DNA of 64,000 nt. Origin: a virus. Its lineage: Duplodnaviria; Caudoviricetes. The notes under the pieces are model-generated. The model made no database searches, was not told the DNA's origin, and saw only the letters and a list, made by a program, of their open reading frames with translations. The DNA lies in the IMG/VR virus record IMGVR_UViG_3300031134_000001, positions 207,027 through 271,026 of that record; one strand, given 5' to 3'. Of this stretch, positions 1 to 64,000 are shown piece after piece (positions within the stretch are counted from its first letter, which is position 1; each line of letters starts with the position of its first letter). Position numbers and translations under genes: made by a program.

Positions 1-39
1 AAGAAGCGCTGGTCTCGTGATCATTTAACGGCATAAGAC

Positions 40-70
40 AGAGAGCCTTCGGGCTCTCTTCTTTTTCTAT
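40..70 (+). terminator. Intrinsic terminator
   Basis: AGAGAGCC-TTCG-GGCTCTCT stem-loop (40-59) followed by T-rich tract. Confidence 0.85.
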
Positions 71-91
71 GCTTTCTTTTTTTGTTTCCTT

Positions 92-355
92 ATGCCGCCT
101 GATGTAGAACTCAAAGAATTGTTAAAACGCGTTCGCGCCTGGCACACAGTCAGGATGCGAAGATACAAGAACGACTTACCGGACGACGTCTACTACGCCG
201 CTTACTTACCCAGCTTACAATTATACCAACGCGCTAAGCAGAGTTACTACCTTAGCGATTTACGAGAACTGCGCATTATTGCAAGATCCGTCAATTACCA
301 CATTGAACCGTGGTCAGTGACGGCGTGGTACGCGTTAAACACTAAGAAGGTGTGA
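92..355 (+). CDS. Hypothetical protein (87 aa), possibly spurious
   Basis: Only ORF in the gap between terminator and promoter; no clear RBS; its ATG is part of the recurrent TATGCCGCC motif. Confidence 0.3.
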   Translation: MPPDVELKELLKRVRAWHTVRMRRYKNDLPDDVYYAAYLPSLQLYQRAKQSYYLSDLRELRIIARSVNYHIEPWSVTAWYALNTKKV

Positions 356-360
356 ATTTA

Positions 361-378
361 TTTCACGCCTATATCACT
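361..378 (+). promoter_or_regulatory. Candidate early (virion RNAP) promoter TTTCACGCCTATATCACT
   Basis: Near-identical copy at 36374, related copies at 12498 and 52748; resembles phiKZ early consensus TATATTAC; heads a plus-strand operon. Confidence 0.65.
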
Positions 379-458
379 TAGGTGTTGTAGAGAGAAAACA
401 ACAACAGTTCTTTTCGTTATTTGACTTACTTACAAAAATCAACTACAGGAGTTAGATC

Positions 459-1214
459 ATGGCGGTGGCAGGAGCACATTACAAGAAGTTCAATGAAGAC
501 GAGTGGGACATTATCGAAGAACGCTTTCCGCCAAGCGTTTCGCATTACAAGCAGATTTTCGAAGAAGACCATCGCAAGCACTACAAGATCCGCGTAACGG
601 AAAACGGCATCAAAGTCGATCGCGTCGTTATTATCAGTGACGTTGATTTCGACGACATGATTCACGTTACGATGGAAGAAGCGACGGTACATCCAGATTC
701 GGACGATACCCATTTCGTCATGCACCGTGAAAAGTTTAAGATTCACGCTAACGTGCTGGATGAAGTTGAATTTCGCTTCAAGTATATCAGGTACTTCCTG
801 ATGCAAACGATCAACCCTAAAACCGTCCCACCGTTTGATCTGATCATTAAAGCTGAAAAGATTACGAAGGACTGGTTGGGTCGCAGCTCCACTAAAGTGG
901 TGCTGTTTTTGGACAAAGGTGATGTCGGCGATCAATGGTGTTACAAGATCACGTCAGTGAGTTATCCTGACAAAATCATCGTATCGCACCTCGACCCCGC
1001 TACGGCCGACGGCCCTCTGTACTCCAAGCTCGTGAACGTGTGGCATGATGGCCTACGTCAAGGACGACTGCAAGGCGTCGTAGAAGTGGGGGAAAAGATG
1101 GCGATGAATACCTTTCGTGAAGCGTTCACCGCCGGCCAAATCCTCCAAGGAGAAATCCCCGATTCCGTGCGCGAGTTCTTGCGAAACGGTTTTATTGACC
1201 AGCTGAAAAAATAA
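459..1214 (+). CDS. Hypothetical phage protein (251 aa)
   Basis: AGGAG RBS, first gene of operon, no family recognised. Confidence 0.85.
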   Translation: MAVAGAHYKKFNEDEWDIIEERFPPSVSHYKQIFEEDHRKHYKIRVTENGIKVDRVVIISDVDFDDMIHVTMEEATVHPDSDDTHFVMHREKFKIHANVLDEVEFRFKYIRYFLMQTINPKTVPPFDLIIKAEKITKDWLGRSSTKVVLFLDKGDVGDQWCYKITSVSYPDKIIVSHLDPATADGPLYSKLVNVWHDGLRQGRLQGVVEVGEKMAMNTFREAFTAGQILQGEIPDSVREFLRNGFIDQLKK

Positions 1215-1222
1215 GGTACACC

Positions 1223-1960
1223 ATGGAAATTCGTAGACACGCTGGCAGTCTGGATGACTCGATAGCAACTGCCAAAGAGATCCCGAACACAATGGCCGCG
1301 ATTCGCGCGTACGCTCTTGAGCAAGCGAAGTATCTCTCCTATACGGAAGAAGAACTGGCTTCGTTTGCTGTGGAACCGCATAGCGGCCCTGATGAGCGCA
1401 TTGGTTGGGATGCCACGTTCATCATCACGTACGTGAGTCACAACACCGGTAGCCGTGGTGTGTTTGGATTTTGCGATCAAGCGCCAGAGGAAGGCATTTA
1501 CGCCAAACTTCTCAACCTCAATGGACCGACCCGCGGTGGCAACTTCTACCCGGCAGCGTTGATGGCAGAAGCGGTCAAGAAGTTCAATGCTAAGAACCGC
1601 GGAGAATTCTTCGGCGAGACGCGTACTCCCGATATATCGATCGAAGGTCTTGGGTTAGCACCTGATACTCCCTATAAAGATCGCGCCGACGCGCAAATAA
1701 GGCGGGTCGCGATGGTGGCTGGTGATGAGATGGCTCTTCAAGGCACGAACTTGCGCATTGAAGACGGGTTCGTTGTCGCCACTGTTAAACCAGCAGGCGT
1801 GGCAGCTAACGTCGTGGAAATGTTACAAAATGCCGGTAAGGTACATTTCGCCATGCGCGCGTTTGTCAGCTACGAGTTTCAATTGCCGATGGACCAAGGC
1901 CCGCGGGTGGTGGATCGGTGCGACATCGTAACCTTCGATCTGTGTGATAAACCCCTGTAA
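1223..1960 (+). CDS. Prohead-protease-like protein (T4 gp21/phiKZ gp175 type fold), probably inactive, with extra N-terminal domain
   Basis: NLNGPTRGGNFYP...GETRTP...VKPAG...FAMRA...IVTFD parallels N..GR.YP...GELGHP...VKPAG...FSIRG...TFD; His and Ser positions substituted. Confidence 0.55.
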   Translation: MEIRRHAGSLDDSIATAKEIPNTMAAIRAYALEQAKYLSYTEEELASFAVEPHSGPDERIGWDATFIITYVSHNTGSRGVFGFCDQAPEEGIYAKLLNLNGPTRGGNFYPAALMAEAVKKFNAKNRGEFFGETRTPDISIEGLGLAPDTPYKDRADAQIRRVAMVAGDEMALQGTNLRIEDGFVVATVKPAGVAANVVEMLQNAGKVHFAMRAFVSYEFQLPMDQGPRVVDRCDIVTFDLCDKPL

Positions 1961-1981
1961 CTGTAAGAAAGAACCAACAAC

Positions 1982-2920
1982 ATGAATGAAGCTGCTATCC
2001 TTTCCGACCGCCAGATCCGTGAACTGTGCGAGAAACCTGTCGGCACCCTGCGTTACACCGATTCCCGCCATGGTCCGGTTACTGAAGAACGTCGGGTACA
2101 AGTCTACGCTGATCAACTCGTTAACGGGTATCGCCAACACTTTGATGCTTACGCGGAAAAGCACGGCGGTAAACAGATCCACGGTACACGCATTACGCTG
2201 CATGACGTTCACAGCGACGTCTATCAAGAGCACTATCGCGACTTCCAACCAATGATCGAACCGTTTTCTCCGCACCAAGTTCGCGAGAACGAGCGCAACG
2301 CTACGGACGAAGAAGTGTATGTGATTCAACGCATGCTCAATGAAGAAGGTGTCGGCAATAAAGTTGACATCATCGCGGAACTGCAAAAGAAATGGCCTAG
2401 CATCCGGTCATTCCGGCTAGACATCATGCTGGGCTACCAGATCCTGGAAAAGATCGTCAGCTACGGTTTGACCTCGTTCGGTTACGATGTGCGCTGCGGT
2501 CGTGAATTCAAGATCTTCACCAACATCAATTCCACGCTGATCGATCCGAAGAACTTCGACGACAAGAACTTCGTGGACTTCGTCGGCGACGTTTGCATTA
2601 TCCCGCCCAATTCGTTCGTGCTGGCCCGGACCATGGAACGCTTTGATCTGCCCCGCGACATCGTCGCTGACTGCGTGGGTAAGTCCACTTACGCCCGGTG
2701 CGGCATCTCCATCATGGTCACGCCACTCGAACCTGAGTGGGACGGCTACCTGACGCTGGAGTTCGCCAACACGACCCCGCTGCCAGCCAAGCTGTATGCT
2801 GGTGAAGGTTGTGGTCAGATCCGCTTCTTCCGCGGCAGCGAAGGCTGCGAGACGTCGTACCGTGACCGTGGTGGCAAGTACCTCGGTCAAACCGATCAAC
2901 CTGTCACACCGAAGATGTAA
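1982..2920 (+). CDS. dcd: dCTP deaminase with two large N-terminal insertions
   Basis: [74 protein letters not shown]. Confidence 0.95.
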
Positions 2921-2921
2921 C

Positions 2922-3356
2922 ATGAGCCAAGAAATCAACGGTCCTCATCTTGAGACGAATGGTTTTTACTTTCTTCTCAAGAAAGCAGCTTGCGCTACCT
3001 CGCTCAGAAACGCTTTGAGCAGTCACGCTTCTGGCGAGCCCCTCCATCCGAGTTATCTGCATTCGTGGCTCGCTGTCCTGCAAACCTTCAGTCTCTTCCG
3101 GCGGCATCAGATCGTCTTCGAAAAGGAAATCTTGTTTGAGCCAATCGTCATTACCGACGGTAAGCTCGAACCAGTGCTTGATGCCAAGCTGTGCGGCGTT
3201 CTGGTGATCTCTCCGTCGGAAGACTACGAGGGCGGTGAATACAACGGCGCCAAGGTCGAACAAGGCGGCGCTGTGTTCTATCGCCCTGAAGACTACCAAG
3301 ACTTCGCACCGGTCACGGAAGGCGAATGCAAGGCGTACTACTTCGCACTTAAATAG
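2922..3356 (+). CDS. Degenerate 2OG-Fe(II) oxygenase-like (PKHD/PiuC-type) protein; start revised to 2922
   Basis: SPSEDYEGGE...QGGAVFY...PVTEGE matches the family C-terminus; metal-binding His residues not seen. Confidence 0.5.
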   Translation: MSQEINGPHLETNGFYFLLKKAACATSLRNALSSHASGEPLHPSYLHSWLAVLQTFSLFRRHQIVFEKEILFEPIVITDGKLEPVLDAKLCGVLVISPSEDYEGGEYNGAKVEQGGAVFYRPEDYQDFAPVTEGECKAYYFALK

Positions 3357-3362
3357 CAGTTC

Positions 3363-3392
3363 AGCCGAGGGCTCGCAACCCTCGGCTTCTTA
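3363..3392 (+). terminator. Possible intrinsic terminator
   Basis: AGCCGAGGG/CCCTCGGCT 9-bp stem, short T tract. Confidence 0.6.
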
Positions 3393-3410
3393 CCAGGGAA
3401 AGGATGCAAC

Positions 3411-3788
3411 ATGCTTGAACCAGTTTGGAAACGCACTAAAGGCTATAACTTGCTGGACCCGTACCAAAGCATCCAAACCATCGAAGACGGTAACCTGACA
3501 ATGGCTGCGTTGCGGTCATTGTTTCCAGATGGCCAAGCCAACGCCATGAACCTGGCGATGTTCTCGACCGGTGGTACGTTTGGCACGTTTGCCACGATCG
3601 AGGACGTGGAAGCAGAAATCAAACAAAATGGCTTTACGTTTGATGGCTTGACGTTCGTGGTGGTGCAACCACGGGTTTTGTGCTTGCGTTACGGCAGAGC
3701 TTATCCGGAGAACGACGACGACTTCGCGTTCTTAAAGAAGCTGCGAACAACCTCGAACGAAGTGTTCGGCAAGATCGGTCAGCCGTGA
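3411..3788 (+). CDS. Hypothetical phage protein (125 aa)
   Basis: AAGGA RBS, operon spacing. Confidence 0.85.
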   Translation: MLEPVWKRTKGYNLLDPYQSIQTIEDGNLTMAALRSLFPDGQANAMNLAMFSTGGTFGTFATIEDVEAEIKQNGFTFDGLTFVVVQPRVLCLRYGRAYPENDDDFAFLKKLRTTSNEVFGKIGQP

Positions 3789-3789
3789 T

Positions 3790-4149
3790 ATGGGCTTCTT
3801 AGATGAGCTAAGTCAGCGTTTGTATAACGCCACTAAACGCCAATACCTCGAAATGAGATACGGTGCACCTTGGCCATATCCAGACGCAGCTGGAGTGGGT
3901 CTGCATATCACCAACATCCAACTTGATGCGCAACGTTTTGTAGATGCAATTCGTGGAGCCGGCTGCCCTACGAACATGGCAATCGAACTCGCCGGTAATC
4001 TTGCTTTGAACGGGGAAATCAAAACCACCATATCGCAGCAAGTCGATCTGTTATCTGCGATCGACGACATAAAGAAAAGTGGCGCAGCTGTGCAAGTTAT
4101 TGCGCCTGCCCAGAAATACATAAACGGTTTACATCATGAGTCCGTATAA
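3790..4149 (+). CDS. Hypothetical protein (119 aa)
   Basis: Abuts upstream stop, coupled operon. Confidence 0.8.
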   Translation: MGFLDELSQRLYNATKRQYLEMRYGAPWPYPDAAGVGLHITNIQLDAQRFVDAIRGAGCPTNMAIELAGNLALNGEIKTTISQQVDLLSAIDDIKKSGAAVQVIAPAQKYINGLHHESV

Positions 4150-4321
4150 CAATCCGCCTCCGACGGGTATTTCCAACGAAGGTTACATGGGTTTTTCACT
4201 GAAACAATTGGCTGCGCTGTCTCAGCCGGCTAAACCTTGGTGGAAAGATATCTTCACCATCAGCGAATTGATTGTCATTGGCTTTTCGATCATCAAGGGT
4301 TTGATTGTTTACTATAACTAA
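4136..4321 (+). CDS. Small membrane protein (61 aa)
   Basis: C-terminal hydrophobic segment IFTISELIVIGFSIIKGLIVYY. Confidence 0.6.
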   Translation: MSPYNNPPPTGISNEGYMGFSLKQLAALSQPAKPWWKDIFTISELIVIGFSIIKGLIVYYN

Positions 4322-4338
4322 CAACATCGGAGGTCGCT

Positions 4339-5115
4339 GTGAAAATCACTATCCTACCGCCACAAGAAGCGCCCAAGCAACTCACTGCCCAACATCGCTC
4401 TAAGTCATTAGGGGAACATTTCGAAGCGTTCATGAGCGTGAACAACATCCGTGGGTTCATGGATGAGTTGTGCGTTGAAGAACCGATCGTGGAAGAAGTC
4501 GCTGCGATGTGGTTGATTGTTGTCTGGGAAGTACAGTACCAGCGACAAGTCGAAGCAATGCGTTTGTATGCCGAGCAACAATGGCTGCTGGAACGTAAAG
4601 CTACGCAAGAGAAGAAGATGGCTGAGCGGGCAGCAAAGCGCGCGCTCGATACGCCTGTGTTGAAAACCGCGCAAGTAGCGCAGTCGATGGTGCGTGGGAC
4701 TGTAGCAGAAGCGGACTCTCAACTCTTCAAAACACCACTGCAGCAATACGACGAAGCTGTCAAACAAGCGCGGGCTAGTGGTAAGATGTTTGACATCGCA
4801 TCACCTAAGCCACTCCGTGACGCCGAGTATCGCGCCCGCTTGAATGAACTTTTGGCGGACAGTGAGATACTGATCTCCGAAGCAGAGATGAGTGATCGCA
4901 TGAAGACCTCACCGCTGCGCAAACATATCGTGGCTAGCCGAGATTTTTACTCGATGCGCGCCGTCACGCCAGAGCAAGCTAAAGCGATTGCCCAAGCTTA
5001 TCAGGAATCTTTGGCGCCTGTTTTCGTATCGACATTTGACATTCAAGAATTTCTGATGTCTTCACCAAAGTCGGAACCTACAGGCGCGTACCGCATCAAC
5101 CCGTACTTAAAATAA
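4339..5115 (+). CDS. Hypothetical coiled-coil-rich protein (258 aa)
   Basis: GGAGG RBS before GTG start. Confidence 0.8.
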   Translation: MKITILPPQEAPKQLTAQHRSKSLGEHFEAFMSVNNIRGFMDELCVEEPIVEEVAAMWLIVVWEVQYQRQVEAMRLYAEQQWLLERKATQEKKMAERAAKRALDTPVLKTAQVAQSMVRGTVAEADSQLFKTPLQQYDEAVKQARASGKMFDIASPKPLRDAEYRARLNELLADSEILISEAEMSDRMKTSPLRKHIVASRDFYSMRAVTPEQAKAIAQAYQESLAPVFVSTFDIQEFLMSSPKSEPTGAYRINPYLK

Positions 5116-5117
5116 CC

Positions 5118-5131
5118 AACAACTAAAAGGA
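5118..5131 (+). promoter_or_regulatory. A/C-rich leader plus RBS AACAACTAAAAGGA
   Basis: Identical 14-mer at 14256 and 15362, one-base variant at 5575; all end 6 nt before an ATG. Confidence 0.7.
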
Positions 5132-5137
5132 TCGCTC

Positions 5138-5572
5138 ATGAAGGAAAACTTTGATCCACACCAAGTGGTGATCTCCCGTGAGTATTTCAACACGCTCATT
5201 ACCATGGCCGGTATTAACGACGTACCTGCTGGGCGCAAGAACCATCCCAACCAAACGATCATTGGACGCATCCTCTGGCATGCGCGTAAGTTCAATCGCG
5301 CGCTTCACAATGAGCGGCAGGTGGATGTCGAAAAGGATCTGCTGATTAAACGGCATCAAAGACACAAGCGGACTCAGCTGATAAAAGAGTACGGCAACGG
5401 CACTAAGCAGGTCTTTGTTATGGATGGCGAGAACGATTGGCCAACTGTCATCTGTGGCGAAAGCCGCAAAAGTAAAATGCATATCCGCTGCATGGTGATC
5501 CGTGCTCACACATGTAACTTTGAAGCGGTTCATGTCGACAGCATTATCCGCATACCACGCGCATTTAAATAA
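5138..5572 (+). CDS. Hypothetical basic protein (144 aa)
   Basis: Strong RBS, operon context. Confidence 0.8.
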   Translation: MKENFDPHQVVISREYFNTLITMAGINDVPAGRKNHPNQTIIGRILWHARKFNRALHNERQVDVEKDLLIKRHQRHKRTQLIKEYGNGTKQVFVMDGENDWPTVICGESRKSKMHIRCMVIRAHTCNFEAVHVDSIIRIPRAFK

Positions 5573-5595
5573 CCAACAACTAAAAAGGAATCATC

Positions 5596-6831
5596 ATGCA
5601 GTTCTATATCGTCGGCGGCTATGTCCGCGATAAGGTTTTGGGCAGAATACCTAAAGACCGTGATCTCGTGGTCGTGGGAGCTACCGAGGCTGATATGCTG
5701 GAGTTTGGCTGTCGGCCGGTTGGTAAAGACTTTCCTAGCTTCATCGGTCCAGATGGCGATGAAATTTCCATGGCGCGCCGTTCCCGTAATGGCGGGGTCG
5801 CTGACTTCGGTCCTGAAGTTACCCTCGAAGAAGATCTGGGTAAGCGAGATCTGACCATCAACGCCATGGCCATGGGCGAAGCCTACGAGGGTGATGCGTC
5901 GCTGATCGATCCGTATTTCGGCCACGACGACCTGCTTAACAAAGTGCTGCGTATGGTCAGCGAAGAAGCGTTTCGTGAAGACCCTATCCGAGTGCTGCGT
6001 GTTGCGCGGTTCGCTGCCCGCCTTCCGGACTTCCGGATCGACACCGACACCATGCATGTCATGAAGTCGCTCGTGATGGAAGGCAAACTCGACAACCTCG
6101 TGCCGGAACGGGTGTGGAAAGAACTGCACCGCGGCCTGATGGAAACCCAGCCCTCCAGGATGCTCAAGACGCTGCGTTTTTGCGGTGCACTCAAAGCCAT
6201 CCTGCCGGAAGTCGATGCGCTCTACGGGGTCCCACAACCTGCCCAATGGCATCCTGAAGTGGATACGGGCATTCATATCGAACAAGTGCTCGACTACGCG
6301 GCCAGCCAAGACTTTGCGCTGCCGGTGCGTGTGGCTGCGTTGCTGCATGACGTCGGTAAAGCATTAACACCGGCTGACACGTGGCCTGCTCACCATGGTC
6401 ATGAAGGACTGGGCGAGCGCACTGCGCTGGCTGTGTGTGAGCGTCTGCGCGTGCCGGACTCTATCGCCCGTGTGGTGGCAATGACGACCCGTGAGCACGG
6501 TAACGTGCATGCAGCACTGAAGCTGCGGCCTGTGTCTGTGACGCGGTTGCTGCGTAAGTGCGACGCATTCCGTAATCCCGATCGTTTTCAATACATGCTG
6601 CAAGCCTGCATGTGCGACGCACGTGGTCGTAAGTCCGACACCGTGAGCTTTGAAAACGTTGAGTATCCACAAGCCATGCGCTTGAGCGGTGCTCTGTGGG
6701 CAGCCCGGCAAGTCAAAGGCCATGACATCGCTGCCAAGTTCAAAGATCGTCCTGAAGAGATCGCAGTTCACATCCACGCTGAACGCGCCCGCGCTATCCG
6801 TCGCTTCGAAAAACAACACCCCGTCAATTAA
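5596..6831 (+). CDS. cca: tRNA nucleotidyltransferase (class II CCA-adding enzyme family) with HD domain
   Basis: VGGYVRD..LG...KDRD, KRDLTINA, EDPIRVLRVARFAAR, PERVWKE, HPEVDTGIH, LLHDVGK. Confidence 0.96.
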   Translation: MQFYIVGGYVRDKVLGRIPKDRDLVVVGATEADMLEFGCRPVGKDFPSFIGPDGDEISMARRSRNGGVADFGPEVTLEEDLGKRDLTINAMAMGEAYEGDASLIDPYFGHDDLLNKVLRMVSEEAFREDPIRVLRVARFAARLPDFRIDTDTMHVMKSLVMEGKLDNLVPERVWKELHRGLMETQPSRMLKTLRFCGALKAILPEVDALYGVPQPAQWHPEVDTGIHIEQVLDYAASQDFALPVRVAALLHDVGKALTPADTWPAHHGHEGLGERTALAVCERLRVPDSIARVVAMTTREHGNVHAALKLRPVSVTRLLRKCDAFRNPDRFQYMLQACMCDARGRKSDTVSFENVEYPQAMRLSGALWAARQVKGHDIAAKFKDRPEEIAVHIHAERARAIRRFEKQHPVN

Positions 6832-6841
6832 GGAGTAATAC

Positions 6842-8011
6842 ATGGGCGGCAACGCACTGATGTTTGCGCACACTGAGCGCAAGAACAAAGAGCAGTACAC
6901 TGAAATCACCCGCACCGTGATCGACAAGTTGTGCGAACTGTTCCCGGCAACCGAGATGGCAGCGATCAAATCGATCGAAGGTAAAGAGACCTTTGGCGAC
7001 TGCGACATTTTGTTGGTCGATAAGAACCTGCCGGCAAACTGGATCTACCAAGTCCAGCAAGCATTCCATACCAAGGAAATGCTGATCAACCGACTGGGTG
7101 GTGGACCGCTTCGCTTCATTGACCCTAACATCGCGTTGGAGGTGGAGCACGTCGCCCTGCACGACGGTAGCCACTACGATGTGCCGCAGTCAGCTATCCC
7201 GTCTTCGACAGTGTCGTTTGCGTTCGAGGATTTCCAGATCGATCTGATGATCACCCAACCAGAAGACTTCGAGATCGCCCAAATCTACTACGCTTACAAC
7301 GACCTCGGTAACCTCATGGGGCGCATCGCTGATGCCATGGGGTTCAAGTTCGGCTGGAGCGGCCTGTGGAAGAACCTCGATGAAGGTAGCGAGACATACG
7401 CGAAGTTGTGCGTCTCGCGCGACCCTCGCCCCATCTTCGAGTTGTTGGGATACGATTACGATCGCTATTTGGTCGGATTCGAATCGTTCGAGAACATGTA
7501 CGAATACGCTGCTTCGTCGCAGTGGTTTCACAGTGCGCTTTACCAGTTTGAAAACCGCAATCACAAAGACCGCGTGCGTGATGAGAAGCGCGCATCGTAC
7601 CGCGGTTTCGTGGCGTGGCTGGAAGGCAAACCATGGCTGAACAAACACACATGGACCCGGTACGAGCTGGGCACCAATCCACCGGCTCGGGTGCGGGAAA
7701 AGGAGGCACATCTGCGCCGGGCTTTGAGCCGGCATACGAGTTTCCGCCTGAGTGTCGATATCGAAAAGCGGCGGTACGTGGCAGTCAAAGGCGCCAAGAA
7801 GATCTGGAACGGTGAGATCATTTCCAAACTCACTGGGTTTACGGGTATGGAGTTGGGCGACTTCATGCGTCACTGCAAAGAAACGACGTATTGGGAAGGG
7901 GAGTTTGTTTCGTTTGAAGAACTTCTGTACGTACGTCGTCATGCGATCAATGTCCCTGCCATGGTTCGTGACCGCCTGCAGCATTTCAAACGGAAAGTCG
8001 ATGACGCGTAA
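6842..8011 (+). CDS. Pol-beta-superfamily nucleotidyltransferase-like protein (389 aa)
   Basis: SIEGKETFGDCDILL resembles S.R.K.T.GD.D.L; FQIDL supplies a candidate third acidic residue. Confidence 0.7.
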   Translation: MGGNALMFAHTERKNKEQYTEITRTVIDKLCELFPATEMAAIKSIEGKETFGDCDILLVDKNLPANWIYQVQQAFHTKEMLINRLGGGPLRFIDPNIALEVEHVALHDGSHYDVPQSAIPSSTVSFAFEDFQIDLMITQPEDFEIAQIYYAYNDLGNLMGRIADAMGFKFGWSGLWKNLDEGSETYAKLCVSRDPRPIFELLGYDYDRYLVGFESFENMYEYAASSQWFHSALYQFENRNHKDRVRDEKRASYRGFVAWLEGKPWLNKHTWTRYELGTNPPARVREKEAHLRRALSRHTSFRLSVDIEKRRYVAVKGAKKIWNGEIISKLTGFTGMELGDFMRHCKETTYWEGEFVSFEELLYVRRHAINVPAMVRDRLQHFKRKVDDA

Positions 8012-8369
8012 GATGGTGCATCTTGCAATTACCCGGCAGCTAAGTCGCTGGTCGATTGACTACATGCAGCCGTATCAGTTGCTAACGCATTACTTGATGG
8101 CGTCGTACGCGTATTACATTCTAGCGGAAAGCGTATGGGTGGATGACGACTACGACTTTTTGTGTAGTCGGTTATTAGAAGAGTTTGATAACTTCGAACA
8201 CCGGCACAAACACTTAACTGGCGTCGATGCGTTGGGAGCCGGTACCGCATACCACCTAAAGTCGGAAGATTATCCACCTCAAATCCGTCATGGCTTTCCG
8301 ACGTACATACGCAACATGAATGACGGCACCATCGAAAGCGACCTCTTAAAACAAGGTCGTTATAAATAA
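8001..8369 (+). CDS. Small protein resembling NAD-dependent DNA ligase domain Ia; start uncertain (8001 or 8013)
   Basis: YLMASYAYYILAESVWVDDDYDFL resembles YY...P...D.EYD.L. Confidence 0.55.
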   Translation: MTRKMVHLAITRQLSRWSIDYMQPYQLLTHYLMASYAYYILAESVWVDDDYDFLCSRLLEEFDNFEHRHKHLTGVDALGAGTAYHLKSEDYPPQIRHGFPTYIRNMNDGTIESDLLKQGRYK

Positions 8370-8463
8370 ACATCGGGAACTACGATCGTTTGACAGATGC
8401 GCTTCCCTATGGCAACTGTTCGCGACGTAGTTAACCGCACAAAACTAATAAAGGAAAACAAGC

Positions 8464-10143
8464 ATGTCCGAAGTCATGTCCCTCGAAGCGGCGCGCGCGC
8501 CGTACGACCCAAACCTGTTCCACCGCATCGCCCAGCGTGCACAGAACAACTACAGCGCTCACGTCGCTACCAACAAACCGATGTTCCGCGTCGAGCTGCC
8601 TAAAGGCGCGTTGTTCACGACCTACCTCGACAACCTGCCGATCGAATACCGCCAGCAGATGAACTGCTCGTGCTGCCGCAGCTTCCTGAACCGCATGGGT
8701 AACCTGGTCACGATCTCGACCGACGAAGCCAGCTTCGGCAAACTGGAATCGGTGTTCTGGCGCGAACGGGACATCCCAGAAGAATGGAGCGTTGATCCAG
8801 TCTTCAACGACACCATGCAAGCCATGCGTGACCTGGTCGAATCGTCGACCATCGGTTACCATTTCCTGTCCTCGCTCGAAACTCTGGGCATTCCGGAAAA
8901 GGGCGGTTTCGAGCACTTCGCTGTCAAAAACGAACAAGTGTTCGAGAACAAGCTGTTTGAAGCCCACGAAGTCGTCGCCACCGAATACCAGTCCTTCGGC
9001 GCCCTGTCCAAGTTCATCGGCGTGACGGTCAAGCAAGAACTCATCGACCAGATCCTGGTTTACTTCAAGCACGACAAGCGCTTGAAGGACATGGACAAAT
9101 GGATCGGCCATCTCGAATGGCTGGCGCAGTTCAAGACGAAGCTCACGGCGCTGCCGCAGAAACAACGTCGGGCTTACACGTGGCTGCAAGTGGCCACCCA
9201 AAGCCCTGGTCGCGTGGACCTCAAGAACAGCCCGCTGGGCAAGTTCATGAAGAACATCATCAACGGCGTGGAGTACGAAGCGGCTACCCGCATGTTCCTG
9301 TCGATGATCGGCGAGAAGTACATGAAAGCGACCGTGGCACCGAAGGAAGGCAACATCAAGCGCGCCGAGACCGTCGTTGAAAAGCTGGGTCTGGCATCGG
9401 CAATGAACCGCCGGCCGCTGATGCATTCGGAAGTGCGCGGCAAGATCTGGACGCCGCCAGTTGCCGAAGCAAAAGAAGCAGAGCACAAACCAGTGTTCGG
9501 TCATCTCAAGCCACGGGAAGAAAAGAAACCACCTGCGCCTGCTCTGCCGGAAATCACCTACGGCTCGATCACGCTCAAGCGCTTCTTGGAAGAAGTGTTG
9601 CCGGAAGCCGTCGAGATCTACTTCGACTACAGCCACAACTACTACGGTCAACACTACCCGATCGTCGGCTTTAACACCAGCGTGGATGCTGATGCGAAGC
9701 CAATCCTGACGTGGGATAAGGAAGACAACCGCAACCCAGTGTCGGGCTACCTCTACCATGGGGGCAGCACGGCATCACACTGGGCGCTGCCTCGTGATGG
9801 CAAGGTGCGCGTGACGGCCATCACGGTCGGTGTGCCGGACTGGAGCAAAGAAGTGTCGCTCGCTGACATGGCCGATACGAGTTCGGTGATCTTCATCCTC
9901 GAATCGGGCCGCGATACCCGCGTCACTGACACGCCGATGTTTGCCGAGTCGTTCCTGCCAGAACTGCACGGTGTGCGTTCGGTGCTCGACGCGCATTTCC
10001 GCAGCCAACCCATGGCAGCGCTGCCAGAAGGTGAAAATCCAGTGGTCGGCATTACCGCTACTACCAAAGGCGAGGCGCTGGTCACGCTCAAGGTCGTCAA
10101 GAAAGACGCGGTCGTTCGCTACGTGATCGATCGTTCGCACTAA
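8464..10143 (+). CDS. Conserved hypothetical phage protein (559 aa) with CxCC motif
   Basis: NCSCCRSFL motif; strongly C-ending codon bias suggests high expression. Confidence 0.9.
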   Translation: MSEVMSLEAARAPYDPNLFHRIAQRAQNNYSAHVATNKPMFRVELPKGALFTTYLDNLPIEYRQQMNCSCCRSFLNRMGNLVTISTDEASFGKLESVFWRERDIPEEWSVDPVFNDTMQAMRDLVESSTIGYHFLSSLETLGIPEKGGFEHFAVKNEQVFENKLFEAHEVVATEYQSFGALSKFIGVTVKQELIDQILVYFKHDKRLKDMDKWIGHLEWLAQFKTKLTALPQKQRRAYTWLQVATQSPGRVDLKNSPLGKFMKNIINGVEYEAATRMFLSMIGEKYMKATVAPKEGNIKRAETVVEKLGLASAMNRRPLMHSEVRGKIWTPPVAEAKEAEHKPVFGHLKPREEKKPPAPALPEITYGSITLKRFLEEVLPEAVEIYFDYSHNYYGQHYPIVGFNTSVDADAKPILTWDKEDNRNPVSGYLYHGGSTASHWALPRDGKVRVTAITVGVPDWSKEVSLADMADTSSVIFILESGRDTRVTDTPMFAESFLPELHGVRSVLDAHFRSQPMAALPEGENPVVGITATTKGEALVTLKVVKKDAVVRYVIDRSH

Positions 10144-10153
10144 GTCGTATCCA

Positions 10154-10193
10154 ATAAAGCGGGAGGGCTTCGGCTCTCCTGCTTTATGCCGTC
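10154..10193 (+). terminator. Terminator-like hairpin with TATGCCGTC tail
   Basis: ATAAAGCGGGAGGGC-TTCG-GCTCTCCTGCTTTAT. Confidence 0.8.
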
Positions 10194-10265
10194 GATATTT
10201 TGCGATTGACGGTGCAACATGTATGGACGTACCTTGATTGTTCGTTAACCCTCACTTTTAGAACC

Positions 10266-11165
10266 ATGGAAAAGTACAAATATAGAATTGCGCTCTCGTT
10301 CGGTTGCTTGGAGATCTGTGACTTTCCAAGCGTAGCAACTGCATTCGAACAATACCCTTCAGGTCGGTTGGTCATCGACGATCTGCATGGGAATGAGTTG
10401 ATTTACTATCGCCTGAAAATCAGTGCGGCGGTACGCAATCGTAACAGTAAACTGCTTAGCTTTGAAGATTATAAGGCCGAGCTCTACGATGAAGTCCACA
10501 AGTATCTGAACGAAGTCTACGGCCGTAAGGTATCGGTCTATGGCATGGCAACCATGTATCGCTATCTGAACTGGCTGCTAGCGCCTGATGGACGCCACAT
10601 GCGCCAACGCCCAGGTTCACGGATCGAACCGATCAACAGTTCGCAAGGCGGGTACCAGATCTTTATCGAGTTCCCCAACCTCGTGTTCTTCCACATGCAT
10701 GACCGCGTGGTGTGCAGTCATCCTACCGACCCTAGCGCACCACCAACCACGTACTACAGCCGGCGTTACCAGGAACTCTCTACGAGTGATGTGAACGCAG
10801 ACACTGTAGCGCACGCTTATCCGCGGGATGGTTTCTTTGGTGTCATGCCATTTGATGGCAACAACTACTTCTTCTCGTTACAGATGGCTGACGTACCGCG
10901 CTGGAATACCATCGCCCGGCCAGATGAAACGGGCGGCGTGTGGAACAAAGACCGGCTGCTGAGTAATAGCTTAAGTCAAGCAGACATTGGCATTATTCTG
11001 CACCGAGAGATTCTCAAACGGTTCTCGTTCTTCCGCCACGGTACGCTGGGAAAACCGTCAGACATCCAAGTGCTGTTTAACCTGACCGATCGCTTGAATG
11101 AAAAGCCGGCCGAATACCCCAACATCAAGATGATTAAACCATCTGCGACCAATAACCAACAATAA
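10266..11165 (+). CDS. Hypothetical protein; start revised to 10266
   Basis: First in-frame ATG after the terminator; long ORF. Confidence 0.8.
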   Translation: MEKYKYRIALSFGCLEICDFPSVATAFEQYPSGRLVIDDLHGNELIYYRLKISAAVRNRNSKLLSFEDYKAELYDEVHKYLNEVYGRKVSVYGMATMYRYLNWLLAPDGRHMRQRPGSRIEPINSSQGGYQIFIEFPNLVFFHMHDRVVCSHPTDPSAPPTTYYSRRYQELSTSDVNADTVAHAYPRDGFFGVMPFDGNNYFFSLQMADVPRWNTIARPDETGGVWNKDRLLSNSLSQADIGIILHREILKRFSFFRHGTLGKPSDIQVLFNLTDRLNEKPAEYPNIKMIKPSATNNQQ

Positions 11166-11175
11166 GGCCACTACC

Positions 11176-11943
11176 ATGACCAACATCGTCGACTTTGCCA
11201 AGTTCCAAAAAGCTAAGAAACAAAAGACAGAAGAACAAAACGAAGACAACTCAGTACTCGCCATCCTGAATGATCGCATGGCATTTTTGCTTAATGATGG
11301 CAAATCGATTCAGGAGTTTGAAGGCGGCCGCCCTGGAAAAATCGACCCGGTTACCAGGGTTGAAGCGTTGTTGATTTCGCAGATTTACTATCTGGAAACC
11401 GCACTGCGCGATTTCGTAGCGCACCACGCGCCACATCGGTTGCTGGACGACTACCTGACGTATCCGTATATCGAATGGAATGAATTGGCCACCACGCAAA
11501 CCTCAACATTCCAAGCATGGCACGAGAAGTTTGTAGAAGAGCCGGGCGTTTCTATGGCGCGTGAAGCGCATGTGTTGATCAAAGACATTCGCGCCATGGC
11601 AGCCATGCTCGGCTTTACTGACAAGATCGGTTTCATCTCTGGCGAGCCTGGCGATATGGGTAAGCTGATCTGCTCGCCGACCTCGCCGTTTGTGTTTCGC
11701 ATTAACGGCGTAGCGGATATTGCCGACAGCTCGCTGTGTGTTACCTTCAAATTGAAAGATGGTTGCACCGATCCAGCTGGTTTGGTAAGCGGTGAAATCT
11801 TCATCCCACAGTTCTGGGTCAAACAAGAGCGTGTCACGTTCATGGCGTTGTTGTTTACCGCGCCATCGAGCTTTGAGTTCTTGCAGCAAGCCGAGTCGCT
11901 GATCCAGGCTGCCAAAGCTGGTCACGTTCGCGTTGAAAAGTAA
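11176..11943 (+). CDS. Hypothetical phage protein (255 aa)
   Basis: A/C-rich leader plus AAGG; N-terminal IVDFAKFQKAKK. Confidence 0.85.
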   Translation: MTNIVDFAKFQKAKKQKTEEQNEDNSVLAILNDRMAFLLNDGKSIQEFEGGRPGKIDPVTRVEALLISQIYYLETALRDFVAHHAPHRLLDDYLTYPYIEWNELATTQTSTFQAWHEKFVEEPGVSMAREAHVLIKDIRAMAAMLGFTDKIGFISGEPGDMGKLICSPTSPFVFRINGVADIADSSLCVTFKLKDGCTDPAGLVSGEIFIPQFWVKQERVTFMALLFTAPSSFEFLQQAESLIQAAKAGHVRVEK

Positions 11944-11970
11944 TACCAGTAGTCTCCATTAGAGAGAAGA

Positions 11971-12011
11971 AGGTTAGGTGGTTAACGTATGTAGCTTCAT
12001 CCACCTAACCT
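11971..12011. other. Intergenic stem-loop AGGTTAGGTGG/CCACCTAACCT
   Basis: Perfect 11-bp inverted repeat with 19-nt loop, no T tract; related stems at 35919 and 54660. Confidence 0.7.
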
Positions 12012-12037
12012 AACAATTCACGTCCATCCCCCCAACC

Positions 12038-12415
12038 ATGCTCAAACAAAGACATGTCCTGCAAGGCCCGCCGTTCTTCACATCGCCGGTGTTTGTTAAC
12101 AAGATCGTTGAACGCGCTCGTAGCGTCGCCGATGAATCCCACGTCATCAGCGTGCAGTCGGACAACACGTCCCGCACGTTCGTTCATGTGACTGCGCAGT
12201 GGGTAGCTCCCGGTAGCCGTAAAGTCGAAAAGCGCATCATCATCGATCGGGAACTGACCGAGAAAGGCCATGTGCGCATGACCTACATGGCCAAGCTGTT
12301 TGATCCGAACGCCAAGATCGTGGACTACGACTTGTGTAACGACGCGCAGTACAACCAAGCCGGACGCGACATCGTGCATTACCTGCGTATGGGCATCTTG
12401 CCAGGAGCAGTTTAA
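12038..12415 (+). CDS. Hypothetical protein (125 aa)
   Basis: ORF between hairpin and terminator. Confidence 0.8.
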   Translation: MLKQRHVLQGPPFFTSPVFVNKIVERARSVADESHVISVQSDNTSRTFVHVTAQWVAPGSRKVEKRIIIDRELTEKGHVRMTYMAKLFDPNAKIVDYDLCNDAQYNQAGRDIVHYLRMGILPGAV

Positions 12416-12422
12416 AATAGCG

Positions 12423-12482
12423 AGCATATCACCGCCCTCCAGAGCTTCGGCTCTGGGGGTAGGTAGTATGCTTTCTTTTTTT
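12423..12482 (+). terminator. Intrinsic terminator
   Basis: GCATA...CCAGAGC-TTCG-GCTCTGG...TATGC followed by T tract. Confidence 0.85.
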
Positions 12483-12497
12483 GCCTAGTGTAAATAT

Positions 12498-12514
12498 TTT
12501 CGGGTATATATTAC
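12498..12514 (+). promoter_or_regulatory. Candidate early promoter TTTCGGGTATATATTAC
   Basis: Exact phiKZ early consensus TATATTAC at 12507-12514; same TTTC-N5 spacing as the other copies. Confidence 0.7.
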
Positions 12515-12587
12515 TCAGATGTGATATCTATCGAGATAGTTATCTTCGATCGAATAATTAACAATTAATAACATAAAAGGTTGCCAC

Positions 12588-13475
12588 ATGCTAGTTTCTC
12601 ACATGATCGCTCGTAGTGAAAAAGGTTTGAAATTACAAGACATAAGCCAATTGGGTCGCAAGCCCTACCAGCCCTTGGCGTTTGAAGTGCGTCTGCAAAT
12701 CATGCAAGCTTCTAAATTTGTAGTACCTACGGAACTAATCAATCTCATGGTGCCGTACATACTTGCTAAAGAAGATAAATACTGGAGTGACGAAACCCAG
12801 CCTGACTGGGAAAATGCTATCGCTCGATACCGAGAATTCTCTAAGTTGCCGTTTGATTCAGTGTTCTTAGAGAACATGGGTGGCGGATATCTAGTATCAC
12901 GTCACCCAAACGCTGAGAATGCATGGATTGTGCGAACGGTATACAACGTGGATGGCGTAGGTGCGCAGTTGTCACCAGTGCGTTTTGCGGTATACCTGAA
13001 CGACGTAACAGAAGACAACTTTACTCGCACTGAAATACTGGGTGATAAATGGGTAGGAAGTGTAAACGCCACCCCACCCAAAGATGCAGAGTTATCCAAA
13101 CGTATTCGCCAAATTACGATTTGGAATATTGCCGAAACGTTGTTGTTTTTGAATGTGCGCAATACAGTCACGCATTTCTATCGTCCTGGCAAAAACGAGT
13201 TAAAAGACATCGTTAAGCCGTTGCACCGCTTTTATGATTACCGCGTCATTGACATTTACCGGGAACGAATTAAGTACCAACGTCTGGACGAAATCGTTGA
13301 GTTTGCACAAGACAACGATCGTGCAAATAAAGGTAAAGCGCATCGAGCGCACATGGTGCGCGGTCACTTTAAGACCAAAGGCGGTAAACTGTACTGGTGG
13401 AACGCATTTATGCGTAACCGCCGCAACATTACCACCAGCGGCGTTGTCGAAAAAGATTATAAACTTCATACCTAA
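12588..13475 (+). CDS. Hypothetical phage protein (295 aa) with C-terminal H-x-V-R-G-H motif
   Basis: KAHRAHMVRGHFK...LYWWNAFMR. Confidence 0.85.
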   Translation: MLVSHMIARSEKGLKLQDISQLGRKPYQPLAFEVRLQIMQASKFVVPTELINLMVPYILAKEDKYWSDETQPDWENAIARYREFSKLPFDSVFLENMGGGYLVSRHPNAENAWIVRTVYNVDGVGAQLSPVRFAVYLNDVTEDNFTRTEILGDKWVGSVNATPPKDAELSKRIRQITIWNIAETLLFLNVRNTVTHFYRPGKNELKDIVKPLHRFYDYRVIDIYRERIKYQRLDEIVEFAQDNDRANKGKAHRAHMVRGHFKTKGGKLYWWNAFMRNRRNITTSGVVEKDYKLHT

Positions 13476-13491
13476 CCTAAAGGACTTTACT

Positions 13492-13899
13492 ATGATTTCC
13501 GCAAGCGAAGTATACAAAATGTACGAAGACGCAGAAATGAACGACACCCAGACGTACAGCGTCGAACCAGTTGCAGAACTGCGCGATGAGCGTGAGGATT
13601 TGCACGCTGAAATCGCCAACATCAATGCTGGCATCGAAACCACCGACGACGGCGACCAGATCGCCGCGCTGCGTCAAGAAAAGATCGGCTTGGTCGGTAC
13701 ACTGGAAGACATGGACCGCGTGTTGGACATGGCTGGTCAGAACCACAAGGGCTATCTGGTACTCAAGCGCGTGGCGTCGGAAGAATGGCATACCCGCATC
13801 CCGATGCTCTACATGAGCGACGACACTGATGCGTCCATGGCGGTTGCTGTGCTCAATACCCACGCCATCATCGAATCGTTGCCCAAGGAGTCATCGTGA
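13492..13899 (+). CDS. Acidic coiled-coil hypothetical protein; start revised to 13492
   Basis: AAGGA RBS before ATG 13492. Confidence 0.8.
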   Translation: MISASEVYKMYEDAEMNDTQTYSVEPVAELRDEREDLHAEIANINAGIETTDDGDQIAALRQEKIGLVGTLEDMDRVLDMAGQNHKGYLVLKRVASEEWHTRIPMLYMSDDTDASMAVAVLNTHAIIESLPKESS

Positions 13900-14234
13900 A
13901 CTTCGACACCCCAACCATCAAGTACAGCACCGACAACGGCGCGACCTATACCCCGGCGCCAGACGGTGTGCGAGTTGTGTACGAAAACTTCGACACCATG
14001 ATCGAAGGTCAAGAACAGAAAGTCTTGATCGAGATCGCTCATCGCCCTGACGGCGTGACGACTGAAGTGTTCGGCACGGAAGTGCAGCTGTACGACACGC
14101 ACATCGTGACAGCCACTACCGATCTGGATCAAATCGTGATCGACGCCATCCTCATCGGCAACGAGAACGACGAAGATGAAGGTGACGACGAACCGGTGGT
14201 TGAAAACCTCGACGACGACGATCCACCCACTTAA
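13896..14234 (+). CDS. Acidic hypothetical protein (112 aa)
   Basis: GTGA overlap with the upstream stop; N-terminus similar to the 14658 protein. Confidence 0.8.
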   Translation: MNFDTPTIKYSTDNGATYTPAPDGVRVVYENFDTMIEGQEQKVLIEIAHRPDGVTTEVFGTEVQLYDTHIVTATTDLDQIVIDAILIGNENDEDEGDDEPVVENLDDDDPPT

Positions 14235-14275
14235 AAAAGCAGTAACCCGACAATTAACAACTAAAAGGATCACCC

Positions 14276-14647
14276 ATGCTCTCGAATAACAAACGCAACA
14301 TCGTTGTGTATTACTTCACAGACTCCACCCGCAGCGCTGTGATCGCCAACACCACCCGCTGGTATAAGTACGCCCGCAGTGCCAAAGCCACAGCGCACGA
14401 CGCCATGGACTTGAATCTGTACGGGGCAGGTGTGGCCGTGGTGTACGACGACGAGAACGGCCGAGATTTGTACATCTTTACCCGCGACGTCGAAGGTCGT
14501 GTTGTGACTGCTCACACGGCCGAAGCCATGAAGCAAAAGAACCTGGGCACCACGCGCGATCCGTTTGGCGACTTCACCAAGAAGCTGTCCAAGACGGCTG
14601 CATCGCGCCGCACGAAAGAGTTCCAAGGACTTCCACGTCGTCACTAA
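14276..14647 (+). CDS. Hypothetical protein (123 aa)
   Basis: AACAACTAAAAGGA leader. Confidence 0.85.
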   Translation: MLSNNKRNIVVYYFTDSTRSAVIANTTRWYKYARSAKATAHDAMDLNLYGAGVAVVYDDENGRDLYIFTRDVEGRVVTAHTAEAMKQKNLGTTRDPFGDFTKKLSKTAASRRTKEFQGLPRRH

Positions 14648-14657
14648 AAGGAATGAC

Positions 14658-14936
14658 ATGAATTGCGATCAAATCAAAATCAGTTTGGATGGAGGTCAGA
14701 CTTTTCAAGATGTCGACTCTGAAAATGGTGTTATCGTCAAGTACGAAAACACGATAGTAACAACCATGTTAGATGGTAGTCCAACGCAATATGGCGATGT
14801 TACCACCACTTTTACCAAGTCGGACGTTATTCAACAAATCCACTATCGGCATGAAGAAGATCCCGTCGTGGAGTTTGGGCGGACTGTGTGGGAGTACATG
14901 AGAAAAATTCGATTTGAATGGGCTGGAAGAAAATAA
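14658..14936 (+). CDS. Hypothetical protein; start revised to 14658
   Basis: AAAAGGA RBS; IKISLDGGQTF resembles IKYSTDNGATY of the 13896 protein. Confidence 0.75.
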   Translation: MNCDQIKISLDGGQTFQDVDSENGVIVKYENTIVTTMLDGSPTQYGDVTTTFTKSDVIQQIHYRHEEDPVVEFGRTVWEYMRKIRFEWAGRK

Positions 14937-14937
14937 C

Positions 14938-15315
14938 ATGAAACTTTGGAAATGGTTGGTTCGGCAGTTTTGCACAATCGAGATCGCTGGCTTAAAAGCC
15001 GTACCCAATATCGAAACAGCCATGCTGCAAGATTACGACGCGGGTATTTGCGGTAACTACATTGAAACAAACATGTATACCAACGTTGTCAAGTGTGGGC
15101 AACGTCAAGTCATGGCGATTCGTGTCAAAGATCCGGCGATGTTGAGAGATATGGGCGAGCGTGATAAAGAGCGGATCGAGAAGGAATTGCGCAGCTTAAA
15201 TTTCGTCTGGTCGGGTGACTTGTATATTTTCCCCAAGCGTCCTGGTGGCGCTAGTCTTGACTGGCGGATTGATAACACCATCAAAGACCAACTGGGTTCG
15301 TACTACCTCCAGTAA
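14938..15315 (+). CDS. Hypothetical protein; start revised to 14938
   Basis: Abuts upstream stop. Confidence 0.75.
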   Translation: MKLWKWLVRQFCTIEIAGLKAVPNIETAMLQDYDAGICGNYIETNMYTNVVKCGQRQVMAIRVKDPAMLRDMGERDKERIEKELRSLNFVWSGDLYIFPKRPGGASLDWRIDNTIKDQLGSYYLQ

Positions 15316-15323
15316 GTTTATGC

Positions 15324-15349
15324 AAGGGGATTGACCATCCCCTTTTTTT
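15324..15349 (+). terminator. Intrinsic terminator
   Basis: AAGGGGAT/ATCCCCTT stem plus T tract. Confidence 0.8.
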
Positions 15350-15381
15350 GTACCTATAATTAACAACTAAAAGGAATTCAT

Positions 15382-15774
15382 ATGGCCAACGCAATCGCAG
15401 TTATTATCCCGCCATGGGTGGCTAAGATCAAAAGCACCCTGGTTGAGTCGGACACCACGGTCTACCAGTTCTTCCCAGGACTGATGCAGTGGCGTAACGT
15501 CGACTACATGGAGCGCATCATGCTCATCTACGGCGCGACGCCGGGTGTGCGTTTCCAGATCAAAACGCTGTTTGACAACATGCGTGAAGAGGCGCAGTGC
15601 GAAGAGGACCCTCATTGTTTGATAGCCCGCATCGACTTGTCGACCCAATTTCCGAAATGCCTGTATTTGATGTTCAGGCTGGACAGGAACGATGCACCGC
15701 TTATGGGTAGCTATATGCTGCACGTAAACGACGAAGGGCTGATCGAACGCGTGACTCGAATGACGATGTGTTGA
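15382..15774 (+). CDS. Hypothetical protein (130 aa)
   Basis: AACAACTAAAAGGA leader. Confidence 0.85.
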   Translation: MANAIAVIIPPWVAKIKSTLVESDTTVYQFFPGLMQWRNVDYMERIMLIYGATPGVRFQIKTLFDNMREEAQCEEDPHCLIARIDLSTQFPKCLYLMFRLDRNDAPLMGSYMLHVNDEGLIERVTRMTMC

Positions 15775-15809
15775 GTCGCATGATCCCTTTGTACTGAGAC
15801 CTTTCATCC

Positions 15810-16247
15810 ATGAACGTAATTACCCAAGACTACAACAACACCACCGACTTTGATTTCGTGCGCCAAGTCTTTGACGCTCTGGATAAGATCCCAACGAAGA
15901 ACAAAGTGGTGTTCCCGTTACCGAATCGTTGTTCCGCATTCGCAGACATCGACTGCCGGTTGTTCTACGACGACTATAAGCCACACGGTGAGTTCAAGTT
16001 CCATCTGCGCTCTGAAGGCTTGGAGATGGCCCACAGCATCGTCATCAGTACGACGGTGACCGATGGTTCGCTCAAGCTGCAGATGGTGGTCAAACCCAAC
16101 GGCAAACTACGTCGTGCTGGTGCTCGTAGTCTGGTGCGCATCATCCCCAACGTAAAACTGTTGGCCGATGCAATCTGCGCTAATTACATTCCTGGATCAA
16201 ACGGTCGCAAGATCGTTGTTGTACCTGCTGTAAAACAATTCGCATAG
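15810..16247 (+). CDS. Hypothetical protein (145 aa)
   Basis: Operon context. Confidence 0.8.
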   Translation: MNVITQDYNNTTDFDFVRQVFDALDKIPTKNKVVFPLPNRCSAFADIDCRLFYDDYKPHGEFKFHLRSEGLEMAHSIVISTTVTDGSLKLQMVVKPNGKLRRAGARSLVRIIPNVKLLADAICANYIPGSNGRKIVVVPAVKQFA

Positions 16248-16287
16248 CGTCCCTAGCCCTCCATTACGGGGGGCTAGGTATGCCGTC
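16242..16287 (+). terminator. Terminator-like hairpin with GCATA/TATGCCGTC flanks
   Basis: CCTAGCCCTCC/GGGGGGCTAGG stem. Confidence 0.7.
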
Positions 16288-16317
16288 TTAGTTCTAACCA
16301 CCAAAAGGAAAAGCATC

Positions 16318-16629
16318 ATGAGTCTCAAAACCATAAAAATTCCAACCAGCGATGCTGCAGCTCCGCGCGTATCCGGCAGCAACGGCAAGCGTCCAAGAAT
16401 GATCGACGTGTTCAACAAGATTCTTATCGAGAAAGGAATCGACGACATGAAGTTGAGCGAGCTTATTCTCGCACACATCAAGAAGGAAGATCCAGAAGAC
16501 ACGGAAGCAATTCAAATGCGCAGTGCTGAACACTGGCTGAACCACCTGAAAGATAACAACCTTTCGTGGGTAAAATTCTGCAAAGGTCTGGAAATGATCG
16601 GTGTGGATGAGCTGGTATTGTCGGTCTAA
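16318..16629 (+). CDS. Small putative DNA-binding (HTH-like) protein (103 aa)
   Basis: C-terminal LSWVKFCKGLEMIGVDELVLSV resembles MTFKHFCQMMDALNCDLMISV in the 56773 protein. Confidence 0.7.
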   Translation: MSLKTIKIPTSDAAAPRVSGSNGKRPRMIDVFNKILIEKGIDDMKLSELILAHIKKEDPEDTEAIQMRSAEHWLNHLKDNNLSWVKFCKGLEMIGVDELVLSV

Positions 16630-16699
16630 ATGTTGCAGAGGTTAAACAATATTCCGTTGCCAAATAGTACAGTGCACGTTAACCTCAAGGAGAATTATC

Positions 16700-17419
16700 A
16701 TGGCAAAAAAGAAAGCTACTACCGCAGTCCAAGAGCCAATCAAATCGCAGATGGGTGACATCATTGCCATCTGTTTGACGCCTAAGAAAGAAACCAACGA
16801 AGAAAGTGAAACGGGGACCAATGTCGCCGTGGCGCGCATCGGGGAAGTGCTCCGAGCGACCAACGCCTACGAGACGATCGATGTCATCAATATCAAAGAC
16901 GTTGACCTGAACGCGCCACTCATCTACGCCGAGAAAGATGGCGACAAAGAAATGCAGGAGTACGTCAGCACCGGCGAAGGCAAAGTCACCATGGCGTTGG
17001 TAATGAACCAATACAAGCGTGATCGCGATCGTGGCGACATCGAAGAGAAGGACCGCTTCATCGCCATGGGTGAAGAAGCCATCAAGACCGAAGATGAAGC
17101 GCGCCGTAAGCATCTGCGCGAAGCCATCCTGGAGGCGAACAACGCTGCTGACAAGCGCCGTGCTGAAGCGGTGCTGCATGCGTTCGACGTGGCCAACCGC
17201 TGGTCGACTGCGCCAGAACTCACGCCACGTGAACGGGTCCATGGCGCTACGCGCGAACTGTACCACCACTACGGCCCAACCCAAGCCCGTGATGAGCATG
17301 GTCGCTTTGTCCATGTGGAAGCGGGGCCTGAGTACGACGCCCACTACGAAGCGCACTTCGCGGAAGACATCAAGTTCCGCTCGATCCGCGCTGCCAAAGA
17401 TTTGTTCGGAGGTAAATAA
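16700..17419 (+). CDS. Array member 1, C-terminal motif protein (ends RSIRAAKDLFGGK)
   Basis: AAGGAG RBS; shared ERVHGA helical domain and terminal motif. Confidence 0.9.
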   Translation: MAKKKATTAVQEPIKSQMGDIIAICLTPKKETNEESETGTNVAVARIGEVLRATNAYETIDVINIKDVDLNAPLIYAEKDGDKEMQEYVSTGEGKVTMALVMNQYKRDRDRGDIEEKDRFIAMGEEAIKTEDEARRKHLREAILEANNAADKRRAEAVLHAFDVANRWSTAPELTPRERVHGATRELYHHYGPTQARDEHGRFVHVEAGPEYDAHYEAHFAEDIKFRSIRAAKDLFGGK

Positions 17420-18105
17420 TGGCTGAGGAAAAAGACATCGATCCACCAGTCGGCACCGTCGTTACCATCATGGGGATGCCGATCGGTAAATCCCCAGAAA
17501 GCGTGATGCGCGCCATCAACGATATCTCGGAAGCAGCACTGGGCCACTTCACCAAAGTCGAGGTAGCTCACCTTCCCAATGTTCCTCTTTTTACCGCTGA
17601 GGTTGTCAAAAATAACCCTGACGAACTTGACAACGAATACCTGGCTACGCCGGTAGGTCGTGCGGCTTCCACTGTGTTTGCTGGCAGTATGCGAACTCTG
17701 GATGACCTTGAAGACAAAAAGGAAGAAGCTCGCTTGGCCACGATGTCGCCAGAAGAAATCGAAGCGGAAGAGGAGCGACTCGATGCATGGGCTAAGAACT
17801 TGAAAGAAGAAGCTCGCGCCAACACGCTGAAAGAAATCCGGCAAGGGGTTATTGAATCCTACGAAATCGCTGAGAAGTGGGCGATCACGCCTAACGTCAC
17901 AGCGCGTGAAGTGGCCCACGGCGTGGCGCATGACATGCATGCCCATTTGGCTTACGATTATGGCAAGCCGGGCGAGTACCGTCCAGAGCGGACTTACCCA
18001 ACGCCATCCCAAAATTACCAGTCGTACTACACGGAACAGCTGGCTGATGAAATCAAGGCGCGTTCTATCCGTGCAGCGAAAGACCTTTTTGGAGAAGGCC
18101 GATGA
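17419..18105 (+). CDS. Array member 2 (ends RSIRAAKDLFGEGR)
   Basis: TAATG overlap; shared domain and motif. Confidence 0.9.
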   Translation: MAEEKDIDPPVGTVVTIMGMPIGKSPESVMRAINDISEAALGHFTKVEVAHLPNVPLFTAEVVKNNPDELDNEYLATPVGRAASTVFAGSMRTLDDLEDKKEEARLATMSPEEIEAEEERLDAWAKNLKEEARANTLKEIRQGVIESYEIAEKWAITPNVTAREVAHGVAHDMHAHLAYDYGKPGEYRPERTYPTPSQNYQSYYTEQLADEIKARSIRAAKDLFGEGR

Positions 18106-18779
18106 GTAAAGAAGAACCTAACCGCGATTGGAATGCGGAACATCGCGAAATCAATGAAAAAGGGCATCAAGATCTCGCGCGTCTTTATATCAAGGACGCG
18201 AACAAGCGTAAGGACGATATGTTCTTCGATGGTCAACCCATCGATTCGCCTAACCGCTTGGCAGCTCGCGCGATCATCGCGCTGGTGGGGGATCGCACGA
18301 ATGCGGATTTTCTTGATCTGCATCAGCATGGCCGTAGCGAAATAACTAACATCGCTGTCGAGATCATCGGACAAGTCAACGCTCAGCAAGTGGCTGACTC
18401 CATTTACGAAAGGGTCCAAGTCGTGGATGCGCCTAAAGATAAACCCAACCCAACGCCAAGCAAGTTGGACCAAGCCATGGAAAACATGCAGTACACGTTT
18501 TCTGAACTGTCAATGGCGCGGCGCGATGATGAATTGCGCGAAGTCATGACCGCCGCAGTTAACTGGGGCAATCGCGATGACCTGTCGCCGATGGAGCGTT
18601 GTCAAGGGTTGGCACATGAGCTCTATAGCGAGTGGGGTACCGATACCGTGATGACCGCCGACGGCACTACGGTACCCACCAGCCCTGGGCTTAACTACGC
18701 TCGCATGTACGAGCATGGCTTTGCCGAAGAAATCAAGGCGCGCTCGATGCGGGCTGCTAAGGATTTGTTCGGCTCGTAA
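18102..18779 (+). CDS. Array member 3 (ends RSMRAAKDLFGS)
   Basis: ATGA overlap; shared domain and motif. Confidence 0.9.
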   Translation: MSKEEPNRDWNAEHREINEKGHQDLARLYIKDANKRKDDMFFDGQPIDSPNRLAARAIIALVGDRTNADFLDLHQHGRSEITNIAVEIIGQVNAQQVADSIYERVQVVDAPKDKPNPTPSKLDQAMENMQYTFSELSMARRDDELREVMTAAVNWGNRDDLSPMERCQGLAHELYSEWGTDTVMTADGTTVPTSPGLNYARMYEHGFAEEIKARSMRAAKDLFGS

Positions 18780-18788
18780 AGGAGAATC

Positions 18789-19964
18789 ATGGCAAACAAC
18801 TACCAGGACATAGTTGGTCAAATTTATCTTGAAAAGATGACCCCCGTTATCGCAGCTCTTTTCAAGACCTACAACCTTAACCCTCACTCTAACTATCCAG
18901 GCAATGGCGCCTACGGCATCTGGTGTGGCGAATTGGTCGGCAACGACTATCCGACGTGGGATAGCTTTGCAGAGTCGCTGAGAGAACTCTGTCAGCAACT
19001 TAACATTGTCGTTGATGATGGAAACATCGAAGAAGAAAACGAGTTTTACGCTTACTTACTGAAACTCCTCTTTACCTTCTTTGGCGCTATCGATAAAGAA
19101 GATGCGAAAGCATATATCGAAATAGCGAGAACGTGCGATTCATACGACTTCGTCGAACTGCGTTATCTGTTTAACATCGCCCAACTCATGAACGACGGAC
19201 ATGGCTTAAAGCGCTATGAAGTTGACAGCGCGTTTTACTGCTCCAAACCGCGTCACCAAGAGTTTGGTGGTTATGGCGAATACCACAGCCACCATGTCCA
19301 TTCATTTGAAGGTTCAATCCAGGCTTGTTTGTTTGGCGCCGCTTTAGAAGAAGATTTGCTGGCTAAGCGCTACGACGCCGCTGCAGCGCGTATCGTCGAC
19401 AAAACCGCACGCTCACTCAACTGCATCACCAACCCAGAAGACCGTCAGAAAGTTCAAAGTCTGGTCGTGAAGGAAATGAATACCCTACACACGCCCATTC
19501 CGCAAGGTCAACCCGCCAGCAACGAACCTACTATCAACCCCTACGACATCGACGCAATCATCGACGCGCCTGTGGTACAAATGACACATAGTGAGCAGCG
19601 CTCGGAAATCGCGGGTGCTATTTACAACATCGCGCGGGAGTGGGCGGATAAGCCGGCACACTTCGATCCATACGAACGGGTGCATGGCGCGCTCTGCAGC
19701 TTCATCAGTCTGCTCGAAGACGGTAATGGTGAAACTGTACCACCCATGCAGTTGTATCCGATTCCTGCAAGCCACAAAAGTTACGACACCTCGGTTTTCC
19801 GAGAAGGTCCAGAATGGCAAGTCGGGCAATGGCGCTTTAATCAGCCTATCCCGATGTACGAAACAAATAACCCACAACACAGTTTGTTGAACGAATTCAT
19901 CACCACTGCGGAGACTCTGGAACGTCGACGAATCGAAGCGGCTAAGAAAATGTTCGGCACCTAG
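18789..19964 (+). CDS. Array member 4 (ends RRIEAAKKMFGT), with ICE/plasmid-like N-terminal domain
   Basis: AAGGAG RBS; FDPYERVHGA domain; N-terminal MANNY...TPVIAALF...YPGNG...CSKPR.EFGG. Confidence 0.9.
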   Translation: MANNYQDIVGQIYLEKMTPVIAALFKTYNLNPHSNYPGNGAYGIWCGELVGNDYPTWDSFAESLRELCQQLNIVVDDGNIEEENEFYAYLLKLLFTFFGAIDKEDAKAYIEIARTCDSYDFVELRYLFNIAQLMNDGHGLKRYEVDSAFYCSKPRHQEFGGYGEYHSHHVHSFEGSIQACLFGAALEEDLLAKRYDAAAARIVDKTARSLNCITNPEDRQKVQSLVVKEMNTLHTPIPQGQPASNEPTINPYDIDAIIDAPVVQMTHSEQRSEIAGAIYNIAREWADKPAHFDPYERVHGALCSFISLLEDGNGETVPPMQLYPIPASHKSYDTSVFREGPEWQVGQWRFNQPIPMYETNNPQHSLLNEFITTAETLERRRIEAAKKMFGT

Positions 19965-19976
19965 AAAGGCAACACC

Positions 19977-20363
19977 ATGGACCACGACAAGATGCAACAC
20001 CGTCGTTTCTTTACAGATGCAGCGTATCGCGCAGTGACTGAAGCGACGGCCGATAGCTTTGTAAAGGCAATGCAAGACTATAGCGCGCTGCCCGTCAACG
20101 AAGAGGACTACGCTGGGGATAAAGCCAAAGATTACTTCCCTGCGGTTGATGCCGCAGACATCGCGGCTGGAGCTATTCTTTCTGAATTGTCTCATCGTCT
20201 CGACTTCCATTACGAAGTCGACCACCATGGTAACCACGACATGAATGACATGGTGGCGTCGATTATTCGCAAGAGCATGGCGCCTGCTACCGTAGAGCCG
20301 CCTGAGGCCACGTTTGAATCGATCGACATTCGTGCGCTGCTCGACGATACTAACAAGTCGTAG
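19977..20363 (+). CDS. Array-embedded protein lacking the terminal motif; homologous to the N-terminus of the 20377 protein
   Basis: RRFFTD..YR...PAVDAADIAAGAILSELS vs RRYFTD..YR...PIVDQADLAAEAVLSQLS. Confidence 0.9.
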   Translation: MDHDKMQHRRFFTDAAYRAVTEATADSFVKAMQDYSALPVNEEDYAGDKAKDYFPAVDAADIAAGAILSELSHRLDFHYEVDHHGNHDMNDMVASIIRKSMAPATVEPPEATFESIDIRALLDDTNKS

Positions 20364-20376
20364 AAGGGAAATCCAA

Positions 20377-21165
20377 ATGGAAGATAAGAAACAATCGCGG
20401 CGGTACTTTACTGACAAAAACTATCGTCATCAAATCCAAGAAGCCGCTTACGCCGATGTAGAGCGTTCTAAAATCTTCATGGGGGAAGATCTCGATAAAG
20501 GCACCGAACATTACCATCCCATCGTTGACCAAGCTGACTTAGCGGCCGAAGCGGTCCTCAGTCAGCTGAGTGATCGCAGTGGTATTCAACTTGATTTCGA
20601 CCCTGAAACGAATCACGAAATCGCTGACACTCTGGCAGAAATCATTCGCCACAGCATGGCTGCCCAAGTCTACGAGCGTCCTCCGCTGGACTACACGCCG
20701 TTCGTTTACCACGATGAAAAGTGGCCGTTCTTCGACGACAACGAAATTCGCTCCGAAGGCGGGACGTACACACCCCACGAAGTGCGTCAGCAGCTGTTTA
20801 ACCGCATGATCGACAAAGCGATGACGTGCGGTCAAGAGGAAGGCAACTACACGCCAACTGAACGCTGCATGCGGACGGTGCACGGCGTCATCGGTTTGAT
20901 CGATGGCAAAGGTGGTAATCGTTCGGATGGTAAAGGTCTGCCGGTCATGCAACTGATGATCTGCCCAAGCCCCGAGTATTCGGAAGAACGTGCCCGTAAA
21001 GGGCTGCCGTTGTATGACAACAGCGTACCGCTTGACTGCGGATTGCCCGCACCTGACTATGAGACCGGGCTGACACGGGCATTCGAAGACCACTACACCA
21101 GTCGGTTTGAAACGTCCATTCGCGCCCGGCAACTGCGCGCAGCGAAGGATCTCTTTGGGAGCTAA
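20377..21165 (+). CDS. Array member 5 (ends RQLRAAKDLFGS); start revised to 20377
   Basis: AAGGG RBS; shared domain and motif. Confidence 0.9.
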   Translation: MEDKKQSRRYFTDKNYRHQIQEAAYADVERSKIFMGEDLDKGTEHYHPIVDQADLAAEAVLSQLSDRSGIQLDFDPETNHEIADTLAEIIRHSMAAQVYERPPLDYTPFVYHDEKWPFFDDNEIRSEGGTYTPHEVRQQLFNRMIDKAMTCGQEEGNYTPTERCMRTVHGVIGLIDGKGGNRSDGKGLPVMQLMICPSPEYSEERARKGLPLYDNSVPLDCGLPAPDYETGLTRAFEDHYTSRFETSIRARQLRAAKDLFGS

Positions 21166-21166
21166 C

Positions 21167-21595
21167 ATGGACACAAGCATGATGGAGCGTGTCACTCAAT
21201 TTCACGCACGCGTCGAAGCGCTGTCTGCTTTGTTTGATTGGGACGTGTTGGGCGATCTAGCTGCCGAATACATCGAGTACGTCGGTAAGATGGAAAGCAT
21301 GACGGTGGATGAAGCGATCGCTGAACTCACGCGGTGGGCTGTTAAGAAGCAGGAAAAGCGGCGCTCGATAGAACAGCGACGCTATTTCAAAATGGCGCAG
21401 CATGTAGCAGCGCAGCACCTTACTCTACCAGAAGCCTGTCACTTCATGGCCAAGCATTTCTACGTCATGCACCATCAAGTCAAAGGAGCGCCTGAAATCA
21501 TTTCGCAAGAATACAATGCGTTGTACGATCGTACGTATTCTGACGCCATCAACGCCCGCCAGGCGCGTGCTGCAAAAGATCTTTTCGGGGGGTAA
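21167..21595 (+). CDS. Array member 6 (ends RQARAAKDLFGG); start revised to 21167
   Basis: GGGAG RBS within the upstream gene end. Confidence 0.88.
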   Translation: MDTSMMERVTQFHARVEALSALFDWDVLGDLAAEYIEYVGKMESMTVDEAIAELTRWAVKKQEKRRSIEQRRYFKMAQHVAAQHLTLPEACHFMAKHFYVMHHQVKGAPEIISQEYNALYDRTYSDAINARQARAAKDLFGG

Positions 21596-21598
21596 GTA

Positions 21599-22378
21599 AT
21601 GTTTCAATACGAACAACCTGCGCAATTAAGCGGCGTTAGCCGAATCGTGTCGGACTCGGATTATGGTAACGAATGCGTAATGCGTGTGGAGCATGGCGCC
21701 GAAGTACGTTTCCCACCTTACCCAATCTCTTGCGGCTACGTGCGTGTGGTAAAGAACGGCAATGAGATCGGCTACTGGGATGCACAAGAATGGATGGAGG
21801 CGCCGGAAGAAGTCATGGGTGCGATCATGGGCGCTGCGATGAGTGGTGATCATGCTGCACATACAGCAACTCTATCTGAAGAAGTCGCTGGCGAAATCAA
21901 AGAAGGTTTGGCTGCACACGGCATGGTGGATGCCCAGCCATTGGCCAAACTGCGTCCTTACGAACAGATCCAAACTCTGGCCGATGTGACGCATCAGGTG
22001 GCTGCGCATTGGGCGTACCGTGACGATCCTGATCTCGGTGTGGAAGAACGTGTCATGGGCGCAGTACACGGCGTGCTGGACGTACTGCAAAACGGCTTGA
22101 TCGAACGGTTACCAGCATTTCAACTCGTACCCATCGATCCTGAAACGGACGAAGGTTGCGTGCAATGGGTGAACCGTAATCAGAAAGATGTCGTGGCGGC
22201 AGATTGGAACTATGGCGTTCCCTTCGATTTGTCAGTACGTGCTACACCTGAGATGGGTCCTGCTGGTGCGCTTCTGGGAAAGAGCCCGCCCTCATCGCTC
22301 ACTTACCGTTTCGAAGAGCACTACGAAAACATGCGTAGCCGGTTCCGTACGTCGGCGGAGGATCTTTTCGGAGGCTAG
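21599..22378 (+). CDS. Array member 7 (ends RFRTSAEDLFGG)
   Basis: EERVMGAVHGVL domain; distinct N-terminal domain (GYVRVVKNGNEIGYW...EVMGAIMGA). Confidence 0.9.
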   Translation: MFQYEQPAQLSGVSRIVSDSDYGNECVMRVEHGAEVRFPPYPISCGYVRVVKNGNEIGYWDAQEWMEAPEEVMGAIMGAAMSGDHAAHTATLSEEVAGEIKEGLAAHGMVDAQPLAKLRPYEQIQTLADVTHQVAAHWAYRDDPDLGVEERVMGAVHGVLDVLQNGLIERLPAFQLVPIDPETDEGCVQWVNRNQKDVVAADWNYGVPFDLSVRATPEMGPAGALLGKSPPSSLTYRFEEHYENMRSRFRTSAEDLFGG

Positions 22379-22939
22379 ATGTCGAAGGAAGACAGTGAGG
22401 TGTTGGGTTGGTACGCTCAGCACGTCATGACAAACAACCCAGAGTTCTTTGGCACTCCCGAGAGCTGGGACCCTAAATTAAGAAGGGGGGCTGATATGGC
22501 CAAGAAATCGTTGAGTATTAACGATGTCGGCAACGTGTACGAAATGCCGGCACTTACCAAGGAGGAAATGCTTACCATCATCGCACAACGAGCTTATAAC
22601 AGGGCGTTATTGTCGTGGGGTGAGGGCGTAACTAACGCGCGCTTGACGATCAACGATCGGGTGCTGGGGGCTGTATACTCAACATTCGAATTGCTTCAAG
22701 AGGGCAGAGAAGGGCTGATGCCGCCAATGGAGCTGGTGCCGCATGTTAGTGAAGACATAGTGGTTCATATAGAGCGCGAAGGGCATGAAGTTGCCTGTTG
22801 CTGGCCAGAAGACCCAGTTCTCTTGGCACCAGACACGCGCGACGCCACCAGCATGACTGCGGTGTTCTCTACCGTTTACGATCGCTATAAAGACCGCTTG
22901 GCTGCGTCTGCTAGAGATCTTTTCCAAACTTACGAATAG
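22379..22939 (+). CDS. Array member 8 (ends RLAASARDLFQTYE)
   Basis: NDRVLGAVYSTF...MPPMELVP domain. Confidence 0.88.
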   Translation: MSKEDSEVLGWYAQHVMTNNPEFFGTPESWDPKLRRGADMAKKSLSINDVGNVYEMPALTKEEMLTIIAQRAYNRALLSWGEGVTNARLTINDRVLGAVYSTFELLQEGREGLMPPMELVPHVSEDIVVHIEREGHEVACCWPEDPVLLAPDTRDATSMTAVFSTVYDRYKDRLAASARDLFQTYE

Positions 22940-22947
22940 GCGTTACT

Positions 22948-23817
22948 ATGCCACGTGATGAAGGGTTCTATAACCCATCCCAACATTTCAGCCCAGCGAT
23001 CCAGTATCAGCTCAACCAAGAGCAGATCAAAGAACTGATCGAAAGCACAGCCATCGCTGCAGCGCAAAAGGTACTGCAAGCAAACGGCTACGGCAACCCT
23101 TACGAACAACCAGCAGTCGACCCGAACGCACCGCGCGCCTACACCAGGGAAGAAGTCACCGAGCAGATCCTTGAAGGCGTTGTAAGGAATGTGCGGTACT
23201 GGCAAAAGCAGCCTAACTGTGGCACGATGGAACACCGAGTCGAGGGCGTGGCGTTTTCCATTCTCTCCATGTTGGACGGCTCGACCCTGGATTTGCCAGC
23301 CTTCAATCTCTCGCCTGATCCGGCGGAAGACGACATGAACTACCATATCGAAGAAGGAGAAAATTACTACGATCCCGATACGGTGATCTCTACGTCGCTC
23401 CATGAACTGTTTCATCCAACGATGAAGCGGTTGTACCCAGATACGAAGCATCCAGAAGGCTACAGCGAACTCTCGCCAGAGGAAATGCGCGAACAGTTTA
23501 CTGGCATGATATCGCGCATGGTGGATGTGGCTGGGACTTCTTCGGCCGACAAACTCGAAGCGTGTGAACGTCTGGGGCGCGATGTGTTGCTGGTACTGGA
23601 CGGTAAGTACTCGCCGTACATGCCAGGCTTCATGTTGTTTGCGGCGCCCACCCAGGACTTCAATGCCCGAGAAATCAAAGAAGGGCGTAAAGCCTGGGGC
23701 AATCATATCCCCCTGAACCGTCAGGAACCCACGTACGGCATGACCGATTCCTTGGTGGACGCGTACGACACCATCCGCGGGCGTAGCGCTAGAGCTGCGC
23801 GTGACATGTTTAAATAA
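22948..23817 (+). CDS. Array member 9 (ends RSARAARDMFK), two tandem copies of the shared domain
   Basis: EHRVEGVAFSILSMLDG..LPAF and EACERLGRDVLLVLDG..MPGF. Confidence 0.9.
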   Translation: MPRDEGFYNPSQHFSPAIQYQLNQEQIKELIESTAIAAAQKVLQANGYGNPYEQPAVDPNAPRAYTREEVTEQILEGVVRNVRYWQKQPNCGTMEHRVEGVAFSILSMLDGSTLDLPAFNLSPDPAEDDMNYHIEEGENYYDPDTVISTSLHELFHPTMKRLYPDTKHPEGYSELSPEEMREQFTGMISRMVDVAGTSSADKLEACERLGRDVLLVLDGKYSPYMPGFMLFAAPTQDFNAREIKEGRKAWGNHIPLNRQEPTYGMTDSLVDAYDTIRGRSARAARDMFK

Positions 23818-23831
23818 GAAAGGTATTTCGC

Positions 23832-24236
23832 ATGACTACTACTCCATCTGCTATTCTCCTGCCGATCAACGTGGACGAAGACGCCATGTCGGCCAGTCCC
23901 TACCAGGGCGAACGTATCGCCTCGACCATCACCGAAGCCATTCAGTACGGCTTGGGCATCATGGATCTGCGTCAAAACGAGATCTACGAAAAGAGCCCGG
24001 CGGATGTCAAGGCCGCATGGGAAAGCCACACAGACGACTACGTCGGCAAGATGCGGGCACAAACCTTCCCAGGCGCGACGACCGAGGAGACGGAGCTCTT
24101 GCAAAAGATCACCGACATCCTGAACCTGCAACGCCGGCGTGAGCGTGAAGAATCGCATCTTAGTCACGATTCGATCATCTTGCTGTGGCTGCAAATTAGC
24201 AGTGCAGCGCGTCAGTATCTGAAACCAAAAGCATAA
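23832..24236 (+). CDS. Hypothetical protein (134 aa), last gene of the array operon
   Basis: AAGG RBS; ends SAARQYLKPKA, not a clear motif match. Confidence 0.8.
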   Translation: MTTTPSAILLPINVDEDAMSASPYQGERIASTITEAIQYGLGIMDLRQNEIYEKSPADVKAAWESHTDDYVGKMRAQTFPGATTEETELLQKITDILNLQRRREREESHLSHDSIILLWLQISSAARQYLKPKA

Positions 24237-24285
24237 CGCCCCCCAGCCCTTAACGGGGCTGGAGTTATGCCGCTATTGTTTTTTG
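24231..24285 (+). terminator. Intrinsic terminator with GCATA/TATGCCGC flanks
   Basis: CCAGCCC/GGGCTGG stem then T tract. Confidence 0.8.
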
Positions 24286-24328
24286 ATCCGGCAAACGTAT
24301 TAGATAGACACAACCACACCTACCCACC

Positions 24329-24907
24329 ATGTCCATTGCCATCTATCGCCATTTGAAACTGTCAGTCGCTGTCCCGATCCACCGTGAACCCAACGTTGTA
24401 CAGCTGTCACGCCGCAAGGTACATGATTTTTGTCTGGACCAAGATGCTGAAGGCGGTTGGGTAGGGTCGATTGAATTTAGTACCATAGCACGCCGCTTGG
24501 CTCGACTTAACGTCTACAAACAACTGTGGCAAATCAAAAACGGTCAGCTGTTGATCACCCACCGCACTTACTGCAACGGCTCTTTGCGTTCGGTTACGAC
24601 ACCGGCTTTAATCGCACCAGCCTTAACCACGGTCTGGACATTAAACAACGACGTGGCCTCGATCAGCAAACAGTTCGCTGAGGAACAAATCACCAGTCGT
24701 GTTGCAATCGAGCGTTATCTGCATGACCATACGCCGAATCCATTTGACTTTAAGATTATCGTCATGGACTTTGATCCTAACAAACAACTCATGGGTCGAC
24801 CTTATTACACCACGTACTTGGTTCGCACTCGCGATAAAGTTGAAAGGATGGCGACCTTTGACCACAGTGAGGATTCTAACGCATGGGCAAAACTATTTCT
24901 AACGTAG
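24329..24907 (+). CDS. Hypothetical phage protein (192 aa)
   Basis: First ORF after the terminator; C/A-rich leader. Confidence 0.8.
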   Translation: MSIAIYRHLKLSVAVPIHREPNVVQLSRRKVHDFCLDQDAEGGWVGSIEFSTIARRLARLNVYKQLWQIKNGQLLITHRTYCNGSLRSVTTPALIAPALTTVWTLNNDVASISKQFAEEQITSRVAIERYLHDHTPNPFDFKIIVMDFDPNKQLMGRPYYTTYLVRTRDKVERMATFDHSEDSNAWAKLFLT

Positions 24908-25305
24908 TTGAAAACTTGCTGGTCATGGATATTGGCGACATTCTCGATGACTTGCAAAAAGAGTTACAACGCATCGGCATTCGCTCTGTGTGTGAAGATT
25001 GGCACAAAGGTCCCATTGAATCGTTCCTCTACGAGATCTTCACCGAGGTTGGGTACTTGCCCGATGGCGAACGCCGAGTAGCGTATAACGTCACTGACGT
25101 GTTAGATACGAGCGGCCAGTACTTTGATCGCGGCGACATGTGCTCATACGAACGCATTCAGTGGATGATCACCGTCCAGCGCTTAATCAACCGGTTCGTG
25201 GAATACCGTTTGTACGGCAAAGACCACGTGCACGTCTACGACTTCTTCGCTTACGAGAACAACACGCTTTACTTACAACATCACGCAGACAATCATGGCG
25301 ACTAA
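24883..25305 (+). CDS. Hypothetical protein (140 aa), possible paralogue of the next two genes
   Basis: Overlapping operon; similar C-terminus. Confidence 0.8.
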   Translation: MGKTISNVVENLLVMDIGDILDDLQKELQRIGIRSVCEDWHKGPIESFLYEIFTEVGYLPDGERRVAYNVTDVLDTSGQYFDRGDMCSYERIQWMITVQRLINRFVEYRLYGKDHVHVYDFFAYENNTLYLQHHADNHGD

Positions 25306-25744
25306 CCAACAACAATACACCATCGACATTTACGAAGCCGTGGAGCGCTTTAACGGTTACCATCAAGCGTATGCTAACCTCGCAGTACCGGCGGCGCTAC
25401 ACCGCGAATACATCGACATGCTCATCGAGCAAATGATCGCGCACTTTGAAGTCGAGCGCACCGCAGTGCAGATGTTTGTCGGTCACTACACCCAGCTCAT
25501 CACCGACCACTCCATCTCCCCACGCTTCAAATACCATCCGCTGAACTTCCTGCGGCAGATGGATAACGAGGGCTACCGCAACTATATCTACTGCCTGTAC
25601 GGTTTTGCTGAAGACATGTTCAAGATCTTCCAGGCGCATCAGTTCTACAATAGCCGCGGTATTTTGCTCGCTAGCTTTCAGCATATCAACGGGAACAATC
25701 TGTATCTCGTTGTCAGACCGGAGGTACCTGATGTCTTCCATTAA
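25295..25744 (+). CDS. Hypothetical protein (149 aa)
   Basis: Overlapping operon. Confidence 0.85.
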   Translation: MATNQQQYTIDIYEAVERFNGYHQAYANLAVPAALHREYIDMLIEQMIAHFEVERTAVQMFVGHYTQLITDHSISPRFKYHPLNFLRQMDNEGYRNYIYCLYGFAEDMFKIFQAHQFYNSRGILLASFQHINGNNLYLVVRPEVPDVFH

Positions 25745-26231
25745 CGACAAAACTAGCTTTGCACCAGAGCCTCTGTATCCAGGAGATTACTACCTGGTCG
25801 ATTGCGCCGAACCTATCAGTCGCTTCATGCAAACGCCGTACAACGTACGCATGCACATGGCGTCTGATTCAGAAGAGATGACTGAGTACGACATGGTTGA
25901 TGTGGAGCTCACTGAACTGGTGGATGCTCTGGTGATGCGTAACCCAGTGGACCATCTGGACAACCACGCGGACCAGCTGTTAGAAGAAGGTACGAACGTT
26001 CTGCGTGAAGAAGCCATCATGCAAGGCATTCACAAAGAAGGTCAGGTCTATACCAACACACCAGTACAAACCCAACACGCTGATGCTGTACTACAGCTCG
26101 GGTTTGATTTGTCACGACTCTTAAAGCAGTACGGGTTCTATCATGCAACGGGAATGTTGGCAGTAAAGTACCATCAGTTACTGCCCAATGGATTGGTCGT
26201 ATTTAGAAAAGAACCCACGCCGTATTACTAA
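25731..26231 (+). CDS. Hypothetical protein; start revised to 25731
   Basis: GGAGG RBS before ATG 25731. Confidence 0.85.
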   Translation: MSSINDKTSFAPEPLYPGDYYLVDCAEPISRFMQTPYNVRMHMASDSEEMTEYDMVDVELTELVDALVMRNPVDHLDNHADQLLEEGTNVLREEAIMQGIHKEGQVYTNTPVQTQHADAVLQLGFDLSRLLKQYGFYHATGMLAVKYHQLLPNGLVVFRKEPTPYY

Positions 26232-26243
26232 ATACCACCATCT

Positions 26244-26650
26244 TATGTAAACAATGTTCCCCTAGCGTGACTTACCGTGTAGCGTTAAGGTTAAAATGTG
26301 TCACCAGGCCCCAGCAGAGCCAACTTCGGGATAAACTCACTCAGTCGAATGAGGTTGGGGCGAAACAGGTGGTAAACGGTACGGGCCTTCTTCACAGAGC
26401 CAAGCTGTCATTAGGAATTTTCGGTCGAGCGCTGACGCGCGATTATTCGAGTGTGCAACGGCAACCCAGATTGGATGATAGTCCTTCGTACTGCGAAGTC
26501 ACGTTATCTAGTAAGGGTTGTCGGTGCGTAGGTTTCATGTGCCTACAAACTTCTTCGCGGCGCAGGTGCCGGGGTAGAGTTTTGCGACATGATGCTGTTT
26601 TCCTAAGTTTTTCTTTAGCACAGGAGCCTTCGGGTTCCTGTGTCTTTTTA
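26244..26650 (+). ncRNA. Candidate structured ncRNA, about 400 nt, family unrecognised
   Basis: 486-nt gap with no credible CDS; several nested stems; TATG upstream and UUCG terminator downstream. Confidence 0.45.
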
Positions 26651-26657
26651 TGCCGTC
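26619..26657 (+). terminator. Intrinsic terminator with TATGCCGTC tail
   Basis: ACAGGAGCC-TTCG-GGTTCCTGT then T tract. Confidence 0.85.
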
Positions 26658-26679
26658 AATTCTTTTTTTGGTTAATTCT

Positions 26680-26683
26680 TATG
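26680..26683 (+). promoter_or_regulatory. Candidate late promoter TATG
   Basis: TCTTATGAG in AT-rich context upstream of a virion gene; similar TTCTATGAG at 32900; phiKZ late consensus is TATG. Confidence 0.4.
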
Positions 26684-26717
26684 AGTCAACCCCTCGATAA
26701 CCCTTACAGAGAACACC

Positions 26718-28160
26718 ATGCGAAAGTTTTCCTACGCAGCGCCTGTCGTAAAACTTCAACTGTCAGCTGAAGAAGAAGCCATTCAAATTGACGAAAGCAA
26801 TCAGTCGGCACATGAGCTCGAACAAACCAGTGCAGACATCGACCGTCTCGGCGATATCGTCGTTACCGTCAACGAAGTGCAAACTGTCGTTAGTAATACA
26901 CCAGAGATTCAACCGATCGATGCAGCGCTTACTGGCGCCGTTGGTGAAATGGCTGTAGCTGGCACCGATATCGCACCTGACGATATCATCGAAGAGATGC
27001 TTCCCAGTGAAAATGTGAGCACTGAAAGCTTTGTGGCTGCTGCCAAAGAAAAGCTCGCCGCAATGTGGAAAGCCATCAAAGAGTTCTTCGCTAAGATGTG
27101 GAAGCATGTCAAAGATTTCTTTGGCGTCGGTAAAAAGAAAGCCGAGAAGCTCGAAGAAAAGCAAAAGAAAACGGACGAAAGCTACGCTCATTTGAAAGGC
27201 TTAGGCATTCATAACGAAAATGACTACAATGCCTTTGTGCGTGAAGTCGAAAAAGCAATAGACGCAGACGCTAAAAAAGCGGACAAGATTCCCACGTTCC
27301 ATTTCTACAATCAAAATTCGAAGTTGTGTTTGGGCGATTCCACAAAACCACTTCCACCCCGCCAGTTGGTCGTTGAGTTGCAACATCTGCTCAAAGAAGG
27401 CGAACACATGTACAAGTCGTTTTGCGATGGCGTACTAAAGTTGCTCGACTACCTCGCCAACACTGTCGAACAATGTTTGAAAGACCCAGAGCGCGCGGGT
27501 GATACGTATAAAGACATGCGTGAAGGCTATCAAAAGATTGCCGATAAGCTGTTCCTTGATCTGAAATTCCATAACGGCACCACGCCTGGTCCGTTGCTGG
27601 GTGACCTTCATTTGGCAGTAATGAGTTATACACCGGGTGAAGAAAGAGGCACCATGTGGTCGCCGCGTATTCACCTACCATTTACGATGGGAGGCGGCGC
27701 CGATGAAATTCAAGAACCGGTAATGTTATCGGATGGCGTCAAGTTAAGCGAGAATGTCCATGCCTGGATCAGGTTGACTAAAGGATTCTTCGGTCAAGAA
27801 ATGGTCGAGAAGATCCAGCAGAAAAGCCAAAAGGTCGAAAGCCTTATCGAGCAGCTCATTAAGCATCGGCCAACCGACGCCGAACTGCGTGGGGAGCACG
27901 TAGGCAAAGATGAAGACCCAATCGTCAAATATGCCGCAGGCGTGAGTAAGTTTGGGATCGATATAGCAATCGAGCGGCTGGCTTATGAATCTAAAGAGTT
28001 GGTCACTATGGGTGTGACGGCCGCTGTGAAACTGCCACAACGGATTCATCAGATCTTTGAAGTGGCAGCTGATTACGCTGAAGCGTCGTCGATGTATCTG
28101 TTGAAGCACGGTATCGTTGGTGACGCTGCTGAAGCTGATTTTCAAAACAAATTGAAATAA
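26718..28160 (+). CDS. Virion internal head protein (phiKZ-like paralogue family)
   Basis: Acidic propeptide with LSAEE and VSTES protease-type sites, followed by amphipathic helix AKEKLAAMWKAIKEFFAKMWKHVKDFF. Confidence 0.8.
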   Translation: MRKFSYAAPVVKLQLSAEEEAIQIDESNQSAHELEQTSADIDRLGDIVVTVNEVQTVVSNTPEIQPIDAALTGAVGEMAVAGTDIAPDDIIEEMLPSENVSTESFVAAAKEKLAAMWKAIKEFFAKMWKHVKDFFGVGKKKAEKLEEKQKKTDESYAHLKGLGIHNENDYNAFVREVEKAIDADAKKADKIPTFHFYNQNSKLCLGDSTKPLPPRQLVVELQHLLKEGEHMYKSFCDGVLKLLDYLANTVEQCLKDPERAGDTYKDMREGYQKIADKLFLDLKFHNGTTPGPLLGDLHLAVMSYTPGEERGTMWSPRIHLPFTMGGGADEIQEPVMLSDGVKLSENVHAWIRLTKGFFGQEMVEKIQQKSQKVESLIEQLIKHRPTDAELRGEHVGKDEDPIVKYAAGVSKFGIDIAIERLAYESKELVTMGVTAAVKLPQRIHQIFEVAADYAEASSMYLLKHGIVGDAAEADFQNKLK

Positions 28161-28162
28161 CA

Positions 28163-28218
28163 GCATAACTCCCTCTACCCCAACGGGTAGAGGGAGGCTA
28201 TGACGTCTATTTCTTTTT
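28163..28218. terminator. Bidirectional terminator between convergent genes
   Basis: CTCCCTCTACCC/GGGTAGAGGGAG stem with GCATA and TATGACGTC flanks and T tract. Confidence 0.85.
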
Positions 28219-28563
28219 TGCCCATTTCGGCAAAGGTACGGTCTTACCAGCTAACCCGTGTGGGCTATCGGAACAGAAGTCGATCTTCCCATCCCGGATA
28301 AAGTAATGGCATCGGGTGTAATGTACCGGACGAATCTCTTCGTAGGCATTACGCGGCTCACTACTTTGAATACGCATGGACGGATTGAACGTGGGTTCGA
28401 GGTAGTTGTAATTAAACGTCCACAAGTTCCCTGCATCTCCCGTCACGTATTGGTGAGGTTCCTCACAAGCAGGACACCAGTGATAGTAATACCATCGCCG
28501 ATCGTCCACATTAAAGAAGCGGCGCAGGTAAGGACCGGCCTGCTCCATTTCATCGTAACGCAT
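28207..28563 (-). CDS. Small Cys/His metal-binding protein (DUF6527-like)
   Basis: WCPACEEPH...WTFN....PTFNPS...CHYFIRDGKIDFCSDSPHGLAGKTVPLP. Confidence 0.75.
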   Translation of the reverse strand: MRYDEMEQAGPYLRRFFNVDDRRWYYYHWCPACEEPHQYVTGDAGNLWTFNYNYLEPTFNPSMRIQSSEPRNAYEEIRPVHYTRCHYFIRDGKIDFCSDSPHGLAGKTVPLPKWAKKK

Positions 28564-28569
28564 TTCTTT

Positions 28570-29058
28570 TCACCATTGCAAATAAACTGGTTGACTTTCT
28601 AGGCCCAGACTCAGTTTCTCTTTCAAGTACCAATGCCCAGGCTCGTTGTTCCATGATGGCTTAGGACGACCACGCACAAAGCCCAAACTCGTAAAGAGGT
28701 TAATGGACTTGGTGTTGGCGTCTTCAATCCACGATAGACACGGCGTGTGGTTGGCGAAGAAGGTTTTAAGGACCGACTTCATGATACCGCGCCCCTCATA
28801 CTGCGGTAGCAGAAACAAGGTACCGGCACGCCAATACTCTTTCCCATACAGCTTACGCTGGACAGGTGTATGAAACCCCACAGGCATGTCATGCGGGCCA
28901 TACAGAATCACCACACACCGCGGTTTCTTTGGGATGACTTCCGTTTCATCACCCCCCAAGAACTTGCTCTTTTCAGCTGCGCGTAACACAGCTTGAAAGC
29001 ACAAGGCTTGCTTGGGGGAGAGTTGGTCTAAGTCTAACGTTTTAACGACGTCTACCAT
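28570..29058 (-). CDS. GNAT-family acetyltransferase
   Basis: LFLLPQYEGRGIM acetyl-CoA motif A; NTKSINLFTSLGF motif B. Confidence 0.85.
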   Translation of the reverse strand: MVDVVKTLDLDQLSPKQALCFQAVLRAAEKSKFLGGDETEVIPKKPRCVVILYGPHDMPVGFHTPVQRKLYGKEYWRAGTLFLLPQYEGRGIMKSVLKTFFANHTPCLSWIEDANTKSINLFTSLGFVRGRPKPSWNNEPGHWYLKEKLSLGLESQPVYLQW

Positions 29059-29061
29059 ACA

Positions 29062-31134
29062 TCACCACATCGTCAAAATGGGCATTGTCGCTGCTGGATA
29101 AAAGTTCTCAGGCTCAGCACATACCTCATACAACACGCCGTCTTCGTCAACATCCTCAGGGGCGTTACCAGCCACCAGTTCCAGATTCGATTCCAATGCG
29201 AGTTCTGTCACCACCGGCAGACCCAAGATCTGCTCAACCTGCTTACGGCTCCACTCCATGATGTCGTCCGAGCGGGAAGACAGGTTCGGTTCGCCATCGG
29301 TGTCGAGCACGGTACTGTAGAAGCACACAGGGCCGTCTTGACCCACACGATCGATCCGGGCTTCTGTCTGATCGAGTTCGCCTGAACGGAATGGCCGATT
29401 CATCATTACTGCGGTCGAGGCCATGATGAGTGGCACGGCTGTGGACAACGACTGGAACGTGGCGATCAAAGGGTTAACGTCCGGATCACGCTCGAACTGT
29501 TTGACGATGTTGGCCAAGTCATGGTTGGTCGCCCCATAGACCCGCAGAGGCTTGTAGCCTTTGGCGACCAGATCGTTGTAGACGCGATCGACCACTTCGA
29601 TGTAGCTGGTAAAGATGATGGACTTCTTGCGAGCGCTGTCGATGATTGGTTCGAAGTCGGTGTGGGTGGCCAAGTCCAGATTACACTGCATACGACGCTT
29701 GCCCAGAATACGGCCGAGTGCTTCGCCTTGGACCTTGAGCTTGTAATACTTCACCACCGACTTGGCGTTACGGAATTCTTCCTTGAGCGGCTGCTTGAGA
29801 ATCGCCCCGATTTCTTTCTCGTAACGGTTGCAGAACTTCGACTCTTCCTTCATCGATTCCGGATCGTACTGGGTACGGATCATTTGCACATAACGCTGGT
29901 ACGTCTCGTAGCGCTGCATCTCCTTGGGATTATGCTCGATGTGTTTGACCCAGTCCCGCAGACCCCGCTCGTACATCGACTCGTACTGCTTGAAGTTGAT
30001 GCGGTAGTATTCCATCCGTTCGTCCACGAATTCACGCATCTCTTTCGAGACAGCTTCTAACGTGTACTGTTTGCCGGTTGGTGTTTTGACCTTGAGCTCG
30101 ATCCGTTCGACATCGGACTTCATGACCGTGGCTTTGGCGACCTTGTGGATCAAGAACCCTAACCGGTTGGCCAGAATGTCCAAGCCCTTGGAGCTACTCT
30201 TACCGAAGATGGCGATGAAACGTTCTTCAGCGTTCTTGTCAAAGAACGGGTCGATCGTTTTAAGGAGCGGCACAACTTCTTTGCCGATGGCCTTGATCGG
30301 GGTGCCAGACATCCACAGAACGTGCAAGGCGCGCATGACTTTACACAGTTCGACAAAGAGCTGCGTGCGCAGGCTGTCGATTTCGTTCATGTTGTGGCAT
30401 TCGTCCAAGATCACCATGGGTTTGCGCCCTTGGAACTTACGGAAGAACTCCACCGCCCGGTCGAGCTGCTCGTAGTGGAACACATAGAACCGCTTACCCA
30501 TCACGAGTTCTTCACCCGAGGACGACACCCAGTAATCGACTGGCTCTTTAAAGAGTGTGTCCAAAGTAGCAGCCCACACTCGGTCCAGTGCATTCTTCGG
30601 CGAGATGATCACCGTGACGTCAGCGCCTAAACATGCGGACAGTGCCAAGCTGTTGATGGTCTTACCCGTACCAGGGTCAGCTGCCAACATGTAGCCGTTC
30701 AGATTGAACTGCGGCACCTTCTCGTTGTAGACTTCCAAGAACTCACGCTGGGTTGCAAACAGCTTGATCTTGAGTTGGTTTAGTTGCTCGAAGTCAAGGA
30801 TGTCTGGGAAACGCTCTGTGGTGCGTTTAAACCACGTTTCCCGGCGTAATTCCTCGATGGTCTTACGGATGGCGCGATAATTGAATGCGTGCCCCCTAGG
30901 CGTTTCTAGGGCTTTCTCCAAAGTGTAGATCACTTCAGGCAAAAAGAACTTGTGAAAGACCACGTAACTACTCGTGACCTTGCTAAACATGTTCAGGCCA
31001 ATTTTTGACGTGCGCCAGATACGGGCCAAGTCATTGATGTACTGGTAGGTAGGCAAGCCATCGATGCGAACGAAGTTACCTTCTTCACTCACGTGGATGC
31101 TGCCAATCATTTTGCGTAAATTACTAATCAACAT
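29062..31134 (-). CDS. SF2 (SNF2-like) helicase; start revised to 31134
   Basis: AADPGTGKT, ILDECH, MSGTP, QTEARIDRVGQ. Confidence 0.92.
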   Translation of the reverse strand: MLISNLRKMIGSIHVSEEGNFVRIDGLPTYQYINDLARIWRTSKIGLNMFSKVTSSYVVFHKFFLPEVIYTLEKALETPRGHAFNYRAIRKTIEELRRETWFKRTTERFPDILDFEQLNQLKIKLFATQREFLEVYNEKVPQFNLNGYMLAADPGTGKTINSLALSACLGADVTVIISPKNALDRVWAATLDTLFKEPVDYWVSSSGEELVMGKRFYVFHYEQLDRAVEFFRKFQGRKPMVILDECHNMNEIDSLRTQLFVELCKVMRALHVLWMSGTPIKAIGKEVVPLLKTIDPFFDKNAEERFIAIFGKSSSKGLDILANRLGFLIHKVAKATVMKSDVERIELKVKTPTGKQYTLEAVSKEMREFVDERMEYYRINFKQYESMYERGLRDWVKHIEHNPKEMQRYETYQRYVQMIRTQYDPESMKEESKFCNRYEKEIGAILKQPLKEEFRNAKSVVKYYKLKVQGEALGRILGKRRMQCNLDLATHTDFEPIIDSARKKSIIFTSYIEVVDRVYNDLVAKGYKPLRVYGATNHDLANIVKQFERDPDVNPLIATFQSLSTAVPLIMASTAVMMNRPFRSGELDQTEARIDRVGQDGPVCFYSTVLDTDGEPNLSSRSDDIMEWSRKQVEQILGLPVVTELALESNLELVAGNAPEDVDEDGVLYEVCAEPENFYPAATMPILTMW

Positions 31135-31284
31135 GTCACTTCCGCCATAAGAGGTTTTGTTAGAATGATCGGAGTGACACATTACTGCCCACTCGCTAGC
31201 CACAGAATAGGCGAGCGCTGGGACGAACAAAGAGACGGCATAATGCACGAGGAGCCAGCCACACGGCTAGCTCCTCTTTTCCTA

Positions 31285-32847
31285 CTACATCCCGCCGTCA
31301 AAATCCCACATATTGGTTTCGCGTGGTGATCCAATTGGGCCTGCGCCCGGTTTACGCAACATCGTATCAGGACCATCCAGATCGTCCAGGAGGTTACCGA
31401 TTTCATGTAGTGGCCAAGCGCCGTAGTGATCGATACGTGGCGTCTGACGGGTCTTACGGTGCTTCCCACGTTGAATGGTCAGGTACGGCTTGCCGTTGAC
31501 GAACTCAATGTGTTGGAACAGTTCCAGGTCGACTTCTTGGTCCAGACGCTGCGAGCCATCGTAGTAGCCTTTGCCTGGCAGAATCTTGACGAAGTTGTTC
31601 TGACCGTCACGGTAGAGCTTCTTCGCATCCGACGACAACTGATGCGGGGTGATGAACAGAATGTGACGCGGCGCGCAGAAGTTACGCAGCCGGCGGAACA
31701 TGTCACGGATATCCGAACCAGCGGTGGTGTGGATACAGCCGGTGGTAGGCAACATCGCCAAGTAGTCGATGAACAACGCCACCACTTCAAAGCCTTCAGA
31801 TTCCAACTGCAAGACTTTGTTCTGCACGTCCAGGTACGTCCACTCCGAGGGATTGACCCGCAGCATGCGGATCTTGAAACCCGTGGCGGTCATGCGCGGA
31901 ATGAAGTAGTCGGTCAGCTCTTCGTTCGACAGCGAAGGAATGTCCGGCAACGTCTTAACCGCATCGTGCTTGTGCTCGTTGGTGTAGAACTGTTCGTACA
32001 AGAACTGGAAGTTTTCCCGCAGACTGTCTTCCAGCGAGATACGCAGCAGCACTGGCTTCTTGGTCGGGTCACGCAAGACTGGTGTGTTGTGCACAGCGAT
32101 CTGGCGGAACTGGGTTAAGTTCGTACCGGTCTTGAAGTTGTGCGGCAACGCAGCAGGACCAATGACCGCTTCGCCACGGCGATAACCACCGTCGAGCATA
32201 CGGTTCATGCCTTGCAGACCCAAACGCAGGATCGTGCCACCTTCCTCGTTCTCTTTGACTGACTGGAAGATATCGCGCACTTCTTCCGGCTTACTAAAGT
32301 CCACCTCGTTGACCACTGCCGGATCTTTCTCCAGTGTGTTGGTCGTGTAGGGTTGGAGCTTCTCCATCGTTTCCATGACGTACGTCGGCATGGATTGGAT
32401 CTTGTTCTTGTTGAACTTGATCTTACTGAATGCTTCGACGATGATCTTCTCGACTTCTTTGCCGCGGAAGTAATTACGGATTTGGTTGCGCAGATTGAGG
32501 ATCGTGCGTTTCAGCGCATTGTCTGACAGTTCTGGCAGGATGCCGCCTTGCATGGCTTCGAAGGTGATATCGTCGTCACCGCAATTCATCTTCAAACGTT
32601 GCAGCAATTCGTTTGGTTCATACTGCAAGTCATACGGCTGGCATGCCATGTAGTACGCGGTCTCTTTCAGACCAGCGAGCACTTCGGCAGAGCGGTCACG
32701 GATATCACGTCCTAAGGATATGTCAGAGACCTTCGCTTCTTCAACGACCTTCAGTACATCTTCGGCGGCATTATTGGTATGACCTACTTGTTGACTTTCC
32801 CGGAACAAAAGGGTAATCGAATTGACCAACAGTAATTTGATGTCCAT
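31285..32847 (-). CDS. DnaB-like replicative helicase (phiKZ gp118-like)
   Basis: NRMLDGGYRRGE...HNFKTG, LFIDYL, FITPHQLS, RGKHR; position divergent from the capsid operon. Confidence 0.9.
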   Translation of the reverse strand: MDIKLLLVNSITLLFRESQQVGHTNNAAEDVLKVVEEAKVSDISLGRDIRDRSAEVLAGLKETAYYMACQPYDLQYEPNELLQRLKMNCGDDDITFEAMQGGILPELSDNALKRTILNLRNQIRNYFRGKEVEKIIVEAFSKIKFNKNKIQSMPTYVMETMEKLQPYTTNTLEKDPAVVNEVDFSKPEEVRDIFQSVKENEEGGTILRLGLQGMNRMLDGGYRRGEAVIGPAALPHNFKTGTNLTQFRQIAVHNTPVLRDPTKKPVLLRISLEDSLRENFQFLYEQFYTNEHKHDAVKTLPDIPSLSNEELTDYFIPRMTATGFKIRMLRVNPSEWTYLDVQNKVLQLESEGFEVVALFIDYLAMLPTTGCIHTTAGSDIRDMFRRLRNFCAPRHILFITPHQLSSDAKKLYRDGQNNFVKILPGKGYYDGSQRLDQEVDLELFQHIEFVNGKPYLTIQRGKHRKTRQTPRIDHYGAWPLHEIGNLLDDLDGPDTMLRKPGAGPIGSPRETNMWDFDGGM

Positions 32848-32899
32848 GATGATGTTTTCTAGTTTAGTTAACGCATTGTGCGTTTAGTAGTTATTCTTC

Positions 32900-32903
32900 T
32901 ATG
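32900..32903 (+). promoter_or_regulatory. Candidate late promoter TATG upstream of the gp119-like gene and capsid gene
   Basis: TTCTATGAG in AT-rich divergent gap; positionally analogous to the phiKZ late promoter before gene 119. Confidence 0.45.
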
Positions 32904-32978
32904 AGCTGAGTGCCTTTAGTTCTTCATACTAAAGGACGAGTCCATTTTTTTAAATCTGGGTTTCCCAAGGAGTTTTCA

Positions 32979-33608
32979 ATGGTGGAACAAAAGAAAGACG
33001 TCGTCTACGTTCCGTACTGGATTGCCAGTGCGCTGGAACGTAATAACCTGCCGTTGTCTGCGATTCTGGACTACCGTCAGATGGCACGTTTCTTGAGTGC
33101 ACAAGAACAAGGCAACGCCCTGCTGTTCGATGGCTTTAATCCGTTTAAGCCAAAAGTGGCTGGCGAACAACACACACCTACTTACGGTATGACTGGTGTC
33201 GGTGAAGGGACAAACATCACGGAATGTCCTTTTGCATCCCCACTGTATGAAGCGTGGCGTAAATGCGTGTCGAATTCATCCGACGCAAATGATAACAAGC
33301 TGTTCAAAAATCTCGATACCATGAATTCACTTTCGTGGAATCAAATGGCTGAACAGGAAGTGGCGATGCGGTTCCAACCAGCCAACGCTGGCCGGCTGCC
33401 GCATGATCACCCCTTTATTACATATGACGTGGAGCGTGAGTTCTTCATTGTCGTTGTGTATCCAGCATTCTTTGAGAGTGCAAAGTATTCGGACAATGTC
33501 GTCAGTCTCTGCAAAGAGGTTCTGACAAAAGCATTGTATGTGTACAATACACCCGCATCGGGGTGCAAGTCGCCCTACTTCCGGAAGTACCTCGAATCGT
33601 TGGCCTAA
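32979..33608 (+). CDS. phiKZ gp119-like protein preceding the capsid gene; start revised to 32979
   Basis: AAGGAG RBS; synteny. Confidence 0.75.
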   Translation: MVEQKKDVVYVPYWIASALERNNLPLSAILDYRQMARFLSAQEQGNALLFDGFNPFKPKVAGEQHTPTYGMTGVGEGTNITECPFASPLYEAWRKCVSNSSDANDNKLFKNLDTMNSLSWNQMAEQEVAMRFQPANAGRLPHDHPFITYDVEREFFIVVVYPAFFESAKYSDNVVSLCKEVLTKALYVYNTPASGCKSPYFRKYLESLA

Positions 33609-33711
33609 TTATTCTCTGACTTTCTCAGTAAATAATTACTAATAGTTTGAGCTGAATAAGCCCCAAGCAAATTCCTATTCCATTACTCCTGCTAAAGGAC
33701 TGGTTACAACC

Positions 33712-35907
33712 ATGAAAAGCATCATCTTTAACAACGCTGCGGACGCCCGTGGCCTGAGCGGTTTCCTGACCAAAGCACTCGACCACGTCGACACCTTCGC
33801 TCATTCGAGCGCCGGCAAGACCGTGAGCAAAGGCCTGCTGTCGATCGAATCGATCGCTGGTAACGTGCACGAAGTCAACACCCTGAAAACCGCCGCCAGC
33901 GAACTGCTGAACCACATCGAAACGTTCGCTGCCGAATCGTTCGGCTTGAACGACAAAAACGGCAAGCTGCAACACGACTACAACAAAAACCAGCTGCAAG
34001 CTGCGACGATCGCCGCCATGCTGGGTCACGACCTGGGCGCTGCTGTCAAGGCACCAACCAAGCCAACGTTCTCGACCGAAGGCATCGCTGTCTGCGAAGT
34101 CGGCGACCGTACCCCGTTCGAACGCCGCGCTGCGAACGAAGCATACGACGAACAATCGACCTCGACCTCGGTCGCGTTCTCGATCGCCTACAACCTCGAA
34201 TGCGCACGTCAATCGGAACTGGCTGAAACGCTCTTCCCGACCGTCGTGATCCCGCCAAACGAGTCCGGCCTGTTCATGTCGATCGACCTGGCCCTGCTGC
34301 AAGACGATGCGAACCGCCAGATCAGCGGCGCCATCACGAACTTCCACCGCTACAACGTCATCCGTGCCCAGACCTACCCGGAACTGCTGCACAACGACGC
34401 ATCGGACCTGGTCCCAGTGCTGCGCGACGAAAGCGTCCAGAACTTCGTGTCGGATGCTCTGGTTCAGCCGGTCACCCGCAAAATGCACAACGGTGAAGAA
34501 ATCACCACCAACGCCCTGAAAATCGGCGCCAAGTTCGACCTGCTGGCCCTGTCGCACACCGACTCGATGGTTGCCAAAGGTATGGCCAACCAGACCGACT
34601 CGATCGACACCGGCGTGTTCCTGGAAACCATCCTGATCGCGCTGAAATCGGCCGACGGCACCAAGACCGAAGTCATCCGCTTCAACGTCAAAGAACTGCC
34701 ATACGCCAGCTACTACCCAGCGAGCCAGGGCGACTACCGCGACCAACAACTGTCGTTCGACAACAGCGATCTGCTGGTCTCGGAAAAGACCGTCACGGCC
34801 GACGGCGGCGTCTCGACCCTGCTGGAACCAATCCGCACTGGCAAGTACGAAGTGCGCATCTCGGTGTCGCTGGCTGGTCGTCTGAACCTGCAATTCGGTA
34901 ACGGTTCGGTCTACGGTCCTGCACCGGAAGTCGCAACCCTGTCGAAGAACGCACAACAAGTGTCGATCACCGGCGGCGCCGGCAAAACCATCGCCGACAT
35001 CTTCAAGGGCGCCGAGATCATCGGTTACACCCTGGCAGCCAAGCGTTCGAACCTGAACCGTCGTCTGCGTGGCCAGACCATGGACACCAACACCAAGAAG
35101 CAGTTCTACCCACTGAACCTTCTGGCACCGGTCACCATCGTTCGTCCACACAGCGCCGGCGACGTCAACGACGCACGCGACCTGTCGTTCCTGATCTTCA
35201 CCACGAAGACCCGTTCGTCGATCGACGCCATCGAAGTTCTGCAATCGCACTGCGCGACCATGAAGTCGATGCAAGGCCAATACCACCGTCCTGGTGAAAC
35301 GGTCGAAACCTTCGGCCTGGCCCGTTGGTTGCTGGACCCGTACTACGGCTACGACAAGTACGTCGCCCCACAAGTCGTCGACTCGCTGAAGTCGTCGGAG
35401 CGTAACGCGGACATCCGTGCTTCGCTGACCAACATGGTCCAGGATCACGTGTTCAAGATGTGGCAACTGTCGAGCTACGGCCCGGCATCGGCATCGCAAA
35501 ACGGTGGCGTCGGTCAGATCCCGACCGTCATCATTGCCTGCGATCCACGCATCGAGCAATACCTGAACATCCAGGGCGACCTGCGTCTGCTGGGCGACAA
35601 GTTCCCAGTCAAGGTCGTGTCGGACACGAACATCAAGCTGCGTGGCAAGATGTACATCACGTTCGGCAACATGGAAACCGCTGCGCAAGGCATCCCGAAT
35701 GTCCTGCACTTCGGCACCACCATGTATCGTCCGGAAATGACGATCATCCTGCCAGTGTCGCGCGATGGCCAGACCTCGAAAGAAGTCACCGTGTCGCCGG
35801 CGTTCCGCCACTTCGTCAACCTGCCACTGATCGTCGAGATCGACGTGGAAGGCATCGAAGATGTCGTCAACGCCAAAGTGCCTGTCGTTCTGAAGGAACT
35901 GCCGTAA
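33712..35907 (+). CDS. Major capsid protein (phiKZ gp120-like)
   Basis: 731 aa; N-terminal S/A-x-E sites (SIE, AAE, STE, ANE); NLECARQ..LAETLFPTVV; extreme codon bias; synteny. Confidence 0.9.
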   Translation: MKSIIFNNAADARGLSGFLTKALDHVDTFAHSSAGKTVSKGLLSIESIAGNVHEVNTLKTAASELLNHIETFAAESFGLNDKNGKLQHDYNKNQLQAATIAAMLGHDLGAAVKAPTKPTFSTEGIAVCEVGDRTPFERRAANEAYDEQSTSTSVAFSIAYNLECARQSELAETLFPTVVIPPNESGLFMSIDLALLQDDANRQISGAITNFHRYNVIRAQTYPELLHNDASDLVPVLRDESVQNFVSDALVQPVTRKMHNGEEITTNALKIGAKFDLLALSHTDSMVAKGMANQTDSIDTGVFLETILIALKSADGTKTEVIRFNVKELPYASYYPASQGDYRDQQLSFDNSDLLVSEKTVTADGGVSTLLEPIRTGKYEVRISVSLAGRLNLQFGNGSVYGPAPEVATLSKNAQQVSITGGAGKTIADIFKGAEIIGYTLAAKRSNLNRRLRGQTMDTNTKKQFYPLNLLAPVTIVRPHSAGDVNDARDLSFLIFTTKTRSSIDAIEVLQSHCATMKSMQGQYHRPGETVETFGLARWLLDPYYGYDKYVAPQVVDSLKSSERNADIRASLTNMVQDHVFKMWQLSSYGPASASQNGGVGQIPTVIIACDPRIEQYLNIQGDLRLLGDKFPVKVVSDTNIKLRGKMYITFGNMETAAQGIPNVLHFGTTMYRPEMTIILPVSRDGQTSKEVTVSPAFRHFVNLPLIVEIDVEGIEDVVNAKVPVVLKELP

Positions 35908-35913
35908 GCATCA

Positions 35914-35970
35914 CATGAGGTTGGGTGGAAGATTGTTAGTCTAATGATTAACCCTTCCACCTAGCCCATG
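35914..35970. other. Long stem-loop immediately after the capsid gene
   Basis: GGTTGGGTGGAAG/CTTCCACCTAGCC 13-bp stem, inner GTTAGTC/GATTAAC stem, outer CATG/CATG extension. Confidence 0.75.
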
Positions 35971-36004
35971 GCTGTAAGTTGTCCTTCAGCACAAGCATTG
36001 GGGC

Positions 36005-36049
36005 TACCTCCTCCTACCTTCGGGTAGGGGGAGGCTGTTCTATGCCGCC
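36005..36049 (+). terminator. Terminator-like hairpin with TATGCCGCC tail
   Basis: CCTCCTCCTACC-TTCG-GGTAGGGGGAGG. Confidence 0.75.
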
Positions 36050-36107
36050 AAAAAATACTCGGGATGGTAATACGGTGAGCAATTACCTTAACCACTGGAG
36101 ATTAAAG

Positions 36108-36329
36108 ATGATCCGAATCACCGCAGAAGGCAACAACGCAGAAGGCAAAACCATGGTCCTGGTTGCGATCGCAGAAGCTTTGAAGGCCAAAGGTTTTACC
36201 GACGTACAGTTCATTAATCCCGAACAATCTGAACACACGCGTCAAGACATCCTCAATGCTCTGGGCGATAACCAACGCGTATTGAATACCAAGATCGAGT
36301 TGCATGAAAAGTTCGGCACCATCGAGTAA
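36108..36329 (+). CDS. 73-aa protein with an N-terminal Walker-A-like loop; start revised to 36108
   Basis: GGAG RBS; IRITAEGNNAEGKT. Confidence 0.7.
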   Translation: MIRITAEGNNAEGKTMVLVAIAEALKAKGFTDVQFINPEQSEHTRQDILNALGDNQRVLNTKIELHEKFGTIE

Positions 36330-36336
36330 TAGAGAC

Positions 36337-36376
36337 CGAGGGGCTTAGCCCCTCGTTTATGATGTCTATTTTTTTT
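36337..36376 (+). terminator. Intrinsic terminator
   Basis: CGAGGGGC/GCCCCTCG stem, TATGATGTC, T tract. Confidence 0.8.
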
Positions 36377-36391
36377 CACGACTATATCACT
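36374..36391 (+). promoter_or_regulatory. Candidate early promoter TTTCACGACTATATCACT
   Basis: 17 of 18 bases identical to the copy at 361; upstream of the operon encoding the nvRNAP subunit. Confidence 0.7.
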
Positions 36392-36461
36392 AGAATGTTC
36401 AGTAGTGAGCCCATCCTTAATGGACCGGCTCGTAACAATCCACTAGAAGAGAGTAGTCGCT

Positions 36462-37628
36462 ATGAAACAAGAAGATATCGTCACGTTCTACGGAAAGATT
36501 CGCATTTCCAATGTTAAGCCAAATGACACGCAATCTGGTGGATTGTCGCATTTCCATATCAACACCAAGTACATTAACAATACCCGCAAAGTTATCCGTG
36601 CTAAGCTGCGCTCGAACATGGAGATGTCGGTCCCAGCCGTGGCAGTGCGTACCCAGTACTCGCATGACGAAACGTTCCTCGTGCGTAAAGAGTTGGTGGT
36701 AAGCCAAGTCGCTATCGAATCCATGCGCAATTACTTTGCCAACTTACCTGAAGTGTATGGTGAGTTGGAAATGTTCCGCGCGGCTTACCTGCAAGTGTAT
36801 GAAAACGTTTTCACCTTTGGCCATACACGTGAACTACGCTGTATCGTCGAGTATCTGTTTACTGAAACTGATCTGACCAACAACGGCGGGATGTTCTACC
36901 ATGATGGGTTGGACACCATGTTCAAGTTCGGTGATGAGCCATACCCGTGCGACCATCCACATAGTCCACAAGGTCGTGAAAGCGCCATCAAGGAAACAGT
37001 AGAAGATTTACAGAAGCAACACGGCTTCGTCTTTTGGGTAGAAATTATTGACAACCTAGGAAAGTATGGAGAACGTTTCGTGTCAATCTGCAATCAGATT
37101 TACAAGATCGTGCCCAAACGTGATAAAAATAGACCGGATGGTTTGTATATTGTATCTAGTAATCCGTCCAATGGTCGAGTCAGCACCAGCGAGATCCAAG
37201 TGCGTACTTACCCACTGGACAACATCGACAAAGAGCTGGGCATCTACGCCACGTATGAGTTGGCTAAAACCCATGGCGACGTCGCAGGTGAACGTAAGAA
37301 AGAACTGCAAGATCGTGACCATCAGTACGCCAAAGAAAAACAAGAGTGGAGTCGAGAGAAGTTGCACTTTGAACGTGAAGCTGATGAGCGGGATCGTCAC
37401 ATCCGTGACCTAGAACAAGACCGTGCATTGCATGCTCAGCTCATGAAAGACTTACGTGATCGTCAAGAGCACTTGACCAAAATGCAAAAGCTACAAATGG
37501 ATGACAACTACGAACAACGTTCAGCAGAACGCAAGGACGCTTCGGAGTTCATCAAGTTTCTACCCAGTATCTTAGCGGCCGTGGGTACCGTGATCATGAT
37601 TTGGAAATCCTTTAAGTCTGGCTCTTAA
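36462..37628 (+). CDS. Conserved phiKZ-like protein with C-terminal coiled coil and membrane anchor
   Basis: C-terminal FLPSILAAVGTVIMIW; lies between capsid and RNAP genes as in phiKZ-like phages. Confidence 0.8.
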   Translation: MKQEDIVTFYGKIRISNVKPNDTQSGGLSHFHINTKYINNTRKVIRAKLRSNMEMSVPAVAVRTQYSHDETFLVRKELVVSQVAIESMRNYFANLPEVYGELEMFRAAYLQVYENVFTFGHTRELRCIVEYLFTETDLTNNGGMFYHDGLDTMFKFGDEPYPCDHPHSPQGRESAIKETVEDLQKQHGFVFWVEIIDNLGKYGERFVSICNQIYKIVPKRDKNRPDGLYIVSSNPSNGRVSTSEIQVRTYPLDNIDKELGIYATYELAKTHGDVAGERKKELQDRDHQYAKEKQEWSREKLHFEREADERDRHIRDLEQDRALHAQLMKDLRDRQEHLTKMQKLQMDDNYEQRSAERKDASEFIKFLPSILAAVGTVIMIWKSFKSGS

Positions 37629-37663
37629 AGGATCGTGTGTTAACACAAAAAGGAGAGTAGTAC

Positions 37664-39358
37664 ATGGACCCAGCATTGCGGGCGTTTATTCGATCAGACA
37701 TGCCACCGTTTAACAAGAAGGTGGTCGATGGCTTTGCGGTCAGCGAGATCCCTAAGTCTGAGAACTTCATCAACATGTTGTTCAACTCGATTAAGGACAC
37801 CTACCCGCCAGGGTTGAAGTTCCGCGGTGGTAAGCGTTGTAACCCGATGGAAGAGTTTCGGGAAGCCACCAAGAAGCACAACCAGAAGTCGGCTAAAAAC
37901 AGCCAGCGTTCACAATTCGACATCGCTAAGTCGTTTGTGTACATGATGAAATACACGCACGAGTGGACGCCACCAGGTTCTACCGTCACCACTGAACTCA
38001 AACCACGGTATCTGTATCTGCCATGGGTTGAAGACGGCGGCTTCATCCGGATCAGTGATTCGCTGTACACCATTTCGCCGGTGCTGGCTGACCGCGTGAT
38101 CTCGGTGATGCGTAAAACGATCTTCGTGCGATTGATCAAAACGCGCTTTAACATCAACCGTATCAGTCAGCACTTCCGGATCGATGACATCGAAACGTTT
38201 GCGCACGTGGTATGGTCGAAGATCCACCAGAAGAAAGTGGTGCGGGACAAGAACGATCCTGAAAACGTGATCGCCGAATCGACACTCGCGCATTACCTGT
38301 TCTGCAAATACGGCGTGATCGAAACGTTCCGTCTGTTTGCTGGCGCCGACGTGGTGGTGGGTGATGCTGAAAACATCACCACTGAAAAGTATCCACAGGA
38401 CGAATGGCACATCGCGCGTACATCGCGTGCTGAGCATAACGGCCACCCTAGCGGGCGGCGTGGTGAAGGGTATCGTCCTACCAAGATCCGCATTGCGCTG
38501 CGTCGCGGTTCGGACACCACGATGGTGCACAACCTGATCGGGGCGTTTTACTATCTGGCTGACCGTTTCCCAGATCGTATCTCGCACTTGCAGAACTACG
38601 TGGTGCGTCCTGACGCTGAAAAGCTCAACCACGAAAAGCGGATGTGGATCTTGATCCTGGGTCACTTGGTGGCACCTGGTTCGGGTGAAGGCAAAGTGAT
38701 GAAGGAGATGGAATCGCACATGCGTTCGCTGGACGAATACATCGACCCGATCGTTAAGAACCAACTGAGCAACATCGGGTACGACGTCGATAACGTTTAC
38801 CAACTGTTCGCACGGATGATTCAAGACTTCGATCCACTGCTCTTGGCCAATCGCAGTAAGCTGTCGTCGATGTACGACAAGGAACTGAACATCCTGCAAT
38901 TCGTGTTGTTCGAAATCAGTAAGTCGATCATGGAGCTGGGCTTTCAAATGCTCAAGCTGTGTGAAGAAACCAATCTCACGGCTGAGAAGTTCAACCATGT
39001 GTTTGGTAACAAGATTCGTACTGGTGCGATCTTCCACATCTACAAGTCCTCGGGCGCTGTGTCGGCCAACAGCTATCCGGGCGATAACAAGGTGTTCAAG
39101 ATCACGACCTTGCTCGTGCCGCAGCAACACACGAACAAAGGTGGGCGTAAGAAGGGTGGTCTGCAACTGCGCGATCCAATCAACCAGCTGCACATCTCCG
39201 TGGTGGAAGTCGGTGGTTATGCCAACTTACCCAAGTCGCAACCGTCGGGTCACTTCCGCATCAATCCATTCGTGGCTTTGACGTTGGACAACGTGATTCA
39301 ACGTCACGAAGACTTCATCGAGATCTACGACGACGCTCAGCGTAAGATCGAACTGTAA
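37664..39358 (+). CDS. Non-virion RNA polymerase beta subunit, N-terminal part (phiKZ gp123-like)
   Basis: RYLYLPWVEDGGFIRISDSLYTISPVLAD and HISVVEVGGYANLPKSQPSG..RINPF match RNAP beta-like motifs; synteny. Confidence 0.85.
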   Translation: MDPALRAFIRSDMPPFNKKVVDGFAVSEIPKSENFINMLFNSIKDTYPPGLKFRGGKRCNPMEEFREATKKHNQKSAKNSQRSQFDIAKSFVYMMKYTHEWTPPGSTVTTELKPRYLYLPWVEDGGFIRISDSLYTISPVLADRVISVMRKTIFVRLIKTRFNINRISQHFRIDDIETFAHVVWSKIHQKKVVRDKNDPENVIAESTLAHYLFCKYGVIETFRLFAGADVVVGDAENITTEKYPQDEWHIARTSRAEHNGHPSGRRGEGYRPTKIRIALRRGSDTTMVHNLIGAFYYLADRFPDRISHLQNYVVRPDAEKLNHEKRMWILILGHLVAPGSGEGKVMKEMESHMRSLDEYIDPIVKNQLSNIGYDVDNVYQLFARMIQDFDPLLLANRSKLSSMYDKELNILQFVLFEISKSIMELGFQMLKLCEETNLTAEKFNHVFGNKIRTGAIFHIYKSSGAVSANSYPGDNKVFKITTLLVPQQHTNKGGRKKGGLQLRDPINQLHISVVEVGGYANLPKSQPSGHFRINPFVALTLDNVIQRHEDFIEIYDDAQRKIEL

Positions 39359-39397
39359 CATCCGCAGCTTCACAACCAACAACAAAGGAGATGCATC

Positions 39398-39703
39398 GTG
39401 GGCAAGAAAGAAGAACCGTCCGGATGGCACGCGCACTTTGAGAGCTTGCCAACTTTTAACCAGGAATTGGCAATTGCTGAAAGTAGCAAACCAAAAAAGA
39501 AACCGCGCGCGGCGCGTAAAAAGAGCAAGCGGATTACCGTCAAACCCGCAGGGATTGGCGTAGTGCGGGACATGGATACCAAGTCATTTGGCTATCCGGT
39601 CCTGAATAAAATCATGCACCAGCTGAATTCTAGCAGGCAAACCATGGTTGAACCTAAAAATACGCCGCAGGAACAGGGCGAAGCAGTAAACAATAAGCAA
39701 TAA
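39398..39703 (+). CDS. Small basic protein (101 aa)
   Basis: AAGGAG RBS with GTG start; KPKKKPRAARKKSKR. Confidence 0.75.
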   Translation: MGKKEEPSGWHAHFESLPTFNQELAIAESSKPKKKPRAARKKSKRITVKPAGIGVVRDMDTKSFGYPVLNKIMHQLNSSRQTMVEPKNTPQEQGEAVNNKQ

Positions 39704-39739
39704 GACCAACAGCATCACTACTAAAAAGGAAACAGCATC

Positions 39740-41656
39740 ATGCAACAAATGTACCCAACCGATCGGCCAATGACGCCGCAGGTGCAGATCGATGTCAACC
39801 GCCCCCCGGTGAACTTCGATATCCACTGCGCGCCGTGGATCAAGCCGTACCTGCCGTACATCACCGGCGTCATGATCGACGTCATCACGCGCAACGCCGC
39901 TGGTCCGGTGTCGATGCACTTCTACAACCACATGTCCCACAACAACTGGGCCAACAACGAATTGGGTCAGGAAGTGGCGAACTGCGCTGACTTCATCTTC
40001 CTGAACGCTGGTGGTCAGCAAGATCCGAACCTGATCGGGCGTATCGTGCCAGACTACGTGGAAATGCGCACGAAGTTCGAAGTGGTGTTGTTCCCGCAGC
40101 TGCGCAATTACATCAACCCGCAAGACCTGTACGCATTCGATCAGAACGCACAGATCTTCGGTGGTGAAATCCAAAAGATCACCAACCTGCGCAACAACAT
40201 CCAGCCAGGTGCGTCGATGCCGCCACCGCCACGGGGTTACCAGCCACCAGCGCAGTACGCACCACCAGGCTCGCCAATCCCCGCTCAAGGCTATCAAGCA
40301 CCAGCAGCCCAAGGTTACCAAGCACCGCGTCCTGCGGCGGCAGGTCGTGACTACGGCACCGGCACAACGCCTGCGGCAACTCAACCAGTGCATCAACAGC
40401 AGCCAGTGCAGCAGTATCAGGCGCCGGTCACGCCACAAGCGCCGGTCGGCAATCCAACGCCACAACCAGCGCAAGCCACTGCTCCGGCTGGCGAACTCCT
40501 GGTCGATGCGGACGACGTCGTCTGGAATCCTCTGCCTGACATGCCGCACCCGATGTTGTACAATCCAGTGCATGTGAAGATGGCTTACGCTATCTCGCAA
40601 GGCAAAAAAACCACCCCGAAGCCTGTCAGGACAAACATGGACCCAATCAACTACGACCGCCACAACATCGCCACCCTGTTCGGCCGGCCGCCGGAGAACA
40701 TGCGCGTCCTCAAAGACAACGGCGAAATCACCAACCAGATCAAGGCTGGTGCGCACGACGCTCTGGAAGAAAGCCAGAACACGGACGAAACGTTCGAGCG
40801 TGTCGAAGAAACGATGGGTCTGCGCAAGATCCTGTCGGCCTTTAGCCTGTCGACTGCGATCATCGATGCACGCACTGAAATGCTGGCGCGGATCGATCGC
40901 AAGAATCCGCCAATGGTCTTCCAGAGCTACGCGCAGATCTTCAACGTCCTGGTCGGCGACAAGAGCGAATACGATCTGATCCACAAGTTCGGCGATTCGA
41001 ACAGCTACATCGAACTGCGTGAAAAGATCGTCGGCGCCGCCGGCACCGCGTCCCCAGAACTGATCACTGTGGTGACGCAGCGTTTGACGCAGCTGATGAA
41101 CGAGATCCTGACCGATCGTCTGTCGATTCTGCCGCTGTCGCAAGATCCGGTCAACGGCGTCGAAGTGGAAGACTTCCTGGAAGACATCGCACCACTGCTC
41201 GAACTGCTCAAGAAGCGGGGCGACAATGGCGAGCGTCTGTACAAGGCATTTACCCACGACCAGGGCAAGCGCATCCGCGCCATGTTCCAAGCGCCGAAGA
41301 TGAACGAGGAAAGCGGCGTAGCACTGCACGAAGACCTCACCAGCGGCAACCTGACCAAGATCTGGGAAGGTCGTGAAGATCCACCGCAGTACACGTTCTT
41401 CGGACCGAACGTGCGCATCACGCTGCTGAACGTCATCTCGCACGATCTGCAGATTTCGGGCCTGCCGTACGTGGGCAACGTCATCAGCAAGCAAAACAGC
41501 GCGGTGCTGTACAACCTGGCCGAGTCGCTGTTCCAGGTCGACGACGATCATCTGCTGCCGGATCGTCAACTCGTGGTAACCAAAGATGGTCGCATCCTCG
41601 AAATCTTCGAAGGTGCTCTGGTGCCCGGCACGTACTTGCTCAAACTGTTCAAGTAA
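39740..41656 (+). CDS. Conserved phiKZ-like protein (638 aa) with P/Q/A-rich linker
   Basis: AAAAGGA RBS; strong codon bias; low-complexity region near residues 155-250. Confidence 0.88.
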   Translation: MQQMYPTDRPMTPQVQIDVNRPPVNFDIHCAPWIKPYLPYITGVMIDVITRNAAGPVSMHFYNHMSHNNWANNELGQEVANCADFIFLNAGGQQDPNLIGRIVPDYVEMRTKFEVVLFPQLRNYINPQDLYAFDQNAQIFGGEIQKITNLRNNIQPGASMPPPPRGYQPPAQYAPPGSPIPAQGYQAPAAQGYQAPRPAAAGRDYGTGTTPAATQPVHQQQPVQQYQAPVTPQAPVGNPTPQPAQATAPAGELLVDADDVVWNPLPDMPHPMLYNPVHVKMAYAISQGKKTTPKPVRTNMDPINYDRHNIATLFGRPPENMRVLKDNGEITNQIKAGAHDALEESQNTDETFERVEETMGLRKILSAFSLSTAIIDARTEMLARIDRKNPPMVFQSYAQIFNVLVGDKSEYDLIHKFGDSNSYIELREKIVGAAGTASPELITVVTQRLTQLMNEILTDRLSILPLSQDPVNGVEVEDFLEDIAPLLELLKKRGDNGERLYKAFTHDQGKRIRAMFQAPKMNEESGVALHEDLTSGNLTKIWEGREDPPQYTFFGPNVRITLLNVISHDLQISGLPYVGNVISKQNSAVLYNLAESLFQVDDDHLLPDRQLVVTKDGRILEIFEGALVPGTYLLKLFK

Positions 41657-41691
41657 GCCGGCTGCCATAAAAGTTAAGTAGTGGTCTTTTG

Positions 41692-41738
41692 TCAGGAGGT
41701 GGGGTAGACTTCGGTCTATCTCCTTCCTGATTTTTTTT
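41692..41738 (+). terminator. Intrinsic terminator
   Basis: TCAGGAGG(T)GGGGTAGAC-TTCG-GTCTATCTCCTTCCTGA plus T8. Confidence 0.9.
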
Positions 41739-41765
41739 GCCGTCATAACGAAAGTGAGGTAGCTA

Positions 41766-42104
41766 ATGAGCGTTAGTATCCAAGTACACGTTCACTCCTT
41801 GGACGGTGTGACGTATCCTGAAGAAATGCACCGCGTCTCTGAATTCATTCAAGCTGGCGTCGAAGCTGGCGTGGCTAGAGTCTTTCCCAACGTCATGGCG
41901 TTTGACCCACACACGGGTGAGCCGCTGTTTAACGTGCCGTTTGCAGACTCTGCTGCGAGCGACTTAATCAGCCACATGCACGTCGTATCTCCCGCGGCTT
42001 ACACCCAAGTGCTGTTGACCGACTACATCGATCCGGCCGATTACGAAAACACCATGGAGCCAATTCTCTTGGCGCCATACTTCGGGGACGATGATGACGA
42101 ATAA
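41766..42104 (+). CDS. Acidic hypothetical protein (112 aa)
   Basis: GAGG RBS. Confidence 0.8.
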   Translation: MSVSIQVHVHSLDGVTYPEEMHRVSEFIQAGVEAGVARVFPNVMAFDPHTGEPLFNVPFADSAASDLISHMHVVSPAAYTQVLLTDYIDPADYENTMEPILLAPYFGDDDDE

Positions 42105-42348
42105 GACAGGGCTGTTTGAAGTACGCATCTCTGTATTTAATCTGGGTGACGATTCACAACAAGAGTCAGACGTAGTCAACGCGATTGCTGCGCAGTTCTT
42201 GGAGATGGGGGTGAACAACATCACCGTGATTGCCAACAAAGAACAGGTGGACTACGTGGACAACGAAGTGCATCCAGCTTCTCCTGCCCATCTGTTTAGT
42301 AGCAATCCAGAAGCGCCCATCGACGTACACATCCAAGGTCAAGGTTAA
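42091..42348 (+). CDS. Hypothetical protein (about 85 aa)
   Basis: Overlaps upstream stop. Confidence 0.75.
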   Translation: MMTNKTGLFEVRISVFNLGDDSQQESDVVNAIAAQFLEMGVNNITVIANKEQVDYVDNEVHPASPAHLFSSNPEAPIDVHIQGQG

Positions 42349-42351
42349 AAA

Positions 42352-42735
42352 ATGGCATCCATCATGTTTTGCATTGCAGTGCGCTTAGTAGGCGATTCGT
42401 CTCCCGGTCAGCCAGCGATCAACGTCGAACCGCTGCCGTCGGTGAACAAAACCTTTCCTTTGGCGATGTTAAATCCTCGCACACCAGAGTGGGTATTCCC
42501 AGATCCAGACATGGCGCCGACAACGTTTAACCGTCTCGAAGATGCTCAAAAAGCACTCAATAGCATTGCCGGCGGCATCTCTCGCAACGAAGAGAAGGTT
42601 AAACTGTTGGTTCAGCGTATCCACCAATTTATCAAACCTTACGCTGAACGTAATCTCTTTCATCGTGCAGATTTAGAAATTTTGCATCTCACATCAGAAA
42701 CAATTGTAGTTAAACCGATCTTTAACAACCTCTGA
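42352..42735 (+). CDS. Hypothetical protein (127 aa)
   Basis: AAGG RBS, operon context. Confidence 0.8.
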   Translation: MASIMFCIAVRLVGDSSPGQPAINVEPLPSVNKTFPLAMLNPRTPEWVFPDPDMAPTTFNRLEDAQKALNSIAGGISRNEEKVKLLVQRIHQFIKPYAERNLFHRADLEILHLTSETIVVKPIFNNL

Positions 42736-42737
42736 CC

Positions 42738-42799
42738 GCATAACCCCTCCCCACCCGCTAAGGGTAGGGAGGGAGTTATTACGTACTATTTTTTTTGGT
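42738..42799. terminator. Bidirectional terminator between convergent genes
   Basis: CCCTCCCCACCC/GGGTAGGGAGGG stem, T tract. Confidence 0.8.
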
Positions 42800-45700
42800 T
42801 AAGTTGTCGAAGGTTTGTCGTTTTTGTCAGCATCAGCTTTCGCTTGGGCTTCCTCTTCCTTTTTCTTCGTCTCCTCTTCCTCAGCTTTCTTTGCAGCTTC
42901 CGCAGCTTCTGCTTCTTCCGCTTCAGTAGCTTCAGCCGCCGATGCTTCTTCTGCTGCCGCTTCTTCAGCTGCTGCGTCGTCTGCGGCAGGTTCGCCCTCG
43001 ACTGGTTCAGCGTTTGGATCAACATCATCCGTTACGGTATCGCCTTCAGCTCCGCCTTCGGCGCCACCAACTTCAGTGCCACCCATGTCGAAAGCAAAGT
43101 CACCGCCACCGCCCATATCGAAGCCACCCGCATCACCGCCATCACCCATGCCACTATCGCCACCAGTGCTGGTGTCGCTGCTATAGCTGTCGGCTGGTTC
43201 TGTGACTGTGATGCCTGCTTTCTCCAGATCTTTGGCCGCTTTCTCTTTGGCCTTCTTGTTGGCCGTGATCAGCGTTGTGAGCAAACCAATGATGGCTTCG
43301 TTGTGCACTGCTTGGATTTCAGCGATATCCACTTCGAGTTCGCCTTCCTCGTTCAGCGCCGTCATGGCTGCCAGCTCAGGCATCAAGCCGTTCTTCATCT
43401 GCCAATCACGCAGCATGTAAGACTTCATCTGCGCTGCAGCGATGCGTGTATGGTTGGCCAGTTCATCACCCACAATACTTGCATCCATCATGTCGTCCGA
43501 GATCCACGCCTTCAAGCATTCTTCCACCAGCTGACTCTGCGTGCTGTAGAGTTCGCCCAAGTTCTTTACTTTGGTGGTGTCTGGCTCTGGCAGCGTCATC
43601 ATGAAGCCACCCAGGAAGTCTTCAATCATCTCACGGATGAATTGGACTTTTACCAGCGCATTGGTCTTAAGTTCTTCTTTGGTCACGACTTCACCACCGA
43701 ACATCTCGATTTGTTCAGCATCGTCGAACTCTTTCAAGATCTCATCGAATGCGCCGTGAATGACTTCGACCAGCTCTTCGATTAAGTCAGCGGCGTTAAT
43801 CGCATGCTTACGCAAGTGCGCCGAGACTTGTGGCGTGAACTCTTGCTGGATGATCATGGCTCGTTTGGACAACAGCGTCGAGTTGTTCGCCACAGAAGCA
43901 GCAAAGTCAGCACCCACAGCCGCGTCAACCATCTCTGGCGTTAACCAGAATGACATCAGGCGACGTTTGCGCAAGTCTTCCATCAACGTACCATCAGGCG
44001 GTTGATAGTTGCTGTTCTTCTCCGTGTAATCCATCTTCATGTTCGGCAGCTTCGGGTGACCCGAGAACGAGAACTCGAACATGCTGCGTTGCAGGCCGTC
44101 TTTGATGTCCAGTGGGTTGATGGTGCCCAGTGGGAAACCGTTACTGTTCACCCGCTGCATTTCACCGACGACTTGCTCGATCGCTTTCCATGGGTCCGGC
44201 GTGTGTTCATCCAGTTCAATGTCCACGTGCGTGCGACCCACCGCATTACGCAGGGCGCCCATCACTGTACCGACCAGCATGTTCGCTTGCATACTGTCGA
44301 TGATCTTGGTGTTCTCCAACAGCGAGCGGCCAGTGCCGTTCGAGTTGTATTCCAAGGCCATGTACGTCATGTACTCCACTGGAATGTAGAGGATCTGTGT
44401 GTACTGGTTGGACATCGAGCGGGCCAACATCAAGCTGTAGACTTCTTCGTGACCCGAGATCGCCACGTTCTTACCGGCTAAGCCGTTACGCAGTCGTTCG
44501 GTCAGATCACGCTGGAGCATATTGCCATAGAGCTGAGCAGCATTGGCGTAATGGTTACCTTGTGCGTAGGCTGTCGAGTTGTCGCTCATGGCGCTACCAG
44601 CACGGGCAATCATCGACGAAGAGAAGCTGTTCGATTGTAAGCTCGCACCCAACTGACGATAGTGGTTCACGCCTTGACCACGGTTGATCGGATTGCCTTC
44701 CGAGTCAAGCAGCACGAAGAAACCGATTTGCTTGTGCGGTTGGTTTGGCACGTGCACTGGAATGACCGACTCCGACGGGAAGTGGATCTCCAGTGGCATG
44801 CCCACCGAGCGACGCTTTAAGTTACTTTGCGCCTTGACTTCTTTGACCACGACTTGGCTGGTGTGTGGACGACGGAATGCTTGACCGACGATTTGCGTGG
44901 TGCGTAAGCCGAGCGACATGTCCGCGACATTACTTACGCGACGTGCACTCGATTCAGTCGACACCTCGGTCGGTAGCTTTACGTGACGCGAGATGGATTC
45001 GGCTGACAGGGCCGAAGAACGACCCATGATCTTGCTGATCTTTTGCCGACGGATCTTCTCGCTGACCAGCGGCATCTTTAACACACCGATATTGTCTGTC
45101 ACGGTGATGCCGGTATTGAGCGTACGATCGGCCGCATCTTTCGCGTCTGGGAAGCGGAAAGCAACTTCGCTCTTCCAGTTTTTGTTGGGATTGTGGGTGA
45201 GCAAATGCTCCAACGCCAACCCCACACCACCGCCGAAACGAGGACCTTGCGACCGTTCGAACGCTTCTTTCTCGATGTCAGTCGGACCCAGCAAACCGAG
45301 CGATTGGATCTGCCCGTCTTGCTTTAAGATGCTGGAAATGGATTCCATCGAGATACTGCCGTTGCCGTGAATCAGATCGTCCACAGCGTTCTCAGGCAGC
45401 ACCGCCACCGGATAGCAGCCACGGCGGAAGAGGATGTCTTCCAGGATGCCCGGCAAACGCGGCTTTATTTTATAGACTTCGTCAAAATACTTGCGCACCG
45501 AGTTGGTCAGTGTGCCCATTACTTCGTGCGGCATGCGCCAGTGCGATAGGTTCGAGTGGTAGTTAACTTCGATACCAACCATGTCTTTGGGCGAGAGAAC
45601 CACCGACACCAAGATGGACGCTGCCAAGTCGGTTTCTGACAGCAGTTGCCGGATGGTTTCCGAGTCGCTGACGTTTTGCATACCGTCTTGCGCAACGCCC

Positions 45701-45900
45701 CGCAGGTTCGCCAAATTAACGCCCGTACCCTGCTCGTTCATCGGGTCAACCGAACGTGCTGCCTGACGCTGGTCAAGCGTCAGCTTGCTCATCATCGCAG
45801 CAGCTTTCGGATTGGACTTGGTCAAACGGAGAGCCGGTACGCGAGCACCTGAGTTATGCATTTCGAGAGGATTAAACTGATCCCCGTTTGTAGTAGCCAT
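42799..45900 (-). CDS. Portal protein (phiKZ gp129-like) with low-complexity acidic C-terminal tail
   Basis: 1033 aa; size, strand and position next to the 785/290-aa virion pair; S/A-x-E sites (SME, ALE, SAE, STE) in the N-terminal third. Confidence 0.75.
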   Translation of the reverse strand: MATTNGDQFNPLEMHNSGARVPALRLTKSNPKAAAMMSKLTLDQRQAARSVDPMNEQGTGVNLANLRGVAQDGMQNVSDSETIRQLLSETDLAASILVSVVLSPKDMVGIEVNYHSNLSHWRMPHEVMGTLTNSVRKYFDEVYKIKPRLPGILEDILFRRGCYPVAVLPENAVDDLIHGNGSISMESISSILKQDGQIQSLGLLGPTDIEKEAFERSQGPRFGGGVGLALEHLLTHNPNKNWKSEVAFRFPDAKDAADRTLNTGITVTDNIGVLKMPLVSEKIRRQKISKIMGRSSALSAESISRHVKLPTEVSTESSARRVSNVADMSLGLRTTQIVGQAFRRPHTSQVVVKEVKAQSNLKRRSVGMPLEIHFPSESVIPVHVPNQPHKQIGFFVLLDSEGNPINRGQGVNHYRQLGASLQSNSFSSSMIARAGSAMSDNSTAYAQGNHYANAAQLYGNMLQRDLTERLRNGLAGKNVAISGHEEVYSLMLARSMSNQYTQILYIPVEYMTYMALEYNSNGTGRSLLENTKIIDSMQANMLVGTVMGALRNAVGRTHVDIELDEHTPDPWKAIEQVVGEMQRVNSNGFPLGTINPLDIKDGLQRSMFEFSFSGHPKLPNMKMDYTEKNSNYQPPDGTLMEDLRKRRLMSFWLTPEMVDAAVGADFAASVANNSTLLSKRAMIIQQEFTPQVSAHLRKHAINAADLIEELVEVIHGAFDEILKEFDDAEQIEMFGGEVVTKEELKTNALVKVQFIREMIEDFLGGFMMTLPEPDTTKVKNLGELYSTQSQLVEECLKAWISDDMMDASIVGDELANHTRIAAAQMKSYMLRDWQMKNGLMPELAAMTALNEEGELEVDIAEIQAVHNEAIIGLLTTLITANKKAKEKAAKDLEKAGITVTEPADSYSSDTSTGGDSGMGDGGDAGGFDMGGGGDFAFDMGGTEVGGAEGGAEGDTVTDDVDPNAEPVEGEPAADDAAAEEAAAEEASAAEATEAEEAEAAEAAKKAEEEETKKKEEEAQAKADADKNDKPSTT

Positions 45901-45933
45901 CTTTAACCTCTTTCAGTTCTAATAGGGATAGTC

Positions 45934-48291
45934 GTGAGTTCAAATAACTATCAGATTTATATCAATCAGACTTTGCAGCTGGTCGAGACGATCGTCATCA
46001 AATCGTCCACAACAGCGCGCACTCTTAACGAGTGGGTCGCAGCTGCTATGGCAAGTGGAGGTTATTTCGCCTCGATCGACCCTGAACCAACCACATGGAA
46101 ATATTACCTTAATCTTGCTGGAGAGTACCATAGCATCGACGAAGTGATGACCGTCGTATCCATGGACACTCTGGAGGAGATCGTTTTCAACAAAGCCAAC
46201 ATGGTGATCCATCGCGCCACAGCGCGAGCTTACCAATACGGCACCAAGCAGTACACCGATCTGGTGGCACGTTTTCCAAGCCAAGAGCAACTCATCTTGG
46301 GCATCTTGTATCCTACCGATATCGACAAAGCAGTCGCGGCCAAAGACGGTGAGATTTTATCTTACCCGCCAGGCTTGGTAGAAGAAAACGAATACAGCTT
46401 GATCAGCAATCTGCAAAAATGGATTTACCATTACAAGCAGCGCTGGCATGTGCCGGGCTTTGACTACACCGACGAATTGTACACCGCCACCATGTTGGGC
46501 AATATGTACTTGCTCCTGGTGCAGGCCGTACTAACGTTTCGTCTGTCTGTGTGCAACACGAACGAAGCACACAGCTTTCATATTCGGGAGTATTTAGCAA
46601 GTCATGGTTTCCTGGACAAGTACTTCGATTCAATGACCAAGAAACAAGCGCTGTACTTCTATCGTAACATCGCCTACATCGAGCGTCATGCCGGCAAAAA
46701 TGTTACCTTGGACACATTAATCGAGCATATCATGACCGAGCGTCAGATTCCGCTTGGTGAATACAGCATGAAGCACGATGTGACTGACCAGACCGAGACC
46801 TTGTATCCTGAAGTCATTTTCCGCAAACGTCAGCTGAACCTGGGCATTATCCTCTCGGACGATAATCGCATCACGGTGCCTGAAATGCTGGAGAAGGAAA
46901 AGTCTCTGGCCATTGGTAACACGACAGACATCGAAGACGTGTCGGCCAACATCAAAGACTTGATGGAAAACTCTCCATCAAACGTGGTGGCCACCAAGGT
47001 ACTTGAGTCGTCGATGATCGATGAGACCAACAGTTCGCCATGGATCTTAAGTGAGGTGCTGTTTAATCATTGGTTGCTGTTAAGTAGCCAGGGCATCTAT
47101 ACGGCCTACATCAACATCAACAATCCAAAGACGGGTGAGCGCATCCCGTTAACGGCCAAGGAAGCGTTTGTTTTTGCGCTGTACGTCTTTGCCAAGACCG
47201 TGGGTGAAACGTTGGTAACAGTGCCGCCAGCGTATGCTAGCCGGGTGCAGCGTATCCCTACGCCGAGTGTTGACGATATCTATTCGATCGTGGACCATAA
47301 GCTCATCGGTCGTGAAACAGCAGTTGCCGCGTTGGCTGAACAACCCAAGATCCGGTCATTGATTTCGATCGATGCGTTCTACAATCTGGGCTCACAGATC
47401 AACGACGCCATGCAAATGCAACGCCGCTTGATTGCCCGCCAAGAGCATCACGAAGGTCGGGCGATGGTCCAACAGATGGTCACGCGGATCTATAGCGACC
47501 AGCTGATCGAACTGGAACCAGAAGGTACGCTCTACGACAAGTGGCTCTCTTCACGCAACATTGAAGTGTCATCCTTCTCGCGGGCTGAGTTTGTGCTTCT
47601 GTATAACGACATCGTCTCGCAAGCCACGGGCGCGAGTTTGCATCCGATGCAGTCCATGGCGATCTTGCAAAAAGACATGGTGAACATGCTGACGCAGTTG
47701 TCGTCGTATGGTATCCAAGTCATTGCGGAAATCAACGACTCGACCATTCGTAAAACAGACTGGCCTGGTGCACGGTTAGGCACGGTCACGGGATCGATCT
47801 CGAACAACCCGAAAAATCCCGATGCGGTCATTGGTCTGGATCGCTTTAGTGCTTCGGTCTCGATGGACGTGATCGTGGACATGAACCTGCCGGGCGTGGG
47901 TCCGACCATCAAGCAGTACGGCACGCACCACGTCGAAGTGGATCTGGCGATGAACGCTGAGTTGGTGGCCAAGCCCACGACGTTTATGTTTAAGTCGCCG
48001 ATTGGGAATTTGGGCATCACAAGTCCTGATCCGAAAGACGTTGTGATTCCGCGTGGTTGGGTCTCGTTCATTGGTATTGAATACTTCTTGTCGTTAACGC
48101 CAGAACAGATTGGTGACATCGAAGATCCATACAACCCACCAGGCACCTGGAACCCACCACGTAAAACACCACTCAATCAAGTGATCGTGATTACGGATCT
48201 TAACGGCTTGTACTTAACGGATGGCGACCGGGGCGAACCGCTCTCGCGTAGCATCACTGAGACCAAGTTGGGCAAAACTTACCCACAGTAA
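45934..48291 (+). CDS. Virion structural protein, baseplate-type (phiKZ gp128-like)
   Basis: WKYYLNLAGEYH, ILGILYP, FHIREYLASHG, LYFYRNIAYI motifs recalled from this phage family; divergent from portal. Confidence 0.75.
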   Translation: MSSNNYQIYINQTLQLVETIVIKSSTTARTLNEWVAAAMASGGYFASIDPEPTTWKYYLNLAGEYHSIDEVMTVVSMDTLEEIVFNKANMVIHRATARAYQYGTKQYTDLVARFPSQEQLILGILYPTDIDKAVAAKDGEILSYPPGLVEENEYSLISNLQKWIYHYKQRWHVPGFDYTDELYTATMLGNMYLLLVQAVLTFRLSVCNTNEAHSFHIREYLASHGFLDKYFDSMTKKQALYFYRNIAYIERHAGKNVTLDTLIEHIMTERQIPLGEYSMKHDVTDQTETLYPEVIFRKRQLNLGIILSDDNRITVPEMLEKEKSLAIGNTTDIEDVSANIKDLMENSPSNVVATKVLESSMIDETNSSPWILSEVLFNHWLLLSSQGIYTAYININNPKTGERIPLTAKEAFVFALYVFAKTVGETLVTVPPAYASRVQRIPTPSVDDIYSIVDHKLIGRETAVAALAEQPKIRSLISIDAFYNLGSQINDAMQMQRRLIARQEHHEGRAMVQQMVTRIYSDQLIELEPEGTLYDKWLSSRNIEVSSFSRAEFVLLYNDIVSQATGASLHPMQSMAILQKDMVNMLTQLSSYGIQVIAEINDSTIRKTDWPGARLGTVTGSISNNPKNPDAVIGLDRFSASVSMDVIVDMNLPGVGPTIKQYGTHHVEVDLAMNAELVAKPTTFMFKSPIGNLGITSPDPKDVVIPRGWVSFIGIEYFLSLTPEQIGDIEDPYNPPGTWNPPRKTPLNQVIVITDLNGLYLTDGDRGEPLSRSITETKLGKTYPQ

Positions 48292-48353
48292 ACACCATCA
48301 TCTGGCGATGTACACTTTCTTACCTATTCTTACAATCTTGGAGTAAATATAAA

Positions 48354-49226
48354 ATGGCTGAAAAAACCACCCGTACCATTTACGGCATGTACCTGCAAAC
48401 GTGCGCGCATCTGGGCATTCCTTTCGAAGTGGCCAAGCACACCACACTGAACGAACTGCTGACCATCCAAGCTGATCGGGTGCCGGACGAAAACGTTTAC
48501 CCAACGCTCGGTTACATCAGTCTGGGCAATGGCGGCCTGTCGGCAAGTTTGCTGGCAGACGGTAACCTGGTCATGGTGCCCAAGGTTTTCGAACCAACCA
48601 GCGCTGCGCCTTACAGCCCACTGCCGCTGATCCTGCGCGCCATTGGCGACGACTTGACTGAAGTGGAGCGTCGCAAGTACGCGCTGCGCCGGATCGAGAA
48701 CCGTAACAACGTGAACTACATCGCGTACTACCTGAAGCGGATCGACAAGACCAACCTCAAGGCCGGTATGTTTTTAACCACGGTAGTAGATGGTGTGAAA
48801 AACACGGTGCCGTTTGTGCCAGACTCGTCTGTGCTGCATCCAACACCACCGATCATCAGCAACCCAGGCGTCATCACGGCCGACGGCAGTTACGTGAGCG
48901 CATCGGCGCCACTGGACGTGATCCTCGATACGCTCGACACGCAAGAGCTGATGAACGTGTTTAACATCATCTACCAAAACCCGAACGCTGCGGTCATCTC
49001 GGAACTGGCTCTGTGCTCGGGTCTGGATTTGACCGTGCAAGTGAACGACACCGGTGGTAACCAGTTCAACATGCTCGAAGCCATCGCCGTGCAGGTAAAC
49101 GACCTGGTGAACATCGGCGCGCCGCTGCAGTTCAACGCCGACGGTGTCAAGTTCAGCATGGACATCGGTGCTACCGAACCACTGTTTAATCGTGATCGTA
49201 ACGGCAATCGCCCTGCGCCCATCTAA
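48354..49226 (+). CDS. Virion structural protein (phiKZ gp127-like)
   Basis: 290 aa; TTLNELL, YALR, AYYLKRID; synteny. Confidence 0.75.
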   Translation: MAEKTTRTIYGMYLQTCAHLGIPFEVAKHTTLNELLTIQADRVPDENVYPTLGYISLGNGGLSASLLADGNLVMVPKVFEPTSAAPYSPLPLILRAIGDDLTEVERRKYALRRIENRNNVNYIAYYLKRIDKTNLKAGMFLTTVVDGVKNTVPFVPDSSVLHPTPPIISNPGVITADGSYVSASAPLDVILDTLDTQELMNVFNIIYQNPNAAVISELALCSGLDLTVQVNDTGGNQFNMLEAIAVQVNDLVNIGAPLQFNADGVKFSMDIGATEPLFNRDRNGNRPAPI

Positions 49227-49238
49227 CGAAAGTTAATC

Positions 49239-49826
49239 ATGCTTCACCTCCCTGCTAACAGCGGGGATATATTTGTCATATCAGGCACCGACCCAGGGAC
49301 ACACAACCTTGGTATCGGTGACTTGTATGTGGACATGTATACCCTCGAAATTCGTTCATTCGAAGCCCGTACGTTGGTTGCCACCAAGCTCATGGATGAT
49401 GATGATCTGTTGGTGGAGACGCATGGGCATACCTACGCTCGCACTGATGCACACAAAGACGCATTGGTCGAGCACTTCCGTCGTGTACGGCCCTCGGCCA
49501 TCGCGTGTGAAGACGCGTACTTTAACCGGCGCACGCCAGGTGCTTATGCACCACTCTTGAAATCGATTCAGAGCATCCGCGCTGCGGCCTTGGAATACCA
49601 TCCTTACATGCGCTTTGCGCTGTATGAACCTTCGGTCATCAAAGTGGCTGTCGGGGCTGTGGGTTGGTCCAAGAAAGCCGGTACCAACAAGAGTGCGGTG
49701 TTTGATGCCTTGATGAAAAGTCCAGAATTCAAAGTACCGAGTCGCACGCCTTTAACCACGTTAAGCGAGCACGCCATCGATAGCTTGGCGATTGCTTACA
49801 CCCAACTTCAATACATGAGGTCTTAA
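49239..49826 (+). CDS. RuvC-like Holliday junction resolvase
   Basis: ISGTDPGTHNLG, IACEDAYF, HAIDSLAIA acidic active-site motifs. Confidence 0.85.
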   Translation: MLHLPANSGDIFVISGTDPGTHNLGIGDLYVDMYTLEIRSFEARTLVATKLMDDDDLLVETHGHTYARTDAHKDALVEHFRRVRPSAIACEDAYFNRRTPGAYAPLLKSIQSIRAAALEYHPYMRFALYEPSVIKVAVGAVGWSKKAGTNKSAVFDALMKSPEFKVPSRTPLTTLSEHAIDSLAIAYTQLQYMRS

Positions 49827-50288
49827 ATGCTGCTCTTAAAATCCTTAGGCTGGCGTAGCTGGTTGGCCATTGCCTGCGCACTGATCATCTTCGTGCTCTA
49901 CATGCAAAACAACCGCATGAAAACGGCAGTGACCAAAGCCAACAGCACCATCGCTACGCAAGCGGTCGAAGTCAAGACCCAAGCTGCGGTCATCAAGATC
50001 GACAAAGTGATCAAGAAGATCGACGAAGAAACACAGCTCAAAGTTGACAAGGCCGTCAAAGCCGCTGTGAAGAAACACGAAGCCGTTGCCGTCAAGGTCG
50101 CTGACCGTGAACGCGACATCCACATCAAGTTTATCGAACGCCCCGTTTCGGTTGAAACCATCGGGGTCGAACAACTGGAATTAGCCGAAGTGCGGATTGA
50201 CAGTTTGTGGGAAGCGTACTGCTTGGTACAGCCCGAGAATCCCGAATGCACTTTACCCACTAACCTTCTCGGAGCCACCGATGCTTAA
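49827..50288 (+). CDS. i-spanin (Rz-like)
   Basis: N-terminal TM WLAIACALIIFVLYM followed by a coiled coil; overlaps the lipoprotein gene. Confidence 0.7.
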   Translation: MLLLKSLGWRSWLAIACALIIFVLYMQNNRMKTAVTKANSTIATQAVEVKTQAAVIKIDKVIKKIDEETQLKVDKAVKAAVKKHEAVAVKVADRERDIHIKFIERPVSVETIGVEQLELAEVRIDSLWEAYCLVQPENPECTLPTNLLGATDA

Positions 50289-50721
50289 AACCATGCAAGC
50301 GTTAATCGCGCACATCCTCAAACTGTTCTTCATCTTCGGCGTGTGTGTCGGCATCGGCGCTACTGCCGGCTGCTCAGCCCAAAAGCCGCTGATCGTTGTT
50401 CAGCACGTGTCTGTCGCGCCACCGGATAATCTGATGGTGGACTGCGAGATCACGGCGCCGCCGTCGAAAGAAACGTACCTGAAGGACTACAGTGCCGGCA
50501 CCGTGGTACCGCCTTTGTTCACCCCGGACAAAGATCAGTACAAAGTGATGACGCAGTACGCTCGTGCACTGAAGAATGTCGAGGAGCGTGAATCCATGTT
50601 GACGGCGACGTTGCTGCGGCAGTACCAGTTCACCGATATGTGTAACCAACGACTCAAGGGCCTTCGTGAATGGAAGGCCAAAGTTTTGTCGGAACTTGAC
50701 AAAGTAAATAAAAAGGAATAG
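50281..50721 (+). CDS. o-spanin (Rz1-like) lipoprotein; start revised to 50281
   Basis: Signal peptide ending in lipobox ATAGC; Pro-rich segment; 8-nt overlap with the i-spanin. Confidence 0.7.
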   Translation: MLKTMQALIAHILKLFFIFGVCVGIGATAGCSAQKPLIVVQHVSVAPPDNLMVDCEITAPPSKETYLKDYSAGTVVPPLFTPDKDQYKVMTQYARALKNVEERESMLTATLLRQYQFTDMCNQRLKGLREWKAKVLSELDKVNKKE

Positions 50722-50724
50722 ATC

Positions 50725-51273
50725 ATGCGCGTTACTGCCCATGTACTGCGCAAGATTGACGATGAGAAACCCATCGCGATTCAAGCGGCAACATCCCCGG
50801 CCATCAGTGAACTGATGTCTAGTTACAACGAAATGGTGGCCATCGCTCGGGCAGCAGAAGACGAACGTTTGGTCATTGTCTCCGGCAGCATGTATGGGCA
50901 GGATTTCAAACGCTGTGTGAATCAACTCCCAGGACAAGATCTGCATCGCCTGCTCGATCGTTACTTGTCCCACTTCGCTCGGTGCGAAGCTGGTAACGCC
51001 ACTCGTGAACGTACCCAAGTCGAGCAAGACGACGAAGACGCTAGCAACGGAGAAGATGTGAGCTCAAACGAGACCCAGGCTGCAAAAGACAAGCGCGCCT
51101 TAAACCACTGGCTCATCCGGGTCGGGGTAGTGTGCTTGGTTGCCACTGCCTTAATCGTGGGTGGTGCTATGGTGGCCATCATGACGTATGACCATACGGC
51201 AGACAACGCTGTTTTCAAGACCATCATGGAAACAGCCACCGAGGTCATCAAAATCCTTTTCATCACTAAGTAG
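50725..51273 (+). CDS. Membrane protein with C-terminal TM segment(s)
   Basis: VGVVCLVATALIVGGAMVAIM plus amphipathic tail. Confidence 0.75.
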   Translation: MRVTAHVLRKIDDEKPIAIQAATSPAISELMSSYNEMVAIARAAEDERLVIVSGSMYGQDFKRCVNQLPGQDLHRLLDRYLSHFARCEAGNATRERTQVEQDDEDASNGEDVSSNETQAAKDKRALNHWLIRVGVVCLVATALIVGGAMVAIMTYDHTADNAVFKTIMETATEVIKILFITK

Positions 51274-51278
51274 GACCT

Positions 51279-51971
51279 ATGCGTACCTTTCGTTCCAATG
51301 CCTTTACTGGCACGCTAGCCACTGAAGCAGAAGACGTCAGTGGTAAACTCTCGGCAGAAATCGAGTATATGTTTTACGCTCGTGTCACATCCCCTGAAAC
51401 GCTCTTAAACGCGCTGTGCCTGGATATTCAGGAGCAGTGGGGGATCTGGCAGGATAAGACCGATAAAAACGCTGGCAGTGGCTCTAGTCGCGTTAGAAAG
51501 GTTATCCATAAGCCGATCATCAACGGCCAGTTCGATAACATCAACACGACTGAACAAATCGTGCAGACCACCAAGCTTAAACGCTCGGACGGTTCGTCCT
51601 TAGAAGTGTCGGTTGAAACCACACAAGACGCGTTGACCGCGTTTCGTGTGCTGGCTGAATCGGGCATGATCAAACACCGTTACCGTTTCCCTGTACCCAA
51701 CATGGACTTGGTGTGGGAAGTGGACATGTTTGTCGAGCCGGGTGAATCGATGTATTCGACCAAGTACATCAGCTGGGCTAAGATCGATCTGGAAGTACCG
51801 CAGAAAGACTTCCCAGTGCCGGTGTTACCGGATGGCTTTATCGATGGGTTCAACAGCAAAGCTGAGAACTTAACCGATGAACAGAAACAAGTCGTTGAGC
51901 AGATGAAGGGCTTCATCAGTTTGCCGAATCCGTATGTAACGGAAGTCTACCCTGACGTGTTACCGAAGTAA
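51279..51971 (+). CDS. CYTH-like (triphosphate tunnel) domain protein
   Basis: EIEYMF, WEVDMF, WAKIDLEV resemble CYTH E.E.K, WEVD.F, AEIEL. Confidence 0.55.
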   Translation: MRTFRSNAFTGTLATEAEDVSGKLSAEIEYMFYARVTSPETLLNALCLDIQEQWGIWQDKTDKNAGSGSSRVRKVIHKPIINGQFDNINTTEQIVQTTKLKRSDGSSLEVSVETTQDALTAFRVLAESGMIKHRYRFPVPNMDLVWEVDMFVEPGESMYSTKYISWAKIDLEVPQKDFPVPVLPDGFIDGFNSKAENLTDEQKQVVEQMKGFISLPNPYVTEVYPDVLPK

Positions 51972-51978
51972 CATAGCG

Positions 51979-52014
51979 CTCTCTTCTCCTTACCGGGAGA
52001 AGAGAGTTGTTATT
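51979..52014 (+). terminator. Terminator-like hairpin
   Basis: CTCTCTTCTCC/GGAGAAGAGAG 11-bp stem. Confidence 0.75.
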
Positions 52015-52277
52015 ATGATTTCGTTGAAGTATTTTAATACAGTTGAGTTCCATGCTGTGCAACTTTACCGTTGTGAGTTCGACGATAGTGATCCATTTGG
52101 ATTGCTTGCGTTGTGGGGCTTCGAGAACCCACTCCACCTGTGCTGTGTGCATGTTTGCATGTTAGCCTGTGTCTTTAGCCGTATCACCTTTGGGGGAGAG
52201 GGGGGCGACCAGACGAGGCCAGCGAAGCAAAGGGCGAGGAGGGGAGGAGTCAAAGTAAACCAACCTAGGAACCAGAT

Positions 52278-52682
52278 ATGCAAGCCTTGGTAGATGCAGC
52301 GCAAAAGAAGTGGGAAGCAGTGATGGTACCGCAGTATGCACGTGAAGTCGTAGACAACCTTAGCAAGCGAATCATCTTTGTAGTGGCTCCGTTTCACGGC
52401 GGTGCGCTAACGGAGCGCAACAAACAGAACTTGATGGACATGGTGGCAGAGACGTTTAAAGAGTGGCAAAGCCGCACTGCGATTACGTTTCCACAAATCA
52501 AAGAAGAGCAATACCGCATGTGGATTGAGTTTGACCAAGACAAGATGGGCATTATCGCTAGCGAAGCGTTAATTGCCTTTGGTAAGGTAACTGGCGCTGA
52601 TCTGGAGATCTACCACCCTGATTCACCTCACTCTCGTTTCTATGCCAGTAAACCTTGGCGTTACCCAGAAGACTACGCATAA
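52278..52682 (+). CDS. Hypothetical protein (134 aa)
   Basis: AGGA RBS; followed by a terminator. Confidence 0.8.
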   Translation: MQALVDAAQKKWEAVMVPQYAREVVDNLSKRIIFVVAPFHGGALTERNKQNLMDMVAETFKEWQSRTAITFPQIKEEQYRMWIEFDQDKMGIIASEALIAFGKVTGADLEIYHPDSPHSRFYASKPWRYPEDYA

Positions 52683-52726
52683 TCCCCCCCACCCAGTCCC
52701 TATCAAGGGCTGGGCTTTATGACGTC
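52677..52726 (+). terminator. Terminator-like hairpin with GCATA/TATGACGTC flanks
   Basis: CCCAGTCCC/GGGCTGGG stem. Confidence 0.7.
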
Positions 52727-52747
52727 TAAAAATGTGGCACTAGAATA

Positions 52748-52764
52748 TTTCAAGGCTATATTCC
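52748..52764 (+). promoter_or_regulatory. Candidate early promoter TTTCAAGGCTATATTCC
   Basis: Same TTTC-N5-TATATY spacing; heads an operon of small accessory genes. Confidence 0.55.
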
Positions 52765-52821
52765 ATCAGTGAATAAGAAGCAGCAATGCCTCTACCCATC
52801 TAACTTTTAAGGAGCTTGACC

Positions 52822-52971
52822 ATGTGCGAACAACCTAAAGAAGAACCAGTGATGCAGTACAAGCACGTCTGTGGCTACTGTGGTTCGACCGAGCCGCTTG
52901 TTACGTACGAAGAAATGTACGGCCCTGGCGCACACGGCCACGACTGCTGCCCTGATTGTGGCGGCGTTTAA
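52822..52971 (+). CDS. 49-aa zinc-ribbon microprotein (not in ORF track)
   Basis: AAGGAG RBS; MCEQPKEEPVMQYKHVCGYCGSTEPLVTYEEMYGPGAHGHDCCPDCGGV. Confidence 0.75.
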   Translation: MCEQPKEEPVMQYKHVCGYCGSTEPLVTYEEMYGPGAHGHDCCPDCGGV

Positions 52972-52997
52972 TTCTAAATAACTTAAGGAGATTTACC

Positions 52998-53318
52998 ATG
53001 GCTCGATACGTTGACCGCAGCATGAAAGTGTACCACTCGGGTAACGCTCGCCTGTACCATGAAGGCGAAGCGCTGTACGTGGGCTGGTCGATCGATCCTG
53101 ATGGATCGGGCGGCTGCCACCCGCTGGATTGGCGCTGCTTACTCAGCTCGGCGCAGTTAGTCGAGTTGCGTGATCGGTACTCGGCTGGTATCCCAGAACG
53201 CGATGCACGTCGCGCTGGGATGCTGCGCTCCTTTGGTTACGCCATCGAGGCGCGCCAAAGGGCCGAGATTCACACGGTGCCTGAAGAGGTCAAACCGTGT
53301 GAGCCTTTCCCGTGGTAG
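52998..53318 (+). CDS. Hypothetical protein; start revised to 52998
   Basis: AAGGAG RBS. Confidence 0.8.
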   Translation: MARYVDRSMKVYHSGNARLYHEGEALYVGWSIDPDGSGGCHPLDWRCLLSSAQLVELRDRYSAGIPERDARRAGMLRSFGYAIEARQRAEIHTVPEEVKPCEPFPW

Positions 53319-53398
53319 TTTTTCACGAGGCTCTATCCGTAAGGGCGATGGCTCTTACGGATGTACCCTTATAACTAACAACACAAAGGAGTTTTACC

Positions 53399-53758
53399 AT
53401 GACCACTATCAAAACCGCTTTCGATGCTCGCTTCGAAGATCCAAAGACCGTGCAGCAAATGGGCTTTCTGACCCAGCGCCGGTTGTTTGAACTGCACGCT
53501 TCCCATGACGTGCAAGCGCTCAAGCGTGATGAAGTGCTGGCTGGCACCTCGCGCGAAGGTTACAAGTTCTTGGCGATCAACCAGATCGACGGGACTTTCG
53601 TGATCTTCCGTGATGCCGATGGCCTGTACTCGTACTACTGCGATACCACGTTTGCCAATCTGCAAACGATGCAGCTCGCTGGTTTCAAAACGTTCGGTGA
53701 AATCGACACCATCGAAAAATTCAACCACATCATGGCCATCCCGGATTCGTTCCGCTAA
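53399..53758 (+). CDS. Hypothetical protein (119 aa)
   Basis: A/C leader plus AAGGAG. Confidence 0.85.
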   Translation: MTTIKTAFDARFEDPKTVQQMGFLTQRRLFELHASHDVQALKRDEVLAGTSREGYKFLAINQIDGTFVIFRDADGLYSYYCDTTFANLQTMQLAGFKTFGEIDTIEKFNHIMAIPDSFR

Positions 53759-53768
53759 GGAGAGCAGC

Positions 53769-53897
53769 ATGTCTAAGTTGAACAAAGTTTGTATCGTCAT
53801 GGCAGTGTCCACGTTCTTGACGATTGGTAGTTTGCCGTATGTGTGCGACTACCTGTTTGGCACGAACCTCGTGACCCAACTAAACCAACCCAAATAA
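53769..53897 (+). CDS. 42-aa membrane microprotein; start revised to 53769
   Basis: AAGGAG RBS; hydrophobic VCIVMAVSTFLTIGSL. Confidence 0.7.
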   Translation: MSKLNKVCIVMAVSTFLTIGSLPYVCDYLFGTNLVTQLNQPK

Positions 53898-53910
53898 GAG
53901 AGGATTTATC

Positions 53911-54231
53911 ATGGCACTTGCTAAACCTGTTGCACGTCAGACGTACACCCTGGCCCAGATCATGAACGAACTGGATCTGCCTGACACGCCGTTCCTGCGT
54001 TTTGCCTGCAAGGGCGAGACTGCCGTCATCCAAGACGGTAACGGTGATCCGCTGACGGTGCCAGCAATGGCAGAAAGTCTGTGGCGTTATCAGTACACGA
54101 CGCACGAGTCGTGCCCGCTGTTTACGTACGTTGGCGAAGTGGACATCATGACACTCGTTGACGTTAGCATGCGTCATGGAGACGACCATGTGGACGACCC
54201 TTACGAGGTCTACTTCAAGGGCATGCGGTAA
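53911..54231 (+). CDS. Hypothetical protein (106 aa)
   Basis: GAGGA RBS. Confidence 0.8.
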   Translation: MALAKPVARQTYTLAQIMNELDLPDTPFLRFACKGETAVIQDGNGDPLTVPAMAESLWRYQYTTHESCPLFTYVGEVDIMTLVDVSMRHGDDHVDDPYEVYFKGMR

Positions 54232-54312
54232 AGTAATCTCCTAGCTCACTCTCACGAGTGGGTTAGTGGATGCATTTTATCTCCCCGTTTAATCTTTACA
54301 AGAAAGCGTATC

Positions 54313-54633
54313 ATGAAGAAACTGATCTTTGCAGCACTGGCTCTTTTTGCAGTAACCGCGCAAGCCACGCAAGTGCAAGGCTTTAAGCAGGCTGACCAGA
54401 AGCGTCCGTACGAGCTCGTGTACTATACGGTCTACCAAAGCGAGAGCATGTCTGACCGTGACCTGGGCGGCACCGCCATTGTGCTGCGCGGTTGCGAGAA
54501 GGTCACACCTTCGACGTTTATGCGTCGTGAGAACTTGGCGTACGATCGCAACATTGCAGGCGCTTTCTACTGCAAGCGCGGACAAGGTTCGTCCGAGTAC
54601 TACGTGATCGTCAAGAAGTTCGAAGAGACCTAA
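54313..54633 (+). CDS. Secreted/periplasmic protein (106 aa) with Sec signal peptide
   Basis: MKKLIFAALALFAVTAQA; two Cys in the mature part. Confidence 0.85.
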   Translation: MKKLIFAALALFAVTAQATQVQGFKQADQKRPYELVYYTVYQSESMSDRDLGGTAIVLRGCEKVTPSTFMRRENLAYDRNIAGAFYCKRGQGSSEYYVIVKKFEET

Positions 54634-54717
54634 ACAAGAAAATACCCGCGATGTTCATTAGGTGGGTCCGGAGAGATCCACCTGTAATTCATAACTCAAC
54701 AACAAAAAGGAATTAGC

Positions 54718-56010
54718 ATGAAACAGCAACCTCAAGTAGCGTTTACTTCGCAGTCAGACTTTTCGAAACTGAAAGTCGCAGGACCTGCCGCGCAAGACAA
54801 TACCAACATCGAGTTGGCAATCTACGATCTGATGGTCGATGGTGCTAGCCGCACTGTCAATCAGATTGTGCGTACGTTGGCTGTGCTTGGCTATGAAGCA
54901 AGTCAGATCAACAATCGCATGGTGGGTCTGCTCTTCAAGAAGGAATGGTTTGTCGAAGGCACGCTTAGCGGCAAGCCAAGCTACAAACTGAAAAAGAGTG
55001 CCAAGCGAACGATCGCTTTGACTACTGCAGCCAAAGGGTTGGAGTCGGTCAAGGCGAGCGATATCGTCGTACGGTCCTCAGCTGAGCAGCCATTTAGTTC
55101 AGCCAGCAAAACACCGCAGACCGTCGAAGTCACCTACAAACGTAACCGCTCGCTCATCGCAAAGGAAAACACCATGCCACAAGAACCAACCCCGCAACCA
55201 GCCGATAAACCAAACCAGCTCATCGTGCTGCCAGAAGATTCGGTCAAGCTCGCCATCTGGAAAGTCATGGCCGACCATGCTTACTACAAGCGCAGTGATC
55301 TGGAACAACTGCTGGACCATATCAAGCTTAGCACCATCAGCGCTTCCTTGACCCTGATGGAACATGAAGGAATGATCGAAGTCGATCGCGCCGATCGCAA
55401 AATCGGTTTCCTGTTCCGCTTGCGCGAAGGTGTGCCAGCACCAGAAGGCGGCAACCCTTACGCTCCCCGTAACCGCACCCCAAAGGTTGCGGCTCCTCAA
55501 CCTGAACTCCCACTGGAGAACCAATCCATGCAATCCGATACCCCAGAAGGAAATGTCAACCCTGACAACATCGGCGCACTCGATGCCGGCGCCCTGGCCG
55601 ACTTCGTACCAGCCGAGATCCGCGCAAAGGCTGCTGAAATCTCCGCCCAGTTCCCCGATGACTCGGTCGACCAACCGAAAGAAGTCGTCGCCTCAGTCGC
55701 CCCGGCTACGCGCAACGTTGCCGACTTCCCCGGCTTCGACACCTTCGACATGGGCGACCAGCCGAAAGAAATGGCGCCGCTGATCGCCGTGGGCGGCATC
55801 CAGATCAAGGGCGTCGTGTTTTCGTACAAGGAAGCGCGCGAACTCCTGAAAGAACTGCGCCTCTACGGTTTCGGTTCGGAGTCGTACTACCAGGCTGCAC
55901 CAATCACGTCCTACGTGAAGATGGTGCGCAGCTTCTCGGTGTCCGGCGTGGACTTCACCGAGCACGAAATGAACGAGCTGGCCTCGACCTTGGCTAGCGA
56001 GCTGGAATAA
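54718..56010 (+). CDS. Putative DNA-binding protein with two winged-helix-like domains (430 aa)
   Basis: IELAIYDLMVDG...TVNQIVRTL and VKLAIWKVMAD...RSDLEQLL...STISASLTLMEHEGMIEV. Confidence 0.65.
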   Translation: MKQQPQVAFTSQSDFSKLKVAGPAAQDNTNIELAIYDLMVDGASRTVNQIVRTLAVLGYEASQINNRMVGLLFKKEWFVEGTLSGKPSYKLKKSAKRTIALTTAAKGLESVKASDIVVRSSAEQPFSSASKTPQTVEVTYKRNRSLIAKENTMPQEPTPQPADKPNQLIVLPEDSVKLAIWKVMADHAYYKRSDLEQLLDHIKLSTISASLTLMEHEGMIEVDRADRKIGFLFRLREGVPAPEGGNPYAPRNRTPKVAAPQPELPLENQSMQSDTPEGNVNPDNIGALDAGALADFVPAEIRAKAAEISAQFPDDSVDQPKEVVASVAPATRNVADFPGFDTFDMGDQPKEMAPLIAVGGIQIKGVVFSYKEARELLKELRLYGFGSESYYQAAPITSYVKMVRSFSVSGVDFTEHEMNELASTLASELE

Positions 56011-56126
56011 TCGTTTAAGTACGGGGCTGCCTTTCGGGGTGGCTCCGTATGAGGAACTATTTGAAAGACTTCGGTTTTTCAAATATCACCTTACCCCAAC
56101 CAACAACTAACAACAGGAGTATTACC

Positions 56127-56279
56127 ATGGACCGTATCAACGAATTTAACAACAGCACCCTGGCCAAATCGATCCACAACGCCAAGCGTGAACAGAGCGA
56201 TAGCCGTATCATGCTGCGCGTTGGTGGCGTAGTCGTGCTGCTGCTGGCCCTCGCATTCAAATACGCTGTCGGCAACTAA
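56127..56279 (+). CDS. 50-aa membrane microprotein; start revised to 56127
   Basis: CAGGAG RBS; VGGVVVLLLALAF. Confidence 0.75.
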   Translation: MDRINEFNNSTLAKSIHNAKREQSDSRIMLRVGGVVVLLLALAFKYAVGN

Positions 56280-56287
56280 GCGACATA

Positions 56288-56320
56288 AGTCCGGCTCTAC
56301 GCCGGATTCTTTTTTTTCTT
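56288..56320 (+). terminator. Intrinsic terminator
   Basis: AGTCCGGC/GCCGGATT stem plus T tract. Confidence 0.85.
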
Positions 56321-56333
56321 TAGGGAGAGTAGC

Positions 56334-56753
56334 ATGGCAACCAAAGCAGGCAAGGTCCAAGTCAAGGACATCCGGGTCGGTAAGATCTTTTACCTCGTGA
56401 AAGCAGACTTTCCGATCATGGGTGCTACACTCGTGGGCGAAGGTGAGGTAGAATCGGTTCGTCGTATCCGCGTGATCAGCCGTCCGTTCTGGCGCCGTCT
56501 CTCGGCTACGCCGGCGTTTCGTTACATCGACGACCGCGGGACCGAAGACTGGATCAACCTCAACGACATGGCCCTGAACCATGCTGACCAAGAAATCATC
56601 TTGGAAAAGCCGTACTTCGTGGTGCTCAGTAACCGCAATGCAGTGCGCCGGTTTACAACGATGTTCAACGATCGTAAGCCGACGAAGAAAGAAGTGGTTC
56701 GCACGTTGCTGCGCGAAGCGAACCTGGTCAACACCCAACGCAGTTACGCATAA
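56334..56753 (+). CDS. Hypothetical protein (139 aa)
   Basis: GGGAG RBS. Confidence 0.8.
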   Translation: MATKAGKVQVKDIRVGKIFYLVKADFPIMGATLVGEGEVESVRRIRVISRPFWRRLSATPAFRYIDDRGTEDWINLNDMALNHADQEIILEKPYFVVLSNRNAVRRFTTMFNDRKPTKKEVVRTLLREANLVNTQRSYA

Positions 56754-56772
56754 CCAACAACAAGGAGCTAGT

Positions 56773-57303
56773 ATGCTTAAGAAAGAATTCACCAGTATTT
56801 CCTCGGACAACAACCTGTTCGACCTGGAACACATCGTGCGCGTCAGCATGAAGGCTGCGAACATGAGTAAGGAAGAGCAGTACGTTCGCGTCGAAGCGTA
56901 TCTGCGAAAGAAGCATCCCAACGCATCGCCAGAAGTTTTCCCTACGCTTACTGCGATGTTCATCGGCTCAGACATGACGTTCAAGCATTTCTGCCAAATG
57001 ATGGATGCGCTGAACTGTGATCTGATGATCTCGGTGCGCTTGCCGCTGAGCGCGAACTTGCATCCACCGATCTGGGACAAGTCGATCAACGAACTGGACA
57101 TGCCGGTACGCGTGACGAACATCCTGCGTGATCGCGAGTCCATCCACTCGATCGGTCAACTCATCAGCCACAGCAGCAATTCGCTGATGAAGATCCCTGG
57201 CTTTGGCCACAGCGCTTTGGCGTATGTGACTGAAGCGGTGACTAAAGCCGGCCTCGCTCTGGATACCAAGACCAACGGCTGGACGCCACCTAAGGAAGAG
57301 TGA
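56773..57303 (+). CDS. RNA polymerase alpha-CTD-like domain protein with N-terminal HTH-like domain; start revised to 56773
   Basis: SINELDMPVRVTNILRDRESIHSIGQLISHSSNSLMKIPGFGHSALAYV vs alpha-CTD [47 protein letters not shown]. Confidence 0.85.
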   Translation: MLKKEFTSISSDNNLFDLEHIVRVSMKAANMSKEEQYVRVEAYLRKKHPNASPEVFPTLTAMFIGSDMTFKHFCQMMDALNCDLMISVRLPLSANLHPPIWDKSINELDMPVRVTNILRDRESIHSIGQLISHSSNSLMKIPGFGHSALAYVTEAVTKAGLALDTKTNGWTPPKEE

Positions 57304-57470
57304 TGGAGCTGACGCCAGTTAAAAACCAAGACCTCGCGAATGCTTACGTTGATCTCATGCGCTTTAAGAAAGACATGACGCAGCAACAGATCATTCGTGC
57401 TTCGCTGGCCTTGGAGACTAAAAACCTCGATGGACTCAAAGCCATCAAAGCCGAACTGAATCAATCGTGA
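57303..57470 (+). CDS. 55-aa microprotein (not in ORF track)
   Basis: TGATG overlap with upstream stop; MELTPVKNQDLANAYVDLMRFKKD... Confidence 0.6.
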   Translation: MELTPVKNQDLANAYVDLMRFKKDMTQQQIIRASLALETKNLDGLKAIKAELNQS

Positions 57471-57649
57471 AACGGCGCCCTAAGAAAATGCCCACTCGCT
57501 GGCGGTTGATGTGGTATCAGCAAGTCGGGAAGTGTCTTATCCTGAAGTGGCATACTGGTACCGAGTATGAGTGCGATGTATTGCAACGCGCTTGTGCTGC
57601 AGCCGGTGAATGGCATCGCCTCTGCCCGCCTGGATCATTTAAAGAGTGA
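57467..57649 (+). CDS. 60-aa hypothetical protein
   Basis: GTGA overlap; precedes a hairpin. Confidence 0.5.
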   Translation: MKRRPKKMPTRWRLMWYQQVGKCLILKWHTGTEYECDVLQRACAAAGEWHRLCPPGSFKE

Positions 57650-57653
57650 TCTC

Positions 57654-57695
57654 TTAACCACTTCTTTCGGGAGGTGGTTAATGGCTTTGCTTTTA
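57654..57695 (+). terminator. Terminator-like hairpin
   Basis: TTAACCACTTCT-TTCG-GGAGGTGGTTAA. Confidence 0.75.
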
Positions 57696-57717
57696 TAACC
57701 AACAACAAGGACGTATC

Positions 57718-58101
57718 ATGCTTACTACAAAAGACGTATTAAGATTACACAATCTGAGTCTGGTGCAAGACCTTTGCCGTGGCGCTCAAAGAAATAATTC
57801 GAATGCAATCCGTCGACTGCATGAAGTTATTCCGCTGGAGCACTTGGATGAGATGTGTAACCGACTCCAAGATAACGGTGTGATGATTTCAGCCAACCAG
57901 CTGAGAGCTACTATGCAACTTTTCCCCATCCATCGAATGGCGTTAATCGATGATACGGGAACCGATGCTGCCGAAGCCGTCATGGAGGCATTGTGTCTGG
58001 CATACCTGAATTGCCCGATGGTGCAACGTAGTGATGGCGTGGATTACGATCTTTTCATCCACCTACTCAACACCAGCATTCGCAATCATCCGTTTTTATA
58101 A
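57718..58101 (+). CDS. Hypothetical protein (127 aa)
   Basis: TAACCAACAACAAGGA leader. Confidence 0.85.
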   Translation: MLTTKDVLRLHNLSLVQDLCRGAQRNNSNAIRRLHEVIPLEHLDEMCNRLQDNGVMISANQLRATMQLFPIHRMALIDDTGTDAAEAVMEALCLAYLNCPMVQRSDGVDYDLFIHLLNTSIRNHPFL

Positions 58102-58123
58102 CCAACAACATAAAGGAACTACC

Positions 58124-58486
58124 ATGTATTGCATCTCCCTGTGTGTGCGCGTTAAAGATGATCATGATGAACTCATCGATGAAACTATCTGGGCTTTAAA
58201 GCGAGAAATGCGGTCGCCCGTGAATTATTGGAAACAAGCGGGTTTCGGTCAAACAGGTGAGGTTTTCAACACCTTGACAGAAGTCTGCCGTCAACACACC
58301 ACGATCAAGGAAGCGCTGGAAAATCCATCGACCATCAAAGACCCGCGCGTTAAATACTTGTGGGAATTGATGTCTAATACCCGCGGTTCTGTTAAGCATG
58401 CTGGTGGCAACCGCCGTGTTGAATTCGATCTGCAAATCGTTTCGCATCAGCCAACTGTTCTGCAAACCAGTTATTTGGACTTATAA
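58124..58486 (+). CDS. Hypothetical protein; start revised to 58124
   Basis: TAACCAACAACATAAAGGA leader. Confidence 0.8.
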   Translation: MYCISLCVRVKDDHDELIDETIWALKREMRSPVNYWKQAGFGQTGEVFNTLTEVCRQHTTIKEALENPSTIKDPRVKYLWELMSNTRGSVKHAGGNRRVEFDLQIVSHQPTVLQTSYLDL

Positions 58487-58499
58487 GAAAGGCGTTACC

Positions 58500-58877
58500 A
58501 TGAATCGCAAAGAAATAGCATCAAAGCGTAAAGAGCAGCGCAAATCCAAAAAACGCTGGAGCAGCTTCAGAATGAAGACGTTGCGCGCTGCCGGTCTGAG
58601 GAGATCACAGATCCTTATCTCAGCGTCGCGCGGTCCAAATCTAAGAGACATCGGCGTGAATCTCAACGTTGTTGTTCTGGAAGATACGGATAGTTATTTA
58701 ACCCCACCAACGGGTGATTTGCTCGCTGAATTCGACCGCCTGACCGACGGACGTTTCAGTAAGTTCTACGCTGAGTATTCACCGCCAGAACCAATCACCG
58801 TTAACGACCCAGGAAACAAACTTCGTGACACTGGGTACATGGATCTCATTTCACCTGATAAAAAGGAAACATCATGA
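58500..58877 (+). CDS. Hypothetical protein with basic N-terminus; start revised to 58500
   Basis: AAAGG RBS. Confidence 0.75.
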   Translation: MNRKEIASKRKEQRKSKKRWSSFRMKTLRAAGLRRSQILISASRGPNLRDIGVNLNVVVLEDTDSYLTPPTGDLLAEFDRLTDGRFSKFYAEYSPPEPITVNDPGNKLRDTGYMDLISPDKKETS

Positions 58878-59317
58878 AAGCAAGCATCAGTCTCCAGGGG
58901 CAAAATCTAACGCCCGATTACGTCAACGTGCTTCGCGCTGTCATGGCCAATAACGTGGTCAACTCCACCAAACTACTGTGGCGTCTGAACCTGAGCTCGG
59001 TCGATAAAGATTTCGGTGAACTCCGCGCCCGTCTTTTCCATGTACTCGAAGTGATTGATGGTGCTGCGTACGTCCCTCGCTATTCCGATGCGGGCGAGAT
59101 AACGATCTTCATCAATGGCGTCATGCTTGATGAATACGATGCACTTGCGGTGGCCAACAGCTTGATTATGCAGTATCAGAATTCAGCCAGCGAAGTAGTT
59201 TTGTTCGTGACTGGCTTCTCAGTCAAGCATCTCAAGAACCTCATCGAAGTGATGGCGGTCCCTCTGTTAGACAAGGTGCCGAAAGATCCCGACGATGATG
59301 AACCCATCCCGGATTAA
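58874..59317 (+). CDS. Hypothetical protein (147 aa)
   Basis: AAAAGGA RBS; ATGA overlap. Confidence 0.85.
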   Translation: MKASISLQGQNLTPDYVNVLRAVMANNVVNSTKLLWRLNLSSVDKDFGELRARLFHVLEVIDGAAYVPRYSDAGEITIFINGVMLDEYDALAVANSLIMQYQNSASEVVLFVTGFSVKHLKNLIEVMAVPLLDKVPKDPDDDEPIPD

Positions 59318-59331
59318 CTGAACTACTTTTC

Positions 59332-59395
59332 AACGGCATAGCGCCCTCTACCCTTCGGGGTAGAGGGCGACTAAGCGATGTGCGTTATTTTTTTG
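59332..59395. terminator. Bidirectional terminator between convergent operons
   Basis: CGCCCTCTACCC-TTCG-GGGTAGAGGGCG; TATGCCGTT follows the hairpin on the minus strand. Confidence 0.85.
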
Positions 59396-60107
59396 TTGGT
59401 TCAGCGAAGATTTGGTCATTGGGCCAGATTTTGCGGAACTTGTGTTGGCGAGCTTCAACACGGGCAGGGTAGTTTGCATTGATCATGCAGAACGATTCCC
59501 CGTATCCTGCCACCTTGACGTTTGACTGGGCGCACTTGGTATTTAAGTGGCCGTACCATTCGTTGGGTGTGCACTTCGAATCCATCCGGCACAGCCGAAT
59601 GCGTTTGGTCACGCTCCCGAACCCGCCGTTGTAACTGGCGCCGTTGCAGGCTTTAATGTTGCGTTGACCTTTCATGACAGCAGAGCAATTGCGGTCATTG
59701 ACTTTCATCTTCAGTACCAGACCGCGCAACTGATACTGCGCATTGTAGCAATCATCCCAGCTCCAGCCTTTAAGGGCAGGACTGAGACGACGGGTCTCTT
59801 CCAGAGCATCGAACCGCACGTTACCTTTGGCGTCGTATGCAATCGTGAATTGACCCAATCCACACCCGAGTTCGCGATGCGTCTTGAGTGTGGCCTTCAG
59901 TTTCCAGTTCGCTTCTTGATCCGGAATGGCTGCCAGCCAAGGACGATGCACCAGTGTCGGCCAGTACGTTGCGATCTCTTGATCGAGTATCGGTAACAGT
60001 TGTGCTGAATCGCCTGGTAGTTTCTGTGCGTGCGCTACGCTCCCCATCACGAGGAGCACAACAGCCAACATACAGCCACAGAAGAACTGTTGGAACCGGC
60101 TGATCAT
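59385..60107 (-). CDS. Lysozyme-like/lytic transglycosylase endolysin with Sec signal peptide; start revised to 60107
   Basis: MISRFQQFFCGCMLAVVLLVMGSVAHA; DQEANW (catalytic Glu), GLGQFT, ASYNGG SLT-type motifs. Confidence 0.8.
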   Translation of the reverse strand: MISRFQQFFCGCMLAVVLLVMGSVAHAQKLPGDSAQLLPILDQEIATYWPTLVHRPWLAAIPDQEANWKLKATLKTHRELGCGLGQFTIAYDAKGNVRFDALEETRRLSPALKGWSWDDCYNAQYQLRGLVLKMKVNDRNCSAVMKGQRNIKACNGASYNGGFGSVTKRIRLCRMDSKCTPNEWYGHLNTKCAQSNVKVAGYGESFCMINANYPARVEARQHKFRKIWPNDQIFAEPTKK

Positions 60108-60517
60108 TGCGTCAGGTACAACAGAACACCGATGCGGAAGCCCCACATCAGTGAATTGACGCAGTAGAACGCTACGACTGCCATTGGACTGAAGTCATTA
60201 CTGGTAGGATCGAGTAGGTATTCGAGTGCATGGCGGCTATCGATGCCTGCAGGTTGCGTGGTGAAACGCGTCCAGAACACGCACATCTCGATGAACGTGA
60301 GGGTAACCGCCGCGGCAAGCAGCTGGATGATTTCTGGGAAACGTGCCACGATGCCGAAACGGTTGGACATGCCGGAGACGATGGCCGAGTCCAGTGCCCA
60401 GACGCCGCCCGCTGTCAGCAGAACGAGGAACAGACTGCGAGCAAACATACGCTGGAACATTTCCCAGCTTGCTTGAGTGATGGCCAGAGTTTTGGCTTTA
60501 ATGTGGAACATGGACAT
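60104..60517 (-). CDS. Multi-pass membrane protein, putative holin
   Basis: Three hydrophobic segments; ATGA overlap with the endolysin gene. Confidence 0.6.
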   Translation of the reverse strand: MSMFHIKAKTLAITQASWEMFQRMFARSLFLVLLTAGGVWALDSAIVSGMSNRFGIVARFPEIIQLLAAAVTLTFIEMCVFWTRFTTQPAGIDSRHALEYLLDPTSNDFSPMAVVAFYCVNSLMWGFRIGVLLYLTQ

Positions 60518-60725
60518 GGTTTAGTGCCTTTTCTTTCTTGGCGGCGTACTGGACTGGAGTGAGCCAGCTACCGTCAGTTTGTTGATAATGGCCGACATCG
60601 ACTTCGTCTGGAATTTCGACGTAATCGTCAGCGCCTGCTTGTCCTACGTTTTGTTCAAGAGTGCGACCAATTGGCGGCTCGGTGACCGACACAACCACAC
60701 CTTTATACATCCGCCCATAGCGCAT
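60498..60725 (-). CDS. Small tail-fibre-associated hypothetical protein (75 aa)
   Basis: GAGG RBS; position after the tail gene. Confidence 0.7.
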   Translation of the reverse strand: MRYGRMYKGVVVSVTEPPIGRTLEQNVGQAGADDYVEIPDEVDVGHYQQTDGSWLTPVQYAAKKEKALNHVHVPH

Positions 60726-60808
60726 GATAAAACCTCATTTAAGTTAAGTTGGGATTGGAGAGAGAACATCCTCCATAACAATGGTAAATGTTTCTCCCCA
60801 ACCACACT

Positions 60809-61885
60809 TTAACTTCCCGGTACGCCGTAGTTTGCAGCCAGCAATTTACCGCACCAAGTCACGCCACCGTCGTAAGTCGTGAACTCGTATTCGTTCACAG
60901 CCAGTGCTGTCGTGGCGCGAGCCGGTTCGGTCTTGTTAGGCCACATGGTGCCGGTTGGGAACGACAGCCGGCGATTGGCTGTAGCGTCATTCTTGACCAG
61001 CGCCCGGAACTGAATGCAGTCAGCGCCTGCAAAGCCGACGATCTTCGACACATCGAAACGCAGCGTAGTGTCCGCGTTCAGCGCAATCGTAAACCGGTTA
61101 GTCACACTCAAATCAACCGAGGTCGTGGCTGCTGTTACCGTGATGTTGCGGGTACGTTGGCGGGTACTCGTTTCGTACGAGACTGGCGCCTTGTGCGTTT
61201 GCGGACCTGTGATGTCGCCCCCTGCTTTGTCAGCCGGAGTGTAGCCCAGCGTCTTGATGATCGCCGTCGATGTGTCACGGGTTTGGCGAATCAGATCGAG
61301 CGTGACTTGTACTTCACCTAACCGCGATTTGACGTAATCGTACATGCCCTTTTGACCAGCAGCGCTGCCAAGCGTAATGGCATTGGCCACACGGTCCATG
61401 GCGCTACTTAAGAACTCGAAACCATACACATCACCCACATCGTGCAAGTGGGGCGTTGGCTCGTATCCGTCGGGTTTGCCGATGATGTTGTCAAATTCGA
61501 TTGGTCGACCATCCAGACCCAAACGTTGGACCAGTTGGATGATGGCGTCGTACGAGTAACTGTATTCGCCACCGACCATCTGCGCATCGAACAACACGTT
61601 CTCACCACACGTGGCATCCGTGATCACCAAGATCTGGTGCACCGTCATACCCGAGGCTTCAGTTGGCAGTGTGTAGAGCAGGGAAGGGTAGTAGTCGACG
61701 TACTTCTTCAGAATACGGTTGGTGGTGGCGTCGCGTAAAGCGACCGAGTCGGTATAAAACGCGCCGTACTTGGGTACGCATACACGGATGTTTGCACTGT
61801 TTAAAACGTGCGCTTCGTCAATCACTCGGTTGCTGGCCGCAGCGCCAGTCAGGTCGAGCGGGTATTTGACTGGGACTAAAGACAT
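60809..61885 (-). CDS. Tail fibre/baseplate-attached virion protein
   Basis: N-terminal KYPLDLTG...N....E.H of phiKZ-like tail proteins; C-terminal beta domain SVDLS...FTIALNADTT...FTTYDGGVTW. Confidence 0.75.
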   Translation of the reverse strand: MSLVPVKYPLDLTGAAASNRVIDEAHVLNSANIRVCVPKYGAFYTDSVALRDATTNRILKKYVDYYPSLLYTLPTEASGMTVHQILVITDATCGENVLFDAQMVGGEYSYSYDAIIQLVQRLGLDGRPIEFDNIIGKPDGYEPTPHLHDVGDVYGFEFLSSAMDRVANAITLGSAAGQKGMYDYVKSRLGEVQVTLDLIRQTRDTSTAIIKTLGYTPADKAGGDITGPQTHKAPVSYETSTRQRTRNITVTAATTSVDLSVTNRFTIALNADTTLRFDVSKIVGFAGADCIQFRALVKNDATANRRLSFPTGTMWPNKTEPARATTALAVNEYEFTTYDGGVTWCGKLLAANYGVPGS

Positions 61886-61928
61886 TGTTGTTTCTCCGGT
61901 ACTGATAAAAAAATATTGATCAGAAGTT

Positions 61929-61963
61929 GCATAAAGACCGGGGCTATATAAGCCCTGGCCTTT
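61929..61963 (-). terminator. Terminator-like hairpin
   Basis: CCGGGGCT/AGCCCTGG stem with TATGC after it on the minus strand. Confidence 0.6.
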
Positions 61964-61979
61964 ACTGGAAGTTGTTAAC

Positions 61980-62462
61980 TTACACGCCAGGTAATGGCGG
62001 GATGGTTGGCCATACGATGTCGTACGGGTCCGGTTGTTCAGTTGGCAGATCGCGGATCGCTTGGATGTAGTTCAGGATCGGTGCGACAGGTTCTGTCGGC
62101 GCACGACCCATAGCCACTTCGTCATTATGACGATCCACACGCCAACGCTGATCTTCGATCAGGTCTTGACGCTCTTGGTTCAAGCTGTTCCATTTGATTT
62201 CCCACGCCGCCAGTTTCTGGCGATGCACGTCTTCAGGACCGACGCCAGCTGCCAACGTATCGGCTTCAGTCAGGAACCCCAGATGCATGAAGCGAGTATC
62301 TTGATCGCTTTCCTGAAACGTCGGATGCAGGTCGCGCAGGATCGCGTAATCGAGATTACGCAAACCAGTGATCGACGCGTACGATTCAGGCACATCGCCT
62401 GCGTACGAGATAAGCCGCGTTTGTTTGTTCACTAAGAACACGAGGCCGTTAACACTACTCAT
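61980..62462 (-). CDS. Tail fibre assembly chaperone
   Basis: C-terminal WRVDRHNDE...YIQAIRDLPTEQPDPYDIVWP is the phage tail assembly chaperone signature. Confidence 0.8.
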   Translation of the reverse strand: MSSVNGLVFLVNKQTRLISYAGDVPESYASITGLRNLDYAILRDLHPTFQESDQDTRFMHLGFLTEADTLAAGVGPEDVHRQKLAAWEIKWNSLNQERQDLIEDQRWRVDRHNDEVAMGRAPTEPVAPILNYIQAIRDLPTEQPDPYDIVWPTIPPLPGV

Positions 62463-63250
62463 TCTTGCACCTCATTGGTGTAGGTTTTCTTGAAGTGGAA
62501 CATCCGGCGATAGTAGCCCAATGCCCGTGAAGGGAAGCCGTATTTGTGCTTGAGCTTTTCCCACTTGGTTGGCGAGCCGCACACGCCATGGTAACTCACA
62601 CGCTTAAACGGCAGCGCGTGCAGCAGCGGCTCGCCGGCTTTGATGGTGAACTCGCATGGCCGGATCGGGGTGAAGATGAAGTTCGCCGTATGGAACTGAT
62701 CGTAGTCCACTGTGCCTGGGTAGACAAACAGCTTATCGAGGAACGTCGAGTGCAAGAGCGCTGGGATCAGATGCACTGAATGTCCTGGCTCGGTGTAGAT
62801 GCCATACGGCAGCGGCACCTTCACGACCTTCATCTTAACGCCGTCGATTGGCGCGATACCTTCGACAACGTCGTTGTCCATGTATGCCACAGCCATCGCT
62901 GGATCTTCCGCATGACTGACTGAGACAACCACACCGCTGCTATTGGCTTTGATGTGAATGTCGGTGTGCGCGCGGATGATGTAGCCTTCTTGGATGTAGT
63001 CATGCATCCCAGGGCAGCGGGTAAACTTCACCGAGCCTTTGCGACCCGCTTTGGTTTCTGCCTTGGCCTTGTCGATCATCGCTTCAAACCACTTGGGCTT
63101 GATTTCTTTGGCGGTCATCACCGGATAGATGACATGCGGCCCACCGTAGGAGGCTTTGAAGCGAATCACCGAATCGGTAAACACCCGACGCAGCCAGCCG
63201 TTAAAGGCGATCAGCCCGAAGATGATGAGATCAATCAGGCGTGAGATCAT
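62459..63250 (-). CDS. DUF6065-like (dUTPase-like beta fold) protein, paralogue A
   Basis: TRCPGMHDYIQEGYII, TEPGHS, PGTVDYD, IKAGEPLLHALPFKR. Confidence 0.6.
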   Translation of the reverse strand: MISRLIDLIIFGLIAFNGWLRRVFTDSVIRFKASYGGPHVIYPVMTAKEIKPKWFEAMIDKAKAETKAGRKGSVKFTRCPGMHDYIQEGYIIRAHTDIHIKANSSGVVVSVSHAEDPAMAVAYMDNDVVEGIAPIDGVKMKVVKVPLPYGIYTEPGHSVHLIPALLHSTFLDKLFVYPGTVDYDQFHTANFIFTPIRPCEFTIKAGEPLLHALPFKRVSYHGVCGSPTKWEKLKHKYGFPSRALGYYRRMFHFKKTYTNEVQE

Positions 63251-63999
63251 TTACGGCTTTCGCGAAGTTCTCGGGTGTAAAAGCCAGAGCGAGCATTTTG
63301 CACATGGCTCATGCGGTTGATTTCGAATTGCTCAGCAGCTGTGATGGTCCGGATCAGCAATTCCCGCGGCACGTCCGAACGCTTGAACGGAATGGCCGTC
63401 ACCAGCGGTGTACCGGCTTTGACTGTCCCGTCGTAGTTTTTGGCGAACCACAGACCAGGGAAGTTGATCTGCTTTGGATACGTGTCGGTATCAACGACCG
63501 CGGCCATGCAGCGGAACCGATCTTCGGTGGTGTGGTTCATCGGCGGGACGAACAACGTCGAATAACCAGGCCGGGTCTTGATGACCCACGGGTTGTGGAA
63601 CTTGATGGCTGGCATGGGGTACGTTGGGTAGTCTTTCCCCAGCTGGTCGCTCGAATGCTGCGAGCCAGCGTTGTAGGTTGGGCCGGAACGCACTTCCATG
63701 TTGCGCTGACCATCGGTACGCACATGCAGGTCAGCTGCCGAAAGCATCATGTAACCCAGACCCATACCGTCCAGTAGTGGCACGCAGTCTTTGGACGTCA
63801 TGGCCACAGCGCCGAAGGCGTCGCGTGGCGATGTTTTGTTCACCGGCAGCTTGGCTGGCACACGCTTCCACCATTCGGCGATATGCTTGTACGCGGGCTG
63901 CGGTTCGATGAGCACGCCCTTGTGCTGCGGCTCACACATGAACTCGATAATCGGAATCAGTTGATCCCGATCTTCTTGGGTAACTTGGCGCATGCCCAA
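63247..63999 (-). CDS. DUF6065-like protein, paralogue B (start may lie beyond the window)
   Basis: KDCVPLLDGMGLGYMM, KFHNPWVIKTRPGYS, AVVDTD, VKAGTPLVTAIPFKR. Confidence 0.6.
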   Translation of the reverse strand: MGMRQVTQEDRDQLIPIIEFMCEPQHKGVLIEPQPAYKHIAEWWKRVPAKLPVNKTSPRDAFGAVAMTSKDCVPLLDGMGLGYMMLSAADLHVRTDGQRNMEVRSGPTYNAGSQHSSDQLGKDYPTYPMPAIKFHNPWVIKTRPGYSTLFVPPMNHTTEDRFRCMAAVVDTDTYPKQINFPGLWFAKNYDGTVKAGTPLVTAIPFKRSDVPRELLIRTITAAEQFEINRMSHVQNARSGFYTRELRESRK

Positions 64000-64000
64000 G

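Follow-up and report, generated by a model that had tools for sequence, protein, structure and literature searches.

Nine of ten consecutive plus-strand genes (g1 to g10 in the open reading frame list, positions 16700-23817) of an uncultured phiKZ-like giant phage with a complete genome of 271,026 bp end in the same C-terminal module, a domain of 70-135 aa whose last helical turns carry the motif R...AAKDLF. Judged by sequence comparison, this small helical module descends from a widespread phage protein of ~100 aa, and R...AAKDLF is a clade-specific extension of helix 3 of that fold; in the structural model this 'tag' is the end of a folded domain and no free peptide. The explanation that we favour, with confidence and doubt in about equal measure, is that variable effector domains share one dimerising adaptor, the two terminal helices of which would together touch a single partner, likeliest at the phage head. 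The following features were delimited, with positions counted in the window, i.e. the whole stretch of 64,000 nucleotides that was analysed:

16252..16286, plus strand: terminator/promoter-like cassette opening the operon, a GC-rich hairpin (16252-16278) with TATGCCGT immediately after it
16318..16629, plus strand: u1, 103 aa, at the head of the operon, no tag, weak match to phrog_4910
16700..17419, plus strand: g1, 239 aa, short-form module, C-terminus RSIRAAKDLFGGK
17419..18105, plus strand: g2, 228 aa, short-form module, C-terminus RSIRAAKDLFGEGR
18102..18779, plus strand: g3, 225 aa, short-form module, C-terminus RSMRAAKDLFGS
18789..19964, plus strand: g4, 391 aa, long-form module, C-terminus RRIEAAKKMFGT; residues 1 to ~240 homologous to a family of ICEs and plasmids
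19977..20363, plus strand: g5, 128 aa, untagged and without the module, duplicates the N-terminal part of g6
20377..21165, plus strand: g6, 262 aa, long-form module, C-terminus RQLRAAKDLFGS
21167..21595, plus strand: g7, 142 aa, short-form module, C-terminus RQARAAKDLFGG
21599..22378, plus strand: g8, 259 aa, long-form module, C-terminus RFRTSAEDLFGG
22379..22939, plus strand: g9, 186 aa, C-terminus RLAASARDLFQTYE, the paralog chosen for modelling
22948..23817, plus strand: g10, 289 aa, ~100-aa phage domain (residues 60-158) and tagged module (residues ~170-289), C-terminus RSARAARDMFK
23832..24236, plus strand: d1, 134 aa, at the end of the operon, no tag
24241..24273, plus strand: cassette closing the operon and opening the next unit, a hairpin (24241-24264) followed by TTATGCCG
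26718..28160, plus strand: PF12699 gene (phiKZ internal head protein), given for context only, 33.1 bits against a cut-off of 27

Homologs of u1 occupy the same position in related phages, and the start of g6 at 20377 is backed by orthologs with the N-terminus MEDKKQ. Cassettes of a hairpin and TATGCCGT, such as bound the array operon, occur ~31 times in the genome. The PF12699 gene lies ~3 kb from the array as a separate unit with its own cassette of this kind (26617-26656), and it is the same neighbor in related phages.

The motif R-x3-[AS]-A-[KR]-D-[LM]-F, followed by 1-4 residues before the stop, was present in nine array genes; the nine shared endings listed in an earlier sequence-only reading of this DNA were exact, and g5 is the only one of the ten genes to lack such an ending. 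A six-frame scan of the 271,026-bp genome (all 2494 ORFs with a length of 50 aa or more) placed the motif at the C-terminus of these nine genes exclusively, so it is not due to chance, and a profile of the module run against the whole genome matched the nine genes, the first domain of g10 and nothing else. Neither search of the genome turned up the tag on a different fold, and no case of the motif separate from the module was found in the genome or in the related phages, in all of which it is still C-terminal (1-7 residues from the C-terminus throughout). The divergence at synonymous sites claimed in the same reading is real, g1 and g2 encoding the identical peptide RSIRAAKDLF with 8 of 10 codons different. 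The highest conservation was recorded (g9 numbering) for F182 (4.32 bits), A76 and R173 (both 3.98), A178 (3.86) and L181 (3.64); as a segment the tag is the most conserved of the module, above any core column, in paralogs that are ~20% identical overall. Its amphipathicity is strong (mean hydrophobic moment 0.62-0.66) and its net charge positive (+1 to +3); many copies end in LFGG, and the hydrophobic face is turned by ~100-130 degrees from that of the preceding half-helix.

In the AlphaFold2 model of g9 (mean pLDDT 81.7) the module spans residues ~55-186 at a pLDDT above 90 and comprises helices at 61-80, 91-108 and 159-182 and a hairpin at 129-141. The tag (R173-F182) makes up the final turns of an unbroken helix of 24 residues (residues 161-180 at a pLDDT of 92-94), a flexible linker before it is absent from the model, and its spacing to the module is fixed among the paralogs. 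Because the motif always accompanies the same module and belongs to a continuous, confidently modelled helix without a linker, the tag was not regarded as a free peptide. Three-helix bundles aligned with the model from one end to the other, as far as residues 182-186. The invariant Ala-Ala pair and the Phe are of the type found at buried positions, which counts against an exposed contact surface, and a packed helix with a structural role alone would likewise account for the high pLDDT and the end-to-end alignment. Helix 2 is what had been noted upstream of the endings as a loosely conserved helical domain (ERVHGA and its variants). The front of the module matched the stand-alone phage family of ~100 aa with an hhalign probability of 98.5% over helix 1, helix 2, the DG loop and PxFxLxP. 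The stand-alone proteins terminate in LHExF, a stretch aligned with the first residues of helix 3, so that R...AAKDLF would lie beyond the ancestral fold.

For the g9 homodimer the prediction gave an ipSAE of 0.88, the best control reaching 0.00, and the runs yielded 236-249 contacts at 98-100% agreement with a partner pLDDT of 83-84. In the calibration of the tool the dimer mark was reached by 20 of 30 solved one-chain pairs and by one of 23 solved single chains, counts that hold only roughly here because our own alignment served as input. The module most likely forms a tight symmetric dimer, predicted to be held by helices 1 and 2, the loop and hairpin, and also the N-terminal half of helix 3. 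The predicted interface includes A76, W80, G81, R94-V99, F163, Y167 and Y170 and thus nearly all conserved residues other than the tag, residues 171-186 being located outside.

The N-terminal parts had been described as largely unrelated, which holds for their variability at large and not for g1, g2 and g3, which are alike well upstream of the module, nor for g5, which repeats the first 100 aa of g6 (40% identity over 107 aa). The N-terminus of g4 is 33-40% identical (E-values 1e-21 to 1e-33) to proteins of ~228 aa otherwise found alone, and its residues 1 to ~240 matched that family with Atlas TM scores of 0.80-0.92; the names that the source gives, 'YecA family' and 'CdiI immunity domain', had no support in Pfam. 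On ICEs, the genes for these proteins neighbor those of a topoisomerase and an orphan DNA methylase; on conjugative plasmids they are found in the vicinity of a Lar restriction-alleviation gene. The first domain of g10 is an intact phage domain of ~100 aa, 47% identical to a Salmonella phage seszw protein, and its stand-alone counterparts occur elsewhere among small genes near DNA methylases. It is from these gene neighborhoods only that a role of the N-terminal parts against defence systems was read, and perhaps they have one. Of the cargo-plus-tag system proposed from the sequence, the modular layout was retained: at least two N-terminal parts exist alone on mobile elements, and the terminal stretch is the most conserved and falls outside the predicted dimer interface. 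The short free tag was given up, the motif being bound to the module within a linker-free helix.

In the explanation that we favour, each member would join a different N-terminal 'working' part to the one common C-terminal module, and the array would represent a clade-specific, rapidly diversifying accessory family. With the tag as an extension of helix 3 peculiar to the family, there would be two such invariant, strongly amphipathic ends per dimer (R173, A177/A178, D180, L181 and F182 in g9), and the paired terminal helices may provide the common contact surface that brings all members to one site or partner, the existence of which we infer. The most probable site would be the head during its assembly, with packaging and co-ejection as the outcome, given that the cassette is of the late TATG type, an internal-head-protein gene is nearby, and the proteins are acidic (pI 4.6-6.4), fast-evolving (28-58% identity between related phages vs. 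75-86% for helicases) and variable in copy number (3 to 10 among about six related metagenomic phages). The late promoter consensus of phiKZ is 5'-TATG-3' with the G as start site (PMC4666361); a cassette with TATGCCGT also stands ahead of a helicase gene, so it is no proof of late timing. No RNA run was found to contain this DNA. The N-terminal parts would act on the host. Internal-body proteins of phiKZ, i.e. injected head proteins, were still packaged when they carried C-terminal fluorescent fusions (10.1101/2024.03.24.586471), and a C-terminal packaging signal would therefore be without precedent in phiKZ.

It is possible, though rather unlikely, that the role of the tag is purely structural, the buried end of helix 3 stabilizing the module or dimer of paralogs that act independently and share no partner. 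This would agree with a continuous, confidently modelled helix that has no linker, matches three-helix bundles through residues 182-186 and never occurs without the module; the Ala/Ala/Phe residues could pack, and the charged ones could form salt bridges with D/E93-R94 at the start of helix 2. That the motif was simply a buried helix of the shared domain had been named beforehand as the outcome that would speak against a tag, and in the model this is partly so, the motif being the end of a continuous helix of that domain. However, the stand-alone relatives fold without the extension, and the tag is more conserved than every core column despite the low identity of the paralogs. It also lies outside a confident dimer interface that accounts for the other conserved residues, and its hydrophobic face is rotated relative to that of the half-helix before it.

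We consider it improbable that homo- and heterodimers are linked by their terminal helices into a body of the inner-body or scaffold type within the head, the proteins being structural components and not effectors. The homodimer prediction is strong, and heterodimers are plausible because the predicted interface residues are those conserved across the paralogs; tandem two-domain relatives exist (g10 and several stand-alone family members), an internal head protein gene is adjacent, and the inner body of phiKZ is itself built by tandem paralogs (10.1101/2024.03.24.586471). On the other hand, the array has no sequence relation to PF12699, a copy number of 3 to 10 would be unusual for a fixed structure, and the domains of g4 and g10 also exist by themselves, as accessory proteins on other mobile elements.

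A free linear tag docking unrelated cargos on the nuclear shell or importer, the capsid, a protease or the sliding clamp is very unlikely. The constant position near the C-terminus, the very strong conservation and the variable N-termini would be expected of it, but a disordered or variable linker is missing, the spacing to one folded module is fixed, and no other fold in the genome carries the motif. Docking on the sliding clamp was not borne out, the Gln being missing and the context structured; moreover, chimalliviruses are without a ring clamp, and their clamp-like Rhc binds the polymerase thumb and not a tail motif (PMC13648698). No import signal of this kind was reported in the papers on import that were consulted.

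The C-terminus of E. coli MinD reads ...KRLFGG, and a MinD-like dimer presenting two amphipathic C-terminal helices to the inner membrane or early infection vesicle would suit the amphipathicity, the predicted dimer, the positive charge and the LFGG ends, but is scarcely credible given a non-polar face made mostly of alanine, a conserved Asp and a Wimley-White interfacial free energy of tag and tail that was unfavourable in 39 of 39 sequences (median +3.3, minimum +0.5 kcal/mol).

Among known systems, the phiKZ inner-body cluster (PF12699; gp92-97, gp162 and gp163) likewise consists of tandem, fast-evolving paralogs with one common domain and variable remainders, whereas the array has no sequence similarity to PF12699 and forms its own transcription unit. 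The capsid targeting sequence (CTS) of T4 internal proteins and the cargo-loading peptides of encapsulins resemble it in that one conserved terminal element is attached to different proteins. Both direct to an HK97-fold shell, the former being N-terminal and cleaved and the latter C-terminal, after flexible linkers, on unrelated folds. The array element differs as the helix end of a folded, predicted dimerising domain. Bacterial beta-clamp-binding motifs (QL[SD]LF, QADMF) share the location near the C-terminus and x-D-[LM]-F. They are extended peptides in disordered tails, of which an invariant Arg and Ala-Ala are not part, whereas the array motif is helical, lacks the Gln and belongs to a domain. 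The phage family of ~100 aa comprises 1400 representatives at 50% identity, including phiKZ gp257/gp258, PHROGs 27353, 11061 and 29367, Salmonella phage seszw gp74 and Ralstonia phage RP31 ORF180; no Pfam entry, solved structure or known function was found for it. Helix 1 (A..W), helix 2 (ER..G), the DG loop and PxFxLxP are common to this family and the module, but the tagged copies of the array have lost the PHPxDK, GENW and LHE motifs and gained a helical extension of 12-15 residues ending in R...AAKDLF.

The virus record is complete (271,026 bp with direct terminal repeats), and the window is its final 64 kb. The major capsid protein, encoded at 33712-35904, is of the phiKZ type (phrog_3231). 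The nearest cultured relatives are distant, with capsid identities of 39% to Burkholderia phage FLC9 and 33% to Ralstonia phages RP12 and RP31. The DNA was obtained from a phyllosphere metagenome, and related DNA occurred in samples from straw, food production, dairy and wastewater; plant-associated Pseudomonadota are the likely hosts. No RNA run was found to contain this DNA, and a megablast search of the array against 50,697 phage records gave no DNA match.

The array consists of ten tightly packed genes on the plus strand (16700-23817, here g1 to g10). As the sequence-only reading had it, nine of the ten, that is all except g5, carry the C-terminal R...AAKDLF tag, and the Phe is followed by 1-4 residues. 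When the complete genome was scanned in six frames (2494 ORFs of at least 50 aa), the tag stood at the C-terminus of these nine genes only, and a genome-wide search with a profile of the C-terminal domain that the tagged proteins have in common (hereafter the module) matched only the nine tagged genes and the first domain of g10. The claim that the peptide itself is conserved was borne out by g1 and g2, which both end in RSIRAAKDLF while 8 of the 10 codons differ, so that the conservation acts at the peptide level and does not reflect recent duplication or gene conversion. In 39 sequences taken from this phage and its relatives, the motif reads R(-9) x x x [A/S](-5) A(-4) [K/R](-3) D(-2) [L/M](-1) F(0), and it is followed by 1-7 residues, which puts it at the extreme C-terminus. 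The tag (R173-F182 in g9 numbering) is the most conserved part of the module: F182 reached 4.32 bits, R173 3.98, A178 3.86, L181 3.64, A/S177 3.50 and D180 3.31, and the sole comparable column outside it was A76 in helix 1 (3.98 bits).

Alignments of the nine paralogs and of the 39 modules delimited a common C-terminal region of 70-135 aa. It consists of a helix 1 ending in A..W, a loop with L-T, a helix 2 starting with (E/D)-R-x-x-G, and a last helix that bears conserved aromatic residues and has the tag at its end; the long-form modules (g4, g6, g8, g9 and g10) additionally have a DG loop, P.F.L.P and a hairpin. A five-residue "insertion" in helix 3 of the short-form paralogs in the MAFFT alignment was rejected as an alignment artefact, since a continuous heptad pattern fits better. 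The ten array proteins had no match in Pfam, PHROGs or NCBIfam except PHROGs of unknown function for g10. The front of the module is nonetheless homologous to a stand-alone family of phage proteins of about 100 aa: comparison of the 39 tagged modules with 59 stand-alone proteins in hhalign gave a probability of 98.5% and an E-value of 1.5e-15 over 65 aligned columns. A profile search of 1.84 billion representatives with the g10 orthologues as query returned 1400 matches to this family, mostly of 100-130 aa, including phiKZ gp257 and gp258, Salmonella phage seszw gp74 and Ralstonia phage RP31 ORF180. The domain falls into PHROGs 27353, 11061 and 29367 and has no Pfam entry, and no relative among solved structures was found by sequence with the stand-alone profile. 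Several members (P0027, P0031, P0033 and P0040) are tandem double copies, which is consistent with the domain working as a dimer, as predicted below.

The tagged modules have the features of the N-terminal half of this domain (YW/A..W in helix 1, R.EG.AFSIL in helix 2, the LDG loop and P.F.L.P). The motifs of its C-terminal half (PHPxDK, GENW(Y/F), and LHExF 2-20 residues from the end) are absent from them, hhalign leaves that half unaligned, and within the array it is kept only in the first copy of g10; the tagged module is therefore a derived subfamily and not a typical member. The stand-alone proteins end shortly after the conserved LHExF, which in a joint alignment falls at the start of the tagged last helix, and R...AAKDLF is thus an added extension specific to the clade. 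No tagged genes were found within 10 kb of the stand-alone domain in phages carrying only that domain. Of the cultured relatives, phiKZ and RP31 have the base domain in untagged form only, and PhiPA3 has one weak match to it (E 2.7e-4); FLC9 gave no match when searched for the domain.

For g9, an AlphaFold2 model built on a 98-row alignment had a mean pLDDT of 81.7, rising above 90 in the module. Its helices span 61-80, 91-108 and 159-182, and a hairpin lies at 129-141. The third helix is continuous, and its final turns, at pLDDT 92-94 through residue 180, are the tag. The g10 model (10 orthologues, pLDDT 59.8) was too poor for use. Foldseek searches of the g9 model against PDB and BFVD returned nothing at E <=0.1, and the ESM Atlas gave TM values of at most 0.32. 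VIA-align over 48,161 chains reached a best Z of 5.0, all matches being generic helical bundles; the best structural matches were generic three-helix bundles aligned from about residue 55 to 182-186. Atlas look-ups for g1 and g10 were uninformative apart from the stand-alone domain.

Homodimer prediction for g9 residues 50-186 gave an ipSAE of 0.88 (best of three controls, 0.00), with 236-249 contacts, 98-100% contact agreement between runs and a partner pLDDT of 83-84. In the calibration of the tool, 20 of 30 proteins solved as same-chain pairs and 1 of 23 solved as single chains attained this mark; the counts apply only approximately here, since our own alignment was used. The predicted interface takes in almost all the remaining conserved residues and comprises A76, W80 and G81 of helix 1, R94, V95, G97, A98 and V99 of helix 2, the loop, the hairpin, and F163, Y167 and Y170 in the first half of helix 3. 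It ends at residue 170 and leaves R173-F182 wholly outside. Between the half-helix before the tag and the tag itself, the hydrophobic face turns by about 100-130 degrees. On this model dimerisation explains the conservation across the module, but not that of the tag.

The N-terminal parts had been read as largely unrelated, which did not hold for g1, g2 and g3, which are mutually similar, nor for g5, which corresponds to the first 100 aa of g6 and is a module-less copy. No relatives outside the clade were found for g5 or for the N-terminus of g8. Ahead of its tagged copy g10 has an intact 100-aa phage domain (residues 60-158), linked to the stand-alone family by profile search and PHROG match. 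Residues 1 to about 240 of g4 are 33-40% identical to Pseudomonadota proteins of about 228 aa (E 1e-21 to 1e-33; Atlas TM 0.80-0.92), for which the names "YecA family" and "CdiI immunity domain" were not adopted, as they are without Pfam support. These g4-like proteins occur in integrative conjugative elements (ICEs), beside genes for a TopA-like topoisomerase, an orphan DNA methylase, DUF5983, DUF3085, DUF3577 and DUF3275, and on large plasmids, most of them conjugative, from Cupriavidus, Enterobacter and Aromatoleum, in one case with a Lar restriction-alleviation gene about 5 kb away; the 50,697 phage records held no match to the family. As judged from sequence, the N-terminal domain of g4 (18789-19538, residues 1-250) is a case of domain exchange between phages and ICEs. 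The stand-alone domain is likewise encoded among small genes near DNA methylases, and the two neighbourhoods, typical of establishment or anti-restriction regions, provide a lead.

Tagged arrays were confined to a small clade of metagenomic phages, in the following numbers.

Tagged genes per locus in the window and in related metagenomic phages
This window: 9
L008: 8
L009: 7, plus 1 untagged
L018 (= L043): 10
L042: 8
L021 (more distant): 3
L019 and L020: fragments

Paralog identity between the related phages was 28-58%, against 75-86% for the DnaB-like and SNF2 helicases, and all paralogs are acidic (pI 4.6-6.4).

The array is flanked by two untagged genes, u1 (16318-16629) and d1 (23832-24236), and this set is bounded on both sides by a recurrent cassette. 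In each, a GC-rich hairpin (10-14 bp stem, often with a loop of 4 nt) stands 0-5 nt ahead of TATGCCGT, and about 31 such sites occur genome-wide.

Hairpin and TATGCCGT cassettes
10157-10192, plus strand: cassette
16252-16286, plus strand: cassette ahead of u1
24241-24273, plus strand: cassette after d1
26617-26656, plus strand: cassette ahead of the gene at 26718-28160, which matches PF12699 (phiKZ internal head proteins)
36006-36047, plus strand: cassette
About 31242, 59340 and 35, minus strand: cassettes

The late promoter consensus of phiKZ is 5'-TATG-3', with the G as start site (PMC4666361). The cassette resembles a terminator joined to a promoter of the phiKZ late type (TATG), placed at transcription-unit boundaries across the genome, and u1, g1 to g10 and d1 look like a single operon under a late-type promoter. 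The late type is tentative, because the same cassette also precedes a helicase gene, and PHROG annotation of the genes that follow the remaining TATGCCGT cassettes showed no division into late and middle genes.

Further features were observed around the array. The u1 family has a conserved C-terminal ...GxxxxG(I/V)D(E/D)xxLL(V/I) and is duplicated in one related phage (L009:3472-4139). The four genes downstream (24329-26231; 192, 140, 149 and 166 aa) occur in synteny throughout the related phages and are without a family match; the 192-aa protein has the near-invariant start M(S/P)IAIYRH(L/F/M)KL, and conservation is highest in the 149-aa protein (47-68% identity). About 486 nt (26232-26717) separate the gene that ends at 26231 from that of the internal head protein. 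They contain no convincing gene, only a GTG-started ORF of 167 aa rich in Arg, Cys and Ser, and close with the hairpin and TATGCCGT cassette; this stretch could be a non-coding RNA or a regulatory region. At 15324-15360 a strong hairpin resembling an intrinsic terminator (15324-15344 and a T run) and a sigma-70-type promoter close to consensus (TTGACC, 18 nt, TATAAT; 11 of 12 positions) overlap ahead of the gene at 15382, which may be due to chance. Phages of the phiKZ type are thought to be independent of the host RNA polymerase, and a promoter of this type is unexpected there.

The observation stands and goes beyond a domain family whose ends are conserved: the tag was added to an older fold in this clade, is the most constrained part of the module, is left unexplained by the predicted dimer, and sits on N-terminal parts that other mobile elements carry on their own. 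We propose that the module is a common dimerising adaptor in which the two terminal helices would make a single contact surface, and that this surface would bring different effector-like N-terminal domains to one putative partner. The late-type cassette, the adjacent gene for an internal head protein, and products that are acidic, evolve fast and vary in copy number would make the head during its assembly the most probable destination, with co-ejection to follow. Taken as a whole, this reading of an adaptor dimer with a shared partner and a destination in the head seems to us evenly poised between right and wrong, with the folded dimer module on far firmer ground than the common partner.

Its main rival, a purely structural helix, agrees with a tag formed by the last turns of a well-predicted helix and has against it the position of the tag outside the predicted interface; we consider it unlikely. 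Co-assembly of the paralogs into a larger body, of which the predicted homodimer would be a part, is decidedly improbable. The sequence-only reading had proposed a free short tag docking unrelated proteins onto one partner, and of this the observation and the independently existing N-terminal parts stood. The free tag itself has become very improbable: there is no flexible linker of variable length, the continuous helix has conserved aromatics at fixed spacing upstream of the tag, and every tag is accompanied by the homologous module and occurs on no other fold in the genome. A membrane helix of the MinD type is hardly credible, as the tag does share with MinD and FtsA an amphipathic C-terminal helix (mean hydrophobic moment 0.62-0.66) on a predicted dimer, but its Wimley-White interfacial free energy was positive in 39 of 39 sequences (median +3.3 kcal/mol).

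In jumbo phages large parts of the genome consist of unannotated paralog arrays, and how proteins are sorted to capsid, nucleus and cytoplasm is an open question. The array described here belongs with the jumbo-phage paralog arrays built on one shared domain and offers a concrete, testable case: an adaptor that is small and probably dimeric, has a single, sharply delimited invariant helix and carries swappable N-terminal domains, one of which links the phage gene pool with the accessory gene pools of ICEs and plasmids. A tentative and rather doubtful extension of the adaptor reading is that in nucleus-forming jumbo phages the helix pair serves as an address label that loads changing host-directed or anti-defence domains into the virion or another single phage structure, with one cargo domain captured from conjugative elements and new cargos recruited by simple fusion to the module. 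Should the helix be an address label, it would be a tool with which proteins could be loaded, and effectors that are ejected or counter host defence could be found through it. Should it be purely structural, the outcome is still a new derived subfamily within a very common phage domain of about 1400 sequence clusters, phiKZ gp257/258 among them, together with the model-based prediction that the 100-aa domain works as a dimer.

In the literature we found neither the motif nor phiKZ gp257/258 described, and no chimallivirus C-terminal import or packaging signal; papers on how chimalliviruses import proteins and on the clamp-like Rhc described no signal of the tag type. None of the ten array proteins had a Pfam match at E <=0.1, and so none matched PF12699, the profile of the internal head proteins. 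The family of gp257 and gp258 resembles the module in the first half of the fold and differs from it in the second-half motifs. The suggested likeness to clamp-binding motifs failed, since the consensus Q-L-[SD]-L-F or Q-x-x-[LM]-x-F has a leading Gln that is conserved nowhere in the tag, where A stands at position -4 and A/S at -5 in 36-39 of the 39 sequences. The T4 CTS and the encapsulin cargo peptides are alike at most in the idea of a label, as their flexible linker and unrelated folds are missing here. With the encapsulin cargo peptide, the SSB tail and the clamp-binding peptide the tag has in common its position at the extreme C-terminus.

Follow-up and report, generated by a model that had tools for sequence, protein, structure and literature searches.

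The DNA analysed here, referred to as the window, is a stretch of 64,000 nucleotides corresponding to bases 207027-271026 of an IMG/VR virus record that is 271 kb long and carries direct terminal repeats. The DnaB-type helicase of this genome finds its best matches in Burkholderia phage FLC9 and Ralstonia phages RP12 and RP31 (47% and 43% identity), and more distant ones in phiKZ-like phages of Pseudomonas, Erwinia, and Xanthomonas. The source is an uncultured phiKZ-like (chimallivirus-type) jumbo phage, member of a small uncultured clade. Within the window, 486 nt (26232-26717) separate two credible genes, both encoded on the plus strand, and it is between them that an earlier note, made from the sequence alone, had placed a candidate structured non-coding RNA. 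The description of this stretch as the largest gap is accurate locally, but it does not extend to the whole window, where a crude ORF call (ATG start, at least 70 aa) leaves the stretches 57144-57717 and 2921-3410 equally long or longer; these two, together with 4150-4431, 39359-39583, and 52683-52997, are other gene-free stretches in the window, ranging from 225 to 574 nt.

The upstream gene (25731-26231, +) is, according to the ORF list, the last in a tight plus-strand array, and encodes a protein of 166 aa that shares 53-60% amino acid identity with its counterparts in the two relatives described below. This protein matches nothing in Pfam or PHROG, and its AF2 model, a helical bundle with a small sheet (pLDDT 79, called confident), has no fold match in the PDB. 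The downstream gene (26718-28160, +) encodes a 480-aa internal head protein of the phiKZ_IP family, an assignment supported by PF12699 (phiKZ internal head proteins), with 33.1 bits against a Pfam cut-off of 27, and by PHROG 2497 (internal head protein). The head-protein neighbour that had been proposed for the RNA is therefore confirmed. The genome has five IP paralogs, this one included; a long gap before another of them (genome 11474-11988) was considered as an RNA locus and discarded, as it looks coding. Further downstream, on the opposite strand (28207-29058, -), the window encodes a DUF6527 protein of 118 aa and a 162-aa protein with a weak resemblance to GNAT acetyltransferases, both of which are kept in one relative, L003, and the first of them in the other, L089, too.

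The internal head protein has a single relative (32% identity) among 5.8 billion proteins. This relative is encoded on the IMG/VR contig L003, where the same intergenic element is present upstream of its gene. L089, in turn, is the one true homolog among the at least 119 matches listed from a metagenome pattern scan, which were mostly due to chance, as screened with blastn and nhmmer. The two relatives are, like the phage of the window, uncultured. The RNA family has three known members, namely window 26247-26650, L003:5548-5930, and L089:5601-6011 (minus strand of the locus), with lengths between 383 and 411 nt (around 404 nt in the window), and further homologs may exist beyond these. The gene order of L003 is collinear with that of the window, while in L089 the upstream genes are also the same, but the RNA is followed by three tandem internal-head-protein paralogs instead of one, the flanking proteins of both relatives being 33-79% identical to those of the window. 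The first gene downstream of the RNA in L089 is a paralog with around 40% identity, over the N-terminal 130 or so residues only. The three tandem paralogs of L089 (391-5536, -) have 587, 596, and 487 aa, as against one such gene in the window and in L003, so this gene family expands and contracts beside the RNA.

Outside these three genomes, no other copy was found. None of 50,697 phage records matched the region in a blastn search, protein-guided IMG/VR searches for relatives returned nothing or one contig only, exact-pattern IMG/VR scans returned the same single contig, and two scans of prokaryote genomes found no copy of the RNA. The core covariance model gave only chance-level matches (E>=0.35) in five cultured jumbo phages, namely Burkholderia FLC9 and FLC8, Ralstonia RP12, Xanthomonas RTH11, and Erwinia pEa_SNUABM_54, a set in which phiKZ and 201phi2-1 are not included. 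Inside the 271-kb genome, there is no paralog either: nhmmer with the full alignment and the core covariance model match this locus only, and the conserved motifs of the RNA do not recur elsewhere.

The folding of the stretch is better than expected by chance. The plus strand of 26232-26660 has a minimum free energy of -150.6 kcal/mol (z = -3.20), a value that none of 100 dinucleotide shuffles equalled, against a z-score of -0.49 for the minus strand. The same bias towards the sense strand is present in all three genomes, with z-scores of -3.20, -2.37, and -4.02 for the sense strand and -0.49, -1.92, and -1.88 for the antisense strand. The consensus structure derives from RNAalifold on the three-sequence alignment A4 and from separate folds of the segments of each sequence, which are in agreement, and comprises 87 pairs after the removal of two weak RNAalifold helices prior to pair counting. 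Across the three sequences, 96.5% of the cells of this consensus form standard pairs.

The syntenic comparison that the earlier note had called for adds covariation to this picture. Compensatory double changes affect 19 of the 87 pairs in the three genomes, whereas 500 shuffles gave 6.8±2.1 such pairs, none of them reaching 19, and slid controls, where the partners were shifted by 1-3 columns, gave only 1-3. The terminator accounts for seven of the 19, and the other twelve are distributed over H1, H2, H3, H4, P5, H6, and H7. With three sequences, these covariation statistics are thin, and the outer stem of H4 and the whole of H5, being invariant, are neither supported nor contradicted by them. 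The suggestion that several G-U pairs favour a plus-strand RNA also finds support, since there are 44 G·U cells for a single A·C cell, and the other strand, or the DNA, would pair only 79.5% of the cells. This excess of G·U, together with the sense z-scores, establishes that the RNA strand is the plus one. We consider it highly probable that this is a real structured non-coding RNA.

The RNA (26247-26650, +) can be divided into a 5' domain, comprising H1-H4, and a 3' domain that P5 closes, all elements being on the plus strand. The alignment folds begin with an unpaired 5' tail of around 12 nt from 26247, followed by the 5' hairpin H1 (26260-26291), with the invariant apical loop ACUUACCGUGU and 11 pairs, 2 of them with double changes and 97% of the cells paired. 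H2 (26299-26305 / 26368-26374), with 7 pairs, 3 double changes, and 100% pairing, encloses H3 and a variable inner hairpin. H3 (26320-26358; 12 pairs, 1 double change) contains the first stem that had been reported, in which CCAACTTC (26320-26327) pairs with GAGGTTGG (26351-26358). The last element of this domain is H4 (26376-26408), formed by an invariant outer stem, ACGGU/GCUGU, whose 5 pairs never vary, and by a variable apical stem with 1 double change (C-G to U-A); the local folds of the three genomes agree on H4. The sequence UACCGU of the H1 loop (26273-26278) is perfectly complementary to ACGGUA (26376-26381), and both are invariant; a long-range pseudoknot between them is possible, and it would compete with the outer stem of H4.

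The 3' domain is a multi-branch one, closed by the long-range helix P5 (26412-26417 / 26600-26605; 1 double change), which is formed in the minimum-free-energy fold of the 3' domain of each genome and contains H5, H6, H7, and H8. H5 (26420-26451) is invariant. H6 (26455-26527; 2 double changes) corresponds to the second reported stem, CGGCAACCC (26459-26467) with GGGTTGTCG (26515-26523), enclosing CTTCG (26484-26488) paired with CGAAG (26494-26498). Its length ranges from 39 to 73 nt and its interior cannot be aligned, yet it forms a long perfect hairpin in all three genomes. H7 (26528-26546; 2 double changes) is the third reported stem, GTAGG (26528-26532) with CCTAC (26542-26546), and H8 (26558-26571) completes the domain. 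All the stems that had been listed from the sequence of the window are thus found at their positions, and in two distant relatives they persist through compensatory changes.

Conservation is unevenly distributed along the molecule. The most conserved part (26402-26465) comprises the junction, the 5' strand of P5, H5, and the base of H6, and there L003 and L089 are identical over 64 consecutive nucleotides, the window differing from them at 7 positions. The near-invariant core of the RNA amounts to around 100 nt and extends to unpaired bases; the hairpins at the periphery, by contrast, vary freely in sequence and length and keep their pairing. As a whole, the RNA is 66-70% identical among the three genomes, compared with 56-60% for the adjacent gene of the 166-aa protein. 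Variable columns by position modulo 3 number 47/61/48 in the RNA, without periodicity, and 85/64/135 in that gene, with the expected codon periodicity. The RNA is therefore under stronger sequence constraint than the neighbouring proteins, which makes it very likely that it is functional. Altogether, the stretch 26247-26650 (+) probably represents the gene for a conserved multi-domain non-coding RNA of around 400 nt and 12 or so helices, from a small uncultured clade of jumbo phages.

At its 3' side, the RNA is delimited by an intrinsic terminator (26618-26657, +) detected in the terminator scan. This consists of a stem-loop with an 11-bp stem and a UUCG loop (26618-26643), which is followed by CTTTTT, with the T run at 26645-26649, and by TATGCCGTC at 26649-26657; the UUCG-loop terminator of the earlier note is hence upheld. 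The stem shows double changes at 7 of its 11 pairs, with the UUCG loop being kept. The consensus TATGC[CT]GT[CT] occurs 29 times in the 271-kb genome, and in 28 of these cases it comes directly after a GC-rich hairpin, which identifies it as the terminator-associated motif of this phage. The terminator of the RNA is one of the 28 sites and has the arrangement of the lineage, a GC-rich hairpin directly before (T)TATGCCGTC, so the predicted 3' end of the RNA is the standard intrinsic terminator of the phage. Comparable conserved terminator motifs have been reported for phiKZ and 201phi2-1 (PMC10914365; PMC11512511). The TATGC[CT]GT[CT] sites often lack a U tract and often form mirror-image pairs between convergent genes; examples in the window, besides 26649-26657, are those at 35 (-), 10185 (+), 16279 (+), 28167 (-), 31242 (-), and 59340 (-). 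The motif itself contains the TATG late-promoter core.

The 5' end is marked by a TATG (26244-26247, +), the putative core of a late promoter of the non-virion RNA polymerase, invariant in the three homologs and found, as reported, within the sequence TCTTATG (26241-26247). In phiKZ, the late promoters have T(-3)ATG(+1) as their sole conserved feature, and in vitro all four bases are needed, the sequence downstream of the start also having an influence (PMC7598289). Here, the context of the TATG is conserved as well, in the form CCAT-N2/3-TATGTAAAC, where TATGTAAAC is invariant and is located 13-17 nt after the upstream stop codon in the three genomes. Of the three copies of TATGTAAAC in the genome, two are intergenic. 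The other copies are at genome positions 23616 (+) and 159036 (-), one of them 33 nt upstream of a gene start, and this proximity to another gene start hints at a shared type of promoter. TATG, for its part, is a motif of four bases that also follows most terminators of the genome, and the search for a promoter motif beyond it in the genome extracted none. The start of transcription is predicted at G26247, which is a reasonable inference by analogy with these promoters, and the conserved TATG is the single feature that leads us to propose late expression of the RNA. An own promoter giving rise to a discrete transcript is, in our view, moderately probable.

Beyond the terminator, a third signal is found, consisting of a T-run, GGTTAAT, and TTATG (26663-26683, +), conserved in the three genomes. 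This putative promoter of the downstream gene is located 35 nt before the start codon of the head protein, is unique in the genome, and probably restarts transcription for the head-protein gene.

Known RNA classes do not account for the element. Searches against Rfam 15, which includes GOLLD, ROOL, OLE, RNase P, tmRNA, 6S, SRP, introns, riboswitches, and small ribozymes, gave no match in the element at E<=10, nor did the whole window give any at gathering scores. In the L003 and L089 homologs, the sole overlap with an Rfam model was a chance-level one with atoC (21 bits vs a gathering score of 50, E = 7.1), and ARAGORN found no tRNA or tmRNA genes in the 64-kb window, all in line with the initial impression that no known motif is present. 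A group I or group II intron was also discarded, given that the upstream ORF ends in a stop codon and the downstream one starts with its own ATG after the terminator, that both flanking genes are complete in the relatives, and that no intron model was matched. Elsewhere in the genome (192780-193215), around 14 kb before the window, there is a hammerhead-like core, CUGAUGAG...CGAAAC, followed by some 340 nt without a gene that end in a hairpin plus TTTTTTATGCTGTC. The RNA after this core has no detectable sequence or core in common with the one studied here, and a repeated module was rejected, as the genome contains no second copy or shared motif, the hammerhead-linked RNA included. The RNA described here is a new family among phage-borne structured non-coding RNAs, and its boundaries, strand, and fold, now defined, make it a candidate Rfam family.

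With respect to the role of this RNA, the reading that we place first is that of a late RNA which stands alone and acts in trans by binding a protein or another nucleic acid, although this can only be put forward tentatively. The non-virion RNA polymerase of the phage would transcribe it late in infection from its own TATG, starting at G26247. The terminator would then release it as a discrete transcript, and the downstream head-protein gene would be transcribed anew from a TATG of its own. The RNA would act in trans via its near-invariant core, which would offer a platform to which a protein or another nucleic acid binds, as in an RNP or scaffold RNA. The basis for this proposal is the coexistence of a near-invariant core, unpaired bases included, with peripheral hairpins that vary freely. 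Such a pattern is typical of RNAs whose specific surface is recognised by a partner. Two leads to a partner or target were followed, and neither indicated one: the 166-aa neighbour has no recognisable fold, and a duplex-energy screen against all the translation start regions pointed to no target, this being a crude screen in which long sequences allow huge loops.

Second in order comes a cis-acting function, which we regard as doubtful. According to it, the RNA would belong to the internal head protein gene as its 5' leader: transcription would start at 26247 and mostly stop at the terminator, and regulated read-through or processing would set the amount of head-protein mRNA. The position of the RNA, directly upstream of an internal head protein gene in the three genomes, agrees with such a role, and there are precedents for it, since premature termination gives rise to 17 candidate non-coding RNAs from 5'UTRs in phiKZ and 8 in 201phi2-1, several of which precede structural genes (PMC10914365; PMC11512511). 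However, no homologously placed antiterminator exists in the three genomes, even though 7 of the 11 pairs in the terminator stem have changed. The alternative partners that fit its arms best lie at non-homologous places across the three RNAs and are weaker than the hairpin itself, and a riboswitch or attenuator was therefore rejected. The conserved T-run/GGTTAAT/TTATG element, with its own TATG, also lies between the terminator and the start codon. Moreover, the RNA is conserved in L089 in spite of the distant paralog that follows it there, none of the remaining four IP paralogs is accompanied by a comparable RNA element, and an RNA of around 400 nt and 12 helices stands well apart from the known leader-derived phage RNAs, which have less than 250 nt.

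The trans-acting reading also has to be weighed against the possibility, ranked third and rather unlikely, that the RNA has no promoter of its own and is the structured 3' UTR of the upstream operon, either protecting the mRNA from exonucleases or being cleaved off as a 3'UTR-derived RNA. The terminator scan found no terminator separating the RNA from the stop codon at 26231, and the RNA could be partly or wholly the 3' end of that operon. Phage 3'UTR-derived non-coding RNAs are documented too, as in the case of ncRNA1 and ncRNA2 from PAK_P3 (PMC10914365). Against this, the invariant TATGTAAAC just past the stop codon in the three genomes fits a late promoter, the terminator hairpin alone would suffice for protecting the 3' end, and stabilisation would leave unexplained a near-invariant core of 100 nt with conserved unpaired bases.

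Much less probable is that the stretch is a protein-coding gene, whether for the 167-aa ORF at 26267 or for a small peptide, with its folding being incidental. The first of these frames (26267-26770) is open in the genome of the window alone; it is closed in both relatives, crosses the terminator, and overlaps the next gene. A short ORF starting with MRDFRSSVTARLSECATA, inside the invariant block, is common to L003 and L089, but in the window its ATG is replaced by ATT, and the ends of the ORF are not the same. The longest frames of the relatives have 36-55 aa, in different frames and with different sequences, and no ORF is common to the three genomes. Furthermore, indels are not multiples of three and, as mentioned above, substitutions show no codon periodicity, all of which supports the non-coding nature that had been proposed. 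A DNA-level element, such as a replication origin, a packaging site, or a cruciform, is hardly credible, since the sequence is indeed conserved, non-coding, and rich in inverted repeats, but its pairing is specific to one strand, the antisense z-scores are weak, and a promoter-like motif and a terminator frame the RNA in the direction of the neighbouring genes.

Among the systems already described, those closest in their setting are the 5'UTR-derived and intergenic non-coding RNA candidates of phiKZ and 201phi2-1, found by ONT-cappable-seq and Grad-seq (PMC10914365; PMC11512511). Like the RNA of the window, these come from jumbo phages with their own RNA polymerases, present a start followed by a terminator before a structural gene, are kept among related phages, end at a phage-specific terminator motif, and have no assigned function. 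However, they are mapped transcripts, whereas the RNA of the window is known from sequence signals, and they are simpler, with 89 to around 250 nt and one to few hairpins, as compared with some 400 nt and 12 helices in two domains. The candidates were filtered at <250 nt (PMC11512511), and the three members of the new family, at 383-411 nt, are above the size of the phiKZ-type 5'UTR-derived RNAs.

In size and ornateness, the RNA is nearer to GOLLD and ROOL, although it is smaller, with around 400 nt. These two RNAs measure approximately 580-800 nt. Together with OLE, they are large, strongly conserved, multi-helix non-coding RNAs of bacteria, phages, and prophages, often borne by phages, where variable peripheral stems surround conserved cores, and their biochemical function is unassigned, as is that of the RNA described here. 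The latter differs from GOLLD and ROOL, which have been studied by cryo-EM (10.1101/2024.12.08.627333), in that it does not match their Rfam models at E = 10, belongs to phages of other hosts, and is not located beside tRNA genes.

To our knowledge, phages have yielded only a small number of large non-coding RNAs with a conserved structure, and hardly anything has been learned about what RNA does in the nucleus-forming jumbo phages, whose polymerases transcribe inside a protein shell. A far-reaching reading, which for now we consider improbable, would make this RNA the founding member of a new class of large RNAs of these phages, expressed late and with its core acting as an RNP subunit or a ribozyme, rather than a mere leader or UTR. 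If this were true, possible roles would include head assembly, DNA packaging at the phage nucleus, or the sequestering of a host factor or defence protein. In this respect, a last comparison, by analogy only, is that with the pRNA of phi29, another structured non-coding RNA encoded by a phage. The pRNA has around 174 nt, its gene lies at the end of the genome, and an early promoter drives its expression, whereas the RNA of the window adjoins a head-protein gene and has a late-type promoter motif; what both may have in common is a role in virion assembly.
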